IMG/VR virus record: IMGVR_UViG_3300032218_000576
Location: 1-30,679 of that record
Length of the DNA: 30,679 bases
DNA from: a virus
Lineage: Duplodnaviria; Caudoviricetes
Strand: one strand, 5' to 3'
Part shown: piece after piece, positions 1-30,679 of the stretch
Numbering within the stretch: the stretch's first letter is position 1
Layout of the letters: each line of letters begins with the position of its first letter
Translations under genes and position numbers: made by a program
The notes under the pieces: model-generated
The model's database searches: none
What the model was told of the DNA's origin: nothing
What the model saw: only the letters and a program-made list of their open reading frames with translations

Positions 1-29
1 AAGGCCCTGCGCCTGTTACGGCGGTCTAA
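1..29 (+). CDS. 3' end of an upstream gene (partial, ...GPAPVTAV*)
   Basis: Open frame ending TAA 27-29 directly abutting ATG 30 (TAAATG); too short to identify. Confidence 0.4.
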
Positions 30-371
30 ATGGCAGGCTCAACCGTCCAAAGAAACGCTGGCAAGACTTATGCCTTGTCGGTGACTAGTAGCTCCCATGC
101 TGCTGTTCTGATTGACGACACCACAAACGACCAAATCAATTATTCCTCTTTCCTCAATACCGGAACATCCGCTATTGCTGTGAAATGGGGGCCAACTGAC
201 CCTGGTGCTGCTGTGTTGCCCGTTGATGGCACTCCTGGCGATTTTGTTTTGCCTGCTGGCATGACAAGTCCCTTGATTCTTGCCACACCCACGACACCGT
301 ACTATTTGACCGCCATTAGCGCGTCTGCTACTGGTATTTTGTACGTTACTCCCGCAGCAGATCAATCTTAA
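30..371 (+). CDS. Putative virion structural/decoration protein
   Basis: 113 aa, S/T/A/G-rich and beta-like, in the structural operon. Confidence 0.7.
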   Translation: MAGSTVQRNAGKTYALSVTSSSHAAVLIDDTTNDQINYSSFLNTGTSAIAVKWGPTDPGAAVLPVDGTPGDFVLPAGMTSPLILATPTTPYYLTAISASATGILYVTPAADQS

Positions 372-380
372 GGAAAATCC

Positions 381-869
381 ATGTCGAGTTCAAACGCTGT
401 AGCTTCTACATCAACAACCAATACCGTTCCTGTTCAGGCTCAGTTTGACTCGGCTGGTAATTGCGTTGGTCTTATCGGCCCAGGCGGGGTGGTGTTTTCG
501 CCACCTTTATCTGGTAATACAGAAAATCCATCAACTTTGTCATTAGGTGGCAAATTGGTCTGTAGTTCTACAGCCCCCACTTTGGGTTCTGGTTGGGGTA
601 CTGGTGCAACCATTACGGCTTTTAATACTGCATGTTTTAAAATTGTTGTTGGTACTGGTGGATCTAGTGCTGGAACTATTAACTTTCCAACCGCTGCAAA
701 TGGATGGATTGTTTTTGCCGCTGACGTTACTGGTGGAACATCACTTTTCTTGCAACAAACCGCAAGCACAGCAACATCTGTAACCGTTACTAGCTTTGGC
801 ATTACTACTGGTTCAGCTTCTCCAATGTCTGCTGGTGATGTAATTCTGGTGAATGCATTTGCTTATTAA
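381..869 (+). CDS. Putative virion fibre/decoration protein
   Basis: SD AAGGA; S/T/G-rich; N-terminal ~44 aa similar to the N-terminus of the next gene. Confidence 0.75.
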   Translation: MSSSNAVASTSTTNTVPVQAQFDSAGNCVGLIGPGGVVFSPPLSGNTENPSTLSLGGKLVCSSTAPTLGSGWGTGATITAFNTACFKIVVGTGGSSAGTINFPTAANGWIVFAADVTGGTSLFLQQTASTATSVTVTSFGITTGSASPMSAGDVILVNAFAY

Positions 870-877
870 GGCAAAAA

Positions 878-2473
878 ATGTCCAATAACGTAGCAAAAAC
901 AGTAACGACAAACATTGTTCCTGTTCAAGCTATTTTTGACGTAAATGGCGTTTGTATTGGCTTGGTCGGTCCTGGTGGGGAATTCTTTTCCCCACCTTTA
1001 AGCTCTGACACAATTTCAAATGCGACCATTACTAACAGCACTATCAATAGTTCTGTTATTGGCGCGACAACGCCTGCTGTTGGCACATTTTCACAAATGA
1101 ACACCAGCAACGCCCAAATTACGGGCGGTAGCATTACTGGTGTATCAATCACAATTACAGCCTTAAACGGCACTCCTGTAGGCAATATCACGCCTTCAAC
1201 CGGTGCTTTTACCACGCTGTCATCTACTGATTTGACCGTTACAAACGTAATTAGCGGTTCAATTAACGGAAATGCTGCGACTGCAACCACCGCGACCACG
1301 GCGACAACAGCAACCACGGCCACCACAGCTAATAAGGTTGCAAATGCAATCACTTTTAACTCAAGCGGTTCTGGTGCGTCGTCTGGTGCGACTTTTGATG
1401 GTTCTGCGGTACAGACAATTTCCTACAACACGATTGGCGCACCTTCTTTACTTGGAGCAGGCGCCTCTGGCACTTGGGGCATAAGCATTTCAGGCAATGC
1501 TGCAACCGCTACAAACGGTTTGGTATCTACTGGTTCTTATTCAAATCCAACGTGGCTGACTTCTATTTCGGGAAGCATTGTTAGCGGCGCTGTAGCTTCT
1601 GCGACATTGGCTGCAAGTGCTACCAACGTAGCTGGCGGTACTGCTGGAGCATTGCATTTCCAAACTGGTGTTGGTGCTACATCATTTCTGTCTCTTGGAA
1701 CGACAAACTATGTATTGACTGCTGGCGCAACGGCCCCTCAATATGTGGCTCAATCTACCCTTTCTGTAGGTTCTGCAACGACTGCAACGACTGCAACTAA
1801 TATCGCTGGTGGTGTGGCTGGAGCTGTTCCTTACCAAACTGGCGTTGGCGCAACCGGATTTAGCGCAGCAGGCACAACTGGCCAAGTTTTGACTTCAAAC
1901 GGTTCAAGCGCACCTACTTGGTCAACACCAGTTTCTTATGCGACTGTGACCGATGACACGACCACCAACGCAGCCCGCTATCCATTGTTTGCAGCGGCCA
2001 CAAGCGGCAATTTAACGACTGAATACACCAGCTCCACTAAGTACCAATTTAATCCCTCTACGGGCGTTTTAACGGCCACATCGTTTAGTGGCGCAGGTAC
2101 TGGATTGACAGGAACTGCATCAAGTCTATCGATTGGTGGAAATTCCGCAAACGTGACCGGAACTGTTGTTGTCGGTAACGGTGGAACTGGCGTTACAACT
2201 TTGTCAGGGTTGGCTTACGGAAACGGAACGTCTGCTTTTACTGCTGCAACTGCTGCTCAGGTGGTGGCTGTTATAAACTCAACCGCAGTAACCAATGCGA
2301 CAAACGCTGTGAACACGGGCACAACTGACGACACAAGCACAAACGCGACTGTTTATCCGGTCTGGAAAACCAGCACAACTGGCAACTTGCCAGAAAAAAC
2401 ATCTTCAACAAAGCTCAAATTTAACCCAAGCACAGGGGCATTGACAGCCTCACAGTTAATCATTGCACCGTAA
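878..2473 (+). CDS. Long fibre protein (head or tail fibre)
   Basis: 531 aa, T/A/G/S-rich; GATTPAVGTF/GNITPSTGAF, GNAATAT and duplicated TDDT..FNPSTG.LTA modules typical of phage fibres. Confidence 0.8.
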   Translation: MSNNVAKTVTTNIVPVQAIFDVNGVCIGLVGPGGEFFSPPLSSDTISNATITNSTINSSVIGATTPAVGTFSQMNTSNAQITGGSITGVSITITALNGTPVGNITPSTGAFTTLSSTDLTVTNVISGSINGNAATATTATTATTATTATTANKVANAITFNSSGSGASSGATFDGSAVQTISYNTIGAPSLLGAGASGTWGISISGNAATATNGLVSTGSYSNPTWLTSISGSIVSGAVASATLAASATNVAGGTAGALHFQTGVGATSFLSLGTTNYVLTAGATAPQYVAQSTLSVGSATTATTATNIAGGVAGAVPYQTGVGATGFSAAGTTGQVLTSNGSSAPTWSTPVSYATVTDDTTTNAARYPLFAAATSGNLTTEYTSSTKYQFNPSTGVLTATSFSGAGTGLTGTASSLSIGGNSANVTGTVVVGNGGTGVTTLSGLAYGNGTSAFTAATAAQVVAVINSTAVTNATNAVNTGTTDDTSTNATVYPVWKTSTTGNLPEKTSSTKLKFNPSTGALTASQLIIAP

Positions 2474-2482
2474 GGAAACATC

Positions 2483-3856
2483 ATGGGACAACTAGTATTT
2501 CAAGCAACTTTAGGCGGTCAAGTTAACTTGGTCGGCCCTAACACAGCGTCCACGTTCAACATTAACGTCCCTGCTGTAGCTGGCAACATGGTGACAACTG
2601 GCGACACCGGAACTGTGACTAGCACGATGCTGTCTACTACTACGTTAACTGCCTTTGCTGCGACTACGGCTTCGTCAAACAAAGGCGCGTTTAACTACGG
2701 TACTTTAAACTTTAGCGATACGGGCATTGTTCAATCGTTGCAGACTAGCGTAAACAGCTATTTCCAGAACGTTATTCAAAACACAAGCAACGGAACTGCT
2801 GCATCTGCTGAGTTTATTGCGTACAACGATCAAGGAACGGCGACAACGAACTTTGCCACAATGGGTATTAACTCAAGCGGTTACACGGGCACAGGTTCAA
2901 TTAACGCTGCTGGATATGCTTATTTCTTGTCTGGAAGCACAGATTTGGTTCTTGGAACAATTGGCAGCAACAAAATTCACTTTACTGTCAATAGCGGAGC
3001 AACTGATGCAATGCTCATTGATACATCTGGCAACGTGGGTGTGGGTGTTACTCCTAGTGCTTGGGTATCTCCAGCTTTACCTGCTATTGATATAGGCACA
3101 ATGGGGGCTATTGCTGGTCAAACCAGTGCATCAAACCTGCATTTTGTAGCTAATGGATATTTAGGTTCTGGCCCTGCGTGGAAATATAAAACTACAAACT
3201 ATTCAAGCCGTTTTACCGCTGGTAATGATTCGGGTACTGGTGGTTTTGCATGGTATACAGCACCATCCGGCACAGCAGGTAACGCCATTACTTACACCCA
3301 AGCAATGACGCTGGATGCTAGTGGGAATTGGCTTTTGGGTGCAACCACTTATTCTGCTGGAAATGGAAATTATCTTTTGGCGTCTCCCACAGGAGTTTTG
3401 TGGGTTGGGCATATAAACGGAACTTCATCAGGTACTGCATACGAAAATTTCCAATACAACGGAAGCTCAATTGGCTCTATCACGCAAAACGGCACAACCG
3501 GCGTTCTGTACAACCTGACTTCTGACTACCGCCTGAAAAACAACCAAGAAGACCTGACAGGAGCCAAAGACTTCATCATGGCCTTGAAGCCTAAGAAGTG
3601 GCAATGGTGGGATGGTTCTGGTGAAGGCGTTGGCTTTATCGCTCACGAGTTCATGGAGGTTGCTAAATATTCAGGCCACGGCGAAAAAGATGCTGTTGAA
3701 ACCATTGAGATCAAAGACGAAGATGGCAACGTCACAGGTACAGAAGAGCGTCCTATCTACCAATCCATCCAACCATCCAGCTCAGAGGTAATGGCTAACC
3801 TTGTGGCGCACATTCAAAACCTTGAAACCCGTTTGGCAACTTTGGAGGCCAAATGA
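2483..3856 (+). CDS. Fibre/receptor-binding protein with C-terminal intramolecular chaperone (peptidase S74) domain
   Basis: TSDYRLKNN autocleavage motif, GFIAHE motif, terminal coiled coil IQNLETRLATLEAK; IDTSGNVGVG/LDASGNWLLG fibre motifs. Confidence 0.88.
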   Translation: MGQLVFQATLGGQVNLVGPNTASTFNINVPAVAGNMVTTGDTGTVTSTMLSTTTLTAFAATTASSNKGAFNYGTLNFSDTGIVQSLQTSVNSYFQNVIQNTSNGTAASAEFIAYNDQGTATTNFATMGINSSGYTGTGSINAAGYAYFLSGSTDLVLGTIGSNKIHFTVNSGATDAMLIDTSGNVGVGVTPSAWVSPALPAIDIGTMGAIAGQTSASNLHFVANGYLGSGPAWKYKTTNYSSRFTAGNDSGTGGFAWYTAPSGTAGNAITYTQAMTLDASGNWLLGATTYSAGNGNYLLASPTGVLWVGHINGTSSGTAYENFQYNGSSIGSITQNGTTGVLYNLTSDYRLKNNQEDLTGAKDFIMALKPKKWQWWDGSGEGVGFIAHEFMEVAKYSGHGEKDAVETIEIKDEDGNVTGTEERPIYQSIQPSSSEVMANLVAHIQNLETRLATLEAK

Positions 3857-4152
3857 CTTGGAAAATCCTAGAGGTTTACGCTGATGATGGCCTGATCACA
3901 TCGGCTAAATACCATTGCGCTATGTCAGACGAAGCCAACACGGTGGAGACTGAAGGCTATTGGTCTTTTCCTGATGGAAAGTTGAATGTTCCTTTTGATG
4001 AAGTGACAGAGGAAATGATTGCCCACTGGATTGAAGATGCCTCTACCATTGAAGGCGTAAACATCATAAAATCACGCTTACAAGAACAACTACAAACCAT
4101 CTCAAAAAAGCCTGTACCAGCCCCTTGGTTGCCACAGACTTTCACCCTATAA
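3853..4152 (+). CDS. Fibre-associated small acidic protein (possible assembly chaperone)
   Basis: ATGA overlap with the fibre gene; PFDEVTEEMIAHW and C-terminal PAPW pattern typical of small proteins that follow fibre genes. Confidence 0.65.
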   Translation: MTWKILEVYADDGLITSAKYHCAMSDEANTVETEGYWSFPDGKLNVPFDEVTEEMIAHWIEDASTIEGVNIIKSRLQEQLQTISKKPVPAPWLPQTFTL

Positions 4153-4161
4153 GGCCAAGCC

Positions 4162-5142
4162 ATGACAATGCCCATTGACATCATCTCCCGCGCATTGAAA
4201 GACATCGGGGCATTGGAAGCCGGAGAAACGCCAACCCCTGACGCTGCTCAAGACGCGTTTGACATGCTGAATGATCTTATTGACCAATGGTCAAATGAAG
4301 ACATGATGGTGTACAACGTCACGGAAATCATTTTTCCTGTAATCGCAGGTCAAGTTCAGTACACCATCGGGCCTGTTGCTTCTACTGCTAACTTTATTGG
4401 CGCGGCCTTTACGGGTTCAATTTCTGGCGACATTCTTACTGTTACTGCAATAACGTCTGGCGCAGTCGCACAAGGTCAAACTTTAAGCGGCACAGGAATT
4501 ACGGCAGGAACCAAAATTGTTGATTTTCTAACTGGCGCTGGTGGCAACGTCAACGAAGTTGGAACATACAAACTTAACATCAGTCAGTCAGTATCATCAA
4601 CTGCGATAACTGCTTACTACGAAAAACCATTGCAGATCACTTCTGCTTTTGTACGTATTAACACCAACTCAAATGGTCAGCCAATCGTAAACGGGGGCTT
4701 GGATTACCCCGTGTCCGTTCTGGCCTTGCAGGACTATGAGCTAATTGGTTTGAAGACGCTAAGTGGCCCGTGGCCTAAAGCGATCTACTTCAATCCTGGC
4801 GCTGATACTGGAAACTTGTTTGTGTGGCCTAACCCATCGCAGGGTGAGATGCACTTGTTTGCTAATACTATTTTTAGCAGATACAACGGTTTGCATGATT
4901 CTATTGTTCTGCCACAAGGCTATTCAATGGCTCTGCGCTGGTGTTTGGCGGAACGCTTGATGCCCATGTACGGCAAGGCTAGTCAAGTGCAAATCGGCAT
5001 GATTCAAGGCTATGCGGCACAAGCTAAAGCAACTTTGAAGCGCACAAACATGGCTCCTTTGCAAGTTGCTCGATACCCAGATGCTTTGATGAATACTCGC
5101 AGCAAGGATGCTGGTTGGATTTTGAGCGGAGGTTTCGTGTAG
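4162..5142 (+). CDS. P22 gp4-like head-tail adaptor with an inserted beta domain
   Basis: N-term [36 protein letters not shown]-term [17 protein letters not shown]; located before a gp10-like gene. Confidence 0.8.
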
Positions 5143-5154
5143 GGATTTATTAAG

Positions 5155-5183
5155 TTGACAGAATATCTAGAAATATCTATCAT
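5155..5183 (+). promoter_or_regulatory. Sigma70-type promoter for the HNH gene
   Basis: TTGACA (5155-5160), 17 bp, TATCAT (5178-5183); SD AAGGAG 5200-5205; ATG 5212. Confidence 0.75.
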
Positions 5184-5211
5184 TAAGGCTCTATTAACAA
5201 AGGAGTTAAAA

Positions 5212-5814
5212 ATGAATGATCTAGATAAATTGTTAGCAAAAAAAATTAAGCAACGTGAATATTCAAAAAAACACTACGCAAAAAAGAAAAATGGAAATGT
5301 TGCGAAATCTCCTGGTAGACCAGCAAATACACCAGAAATCTTGTGGAGCAAAGTTGATAAAAAAGGCGAAGATGAATGTTGGTTTTGGTTAGGTTACAAA
5401 AATGAAGATGGCTATGGCAGGGTACAAATCAAAGATTGGCAATACTATGCACATCGAGTAATTTATAACTTGGCATTTCCTGGCGTGATTGAAATCAGAG
5501 CGCCTAAACTAACAGACGAAAAAGGATTTTTACTTCATACCTGCGACAATCCAGCATGTTGTAACCCAAAGCATCTTTGGGTTGGGACTCATAGAGACAA
5601 CATGGAAGATAAAGTCAAGAAAAATAGGCAGAAGAAATTTCCAACAGATTCAGGCCCAAGGTGTAAATTAACTATGCAACAAGCTAGAGAAGCCAGACAA
5701 TTACGCAAGGAAGGCATCCCAACAAGGGAATTGGCTGTGCGTTTTGGAATCAGCCTGCCAAGCATGAAAACTCTTATAAGAGGCGATTCTTACAAGGAAG
5801 AACCAAATGGCTGA
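5212..5814 (+). CDS. Free-standing HNH homing endonuclease
   Basis: [42 protein letters not shown] motif plus C-terminal HTH; AT-rich; start moved to ATG 5212 after the SD. Confidence 0.9.
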
Positions 5815-7795
5815 TTTTGGATTCGTCGGGCCTAGCTACACATCTGCCTCAATCTATCAGGATACAAATGAGACGATCAATTTCTTTCCCGAAGTTGACC
5901 CACTTAAGCAACCTGGCAGTCGCGGTGTCGTTGCCCTATACCCAACACCAGGGTTAACACTTAAAGCATTGTTGCCCAACATGCAAGAAGTTCGCGGTAT
6001 GCGGACTGTCTCTGGCGGCAATCAGATGGTGGTTGTGTGTGGGCCTTACGTTTACGTTCTGACGTCAAATTTAGTTCCTGCTGTGGTCGGTGTGCTGAAT
6101 TCCTCAACAGGTCGCGTTGGCATATCTGACAACGGCATTAACGTCTACATTGTGGACGGTGCTTACCGATACACATGGCGAATCTCTAATCCTGCTAACG
6201 CTGTTTTCACGGGTTCAATCTCAGGAACAACATTAACTGTTGCTTCTAAATCTAGCGGCACGTTGGCTGTTGGACAATCGGTTTATGGCGTTGGCGTCAC
6301 GTTGGAGACTGTGATTACCGCATTGGGTTCAGGTTCAGGCGGTGTCGGAACTTACACAGTCAATGTCTCGCAAACTGTATCCACCAGAGCTTTGAATTCT
6401 GCTGCTGTGGGGGCTGTGTTTACCGCAACGTCTGCCGGTACAACCTTGACTGTTTCTGCCGTGGCATCTGGCACGATCTACGTTGGTCAGACTGTTCAAG
6501 GCGCTGGCATGGCCGCTGGAACGATCATCACGGCCCTAGGAACAGGTACAGGCGGCACAGGTACATACACGCTCAGTCAATCCAACACGGTTGGTGCTGG
6601 AGTCACTATGTACGGCATTAACTTCTCGGTTTTGCCTTCAACAGATGGAGCATTTTCTGGCGCCAACTCGGTGGACATTGTGGACAACTACTTTGTTTAC
6701 GACCATCCAGGTTCACAGCAATGGGGTTCAAGCGATTTGCTTTCTCCAATTTCTGGCTCAACTAGCTATGCCAACAAGGATGGCGCACCTGACAACATCG
6801 TAGCTTTAATTGTTGATCACCGCGAAGTCTATTTGATGGGTGAGGTTTCCTCTGAAGTTTGGGTGGATGTGGGCGCTACGCCTTTCCCATTCCAAAGAAT
6901 CCCAGGTACTTCAACCCAACACGGCATTGCGGCCAAGTTTTCTGTGTCTCGATTGGGTAATTCGTTTGCTTATGTGTCGCGCAACAATCGCGGTCAGGCA
7001 CAAATCATGCAGATGAAGGGCTACATTCCTAACCGGATTTCTACTCATGCAGTAGAAAACAGCCTTACCAATCAATATGTAAATGATGCTATCGCATGGA
7101 CTTACCAGCTTGAAGGTCATGAAATTTATGTCGTTACATTTCCCACGTTAAACCTCACTTGGGCCTATGACGCAACCACAGACATGTGGCACAAATGGCT
7201 TTACACCGCTGATGACAGCTCATATCAGCGTCACCGTGGTAACTGTTCTGCTGTGTTCCAAGGCATGGTTTTGGTGGGTGATTGGGAAAACGGCAAGATT
7301 TATGAGCTGGACAAACAGAATTACACCGATGACGGTCAAAACGTCCGCAGACTTCGCAGAGCGCCACATTTAGTTACTGACCTACAAAGACAATATTTCG
7401 ATGAATTCCAAATTCAGTTTCAGCCTGGCGTTGGTACTACTGGTCTGTCTGTTGGGACTGGTGACATCTATGTAAGTTCGCTTTACATCATCTATCCCAA
7501 TGCTTCATTCGTGATTGGGCCTTTGGCGACTTATGTGATTGGTACGCAAGGAATCTTGACGAATACTTCAACGACTACTAACCCACAGGCGATGCTGCGC
7601 TGGTCAAACGATGGTGGTTCTACTTGGACTAAGTATTACACTTGCAGCATTGGTCAACTTGGTCGGTTCAAGAATCGTGCGATTTGGCGTAGGTTGGGCA
7701 TGGCTCGGGACAGGGTGTTTGAGGTTTCCATCACAGACCCTGTGAACGCTGTCATTATTTCTGCTAACTTGAAAGCAAGTGAAGGGGAAAATTGA
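5807..7795 (+). CDS. P22 gp10-like DNA stabilisation/tail hub protein
   Basis: [64 protein letters not shown] motifs. Confidence 0.9.
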
Positions 7796-8025
7796 TGGCT
7801 AATGGACTGTATGGGTCTTCTCAGACTAATCCTTACCCACAAAGTGATTTTTTAGACGGTAATCGGCCTTCTAGGTCTTGGCAACAATTCTTTTTGAATC
7901 TGTTGAACTTTTCCTCGGCAACAACGGCAACCGCAGGGTCGGCAACGCTTCCTGCACAGCCCGCTGGATTCATAAATGTGACTGTAAACGGAAAGCCTTT
8001 TAAAGTTCCTTACTACAATCCTTAA
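7792..8025 (+). CDS. Small tail protein (gp26-position plug candidate)
   Basis: Overlaps the gp10 stop; SRSWQQFF and [14 protein letters not shown] motifs; synteny. Confidence 0.6.
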
Positions 8026-8430
8026 ATGAAACTTTTGCGGATTCCACCAGAACAAATCTCACAAAGATGGGCGTCAATTTCGCCATTTTTAGCGAGTGTT
8101 TTGAAGTCTGCAACAGATGATTTCACCCTAGATCAGATGAAGGTTTATCTTACAAATGGTCAATGGTTGACACTAGGGATTTTTGATGGGGATGTTTTAA
8201 AAGGCGTAATCACGATTTCATTCACAAATATGCCAAATGACAGAGTGGCGTGGGTTACTGCGATAGGCGGTAAAAACATCACCAATTTGGACACGTTTAG
8301 CCAACTAAAAGCTATCCTAAAGGCGCATGGTGCGACTAAAATTCAGGCTGGCGTGAGGGAATCTGTTGCAAGACTTTGGCGCAGGCTTAATTTCAAGCAA
8401 CGTCAAATTCTGGTGGAGTTTAAATTATGA
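8026..8430 (+). CDS. GNAT-fold protein at the P22 gp14 position
   Basis: AWVTAIGG..KAHGATKI..RESVARLWRRLNF pattern; lies just before the ejection genes. Confidence 0.65.
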   Translation: MKLLRIPPEQISQRWASISPFLASVLKSATDDFTLDQMKVYLTNGQWLTLGIFDGDVLKGVITISFTNMPNDRVAWVTAIGGKNITNLDTFSQLKAILKAHGATKIQAGVRESVARLWRRLNFKQRQILVEFKL

Positions 8431-9950
8431 GATATAACGCTTTTTTTGGTGAATTGCCTATCAACGCTTTCAAGCCTCGGCCTGATGGTCGTATGACTTT
8501 GGAAGGCGGCGGCAATCCTGTCTCTGCCGTAACAGATGCTATCTCAGGTGTTCTTAGTGGCGTTGGAGATGTAGTCGGTGGCGCTCTTGACACCGCAGGT
8601 AATGTTGTCGGCGGCGCGGCTGACTTTGTAACCGAACATCCCTTAGAGGCTGCTGCTCTTGTCGCTGGTGGTTATTATTTTGCTCCTGAAGTTGGCGCAT
8701 GGTTTAACCCTCAAGCCGATTTTTTGATTTATGGCAGTGAGGCAGGGGTTCCTGCCGGAACAACACTTCCCGCAAATGTCGCCAGCCAATTTACAAGTGA
8801 ACTTCCCGCTGGATATGCGCCTTTTGTTCAACCTGAAGTCACGACATTGGGTAATGTGGCTGGAACGACTGAAGGCATGGCAAGCGGAACTGCTGCCGAT
8901 CTTGGCTCTAATGTTGGATTGCAAGCTGCACCAGGTCAAGGTTTAAATTTAGCGTCTACAACAGGCGCACCAGGTTTGCAAACAGGCGGTTTGGGTACAA
9001 GTCTTGCCGATATGGGTGGTGCTCAAGGTTTAACAACAGCAGGTGCTACTGGTGGAATATTAGGCGCTTCTGGTTTAAATGCAACAAATGCAGCAACGAT
9101 GGCCGGACTTGGTGCGGCTGGTTTAACTGGTGCTAATGGAATTGGTTCTACCCTTGGCGGCATAGATACAGGCGCTGCTGGTTTAGGTGCTGCAGCAGGT
9201 GCAGCAGGCGCTGGCAACACTCTTGCCGACATTCTTCCCTATACTGCAGGCGCAGGTGTTGTGTCTGGCCTTTTGGGTGCTAACGCAGCGACTAACGCAG
9301 CTCAGATTCAAGCTGATGCAGCCGCTAAAGCACAAGCACAACAGCAAGCAAACTTTGAAACAATTAACAAACAGCAAGCGCCTTATCGTGCTTCTGGTTA
9401 CGGAGCATTGAACCAACTTGCTGGCATGGGTAGCGGAGCTACAACTCAATATGATGCAAGCGGAAACCCGATTGGGCCTGTTACTGGTGCAACTGATTAC
9501 CTGACCCATCAATTCAACGCTGCTGATCTTGCCGCAGGTTTGGCTCCTAACTACGACTTCATGTTGCAGCAGGGCCAGATGGCTAACCAACGCGCTGGAA
9601 ACGTGGGTGGTGGTGCTTTGTCCGGTAACACTTTACAAGGGCTTCAAAAGTACACCCAAGATTACGCAGGCAACGCGTATCAAAATGCGTTTACGAACTA
9701 TCAGAATCAGCGCAGCAACATTTACAACACCTTGGCTGGAATCGCAGGTATTGGTCAAACTGGTCAGACTGCTACAAACACAGCGGCCACAAACTTGGCA
9801 AACGCAAATGCTCAATTGGGTGTAGGCAGCGCAGCGGCTCAGGCGGCTGGTGGAACTGGTGCAGCTAATGCTTACACCAACGCCTTGAACAACGTCACCA
9901 ATCAATACACTTTGGCTTCTTTGTTGAACCAAGGTGGTCGTGTCGCATAA
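8427..9950 (+). CDS. DNA ejection/pilot protein (P22 gp7-like, enlarged)
   Basis: Gly/Ala-rich; AATNAAQIQADAA, QQAPYRASG..ALNQL, PNYDF..QQG, LSGNTLQGLQKYTQDYA motifs. Confidence 0.78.
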   Translation: MRYNAFFGELPINAFKPRPDGRMTLEGGGNPVSAVTDAISGVLSGVGDVVGGALDTAGNVVGGAADFVTEHPLEAAALVAGGYYFAPEVGAWFNPQADFLIYGSEAGVPAGTTLPANVASQFTSELPAGYAPFVQPEVTTLGNVAGTTEGMASGTAADLGSNVGLQAAPGQGLNLASTTGAPGLQTGGLGTSLADMGGAQGLTTAGATGGILGASGLNATNAATMAGLGAAGLTGANGIGSTLGGIDTGAAGLGAAAGAAGAGNTLADILPYTAGAGVVSGLLGANAATNAAQIQADAAAKAQAQQQANFETINKQQAPYRASGYGALNQLAGMGSGATTQYDASGNPIGPVTGATDYLTHQFNAADLAAGLAPNYDFMLQQGQMANQRAGNVGGGALSGNTLQGLQKYTQDYAGNAYQNAFTNYQNQRSNIYNTLAGIAGIGQTGQTATNTAATNLANANAQLGVGSAAAQAAGGTGAANAYTNALNNVTNQYTLASLLNQGGRVA

Positions 9951-9959
9951 GGAACTGAA

Positions 9960-11384
9960 ATGCCAGACTATCAATTCAACACGAATTTGGGGCCAGCACC
10001 TCAACAAGGCACTAGCTTGGGCGACTTGATCAACACGGCGCGTGGTGTTCAGGCTTATCAGCAGTCTCAAGAACTTAATCCGTTGCAGCTTCAAAAAGCT
10101 CGCATGGAAATTGAACAAGCGACAAAAATTAATCCTTTAGCTGTTCGTAAAGCAACTGCGGAAACTGGTGTTTCTGAACTTGAACTTGGCGTTAAAAAAC
10201 GTGTTGAGGCAGGAAGAATTGCGGCTGCGAGTGCAACCGACCCTGTTTTGATGGACTTGGTAAAAAAAGGTGATGCAAACGGAATCACGGAATATTTGGA
10301 TGACCTAAAGCCAGAACTACACAAAAGTGGTTTTAGTAAGTCTGAAGCAAGTGCAGCAATAGCTCCATTGATCGTACAAGCTCACAAAGACCCAACCAAG
10401 ATTCTTCCTGCTTTGCAGCTGTTGTCTAAACAAGCGATTAGCCCAGCAGAGCAAGTTGGTTTGGTAACGCCTAAAATTGGTCAAAACGCAGCAGGACAAA
10501 CAATTGCACAAAACCCTGTTACAGGTCAATTTGATGTTATGGGTACGCCACAAACTAACCCAATGGGTGTTCGTACTCAAACATTTACAGACCCTGTTAC
10601 CGGAAACATTGTTCAGGCTCCTGTTACTCCACAAGGTACTTTAGGCGCACCGTCCAATTTGATGGGTGGCGCTGGCGCACCTGGTGCTGCACCACAGCCA
10701 AGCAATGCACCTCAAGCAGTCCCTACGGGTTCAACGGCAGAGACAGAGCGCGCACGTGCTACGCAAGCAATTAATAGTTATGTTGGTTCTGTTAACGCAT
10801 TGACAGATGCAAGCAAGCCAGGACACATTCCTACCCAAGAATTTATTGCTAAAAAGCTGCTTACATATCTTAAAGACCCATCGGTTAACACAGGCCCGAT
10901 TGCCGATGTGTTGGCTGGCAAATCAAATCAAGCCACTTTGACTTCCAAAGAACAAGAAGTCTTGAAATTGATTCAGCAGCGTATTCAAAACCTAAACCCA
11001 CGCACAGACGCAGATGCCCAAAGCAAAAAAGACGCTTACGGTAGTTTCAGACTGAAAAAAGATGCTTTGACAGATTTGATTCGTCAAGACCTTGGCAACA
11101 TTCAAAATCAAAAATTGTTAGCAAATGGCATGATGAACGCTGCTGGAGACCCGAGAAATCCTAATTTGCCTGCTGTTAACAAGTTTCAATCTGAATACTC
11201 TCAATTCTCAAAAGACCCTGCATTGATGCAATACATGGGCATTGTTGGAACTGGTCAAAAAGCTTCTATTGATGAGCATGACAAAGAAGCCTTACGCAAA
11301 TTGATGCGTGAAAATGGGCTATCAACTCTTGCTGAACTTGAGCAAAAACGCAAACAATTGGTCGAAATTTCAGGGGTCAAATAA
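9960..11384 (+). CDS. DNA ejection protein (gp20 position)
   Basis: 474 aa helical Q/A-rich protein; second of three large genes after gp14. Confidence 0.6.
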   Translation: MPDYQFNTNLGPAPQQGTSLGDLINTARGVQAYQQSQELNPLQLQKARMEIEQATKINPLAVRKATAETGVSELELGVKKRVEAGRIAAASATDPVLMDLVKKGDANGITEYLDDLKPELHKSGFSKSEASAAIAPLIVQAHKDPTKILPALQLLSKQAISPAEQVGLVTPKIGQNAAGQTIAQNPVTGQFDVMGTPQTNPMGVRTQTFTDPVTGNIVQAPVTPQGTLGAPSNLMGGAGAPGAAPQPSNAPQAVPTGSTAETERARATQAINSYVGSVNALTDASKPGHIPTQEFIAKKLLTYLKDPSVNTGPIADVLAGKSNQATLTSKEQEVLKLIQQRIQNLNPRTDADAQSKKDAYGSFRLKKDALTDLIRQDLGNIQNQKLLANGMMNAAGDPRNPNLPAVNKFQSEYSQFSKDPALMQYMGIVGTGQKASIDEHDKEALRKLMRENGLSTLAELEQKRKQLVEISGVK

Positions 11385-12952
11385 TGGCTGAAGTAAACAT
11401 AGACGATCTTGTTAAAAGTTTTGGCTCTCCTGTTAACCAAGAGCAGGATGTTTCTTCAATCATTTCAGGTTTAGGAAATGCTCCTGCGCCAGCAACAGAA
11501 ACCAGTTTGCTTGCTGAATACGGCCAAGAAGCCAAAAAAGGTTTGGCAAAGTTGGGCAGAGGTGCTGAATTGGTAGCACGTGGAATGGCTCAGTCTGTAC
11601 CTAGTGCAACTGCTGGATATATGGCTGGTGGGCCTGTTGGCGGCATGATTGGAAGCGTTGCTATTCCTTTTGGTGATACTTTAAACAGCATCATCAACCG
11701 AGTGGCTGGAACTAATCTTCGTATGCCAAGCGAGATTGTTTCTACCAACCTTGAAAAAGCAGGTTTACGCGCACCAGCAACGCAAGCAGGTCGTGTGGCC
11801 GAAGCCGCTGGTGCTGGTCTTGGTGGTGCTGCATCTGAACTAAGTTCAATGTACAACCTTGCCAAGTCTGCCAATCCTGTATTGAAACAAATTGGCGAAG
11901 AGTTTACAGAAAAAGCTGGACGTCAATTGGCTACGGCTCCTGCTGCTGCTGGAGCTGGTCAATACGTTGGAGAAGAAACTGGAAGTCCTTTTGCTGGATT
12001 ATTAGCTTCTTTAGGTGTTGGATCTACCGCAGGCATCAACCCTTTGAAAAAAGCTAAGGGCGCACCTACTCACGAAGATTTGGTTTTTGAATCAAAGAAT
12101 CTTTACGACAAAGCAAAAGAATCTGGCGTTCAGTTTGACACAGTTAAATTTGCGGATGAGATGCACGGCATAGGCAAAAGCCTTCGTGCAGAAGGATACA
12201 CGCCCAAAGCATATCCTGGCATAGCTTCTGTCGTTGAAGAAATGACCAACGTGCAAAATCCGAAAGATTTTACGGAACTTCAATCTATTCGCAAGATGAT
12301 TCAAGGCCAGCAAAAAAGTGCAGACCCTGAAACAAGACGACTTGCTTCTATTTTGAAAGATGATTTTGACAATTATTTGTTGTCTGCACCTGCCCAACAT
12401 ATCACCACCGGAACACCTGAAGGCTTGAAACATTGGTCAGAAGCTCGCAATTCTTACAGCCGCCTCAAAAAATCTGAAATTTTTGATGACATGCTGCAAA
12501 ACGCTGAATTGGATAAAAGCAAATTTACTCAATCAGGCGCAGAAAACTCTATGGCGCAACAACTTCGTCAATTGGCTAAAAACGACAAAAAGATGCGGAC
12601 GTTTACGCCTGAAGAACAAAACGCCATTCGTGAAGCGGCAAAAGGTGGCAACGTACAAAACATGCTGAAGTTTTATGGCCGATTTGCTCCTACTGGTCCT
12701 GTCAGCAGTTTGTTTGCTGGTGGTGCTACGGCGCTTGAACCTTTGATCGGTGTCCCATTTGCGACTGGTGCTGCTGGCGCACGTATGGGGGCAGAAGCTA
12801 TGAGACGAAATTCTGTTGAAAACCTTGGCGCACAAATGCGTTTAGGTAAAAAACCAGAATTCACTCCTAGATATTCGCCTGAACAAGCATTGATTGGCGC
12901 ACAGCCTGCATCAAAGTTCTATTATCTAAACGATTTGGCTAAGGAAAAATAA
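11384..12952 (+). CDS. DNA ejection protein (gp16 position)
   Basis: 522 aa; Gly/Ala hydrophobic stretches, LYDKAKESG, FTPEEQNAI; coupled by TAATG. Confidence 0.6.
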   Translation: MAEVNIDDLVKSFGSPVNQEQDVSSIISGLGNAPAPATETSLLAEYGQEAKKGLAKLGRGAELVARGMAQSVPSATAGYMAGGPVGGMIGSVAIPFGDTLNSIINRVAGTNLRMPSEIVSTNLEKAGLRAPATQAGRVAEAAGAGLGGAASELSSMYNLAKSANPVLKQIGEEFTEKAGRQLATAPAAAGAGQYVGEETGSPFAGLLASLGVGSTAGINPLKKAKGAPTHEDLVFESKNLYDKAKESGVQFDTVKFADEMHGIGKSLRAEGYTPKAYPGIASVVEEMTNVQNPKDFTELQSIRKMIQGQQKSADPETRRLASILKDDFDNYLLSAPAQHITTGTPEGLKHWSEARNSYSRLKKSEIFDDMLQNAELDKSKFTQSGAENSMAQQLRQLAKNDKKMRTFTPEEQNAIREAAKGGNVQNMLKFYGRFAPTGPVSSLFAGGATALEPLIGVPFATGAAGARMGAEAMRRNSVENLGAQMRLGKKPEFTPRYSPEQALIGAQPASKFYYLNDLAKEK

Positions 12953-13494
12953 TGGCAGTCAATTTATCCCCTATTGGTAACGGCTTTCAGTTCTTTACCA
13001 CCACAGGTCTGCCGTTAAACGGCGGCTATCTTTATACCTACCAAGCAGGCTCCACAACGCCTTTGGCTACTTATACGGATTCGGCAGGTACTAGCGCCAA
13101 CACCAACCCGATTCAATTGGGAACGGATGGTCGTCCGCCACAAGAAATCTGGCTTACCGCTGGTTCAAACTACAAATTTGTTCTGACCGATTCCTCTAGC
13201 GTGGTGATTCAAACTTATGACAACCTTTACGGGATTATTGGAACAACTGGCAACGTTAGTGCTGTGCCTTCTGGCGGAATTATTATGTGGTCTGGTTCAA
13301 TTGGTTCTGTTCCTTCTGGTTATTACCTATGTGATGGGACGAATGGCACTCCTGATTTGCGTGACCGTTTTGTTGTTGGTTCTGGCTCAACCTATGCTGT
13401 TGGCAATACTGGCGGCTTTACTTCTTCTGTAACGTCAAACATTGGTACAAACCTGCCTTTGTACTATTCATTGGCCTTCATCCAAAAGTCTTGA
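12952..13494 (+). CDS. Short tail fibre/adaptor with tail-collar domain
   Basis: QFF...GLPLNGG.LYTYQAG.TTPLATYTD..NTNPI.L N-domain plus PSGGIIMWSG..PSGYYLCDGTNGTPDLRDRFVVG collar motif; tailspike position. Confidence 0.82.
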   Translation: MAVNLSPIGNGFQFFTTTGLPLNGGYLYTYQAGSTTPLATYTDSAGTSANTNPIQLGTDGRPPQEIWLTAGSNYKFVLTDSSSVVIQTYDNLYGIIGTTGNVSAVPSGGIIMWSGSIGSVPSGYYLCDGTNGTPDLRDRFVVGSGSTYAVGNTGGFTSSVTSNIGTNLPLYYSLAFIQKS

Positions 13495-13495
13495 T

Positions 13496-13708
13496 ATGTC
13501 TAGTCCAGAAATTGATTTAGTCAAATACGGCGTCCTTTGGCAAAAAGTTGAGTCAATGGAGGCCAAGATTGACAAGATGGAAACTCAGCTTGAAACCCTG
13601 ATTGCTTTGGCTAACAAGGGTCGCGGCGGGTTTTGGATGGGCATGATCTTTGTTTCTGCTGTATCTTCCGTTGCCGGATGGCTGACCCATTGGTTTAACA
13701 GAGGTTAG
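13496..13708 (+). CDS. Small coiled-coil plus TM protein (holin/XhlA-like)
   Basis: 70 aa from ATG 13496; heptad segment then ANKGRGGFW and one TM helix; first gene of the lysis module. Confidence 0.65.
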   Translation: MSSPEIDLVKYGVLWQKVESMEAKIDKMETQLETLIALANKGRGGFWMGMIFVSAVSSVAGWLTHWFNRG

Positions 13709-13710
13709 TC

Positions 13711-14529
13711 ATTGACCCTTTTAGCCTTCTCCTTCTTGCGCAGAGTGCTGTCTCTGCCATCAAATCGGGGTGCGAAATGCTCCGAGAAGGTCAAGTGGCC
13801 GTTGATGAATTCAAAGAGCAGGCTGAGTCGCTGGTCGGTCAAGCGAAAGAAGCATACAACACGCTTTCAGGCCTTTGGGAGTGGGCTACATTACTTTGGG
13901 CTAAGTTGGTCGGCGCACAACCGGTGGGACATTCGGTATCGCCTGATGCTGGACAGCGGGAGCCTACGCCTGTCAAAGCAAAACCCAAAGCCAAACGAGC
14001 CGCTGACCCAGACCCTGAAATCCTCCAGATGCAGGTCGTTCACAAGGTCAGCACTCAATTGGGTGAATTCTTTGACATCCAGCAAAAGATCACAAACCAC
14101 TACCAAGATTTGGAGTTGGCTTCAATCACCGTTTACAGCCCTGAACAAAACAACGCAAAAAAGGCTATTGAGCGCGTAGAGGTTGAATTGCAAATGGAGT
14201 ATTTGGGCGAACAGATCAGAGAGGCGATGGTCTACGCTCCAAGGGAACTAAAAGACCTATACACACGTTTCTTGCGGATGTATGGAAAGATTGAACAAGA
14301 ACAGGAGTTTGCTAGGCAACAACTGATCATGCAGGCCAGATACAAAAGGGCACGAGAATGGCGACATCACAATCTAAAGGTCGAGCTGGGAATGTGGGGT
14401 CTGGGTCTAATAATCGTGTGGGCGGTAACGGTGTGGATGATGATGCAAATCGCATTGCTGAGTGGGCAATCGCCGGAATGGTTTTCTTTGGAATCGTTTG
14501 TTTCATTTGTCTCCCAGTTGCGGCAATGA
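13711..14529 (+). CDS. Lysis-region membrane protein, probable ATT start
   Basis: Frame open from 13699; IDPFSLLLLAQSAVSAIKSGC leader starts at ATT 13711, 6 nt after GAGG; coiled coils and C-terminal TM; fallback ATG 13777. Confidence 0.7.
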   Translation: MDPFSLLLLAQSAVSAIKSGCEMLREGQVAVDEFKEQAESLVGQAKEAYNTLSGLWEWATLLWAKLVGAQPVGHSVSPDAGQREPTPVKAKPKAKRAADPDPEILQMQVVHKVSTQLGEFFDIQQKITNHYQDLELASITVYSPEQNNAKKAIERVEVELQMEYLGEQIREAMVYAPRELKDLYTRFLRMYGKIEQEQEFARQQLIMQARYKRAREWRHHNLKVELGMWGLGLIIVWAVTVWMMMQIALLSGQSPEWFSLESFVSFVSQLRQ

Positions 14530-14636
14530 TTTTGATCGAGGCCAAGAAGATAAACGCAAACGCACAATCGGCATTAGTGGAAACGAAGAAGCTGCAACAA
14601 CAGCTAAAACCTAAGAAAGAGGTAACTGATGAATGA
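14358..14636 (+). CDS. Small membrane protein overlapping the previous gene
   Basis: One TM (WAIAGMVFFGIVCFICLPVAAMILI) plus basic coiled coil; stop overlaps the next gene; start uncertain. Confidence 0.55.
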   Translation: MATSQSKGRAGNVGSGSNNRVGGNGVDDDANRIAEWAIAGMVFFGIVCFICLPVAAMILIEAKKINANAQSALVETKKLQQQLKPKKEVTDE

Positions 14637-15111
14637 CCTACTCAATCTACTTAAGGGTGTCGCGCCGACATTGGCGACAGCGGTTGCAGGCCCATTGGGT
14701 GGTGCTGCCGTTAGTGCTTTGGCTGCTAAGTTTGGCGTTTCTGACAGCGTTGAAAGCGTGGCAAAGGCTATCGCTGGCGACCCTGCGGCTTCTGCAAAAC
14801 TTCAAGAAATAGAGCTGGAGTATGCCAAGCTGGACATGGCAAACACGGCTGATGCACGCAAGATGAACTCTGAGATTCAAAACTCAACTGCTGCATCTTG
14901 GATGTCAAAAAACATTGCATATTGCATTGACATTGCAATTGTCACTAGCACCATTGGATTGACGGGCATGTTAATGACGTCAAGCGTACCCCAAGAGAAC
15001 AAAGAGCTGGCGCTGATGGCGTTTGGCTCATTGGTGACCCTGTGCGGAACAGTGGTTAATTTTCATCGTGGCTCCTCTCAAGGGAGCAAAGACAAATCAG
15101 CGAAAGGTTAA
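14629..15111 (+). CDS. Holin-like membrane protein (3TM/GTA-holin-like)
   Basis: VAPTLATAVAGPLGG N-term, DARKM, two C-terminal TMs, NFHRGSSQGSKDK tail. Confidence 0.72.
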   Translation: MNDLLNLLKGVAPTLATAVAGPLGGAAVSALAAKFGVSDSVESVAKAIAGDPAASAKLQEIELEYAKLDMANTADARKMNSEIQNSTAASWMSKNIAYCIDIAIVTSTIGLTGMLMTSSVPQENKELALMAFGSLVTLCGTVVNFHRGSSQGSKDKSAKG

Positions 15112-15113
15112 AA

Positions 15114-15326
15114 ATGAATGTACGTGACGCTTGCGTGGTAACTGCCACGATTTCTTTGGTTGCTGTGGTGGCCGGAATGATGATCATGTTTGTGATCGCT
15201 CTTGTTGACCCTGCCGTTGATGATGGTATGGTTTTTTCAATCGTTGGCCCTGCCTTTCAGACCATTGTTGGCGGGTTTATTGGCCTGATTACTGGCATCA
15301 AAGTCGGTGAGGGGATGGACAAATGA
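15114..15326 (+). CDS. Small two-TM membrane protein (holin-like)
   Basis: Two hydrophobic helices, PAFQTIVGGFIGLITG; directly upstream of the endolysin. Confidence 0.65.
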   Translation: MNVRDACVVTATISLVAVVAGMMIMFVIALVDPAVDDGMVFSIVGPAFQTIVGGFIGLITGIKVGEGMDK

Positions 15327-15772
15327 AACTGAGCGAGCATTTCACTCTTGAGGAAGCTACGTACAGCGAGACTGCTATCCGTATGCACATTGACAACAAC
15401 CCAAGCACGCTGCAACTTGAGAATATGAAAGTTGCCGCTGAAAGACTAGAGGCAGTTCGTGCTGTTACTGGCCCATTACGCGTTAATTCTTGGTTGCGTT
15501 TGCCTGATGTTAATGTGGCTGTGGGAGGAAGCAAAGTCTCCAGCCATATGGATGGTTGGGCCATTGACGTTTCTTCTTCTTCTCACACTCCTTACGAACT
15601 CTGCCAATTGGTAAAAAAGGCCGGTATCAAGTTTGATCAGATGATTTATGAATTTGGTCGATGGATGCACATCAGCTTTGCCCCAGAAATGCGCCAGCAA
15701 GAACTTACGATTTTTAAACCAGAAAATAAGTACAAGCCAGGCATTCTGACTGAAGCAGAGTATCACGCTTAA
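15323..15772 (+). CDS. Endolysin, peptidase M15A family
   Basis: LSEHFTLEE, NSWLR..N.AVGG..SSHMDGWAID, WMHISF: Zn-binding H..D..H motifs. Confidence 0.9.
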   Translation: MKLSEHFTLEEATYSETAIRMHIDNNPSTLQLENMKVAAERLEAVRAVTGPLRVNSWLRLPDVNVAVGGSKVSSHMDGWAIDVSSSSHTPYELCQLVKKAGIKFDQMIYEFGRWMHISFAPEMRQQELTIFKPENKYKPGILTEAEYHA

Positions 15773-15873
15773 TCGTCAAGCGCGACCATCATTGAAATCA
15801 CGATTAGGAACACGGCGGCGTAGAAAAACCCGCCTCCTATAAGCAAAACAATTAAGATTTCTAAGCTATCCAT
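15769..15873 (-). CDS. 34-aa membrane peptide (MDSLEILIVLLIGGGFFYAAVFLIVISMMVALDD)
   Basis: Manual translation; SD AAGGAG; stop overlaps the endolysin stop (TTAA). Confidence 0.6.
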   Translation of the reverse strand: MDSLEILIVLLIGGGFFYAAVFLIVISMMVALDD

Positions 15874-15922
15874 TAGGTTTCTCCTTTGGTTTCTTGCGTT
15901 TACGCCATAGTGAGTCTTTCAT
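15866..15922 (-). CDS. 18-aa basic peptide (MKDSLWRKRKKPKEKPNG)
   Basis: ATGA-coupled to the upstream gene; fills the gap in the operon. Confidence 0.35.
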   Translation of the reverse strand: MKDSLWRKRKKPKEKPNG

Positions 15923-16023
15923 GCTTTACCTACTCCATATCCAATCAGATAAAAAAACACCGCTACAACCATTGGATGCTTTAAGCAGCAACCGGAAAAC
16001 CACCAATCAATAAACTTGGTCAT
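15919..16023 (-). CDS. 34-aa membrane peptide (MTKFIDWWFSGCCLKHPMVVAVFFYLIGYGVGKA)
   Basis: Manual translation; ATGA coupling at both ends; SD GGGGGA. Confidence 0.55.
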   Translation of the reverse strand: MTKFIDWWFSGCCLKHPMVVAVFFYLIGYGVGKA

Positions 16024-16346
16024 ACATCCCCCGCCGGTTCGTAGGTCATGGCAAAAATGTCGGGCTTGCACGGGTAGTGCTCACCCTTTACGCCGGTGAT
16101 GATCCAGTCGCCAGGGCAGACGATGTGGCCACCTTCAAGCGTGTCAATCCAGCCGTGGTTGCGAAATACGTTTCCGCACATGCACATCTTGCCGCCAAAC
16201 ACTTGAGGGTGTCGATAGTAGCGAACCACTCTGCCCTCAAAGTTTTCAGGAAGCACGCCTTCAGGACTCCATCTGTCTTCTGGGTGGTCGCCATTCTTGA
16301 ACCATTGGGTGGCCTCAATCACCACGGGTTTCTTGCGGTACTTCAT
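16020..16346 (-). CDS. Conserved phage protein (KYRKKPVVIEA...PGDWII...YPCKPDIF family)
   Basis: Widespread phage motif pattern; visibly GC-richer than neighbours. Confidence 0.8.
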   Translation of the reverse strand: MKYRKKPVVIEATQWFKNGDHPEDRWSPEGVLPENFEGRVVRYYRHPQVFGGKMCMCGNVFRNHGWIDTLEGGHIVCPGDWIITGVKGEHYPCKPDIFAMTYEPAGDV

Positions 16347-16355
16347 ACATCCCCC
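16020..16355. repeat. 13-bp direct repeat TCATACATCCCCC flanking one gene
   Basis: Copies at 16020-16032 and 16343-16355. Confidence 0.85.
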
Positions 16356-16594
16356 AATGCTTCATCTATTGCTTTGATGGCTTCTTGCGCTCGAAATGAG
16401 CCCCCCAATCTCCACACGGCAACATCACCGCCTCCACCGGTAAATTTGTCTGGCAACCCAAATAAACCTTTCAACGCCTCACGCGCCAGCATCAGCGCAG
16501 CATCTTTCTTGTTGCCATCTGTAACCCCGTGAGCTACTTTGCGTTGCTGTGCTTTTTCAATGTCATCAAAGGCTTCGTCTTCATAGTCTTTCAT
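16343..16594 (-). CDS. Hypothetical phage protein
   Basis: 83 aa; EDEAFDDIE start and AREAL..AIKAIDEAL motifs; ATGA-coupled. Confidence 0.7.
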   Translation of the reverse strand: MKDYEDEAFDDIEKAQQRKVAHGVTDGNKKDAALMLAREALKGLFGLPDKFTGGGGDVAVWRLGGSFRAQEAIKAIDEALGDV

Positions 16595-16782
16595 TTTTGC
16601 TCCTTAAGGTCTTGGCGCAACCCTCTCCAATCGCAGTCCAAGCATGTTGCAGGTGAATCGCTGTCGTATGGTTTCATGCTGTGGTTGTAGTGCTCATCCG
16701 TGTTAACCATGATTTTTTGGTGGTATTCGGTCGCCACTCGATCACTTTTGCAATCAGGGCAGTAGTATGTTGGTTCTTTCAT
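16591..16782 (-). CDS. Small Zn-ribbon protein
   Basis: CPDC...CLDC; ATGA-coupled. Confidence 0.7.
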   Translation of the reverse strand: MKEPTYYCPDCKSDRVATEYHQKIMVNTDEHYNHSMKPYDSDSPATCLDCDWRGLRQDLKEQK

Positions 16783-17312
16783 GTGTTGTTTTCCTTAATC
16801 CAATGTTGAATACGTTGAAACGCTACAAGGTAATTGCCGTTCTCAGCAAACCTGCAAGCCTCTGCAAATTGTTCATCACTTAGTCCTACCCATGTGCGTT
16901 GTTGTGGTGTGGCTTTAAGCATGTGCTTTAGCCAATCAGCCTGAAACCACTCGTCTTGCCCGTTAATTCTGACGCATAGGTCTGTGTGATGCGCATGTTT
17001 TAGACGTTCAATTAGGCGTTGAATGGAATCTACTTGGAGCGAGTTGATATTTTTGTCAGTCAGAATCCACGCCACAGGCTCACCCTGCTCTTGCTTGGCT
17101 AGAAAACCTGCATCAACCACTTTTACAGACTTTGCCAAAGCCTTCATCAAAACATCGTGCTCATTTTTTGTGACGTTGCGCTGCTCTTGCTTGGCTAGTG
17201 CTTCTTCTAGGGCATAGATTGCTGCTTTCTGCATCGTTACAGATGTGTCGTAGTCAGCCTCGTATTGCAACGCCTCAAGCGCCAGCTTTGCAGCAGATTT
17301 CAAGTCATTCAT
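16779..17312 (-). CDS. Modular hypothetical phage protein (LALEAL / QEQGEPVAW / RTWVGLSDE modules)
   Basis: Mosaic modules common in proteobacterial phage early genes; internal 18-bp repeat. Confidence 0.75.
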   Translation of the reverse strand: MNDLKSAAKLALEALQYEADYDTSVTMQKAAIYALEEALAKQEQRNVTKNEHDVLMKALAKSVKVVDAGFLAKQEQGEPVAWILTDKNINSLQVDSIQRLIERLKHAHHTDLCVRINGQDEWFQADWLKHMLKATPQQRTWVGLSDEQFAEACRFAENGNYLVAFQRIQHWIKENNT

Positions 17313-17404
17313 AGCGGCGCATCCTCATGGTTGTTTGGGTTGAACTTAGGCACACTGCTGCCCTTGTCTAGTGGGTTTGGATAGGGTGGGAAAGGCCAGC
17401 TCAT
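17309..17404 (-). CDS. 31-aa Pro-rich peptide (MSWPFPPYPNP...EDAPL)
   Basis: Manual translation; ATGA coupling on both sides. Confidence 0.6.
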   Translation of the reverse strand: MSWPFPPYPNPLDKGSSVPKFNPNNHEDAPL

Positions 17405-17703
17405 ATCAGTTGCCCCTGCACAGGCACAAACGACCATTCACGTTCTTTGCGTTTACTTGCTGACAAGACTTCTTTTCCTGTCAATTGAATCAAACCCAAA
17501 GTCTGAAGTTCTTTCAATCTACGAGCAACCTGGTTGCTTTGCAGTCCTGTGTGTTTAGCAATTCCATCCTTACCAAGTGGGCCAAATCGCTTAAGACAAG
17601 CCACAATGACTTCTTGGTGCTGGATAGCAAGGTCAGTCGCTGATGCTGCTGCCTTGAAACTTGTGATGGCATCGTTTGCCCGTGATCGAAAAAACTGGAA
17701 CAT
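17401..17703 (-). CDS. Winged-helix DNA-binding protein
   Basis: KDGIAKHTGLQSNQVARRLKELQTLGLI HTH plus REREW wing. Confidence 0.75.
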   Translation of the reverse strand: MFQFFRSRANDAITSFKAAASATDLAIQHQEVIVACLKRFGPLGKDGIAKHTGLQSNQVARRLKELQTLGLIQLTGKEVLSASKRKEREWSFVPVQGQLI

Positions 17704-17734
17704 AAAACCTTCTTTCTTTGGTTAGTACATTGGA

Positions 17735-18175
17735 TTAAATTATTTTTGTTAATTTATTTTTAATGCCTTTTTTTACCGGACTTTTTTCACCTGTGCGTGA
17801 TTTACAGTATTCAACAAACTTTGGCATATTTAGGTTTTCTTTTTGCGTCCCCCATCGCAGGTTTTCTGGCCTGTTGTTAAGAGCGTTTTCGTCAAGATGC
17901 AAAACTACTGCACGCTCAAACGGGGCCGGTCCATGAAAGGCTTCGCAAACAAGTCGATGAATTTTCATGTTTCCAAATTTCCTATTTGCCAATCCCATGT
18001 ATTCGTGCCTAGCTGTTTTTGATGCCTTGGCTTTGAATCCAAAAGTTGGTTTTGGTTGATATTTTCGAATACCCCCATTTGGTAATGGGGATGTGCTGTC
18101 AGGCAACTTTATTCGACCAAATGAACTAGCCATTAAGCCTGGCTTGCTCGGTACGGGCTTCCATTTTTCTTCCAT
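17735..18175 (-). CDS. NUMOD4/HNH homing endonuclease
   Basis: EKWKPVP..ASSFGRIK (NUMOD4-like) plus IHRLVCEAFHG..HLDENALNNRPENLRWGTQKEN. Confidence 0.88.
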   Translation of the reverse strand: MEEKWKPVPSKPGLMASSFGRIKLPDSTSPLPNGGIRKYQPKPTFGFKAKASKTARHEYMGLANRKFGNMKIHRLVCEAFHGPAPFERAVVLHLDENALNNRPENLRWGTQKENLNMPKFVEYCKSRTGEKSPVKKGIKNKLTKII

Positions 18176-18181
18176 TTAGGA

Positions 18182-18190
18182 ATGATAGCA
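18182..18190 (-). promoter_or_regulatory. Extended -10 promoter, probable leaderless HNH transcript
   Basis: TGCTATCAT on the minus strand, 6 nt before ATG 18175; no SD. Confidence 0.45.
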
Positions 18191-18198
18191 TATCTTTT

Positions 18199-18435
18199 CT
18201 AAAAAGGCGCGTCATCAAATCCATCATTTTTAGGCGCTTGCTGTTCGCGTGGCTCAAAGATGTAAGCCCAACCTGACCAGCCACCATCAATCACGGGGAT
18301 AGAATCAATCTTGATCATTGGGCCTTTTTTGGTTTCAATGATTGAACCGATACGCTGGTAAGACGTCTTTTCCTCGCCTGACTTGTTGGTGTACTTGCCA
18401 GATGCCACTTTGATTTCGTTGATAACTTTAGCCAT
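18199..18435 (-). CDS. Small ssDNA-binding-like protein
   Basis: KYTNKSGEEKTSYQRIG..IKIDSIPV; acidic SSB-type tail FDDAPF; next to the exonuclease. Confidence 0.65.
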   Translation of the reverse strand: MAKVINEIKVASGKYTNKSGEEKTSYQRIGSIIETKKGPMIKIDSIPVIDGGWSGWAYIFEPREQQAPKNDGFDDAPF

Positions 18436-19051
18436 TTTTTACTTTCATTAGTTGTTCAATCTTGTTATCTAGCTCTTTCAGAAAGCTAATAACTTCTTTT
18501 TCTAGCATTGCGCCAAAAACTGGGTCGTATTCCACACGTTTGATAAACAGTTGAAGTTCTGCTGGCAGGCGTGGGTCAAAACTCACAAAGTCGCACCAAT
18601 GTCTGCCTGTGCAAACCATCTGCCATTGCATCTGGGTGTTGTACTTGCTTGGGACTGTTTGGCTTAACAAGGTGTCAATGTGTGTCGCAGTATTGGGACA
18701 CTTGATCTCAATCAATCCTAAATCCCCAACAAAGCCATCAGGCGAGGCGCCAGCAGCTTCAATCGTTGGGTGGTTAACAAACCCCACCTCTGTCACGATT
18801 TCAAACTTAGCGGCCATATATGCTTCTCTAGCCTTGGGTTCTGTATCTGTACCCCATTGCATAGCAGCGTTGCTGAAGCTCTCACCCTTTTGGCCCGTCA
18901 AGCGTTCGCAAATCAACTGAGCCATGTAGTTGTCGCGGCTGGTTGAGTAACCTGTTTTGGTCTTGGCGATAACGTCAGCCACACGGGATGCCGTTACTTT
19001 GCCAAGCCTAGCGGCAAACCATTCTTCAGTTCGTTGTACGATTTCAGTCAT
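18428..19051 (-). CDS. YqaJ/lambda-exonuclease family recombination nuclease
   Basis: QRTEEWFAARLGKVTAS, AMQWG..EP.AR, GASPDG, IEIKCP, QMQWQM. Confidence 0.93.
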   Translation of the reverse strand: MTEIVQRTEEWFAARLGKVTASRVADVIAKTKTGYSTSRDNYMAQLICERLTGQKGESFSNAAMQWGTDTEPKAREAYMAAKFEIVTEVGFVNHPTIEAAGASPDGFVGDLGLIEIKCPNTATHIDTLLSQTVPSKYNTQMQWQMVCTGRHWCDFVSFDPRLPAELQLFIKRVEYDPVFGAMLEKEVISFLKELDNKIEQLMKVKNG

Positions 19052-19365
19052 TGTTCCCTCTCTTTCAACATTGCTTCAGCCGTTTTGTACGGCCCGCAAA
19101 GCGCATAGACAGCGTTTTGCACCAGAGCGTCAGGGTCGAAATCCATTTCTTTGCCGCAGTAAGTTGCACCGCGAATTGCATACCGCACAGCCGCAATAAC
19201 GGCTTCACGATTTGCATGCGTCAATATCGGCGTGGGCAACTCAATCGGCTCATCTTCACCGTCGCGGTATTCGCGGGGAGCATACAACCAATGGTCTTTA
19301 GGCAAGGGAAACGACATAACGCCAAAAGCGCTGCCATCCGGGAGTAGAGTTACTTCGTTGCTCAT
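19048..19365 (-). CDS. Hypothetical phage protein
   Basis: 105 aa; SFPLPKDHWLY, RYAIRGAT..G..DFDPDALVQN; coupled. Confidence 0.75.
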   Translation of the reverse strand: MSNEVTLLPDGSAFGVMSFPLPKDHWLYAPREYRDGEDEPIELPTPILTHANREAVIAAVRYAIRGATYCGKEMDFDPDALVQNAVYALCGPYKTAEAMLKEREQ

Positions 19366-19595
19366 GCTTCCCTCGCTTTCAGCATTGCGTCTGCCATGTC
19401 ATACGAAAACTTTGCAATAGCTGTTTTTCCAACCATGTGGCAATCAACATCAGAAGGATATGTTGCAAGCCACCCCTGCAACGCCTTGGCAGCAAAGTAA
19501 TCACGTGTTGTGATGCCTTCTTCGTGGTCAAAGTCTGGGTTGTGTCGCATGTCGCGCATAGAGGGAAACGCTGGCCCACCTGTTTCTTTAGTCAT
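19362..19595 (-). CDS. Conserved phage protein (GGPAFP...RDYFAAKA...ADAMLKAR family)
   Basis: Widespread early-region motif pattern. Confidence 0.8.
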   Translation of the reverse strand: MTKETGGPAFPSMRDMRHNPDFDHEEGITTRDYFAAKALQGWLATYPSDVDCHMVGKTAIAKFSYDMADAMLKAREA

Positions 19596-19797
19596 GTGTA
19601 ATTTCCACTTTAATGTTTGTCATCATTTCAATCTGCAAATTCATCTTTGCGATTGGCCCGTAAGTCTTGTCAATTGTGGGTTTTAGTTTGTCCCAAAGAC
19701 TGTTTTTCTTATCTATTTCGCTCAATGCAAGCTGGCGCAAAACTTCTTTTGCTTCAGTCATAGCATCACGAATTTCAATCAAGTCTGATAGTGTCAT
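19588..19797 (-). CDS. Hypothetical protein
   Basis: 69 aa helical; overlaps both neighbours. Confidence 0.65.
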   Translation of the reverse strand: MTLSDLIEIRDAMTEAKEVLRQLALSEIDKKNSLWDKLKPTIDKTYGPIAKMNLQIEMMTNIKVEITHD

Positions 19798-20321
19798 AAC
19801 GCCTCCGACAATGCTGCAATAACTTGGGCATCCTGCTCTTTTGTCAAAGCAAAAGTCTCGCGCAGTTTGATCGTGGTGTACTTGCCTTCTTTGATGCGCT
19901 GGATTGCATCACTCAAACGCTTGGCGTCTAACGTGGTTTTTTCTGGCTTACGGCTGGCTGCGTTTCCATCGTCATCTTCTGGTGCAATACCGCAAGCTGA
20001 CATCAGGCTGTATCGGCGGGCATAGGTCAGGGCAGACCCAAACCCTTGGGCGTCTTGCTTGGTTGCAGGGACAAAAAGTTTGCCGCAGTTCAGCATTTCG
20101 CCAGATTCGTGAATAAACACAGTCTCAACAGTCACGCCGTGTTCTGCTTCGTGGAGTTGTTGAATAAGGGCAATGCCGTTATCGTTTAAACCGCCCATAA
20201 CGGCCTCAACGCAAGCGGACAGGTCAGCGTAGCGAGACTTGAAATGCGGGTTTGTAGAGGTCTTTAAAGCTGGCCCAAAGGCCTTTTGTGCTTTGACTAA
20301 TGCTGTGGCAATCTGTTTCAT
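19794..20321 (-). CDS. erf: ERF-family ssDNA-annealing recombinase
   Basis: NPHFKSRYADL, HESGE, QGFGSALTYARRYSL..GIAPEDDDG; start taken at the ATGA-coupled ATG 20321. Confidence 0.93.
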   Translation of the reverse strand: MKQIATALVKAQKAFGPALKTSTNPHFKSRYADLSACVEAVMGGLNDNGIALIQQLHEAEHGVTVETVFIHESGEMLNCGKLFVPATKQDAQGFGSALTYARRYSLMSACGIAPEDDDGNAASRKPEKTTLDAKRLSDAIQRIKEGKYTTIKLRETFALTKEQDAQVIAALSEAL

Positions 20322-20479
20322 AAAACCATCCAAACAATGATGAGGGAAATAAAGCCAAGGACATAAAGAACAACGTCAGCGATGTGAATTGAATCGTCAG
20401 GCTTATCAATTGGGTCGCCCCAAGGATAAAACGTGGCTTCGTCAAGGGTGCGTGGTGTTTCAAAGTGTGAGGGTTTCAT
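20318..20479 (-). CDS. 53-aa membrane protein (MKPSHFETPRTLDEA...VVLYVLGFISLIIVWMVL)
   Basis: Manual translation; ATGA-coupled at both ends; C-terminal TM. Confidence 0.7.
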   Translation of the reverse strand: MKPSHFETPRTLDEATFYPWGDPIDKPDDSIHIADVVLYVLGFISLIIVWMVL

Positions 20480-20712
20480 GCTTGCTCCAGTTTTGAGTCG
20501 TCAAAGTATTCATCGCGGCATTTGCGGACATAGGCAGCGTATTCGCGCTCCAATGATTGAATTACGGTGTCTGACAAGAGGTTGAAGATTTCGCCACCAT
20601 TTACGTACACATGGAAAAGTGACATGGTGTAGTCGTCAAAGTAGCAGATCAGTTCGGCGTCAATGTCGTCACGCTCGGCTGCTACGTATTGGGTAAGGTC
20701 TGGATGGTTCAT
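20476..20712 (-). CDS. First early-left gene, acidic hypothetical protein
   Basis: SD AGGA; VYVNGGEIFNLLSD motif. Confidence 0.75.
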   Translation of the reverse strand: MNHPDLTQYVAAERDDIDAELICYFDDYTMSLFHVYVNGGEIFNLLSDTVIQSLEREYAAYVRKCRDEYFDDSKLEQA

Positions 20713-20756
20713 ATGGTTTCCTAGTTACCGCTTGCATTGCGCTACGGGATGACTGA

Positions 20757-20785
20757 ACTATATAGCAAACTAGACAGGATTGCAC
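20757..20785 (-). promoter_or_regulatory. Leftward early promoter (PL-like)
   Basis: GTGCAA-17 bp-TATAGT on the minus strand. Confidence 0.65.
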
Positions 20786-20811
20786 GATAACAACAAAAAT
20801 ATTTTTAACTG

Positions 20812-20840
20812 TTGCTTTTTTGTCAATAAAACAAGACAAT
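20812..20840 (+). promoter_or_regulatory. Rightward promoter (PR-like) containing an operator palindrome
   Basis: TTGCTT-17 bp-GACAAT; TGTC-N10-GACA at 20821-20838; ATG 6 nt after the -10. Confidence 0.65.
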
Positions 20841-20846
20841 CCTTGC

Positions 20847-21008
20847 ATGGAACTTAGAGAAATTATCAAGAAAGTAGGCTCACAGAGTGAGCTTGCCAGG
20901 CTGTTGGGCGTTAGTCGTGGCGCTGTGTGGTTGTGGAAGCGTGATGGTTTGCCTCAGTCGCGTGTATGGCAGCTTCAATTGTTGAAACCGGAGTGGTTTA
21001 AGGATTAA
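20847..21008 (+). CDS. cro: Cro-like HTH repressor
   Basis: GSQSELARLLGVSRGAVWLW..LP..R..QL; first rightward gene. Confidence 0.88.
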   Translation: MELREIIKKVGSQSELARLLGVSRGAVWLWKRDGLPQSRVWQLQLLKPEWFKD

Positions 21009-21010
21009 AA

Positions 21011-21313
21011 ATGGCAAAAATTTGCCGTGTTTGCAATAGCGACATTGTTGGCAGAGAACATAGCGCAAAACTTTGCTGGCCTTGTGCAGACCCTAAAAAA
21101 AGAGGGGCTACTGATGCAATTAACAAAGTAAAAAAAGCAGTAAAAAAAGGTTTGATTGTTTCAGCTAAAAAATTGCAATGCACAGATTGCGGATTACCAG
21201 CGTTTTGTTATGACCATCGTGATTACAACAAACCATTAAAAGTTGAGCCTGTTTGCCGTGGTTGTAACTACAGGCGTGGTTCAGCAATACCATTAAAAAA
21301 GGAAAAAGTATGA
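21011..21313 (+). CDS. Zn-finger/HNH-like protein
   Basis: CRVC, CWPC, CTDC and DHRDYNKPLKVEPVCRGCN. Confidence 0.7.
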   Translation: MAKICRVCNSDIVGREHSAKLCWPCADPKKRGATDAINKVKKAVKKGLIVSAKKLQCTDCGLPAFCYDHRDYNKPLKVEPVCRGCNYRRGSAIPLKKEKV

Positions 21314-21618
21314 GTTTTGCAGAAATAGAAATAAAAGTCATCCAATGGGGTGAGGCCCGTGGGATTGTGCAAAACAGCAATCCATTTGCTCAGGCAATGA
21401 AAACGCAAGAGGAACTAAATGAGCTGGTTGATGCTATCCAGCAAGGCGACCGAGCTGCTATGGCTGACGCCTATGGAGACCTACTTGTCACGCTTGTAAT
21501 GGGCTGCGCTTGTGCTGATCTTGACCTTGTGAGCTGCTTTGAATTGGCTTATCAAGAGATCAAAGATCGCAAAGGTTTTTTGAACAAAGATGGAATTTTT
21601 GTAAAAGAAGTGGTATAG
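21310..21618 (+). CDS. MazG-like nucleotide pyrophosphohydrolase
   Basis: QWGEARGI, KTQEELNEL, DAYGDLLV, AYQEIKDRKG..GIFVKE. Confidence 0.88.
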   Translation: MSFAEIEIKVIQWGEARGIVQNSNPFAQAMKTQEELNELVDAIQQGDRAAMADAYGDLLVTLVMGCACADLDLVSCFELAYQEIKDRKGFLNKDGIFVKEVV

Positions 21619-21619
21619 T
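21611..21619 (+). promoter_or_regulatory. Extended -10 promoter upstream of the structured leader
   Basis: TGGTATAGT (TGn-TATAGT); predicted start ~21626, at the base of hairpin 1. Confidence 0.55.
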
Positions 21620-21626
21620 TTTTACA

Positions 21627-21732
21627 GAAGGTTTAGGTGTCGCATGTACTAGATGCGGATACATCTAAGCCTTCAATGGCTGACCCTCGATGATTTGTGC
21701 TAGTACCACAGGTTGTCGAGGGTTTTCTTTTT
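21627..21732 (+). ncRNA. Structured leader RNA: two hairpins with complementary loops, the second terminator-like
   Basis: Stem 21627-21645/21653-21674 with loop GTACTAG; stem 21683-21699/21707-21723 with loop CTAGTAC; followed by TTTCTTTTT. Confidence 0.7.
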
Positions 21733-21743
21733 GGATTTACAAA

Positions 21744-22532
21744 ATGGCTGGTGATTGGATAAAACTTCAAAAGGACACGCCTGATAAACCAGAAGTGCTT
21801 GCAATAGCTGCTCGGTTAGGAATTGATCAGGATGCTGTAGTTGGAAAACTTGTTCGTGTTTGGTCTTGGTTTGATACTCACACAACAGACGGTAACGCAG
21901 AGAGCGTTACTTATGCGTTATTAGATCGTTTGGCTGGCGTTACAGGCTTTGCAGAACAGATGGCTTTAGTTGGTTGGTTAAACCAAAATGGAAGCCTTCT
22001 TATCTTGCCAAACTTTGATTTTCATAACGGGGAAACAGCAAAAAAGCGTGCTCAAGGTAAAAACAGACAAGAAAAGTATAGAAGTAACGCAAATGGTGAC
22101 GCAGAAAGTAACGCAAACAGCGTGACTAATCTGTTACCAGAGAAGAGAAGAGAAGAGAAGATAGTTATTAAAGAAGGTAAACCTTCTTTGTCGGGAACTA
22201 CATTCCCGCCTTGCCCTCATTCTGAGTTGTTAAGTCTTTGGGGAAAGCATTTGCCACACTTGACGCAGCCAAGGTCATGGGAGGGGTCTAGGCAGGCCAG
22301 CATGAAGCAACGATGGGTGCAGGCTGGCAAACCATCCGCATATTCGCCAGAGGGCTACAAAACGACCGAGCAAGGCGTAAAGTGGTGGGATGCGTTTTTT
22401 GGCTACATTGCAAACGACACATCTTTGGCTAACGGATTTGAAACCAATGGACGAACATGGCGTCCAGATCTTGAATGGGTTGTCAACGCAGCAAATTTTC
22501 AAAAAATCATTGATGGGAAGTACGCAAAATGA
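21744..22532 (+). CDS. Phage replication initiator (lambda O position)
   Basis: MAGDWIKL..DKPEV..VVGKLVRVWSWFD N-domain, EKRREE linker, C-terminal DLEWVVNAANFQKIIDGKY; internal iterons. Confidence 0.82.
   Translation: MAGDWIKLQKDTPDKPEVLAIAARLGIDQDAVVGKLVRVWSWFDTHTTDGNAESVTYALLDRLAGVTGFAEQMALVGWLNQNGSLLILPNFDFHNGETAKKRAQGKNRQEKYRSNANGDAESNANSVTNLLPEKRREEKIVIKEGKPSLSGTTFPPCPHSELLSLWGKHLPHLTQPRSWEGSRQASMKQRWVQAGKPSAYSPEGYKTTEQGVKWWDAFFGYIANDTSLANGFETNGRTWRPDLEWVVNAANFQKIIDGKYAK
21892..22163 (+). repeat. Iteron-like GT(A/G)ACGC repeats, putative origin
   Basis: GTAACGCA at 21892, 22084, 22108; GTGACGCA at 22096; inverted GCGTTAC at 21904 and 21937; (GAGAA)n tract ~22140-22163. Confidence 0.6.
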
Positions 22533-22765
22533 GTTTCGCTAAACCTGAACCAAAAAACCAAGAATCTAGCTTTGATGAAATGCAACGCCTGATGTGTTCT
22601 GTGCCTGGCTGTCCAAATCGCTGGTCGGTCAAGATCGACAGGCCAATGTGCAGTTTTCATCAATGGGGAACTACTGCCAAACCGAAAAGCGACATTCATA
22701 GCGTCTTAAAAACTAAGCCTGTCCAGCATTGGAACGACCCAGAGCAAGACGAGGGTGTGTTTTGA
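22529..22765 (+). CDS. Small Cys/His protein after the initiator
   Basis: CSVPGC...CSFH; ATGA-coupled. Confidence 0.7.
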   Translation: MSFAKPEPKNQESSFDEMQRLMCSVPGCPNRWSVKIDRPMCSFHQWGTTAKPKSDIHSVLKTKPVQHWNDPEQDEGVF

Positions 22766-22968
22766 ACTACTTTGAAGCCCATAACCGCCTAGACGAAGTC
22801 CGCGAAGGCGCTCAGTACCATATCAACATCATTAACAAAGCTCTAACCTTGACAGGTGATTTAGATGGATTTAACCCGAGCCTTCGATCAACAAGTGGAA
22901 CACATAGCCCAGATGGTGATTCGGGCTGGTTGGGTTCCTTATGCGAAACAGAGAGCCAAGGAACTTGA
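22762..22968 (+). CDS. Hypothetical phage protein
   Basis: TTGA-coupled TTG start; EAHNRLDEVREG..INKALTLTGDL. Confidence 0.55.
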   Translation: MNYFEAHNRLDEVREGAQYHINIINKALTLTGDLDGFNPSLRSTSGTHSPDGDSGWLGSLCETESQGT

Positions 22969-23038
22969 GGAAGATGAATCAGGTCTTTGGGTTGGAATTA
23001 CTGAAAAAATCCGTGAACGGGTAAAGGAGTTATCGTGA
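22865..23038 (+). CDS. 57-aa hypothetical protein (MDLTRAFDQQVEHIAQM...)
   Basis: Manual translation; SD AGGTG; stop coupled to the next GTG. Confidence 0.55.
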   Translation: MDLTRAFDQQVEHIAQMVIRAGWVPYAKQRAKELEEDESGLWVGITEKIRERVKELS

Positions 23039-23250
23039 AACAAGATGAAATTATTTGGCAGAACGAAGTTCTTGAGATGGCTAGACAAGCTGGATTACCA
23101 GCTAAACATCCTGATTGGATTAAGGCTTATCTAGCATTTGCCAAACTGATAGCAGAGCGTGAGCGTGAGGCGTGTGCATTGATATGCGATTCATACGCTG
23201 ATGACCCTGTTTATTGCGGCGAAGCAATCCGAACAAGAGGTGAAGAATGA
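23035..23250 (+). CDS. Hypothetical phage protein (EREACA family)
   Basis: EMARQAG..FAKLIAEREREACA..AIRTRG; SD AAGGAG. Confidence 0.8.
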   Translation: MKQDEIIWQNEVLEMARQAGLPAKHPDWIKAYLAFAKLIAEREREACALICDSYADDPVYCGEAIRTRGEE

Positions 23251-23414
23251 GCAAAGAAGAATTAGTCGCCTTGCTGAGAAGCGTAGGCGTATCTGAAAAC
23301 ACCGTGACTGCAATGACAAATGCCTTTGATATGGGCGTGGAATGGGCTAAAAATGAACGCGAGAATCTGCAACCTGTGCCTTCTGCCGAAACCCCAATTG
23401 GGCGGGAAGATTAG
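23247..23414 (+). CDS. 55-aa hypothetical protein (MSKEELVALLRSVGVSENTVTAM...)
   Basis: Manual translation; ATGA-coupled; SD GAGGTG. Confidence 0.6.
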   Translation: MSKEELVALLRSVGVSENTVTAMTNAFDMGVEWAKNERENLQPVPSAETPIGRED

Positions 23415-23478
23415 GTTTACGTCCGGCGCTAGACGCTGGATATGTGTAACTTGTGCAAAAAAATATGGTTGTTTTTAG
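23353..23478 (+). CDS. 41-aa Zn-ribbon protein
   Basis: Manual translation MNARICNLC...RRWICVTCAKK; two CxxC. Confidence 0.5.
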   Translation: MNARICNLCLLPKPQLGGKIRFTSGARRWICVTCAKKYGCF

Positions 23479-23893
23479 CGTAGAAGGCACACCCGTACCA
23501 AAAGGCAGACCAAGGTTTGCTAGGCGCGGTAGCTTTGTGCAAACTTACACCGATTCAAAAACATTGACTTACGAACAAATTGTAGGTTTAGCTGCCAAAC
23601 AAGCGATGGGAAGCTCAGACCCAATAGAAGTGGCTATATCGCTTTATTTGTACATTAGGCTACCTGTGCCTAAGTCGTACTCCAAAAAGGCCACCAAAGA
23701 CTGTTTAAGTGGTTTGGTGAGGCCAACAAAGAAGTCAGACATTGACAACTTCTCAAAATCCCTGATGGATGGCATGAACGGCATTGTTTACAAAGATGAC
23801 AGCCAAGTGGTTGATCTGCATGTCAAAAAAATTTATTCGGCTGTGCCAGGTGTTGATGTTTGCGTTTTGGAGGAACATGAAATACGACCTTGA
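23465..23893 (+). CDS. rusA: RusA-family Holliday junction resolvase
   Basis: PVPKGRPRF, KKSDIDNFSKSLMDGMNGIVYKDDSQVV. Confidence 0.92.
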   Translation: MVVFSVEGTPVPKGRPRFARRGSFVQTYTDSKTLTYEQIVGLAAKQAMGSSDPIEVAISLYLYIRLPVPKSYSKKATKDCLSGLVRPTKKSDIDNFSKSLMDGMNGIVYKDDSQVVDLHVKKIYSAVPGVDVCVLEEHEIRP

Positions 23894-24278
23894 CACCGAG
23901 CCGCAGGCTTTGGCCTTAATGCGAAACCTTTGGCCCAAGATTAAAGACGCGCTAAACGCTGGCAAACAGCTCACGCTTGAGATAAAGCCAGCCAAGCGAT
24001 CATGCCCACAAAATGATAAGTTTCACGCAATGATTGCTGAAATTGCCAAACAAGCGCAACATTTGGGCGCAAAGTGGTCAGCCGATGATTGGAAACGCCT
24101 GCTGGTTGACTCTTTTATGCGATCAAATAATGAAGTTACTAAAGTTATCCCAAATCTTGATAACAATGGCATAGTTCAGTTGGGTCACCAGACTAGAAAC
24201 TTTACAAAAGAACAAGCCAGCGAATTCGTGGAATTCCTTGAGGCTTGGGCAGCACAAAACGGAGTGACACTTGGCTAA
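23877..24278 (+). CDS. ninB: NinB/Orf-family recombination protein
   Basis: KRS..QNDKFHAMI.EIAKQ, DDWKRLL, TRNFTKEQASEFVEFLEAWAA; SD GGAGG. Confidence 0.88.
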   Translation: MKYDLDTEPQALALMRNLWPKIKDALNAGKQLTLEIKPAKRSCPQNDKFHAMIAEIAKQAQHLGAKWSADDWKRLLVDSFMRSNNEVTKVIPNLDNNGIVQLGHQTRNFTKEQASEFVEFLEAWAAQNGVTLG

Positions 24279-24657
24279 ATACGGCGAAAACAAAAAAAGA
24301 ATCATGGATTTGCTTGAAGAACTTGGCCCAATGACTCGATCAGAGATAGACCAAGCACTTGGAGACATGGAATACCGGCTAATCGCTGCGACCATCACCA
24401 ACCTAAAAAGGCCAAGTCCCCAAAGAGAAAAGCGCATTTACGTCAAAGAGTACGTTTATGACGATGAAGTCAGACGCTACTACCCAAGAGCTGTTTATGC
24501 TTTGGGTAACCTGCCAGACGCCAAGAAACCAAAATCAGACCCAAGGATTGCAAAACAGAAGTATTTAGCTAAAGTCAAAGGCAAATACAAGATGAACAAT
24601 GTGTTTAACCTAGGGTTAACCCGTGATGCCATTTACGAATTGAGGAAAGCAGCATGA
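24271..24657 (+). CDS. Winged-helix DNA-binding protein
   Basis: ELGPMTRSEI..., RYYPRAVYALG; basic C-terminus. Confidence 0.7.
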   Translation: MAKYGENKKRIMDLLEELGPMTRSEIDQALGDMEYRLIAATITNLKRPSPQREKRIYVKEYVYDDEVRRYYPRAVYALGNLPDAKKPKSDPRIAKQKYLAKVKGKYKMNNVFNLGLTRDAIYELRKAA

Positions 24658-25115
24658 GAAAAAAATGTAAGCGGCGGGTCTGGTCAACGGACATAAATCC
24701 GATCGCACACGCAATTTCAGGGGCTGCGATCGCTGACAAAGCCTCATTGGACAAACTCAGAATTCATGAGTTGGGCGCAATTGACGCTATGACCAAAGGA
24801 AAAGGAACTGTGGAAGATTGGCGCTGGCTGGCCGATGTGATGAACATTGCTGAGACGATGGGCGTCAACGGAATCGGGCCAGAAGTCTTGCCACATTGCC
24901 AACTTGCCCAACAAGCCCTGTTTGAGGCCGCTAAACGCTACGAAACCACGGGGAAGATGGGATTGTCAGGGTTGGGAATTAAAGCGATCAAGGACGTTTG
25001 GGAGTACCACGATTTGCAGCGGACAAGCATTTCCAGGTCTGAATATGAGCGCATGATTCAAAAGACCGCTAACTACATCAAGAGCCAAGGCAAGAACGTG
25101 GTGGAGGTTGCATGA
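24654..25115 (+). CDS. Conserved nin-region protein
   Basis: MRKKCKRRVW..NPIAHAI.GA; 153 aa; ATGA-coupled. Confidence 0.75.
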   Translation: MRKKCKRRVWSTDINPIAHAISGAAIADKASLDKLRIHELGAIDAMTKGKGTVEDWRWLADVMNIAETMGVNGIGPEVLPHCQLAQQALFEAAKRYETTGKMGLSGLGIKAIKDVWEYHDLQRTSISRSEYERMIQKTANYIKSQGKNVVEVA

Positions 25116-25318
25116 AATTAATCAAAACTTATACTCGTTCTGAAGTCAAATATCGCAATTTGCCAGATAGAGCAGATCCAGTAATGTTTGTTCGATGGGC
25201 AAATGTTGAGGTTTATCGTCAAAATATATGGTTTTGGGATTGGCTTGGCTTGAATGATAAAGAACTGACACATTGGGAGGAATGGAAAGAAGCCCCTAAA
25301 GATTGGCAAATAAAATGA
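25112..25318 (+). CDS. Trp-rich hypothetical protein
   Basis: 68 aa, AT-rich, SD GGAGG, ATGA-coupled. Confidence 0.6.
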   Translation: MKLIKTYTRSEVKYRNLPDRADPVMFVRWANVEVYRQNIWFWDWLGLNDKELTHWEEWKEAPKDWQIK

Positions 25319-25635
25319 TGATTCCCAAATTCAATTACTTCAGAAGCAAAAAGCACCTGATGAACGTGGCAAGCCTGCCCTGCCAAAATTGCTACATTGA
25401 AGGCCAGACCCAAGCAGCACACTCAAATTGGGCTGAACATGGCAAAGGCAGAGGAATTAAGGCAAGCGATGAGTTCACAGCGGCACTTTGCCAAACCTGC
25501 CATACAGAACTAGACAGCGGAGCTAGGCTAAACAAAGAACAGCGCCGATACCTTTGGGATATGGCGCACAGAAGGACAATCAACCGCCTGATAGAACAGG
25601 GGCTGTGGCCTTCAGAACTTTCGCATATTCGGTAA
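25315..25635 (+). CDS. YbcO/DUF968-like HNH-fold Zn protein
   Basis: RSKKHL..VASLPCQNC..QAAH..GKGRGIKASD...ALC..CH. Confidence 0.8.
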   Translation: MMIPKFNYFRSKKHLMNVASLPCQNCYIEGQTQAAHSNWAEHGKGRGIKASDEFTAALCQTCHTELDSGARLNKEQRRYLWDMAHRRTINRLIEQGLWPSELSHIR

Positions 25636-25839
25636 TGGCGCTGACTTTTGGCTTTGAGCTTCATGCGAACGGTGCATGGGATGAGCGTGGGCCATGTCGG
25701 TTTTTTCGTGTTCTTTCAGCTCTTTTTCAAGTTCAGCAACTTTTCGAGCTTCTTTTTTGAATTCGCGTTCCATCACATAGTGACCGCCTGGCGTGGTTTT
25801 GGCTGGTTTGTGCTGTTTAACTGTGAAGTTGGTAGCCAT
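25612..25839 (-). CDS. Counter-oriented small His-rich coiled-coil protein
   Basis: SD AGGAG 8 nt upstream; extended -10 TGGCATAAT at 25868-25876; fills an otherwise empty gap. Confidence 0.7.
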   Translation of the reverse strand: MATNFTVKQHKPAKTTPGGHYVMEREFKKEARKVAELEKELKEHEKTDMAHAHPMHRSHEAQSQKSAPLPNMRKF

Positions 25840-25891
25840 GGAAAAAACTCCTATAATGTGTTTGACAATTATGCCATCTACGGCGTAAAGT
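25829..25891. promoter_or_regulatory. Divergent promoter cluster at the head of the late operon
   Basis: Plus strand: TTGGTA-17-TATAAT (25829-25857) and TTGACA-18-TAAAGT (25862-25891); minus strand: TGGCATAAT. Confidence 0.5.
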
Positions 25892-25922
25892 CACCAAATC
25901 GTTAACCTTGCAAGGAAACATC

Positions 25923-26138
25923 ATGGGTAAAATGGACAAAGAAGTGTTTAAGTCTGGCGTGTCAGGCGAGAAAGTGCCTAAAGGCGTGTTGTCTTCGGAC
26001 ACCAGCGGCGAACGCATGGAAAAGCTTAAAGGCGGCGTGGCTATGGGCAAAGAAGACAAAACTGGTGCAAACAAGCTGTTTGATACTGGCCGCACCGCTG
26101 GCATTTGCTATTCGCATGACCGTTCGCACTACCGTTAA
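25923..26138 (+). CDS. Small Gly/Lys-rich late protein
   Basis: SD AAGGA; ATG 25923; MGKMDK/MGKEDK internal echo. Confidence 0.7.
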   Translation: MGKMDKEVFKSGVSGEKVPKGVLSSDTSGERMEKLKGGVAMGKEDKTGANKLFDTGRTAGICYSHDRSHYR

Positions 26139-26146
26139 ATAGCGAA

Positions 26147-26213
26147 GCCCAAACAGTCGAGCAGGACTGAATGGGCCTCTAGCCACAGCAAATAAGGAGA
26201 TTTGTCATGGTTG
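26147..26213 (+). promoter_or_regulatory. Two-hairpin element enclosing the RBS and start codon
   Basis: GCCCA..CAGTC/GACTG..TGGGC hairpin; then TAGCCA..GCAAAT [AAGGAG] ATTTGT..TGGTTG. Confidence 0.5.
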
Positions 26214-26422
26214 TTGAAAATTGTAAGGGCTGTAAGCACTTTCTGGACGTTATGCAAAACGTTGGAACGTGTCGCAGATTCCCTATCTATCAAAACCGCA
26301 GCCCAAACGAGGTATGCGGTGAGTTCTTTGGTAAAGCAGTTGCCGAAGTTACTCCCACTCCGGTGGGGGACTTTTTGCCCGTCAAACGCAAGTACACCAA
26401 GCGTGAGGTAAAAAATGATTAA
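26207..26422 (+). CDS. Small Cys-rich (metal-binding) protein
   Basis: CKGCKHF..GTCRRFP..CGEF; basic tail KRKYTKR. Confidence 0.75.
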   Translation: MVVENCKGCKHFLDVMQNVGTCRRFPIYQNRSPNEVCGEFFGKAVAEVTPTPVGDFLPVKRKYTKREVKND

Positions 26423-26696
26423 GCCATTGCGCGACAAGATCATTGTTAAACCTGTCCCTCGGATTAAGTCCGAGCTTTACATCCAGACCGCCGAGGTTGA
26501 CTGTGTAGGCTTTGTGGTGGCTGCTGGCCCTGATGCGCTTGAAATGGGCGTAAACGTAGGCGACAAGGTATATTTTGGAACATTGGCAAAAGACTACAAA
26601 GATGAATATTTGAAGTTTGAGCCGCTGATTTTGAATGACGAGCGCCACCTCAAGATGAGTTGGCAAGACATTTGTTTTGTTGAGGAAATAGAATGA
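26415..26696 (+). CDS. groES: GroES/Cpn10-like co-chaperonin
   Basis: IKPLRDKIIVKP, G.VVAAGPD, VNVGDKVYF, MSWQDI. Confidence 0.85.
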   Translation: MIKPLRDKIIVKPVPRIKSELYIQTAEVDCVGFVVAAGPDALEMGVNVGDKVYFGTLAKDYKDEYLKFEPLILNDERHLKMSWQDICFVEEIE

Positions 26697-26854
26697 CAGA
26701 AGATCAAATTAAAGCCAGAATGGACGAACTTATGGCCCAAGGTCGCCAGTTGGAGACCCAAATTCACATGATCAACGGTGCGCTTGAGCAGTGCAAATGG
26801 TCGCTTACTCAATTGGAGAAAAAAGATGCCCCTCAAGAAGTCAACCAGTCCTAA
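26693..26854 (+). CDS. 53-aa coiled-coil protein (MTEDQIKARMDEL...INGALEQC)
   Basis: Manual translation; ATGA-coupled; SD GAGG. Confidence 0.65.
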   Translation: MTEDQIKARMDELMAQGRQLETQIHMINGALEQCKWSLTQLEKKDAPQEVNQS

Positions 26855-26969
26855 AGCATTCCAAGCTAACCTGAAAACTGAGCTAAAGGCCGGAAAGCCC
26901 AAGGCTCAGGCTCTGGCAATTGCGTATTCGGAAAAGCGTGAAGCTGAGAAAAAGCAAAAAAAGAAATAA
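26826..26969 (+). CDS. 47-aa basic late protein (MPLKKSTS...GKP.AQALAIAYS)
   Basis: Widespread small phage motif NLKTELKAGKPKAQALAIA; SD GGAG. Confidence 0.75.
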   Translation: MPLKKSTSPKAFQANLKTELKAGKPKAQALAIAYSEKREAEKKQKKK

Positions 26970-26993
26970 AATCGGGTCAAACCGAGGATTTCT

Positions 26994-28100
26994 ATGCCAT
27001 CTCTAGCCGAACTGCTGCAACTTCAAAACAACTCTGATGGTTATGTTGGCTATCCACAGTTGCAACGTCAAGCCGCACGAATGAGGCAATCGCAAGCTGG
27101 TCGCATACCTGAAAACTTGCAAGACCCAAGAAGCTATGGTTTTGTTCGTGGAATGTTGGGAAGCACACCAGACGAGCTAGGAATGAGCGTTTTATCGCCT
27201 AACACGGCAAAAGCTAAAGAAGCGGCATATTATGGCAATCAATTGTCAAATCTTGCTCAAATTGCTTCTGTTGGCAGTCCTGCTTTAAAAAGCGCAGGTA
27301 AGTTGGCATTGGTTGAAGATTCTGCTGCAATGAAATTGGCTCAACAACGTGCATCTTTGCCAGCTTCTGAAAATGGTTTAGGACTACCAAAAAACAACAC
27401 GGCAGCAGATAGAGCAAGGGCTATGGGATTTGATACAGATGTTTATCATGGAACCACAAGCCCCAACATTCAGAGGTTTGACACATCATTGTCTGGCAAC
27501 AAAAGTGGAAATCCATTTGATGATTACGTTTTTTCCACTACAAGCCCAGAAAATGCAAGTGGCTACTCTTTAAACTGGAAATCTTATAAAAATTATGTAG
27601 AGCAACTACCGGAGTTTCGTTCGTTGCAAGAACAAAGAAATGAAATTTTAAAGCAGGTGGCTGAAGCTGCTGGTAAAGGAGAGCATTACAAAATTGTCCA
27701 ATTGCGTAAAGAATTAAATAGTATTAATGAAAATCAGCAAAAATTTTATGATGATTTTATGAGTGGCAAATATGTATCTGAAGGTGCAACTGTTTACCCT
27801 ATGAAGGTAAGAAGCCAAGACTTTATGCCTTATGAAGCAGAAGGTAAAAACTGGATGCGTGCAAATCGGCCTGCAATTGAAGAATCGCAAAGACAAGGTT
27901 ATGAAGGCGTTGCCATTAAAAACGTAAAAGACAATGCAGGAAAAGGGCTTGATGTTATTGCTGACACCTATGCCTCAAATAATCCTGATTTGTTTAGATT
28001 CCGTAATGCAGCTTTTGACCCTTGGAGAAAAACAGCCGCTATTGCTTCTGCAATGGGAGTTGCGGCCCCCGATTTAATGGCTAAGGAACGTAAAAAATGA
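26994..28100 (+). CDS. ART-PolyVal-like ADP-ribosyltransferase-fold protein
   Basis: RARAMGF..VYHGT..FD..VFSTT.P..AS.Y..VYPM..GYEGV.IKNV.D..AAFDP motif order; SD GAGG. Confidence 0.68.
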   Translation: MPSLAELLQLQNNSDGYVGYPQLQRQAARMRQSQAGRIPENLQDPRSYGFVRGMLGSTPDELGMSVLSPNTAKAKEAAYYGNQLSNLAQIASVGSPALKSAGKLALVEDSAAMKLAQQRASLPASENGLGLPKNNTAADRARAMGFDTDVYHGTTSPNIQRFDTSLSGNKSGNPFDDYVFSTTSPENASGYSLNWKSYKNYVEQLPEFRSLQEQRNEILKQVAEAAGKGEHYKIVQLRKELNSINENQQKFYDDFMSGKYVSEGATVYPMKVRSQDFMPYEAEGKNWMRANRPAIEESQRQGYEGVAIKNVKDNAGKGLDVIADTYASNNPDLFRFRNAAFDPWRKTAAIASAMGVAAPDLMAKERKK

Positions 28101-28204
28101 TTTGGTTAATTGATAAATACTTTGAAGGCCATTGGTTGTTTGACCGAATGATGGTCTTTCTTTATGGCGCTATTGTTTGCGCATTAACAGTTCTATATCT
28201 ATGA
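28097..28204 (+). CDS. 35-aa membrane peptide (MIWLIDKYFEGHWLFDRMMVFLYGAIVCALTVLYL)
   Basis: Manual translation; ATGA-coupled to both the ART gene and terS. Confidence 0.6.
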   Translation: MIWLIDKYFEGHWLFDRMMVFLYGAIVCALTVLYL

Positions 28205-28608
28205 CAGAAACAACCGAAAAACGCCCTGTTGGTAGACCATCAACCTATGACCCTGCCTATTGTGAGAAGGTCATTGAATTGGGCCGCATCGGTAAATCTG
28301 TAGAACAAATTGCCTCAGGGCTTAACGTTTCCTTACGTGTCTTATACGATTGGAGAGATAAGCACGAGGAATTTATGCACGCCATGGAATTAGCAAAACA
28401 ACATGAACTTGATTGGTGGGAAACAATGGCCCAAACTCACATGGTTGAGAACAAAGAAAGCGACAAATTGAACGCTTCAATCTGGTCACGTTCAATGGCA
28501 GCTAGATTCCCTAAGAAGTATCGGGAAAGCACAAAGACAGAGATTACTGGTGCAGATGGTGCGCCGTTGCTGTCTGGTATCCAAGTGACTTTTGTAAAGC
28601 CTGAATGA
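28201..28608 (+). CDS. terS: Terminase small subunit
   Basis: VGRPSTYDPAYCEKVI..HTH..LYDW..HEEF; EITGADGAP tail; directly before terL. Confidence 0.85.
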   Translation: MTETTEKRPVGRPSTYDPAYCEKVIELGRIGKSVEQIASGLNVSLRVLYDWRDKHEEFMHAMELAKQHELDWWETMAQTHMVENKESDKLNASIWSRSMAARFPKKYRESTKTEITGADGAPLLSGIQVTFVKPE

Positions 28609-29876
28609 CCCCAACCATAGCCAACGCTGAATTTCCGATCAAGCTGCAATGCTTGTTTGAGAAGTCGCGTTACAAAGTTCTTTATGGTGGCAGGGGCGGA
28701 GCTAAGTCTTGGGGCGTTGCTAGGGCGCTTTTGATCAAAGCAGCAAAAGAGCCGCTACGCATCCTTTGTGCGCGTGAGTTCATGACTTCAATGAAGGATT
28801 CGGTTCACAAGCTCTTGTGCGACCAGATCAATTCCCTTGGCCTGATTAGCTTCTACGAAATCACCCAGAGCAGCATCAAGGGCAAGAACGGGTCGGAATT
28901 CAGCTTTGTTGGCCTTAAAAACAACGTGGCAAACGTCAAGTCTTACGAAGGCGTGGACATTTGTTGGGTTGAAGAATCGCAGACCGTAAGCCGTATGTCT
29001 TGGAACGTGCTGATTCCTACCATCCGCAAGGAAGCCTCAGAAATCTGGATTACTTTTAACCCAGAGCTGGAGACAGACGAAACTTATCAAAGGTTTGTGC
29101 TGAATCCGCCTGATGACTGCAAGGTCGTCAAGATCAATTGGTCGGACAATCCTTGGTTTCCTGAGACACTACGCCTTGAAAAAGACGCTCTCAAGTCGCG
29201 TGACCCGCAAGCCTATAACGTGGTTTGGGAAGGTTTGTGCCGACAAACAGTAGATGGGGCTATCTTTGCCAAGGAAATGCAACTGGCAGAGCTTGATGGC
29301 CGGATTACAAAGGTCAACTACGACCCTATGAAGCCCGTCCACGCTGTTTTTGACTTAGGTTGGGCGGACAGTACAGCCATTTGGTTTGTGCAGTTTATCG
29401 GCATGGAAACGCGCTTGATTCGATATGTTGAGGACAACCAGCAGACGATCAGCCATTACTTGGCCTTAATGCAAACTTACGGGTATATCTACGATACGCT
29501 CTGGCTACCGCATGATGCTCAGAATAAAACTTTGGCCTCCAACGGAAAAAGCATTGAGGAAATCGTTAGGTCAGCAGGGTATAAAACCCGTGTGATTGAG
29601 CGCACACCGATTTTGGATTCAATCAACGCAGCCAGGACAACATTTAGAAATTGCTGGTTTGATAGGGAAAACTGTCACGATGGCTTACAATGTTTGAGAC
29701 ATTACCGTTATGAGGTAGACCCTGAAACAGGCCAATTTGGTAGGATGCCGCTGCATGACCAATATTCGCATGGCGCTGATGCTTTCAGGTATATCGGATT
29801 GATGGTTAATGAACCCAAGGCAAGACGCAAACAGCAGCCGCAGGGCTATGCTCAAGCATACGGATGGATGGGCTAA
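28605..29876 (+). CDS. terL: Terminase large subunit
   Basis: Walker A YGGRGGAKS, Walker B WVEE, TFNP, nuclease motifs FDLG..D and SHGADAFRY. Confidence 0.96.
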   Translation: MTPTIANAEFPIKLQCLFEKSRYKVLYGGRGGAKSWGVARALLIKAAKEPLRILCAREFMTSMKDSVHKLLCDQINSLGLISFYEITQSSIKGKNGSEFSFVGLKNNVANVKSYEGVDICWVEESQTVSRMSWNVLIPTIRKEASEIWITFNPELETDETYQRFVLNPPDDCKVVKINWSDNPWFPETLRLEKDALKSRDPQAYNVVWEGLCRQTVDGAIFAKEMQLAELDGRITKVNYDPMKPVHAVFDLGWADSTAIWFVQFIGMETRLIRYVEDNQQTISHYLALMQTYGYIYDTLWLPHDAQNKTLASNGKSIEEIVRSAGYKTRVIERTPILDSINAARTTFRNCWFDRENCHDGLQCLRHYRYEVDPETGQFGRMPLHDQYSHGADAFRYIGLMVNEPKARRKQQPQGYAQAYGWMG

Positions 29877-29878
29877 AA

Positions 29879-30679
29879 ATGGCTAAAGATACTGGCAACG
29901 ATTACGATTCACGCATTGAAGAAGCTAAACAGTTTCTGAAGTTCTGCAATGATGCGGACACGATGAATCGGCAGGAGGCTCTAGAAGACCTTAAGTTTGT
30001 CGGTGGCGACCAATGGCCCGTTGAACTGCAAAACTCCCGCAATCTTGAATCTCGCCCTGTTATCACCATCAATAAGCTCGATGGTTACTGCCGCCAGGTC
30101 TCAAATCAACAGCGCCAGCAACGTCCACGCATCAAGGTTCACGCGACCAACACGCATGAGCAGATGGTTGAGGCCCAAATTGTTCAAGGCTTGGTGCGCC
30201 ACGTTGAAGTGAATTCCAACGCAGATCACGCTTACGACAACGCTTTTGATTACGCTGTACGCATGGGTTGGGGCTTTATGCGGGTTCGGACTGATTACGT
30301 CAGCCCTGACAGCTTTGACCAAGAAATCTACATTGACCCTGTTGACAACCCGTTCACCGTCTATTTCGACCCCAATTCGGTTGCTCCTGATGGTTCAGAC
30401 GCAGAACGTTGCTTGGTTACAACAATGGTTCCCAAGGCTGAATTCAGAAAGATGTACCCAGAAGCCGATGATGGCGGTACGTCTTTCACGCAGCGCGGCA
30501 CAGGCGACAGCCAATCTGAGTGGATTACCAAAGAAGACATTCGTTTGGCTGAGTATTACTACACAGTACGCGAAAAGGCTACGCTTTACCTGTTAAGTGA
30601 TGGAACGTCTACTTTTGCTGACGACAAAGATTTCTTTAACCGCTTGCAAGCTGCAAAAATCACCGTGGTGGACAAGCGT
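29879..30679 (+). CDS. Portal protein, P22-like (partial, runs off the window)
   Basis: Manual translation MAKDTG..EDLKFVGGDQWP..RPVITINKL..NQQRQQRPRIKV..VYFDPNS..DGSDA; follows terL. Confidence 0.92.
   Translation, partial: MAKDTGNDYDSRIEEAKQFLKFCNDADTMNRQEALEDLKFVGGDQWPVELQNSRNLESRPVITINKLDGYCRQVSNQQRQQRPRIKVHATNTHEQMVEAQIVQGLVRHVEVNSNADHAYDNAFDYAVRMGWGFMRVRTDYVSPDSFDQEIYIDPVDNPFTVYFDPNSVAPDGSDAERCLVTTMVPKAEFRKMYPEADDGGTSFTQRGTGDSQSEWITKEDIRLAEYYYTVREKATLYLLSDGTSTFADDKDFFNRLQAAKITVVDKR

Follow-up and report, generated by a model that had tools for sequence, protein, structure and literature searches.

The IncI-alpha/IncB rep pseudoknot is formed by a loop that pairs beside the Shine-Dalgarno (SD) site of the initiator and opens the ribosome site, in systems that also have a coupled leader peptide and the Inc RNA. 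The guanidine-IV riboswitch has a kissing loop that impedes the completion of a terminator, and the growing terminator shortens the linker and breaks the kiss (PMC11611296, PMC7736828 and PMC9788692, in the portions available). The P4 CI RNA halts transcription of replication genes in trans (PMC4825925, available in part), while in tug-of-war riboswitches a structure less than 5 nt upstream of a terminator suppresses that terminator and longer spacers restore it (bioRxiv 10.64898/2026.06.17.733018, in part).

Here we describe a leader RNA that lies ahead of a replication initiation gene in a phage (the window, meaning the whole 30,679-nt stretch of DNA analysed). It resembles guanidine-IV (GGAM-1/mepA and the Gd4v variant) in having two hairpins joined by a pseudoknot, the 3' one being a predicted intrinsic terminator, and the likeness would extend to a kiss that opposes terminator completion via linker strain, as far as the available text of PMC7736828, PMC11611296 and PMC9788692 describes that riboswitch. 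Whereas guanidine-IV conserves its inner kiss pairs, the phage element varies them (22 codes) and is without an Rfam match, and whereas guanidine-IV precedes guanidine exporters (sugE/mepA-type), the phage element precedes initiators, HNH nucleases, a helicase-methylase, small ORFs and one Ant-like gene. Unlike guanidine-IV, it also has an extra alternative hairpin, P-alt, that would alter the spacer before the terminator. With IncI-alpha/IncB it shares long-range loop pairing ahead of an initiator, although here the partner is the loop of the terminator, and neither an SD-proximal partner nor a leader peptide was found.

The element is real and belongs to an uncatalogued leader RNA family that recurs in many uncultured phages; it covaries strongly, has a two-state architecture and carries an address code that varies between copies. 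Kissing-loop antitermination, for which the literature searched gave the guanidine-IV riboswitches, would with this family gain a phage leader with such a code. Neither the window nor 20 related loci matched any Rfam family at gathering score, so the novelty that the initial annotation had made conditional on Rfam survives; at E up to 10 the region 21400-21950 gave weak matches only, and the best of these (Chlorobi-RRM, 18.4 bits, far under its cut-off of 45) was rejected as generic terminator likeness. The element is also undescribed in the literature searched, within which the partly accessible alignments of PMC10690425 and supplement of PMC5737381 could list the motif among unnamed candidates; the readable supplement files of PMC10690425 contain none of the four 9-letter motifs sought in them.

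Architecture of the leader in the window

The element and its neighbouring genes comprise the following features:

20847..21008, + strand: Cro-like gene of the divergent early region, with P22_Cro and YdaS Pfam matches
21310..21618, + strand: MazG-like gene, the last before the element
21611..21619, + strand: extended -10 promoter box, TGGTATAGT, overlapping the mazG stop codon
21627..21674, + strand: hairpin 1, with a 14-bp lower and a 5-bp upper stem, a 3-nt bulge at 21658-21660 and 2 G-U pairs
21630..21633, + strand: 5' strand of the hairpin-1 base, which once freed can pair with 21682-21685 (predicted helix P0)
21646..21652, + strand: loop 1, code GTACTAG, kissing partner of loop 2
21668..21681, + strand: P-alt, the alternative hairpin, 21668-21671 with 21678-21681, mutually exclusive with the hairpin-1 base
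21675..21682, + strand: 8-nt spacer between hairpin 1 and the terminator, single-stranded if hairpin 1 is fully zipped
21683..21732, + strand: hairpin 2, predicted intrinsic terminator, with its U tract at 21723-21732
21700..21706, + strand: loop 2 (CTAGTAC), at the tip of the terminator hairpin
21733..21737, + strand: SD zone, weak in the window; GGAG is usual in relatives
21744..22532, + strand: replication initiation protein of 262 aa (phrog_2509, E 1.6e-57), first gene past the terminator

A pair-by-pair check found the two hairpins, the 7-bp loop match and the extended -10 box where the initial annotation had put them. The stem of hairpin 2 spans 21683-21723 and has 17 pairs including 4 G-U, and with its U tract this hairpin outranks every other terminator-like hairpin found in the window. 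All seven loop-loop pairs are Watson-Crick; the chance of exact complementarity for two given 7-nt loops is 6e-5. The predicted folding energy of the plus strand is -51.2 kcal/mol (z -7.5; 200 shuffles gave no fold as good) compared to -32.5 kcal/mol for the minus strand.

Loop complementarity and cassette anatomy across the family

A linker pattern collected 78 viral and 46 metagenome stretches. In an alignment of 37 rows (A1), two-sided changes were found at 22 of 40 pairs and at 4 of the 7 kiss pairs, hairpin 1 having them at 9 of its 19 pairs; the alignment is biased, its rows having come from a detector that demanded a loop match. Two further sets are free of this filter. Profile matches of at least 60 bits numbered 152 (151 full length) and gave 57 distinct cores, of which 56 have exactly complementary loops and the remaining one a single mismatch. 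This sole mismatched copy (L496, with one change in loop 2) is otherwise identical to L522 and is a mutant or a sequencing error. Patterns that see the terminator alone, and are blind to hairpin 1, returned 352 loci (the first pattern covered 22 of 64 parts). These include 75 distinct terminator hairpins whose 7-nt loop fits the search pattern, and for 69 of the 75 the loop of an upstream hairpin contains the exact complement. Among the six exceptions are two with the match in a 3-bp stem, one with it in a 2-bp stem, one truncated locus and one weak hairpin without a match.

Loop complementarity is kept among relatives, the point that the covariation check proposed in the initial annotation was meant to test. 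Among the 57 cores the kiss cells are Watson-Crick in 398 of 399 cases and G-U in none, while the stems hold 205 G-U against 12 A-C pairs. This covariation supports both the loop-loop pseudoknot and the plus-strand RNA that had been proposed from the window sequence. Readings as a DNA cruciform or a protein operator are rejected on the G-U bias and the loop covariation.

The pattern bears equally on the idea of a translational pseudoknot of IncI/IncB type, or of control by a counter-transcribed antisense RNA, to which the position ahead of the initiator had lent some appeal. Close to the SD and start codon we found nothing that covaries with either loop, and no third loop site by the start codon, which leaves the IncI/IncB analogy drawn earlier unsupported; of termination and translation, the two kinds of control first proposed for the pseudoknot, termination is the better reading. 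As for antisense control, the G-U bias indicates the plus strand alone, and a counter-transcript would not require loop 1 to be the complement of loop 2. A weak minus-strand promoter-like match at 21719-21690 could serve such a transcript, although such matches are at chance there (4 found, 3.8 expected). We regard this pair of explanations as scarcely credible.

Cassette anatomy was summarised for a pooled set of 90 distinct copies, in which an exact loop match was required. The promoter and terminator reported upstream of the initiator recur in most copies: a -10 box is present in 79 of the 90 copies, mostly 7-8 nt before hairpin 1 (background 9%), with the TG of the extended form in 37; 87 have a U tract with 7-8 T in 8 nt; the terminator is below -16 kcal/mol in 87; and its 3' arm is 16 nt long in 84. 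An SD-like word directly follows the U tract in 78/90, so the weak SD noted earlier holds for the window and does not hold for the family. The element usually stands at the head of a replication operon, and the initiator or other first gene begins ~18-23 nt past the strong terminator. These first genes vary, and include several unrelated initiator N-termini as well as the HNH nucleases, helicase-methylase, small ORFs and Ant-like gene; in the examined cases where another gene is first behind the element, the initiator is next. Upstream, 60 of 79 members have the stop codon of the preceding gene 8-24 nt ahead of hairpin 1, and since this spacing is not fixed, a trigger by ribosomes of the upstream gene is unsupported.

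A helicase-methyltransferase fusion gene of up to ~730 aa travels with the element (L531:1565-3879 in G001, L543, L548), and G001/G010 and G007 have a second, differently coded copy after the fusion gene, ahead of the initiator module. A family of 36-39-aa ORFs often lies between element and initiator (L109, L493, L495, L512, L558, L800, L848), for which the one member searched against PHROGs (L109) gave no match.

A two-stem RNA near the early promoter of a lambdoid-ordered phage also recalls HK022 put, whose RNA suppresses terminators at a distance and binds the beta' zinc domain (PMC9378689, in part). Both stems of a put-like antiterminator would bind RNA polymerase and confer resistance to this and later terminators. 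Here, however, stem 2 is the terminator itself and distant members have their stem sequences replaced wholesale, and the accessible part of PMC9378689 describes no loop-loop code; we therefore consider this explanation very unlikely.

P-alt and the two-state fold

The initial annotation missed P-alt, a covarying helix that competes with the base of hairpin 1, and because the two are mutually exclusive the element is a two-state one. P-alt is present in 80 of the 90 members and absent from the forms with a short hairpin 1. It is invariant in the main subfamily, in part because the first search patterns required it. Linker-free patterns recovered P-alt members with a GNRA 4-nt loop, an extended helix or a helix rebuilt from other letters, and in an AT-rich subfamily A-to-G changes of the shared strand are matched by T-to-C changes of the spacer while the 5' strand remains T. 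With one row per linker class (85 of 91 rows kept, the 6 with a short or differently folded hairpin 1 being omitted), the P-alt arms form 46 Watson-Crick pairs over 14 linker classes compared to 28.1 +/- 3.2 when permuted (0/20000), a result that is inflated by shared base composition. Shuffles of single members are weak (p 0.01-0.74).

The minimal forms with a short hairpin 1 (L837, L838, L898, L831, L730, L751, L881), some of them from AT-rich phages, have a long, mostly unstructured spacer and keep both the loop match and the terminator arm length.

In all 80 of 80 members the predicted P-alt state cuts the spacer before the terminator C run from 7-11 nt to 0-3 nt, and in the window it would shorten it from ~8 to 2 nt. 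Measured against the tug-of-war criterion of less than 5 nt, the spacer is thus 0-3 nt in the predicted P-alt state and 7-11 nt in the lowest-energy state. The helix P0, on which covariation does not discriminate, has at least 4 pairs in constrained folds of 63 of the 80 members and none in 16. The P-alt state costs a median of 8.2 kcal/mol more than the state with a full hairpin 1 (4.8 in the window) and therefore needs kinetic or tertiary help. No classical antiterminator that is stable in the full-length RNA was found, opening of the terminator base costing a mean of 12.5 kcal/mol.

The element is like the tug-of-war riboswitches in that spacer length would set the outcome and in that the terminators are of similar strength, to judge from the available part of that report (bioRxiv 10.64898/2026.06.17.733018). 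It is unlike them in having no aptamer, in a spacer that appears switchable through P-alt, and in an upstream hairpin that also pairs with the terminator loop; it may be a naturally occurring case of tug-of-war antitermination with a switchable spacer.

Because the initiator can be reached only through a strong terminator and there is no stable classical antiterminator, read-through likely depends on the order of folding, and we think it likely that the leader is an attenuator acting in cis. Of the parts it would use, the two hairpins, the 7-bp kiss and P-alt are established by covariation, and the transcript is predicted to start at ~21626, the foot of hairpin 1, from the extended -10 promoter. 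In the ON state loop 1 would catch loop 2 as loop 2 leaves the polymerase, P-alt would absorb the spacer, the freed 5' strand would often pair with the 5' base of the terminator, and the terminator would be unable to finish zipping, giving read-through into the replication genes. In the OFF state hairpin 1 would be full, the terminator would form and an RNA of ~105 nt would be released. This polarity, i.e. which of the two states terminates, is borrowed from guanidine-IV by analogy.

An alternative is that the kiss belongs to the fold of a finished small RNA, the terminated ~105-nt product, which would act on a protein or multimerise through its loops, with transcription leaking into the replication genes or carried there by a protein antiterminator. 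In its favour, every copy combines a promoter box of its own with a strong terminator, and on rough geometry an 8-nt spacer may suffice for the kiss and the full terminator to coexist. The position right before the SD and start codon of changing genes nevertheless marks a cis leader, and a finished small RNA would leave P-alt without a role; we judge it improbable. For the attenuator, ~105 nt long as it is, natural compensatory variants already exist.

Address codes and control in phages without CI

The 90 pooled copies carry 20 loop codes, and second copies add a further two, giving 22. The closing kiss letters G..AG / CT..C are nearly invariant (one search pattern set demanded CT....C) and the five inner pairs are variable. 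Kiss pairs and stem pairs show the same mean number of parsimony steps (4.1 vs 4.1), which does not show faster evolution of the code overall. The codes track the tree, with 18 changes compared to 38 when labels are shuffled; nonetheless, 6 of 22 near-identical pairs differ in code. One two-letter code switch recurs in four near-identical backgrounds, the four-substitution switches have no sampled intermediates, and the two recurrently switched codes cross-pair at about half the energy.

Our best guess for the input of the switch, again by analogy, is the released RNA. If the kiss and the full terminator do exclude each other, this RNA would have free loops, and in what is the least certain step its loop 2 would pair with loop 1 of nascent transcripts that have yet to make a loop 2 of their own. 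Initiator synthesis would then be held down by negative feedback, and co-infecting phages with the same code would be excluded. For the combined proposal, a transcription attenuator in which the kiss would allow read-through and the released RNA would switch same-code leaders off in trans, we would claim somewhat less than an even chance. In favour of a trans input are the near-identical pairs that differ in code, the recurrent switch in four backgrounds, the half-strength cross-pairing and the absence of CI, to which we add the 22 codes, an Ant/Rha-like gene behind a second copy of the element in G029, and an unrelated loop-matched leader found in the same slot of other relatives. Against it, kiss pairs change at the stem rate and codes follow the tree, as neutral, cis-constrained drift would give; no second target was found; and the difference in code between the two copies of a record is expected by chance. 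A search of 49 viral records with model R1 turned up two full copies in 6 of them (G001 and G010 represent a single phage, and G016, at 76 kb, may be chimeric), always with different codes, an outcome that for the 5 independent records has a probability of ~57% by chance as calculated from the 90-copy code frequencies. Ten genomes yielded no second target, of the seqC kind, that covaries with the code; in the 90 members the 150 nt downstream show no excess of own-code matches; and an extra code copy at 13088 in the window and own-code copies in the 10 genomes are at background level.

The counter-arguments can also be read as a case for an attenuator that works in cis only, with the same ON and OFF folds but with polymerase speed, a small ligand, or a phage or host protein that binds either the kissed or the P-alt form as input, an inert released RNA, and a code that merely drifts by compensated change. 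All of the covariation evidence is compatible with such an attenuator, the stem-like rate of the kiss pairs and the nearly invariant closing letters speak for it, and the fixed arm lengths argue for an intramolecular fold. It leaves unexplained the repeated four-substitution code switches between near-identical copies; the five inner pairs vary, unlike the conserved pseudoknot that the available portion of PMC9788692 reports for guanidine-IV; and the downstream genes have no common metabolic theme. We consider it possible but, taken as the whole account, rather doubtful.

With a trans input, the nearest precedent is P4. Like P4, the element is a replication-operon leader from which a small RNA could terminate transcription prematurely in trans, in a phage with no protein CI (PMC4825925, in part), and the antirepressor-like gene behind one copy is a further likeness to P4 and P1/P7 C4 immunity. 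Unlike P4 CI, it has one 7-nt site only, no downstream target and no evidence of processing, and the terminator is part of the RNA; Rfam C4-type models do not match the element. Of the P4 CI- or P1 C4-like immunity suggested in the initial annotation, a seqA-like upstream site (loop 1 against loop 2) is present and no seqC-like target was found in 10 genomes, and an immunity role of this kind is a plausible inference.

The gene content supports the lack of CI. The record of the window (30.7 kb, 89% complete) has a lambdoid gene order, with Erf and YqaJ recombination genes leftward and Cro-like, nuclease, MazG, element, initiator, RusA, NinB and terminase rightward; no CI-type gene was identified facing the Cro-like gene, nor any S24 domain in the record. 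Across 16 element-carrying records (13 at least 90% complete), a survey for tyrosine integrases, S24 repressor domains and ParA found none of the three. Phages of lambdoid gene order that have no CI or integrase might keep their replication genes in check through an RNA-only, self-addressed circuit that would replace CI in a large group of such phages, the leader being switch, terminator and effector at once. The cis kiss would let the replication genes be transcribed, the terminated RNA would kiss new transcripts in trans and shut them, and the variable inner letters of the loops would define mutually orthogonal groups, at least 20 immunity or incompatibility groups in all. We offer this only tentatively, as a reading well short of even probability; if the trans step is true, the family is also a ready set of orthogonal RNA attenuators.

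The closest terminases to that of the window phage are in records of freshwater-spring phages, and one family member is in GenBank (MW202710.1), ahead of the same initiator family. In the search for a host, 28 of 64 parts of the genome contigs gave 120 pattern matches, none of them a member, and no member was found in 4, 121 and 151 genomes around a Polynucleobacter and a Comamonadaceae genome (25-150 candidates scored per genome), in plasmids, or in the stretches compared of the cultured relatives CP2, YL1 and CBW1004C-Prop1. The element is likewise absent from eleven records chosen for the initiator alone, some of which carry an unrelated leader in its slot.

In the window, the divergent early control region (20713-20846) contains two imperfect palindromes that are AT-rich and may be Cro operators (20793-20808 and 20813-20833), and each of its strands has a promoter-like site. 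Two exact 12-nt direct repeats 24 nt apart lie inside the initiator gene at 22082-22117, with related copies at 21886-21912 in the same gene, and are possible origin iterons. The second copy in G029 (L1019:8746-8851) has an A-U closing kiss pair and lies ahead of the antirepressor/Rha-like gene, beside structural genes.

This unrelated leader, in the same slot upstream of the initiator (L008:2380-2500, L014, L027, L033, L046) has a promoter box, a small 5' hairpin with a 6-7-nt loop and then a three-way-junction terminator, a single strand of which complements the loop of the 5' hairpin, with a compensatory change between L008 and L027/L033; that of L008 has no Rfam match. A third type of leader, a multi-stem RNA, precedes another initiator family (L003:2030-2250 and L013:1885-2105), and by eye one of its loops appears complementary to a site near the start codon.
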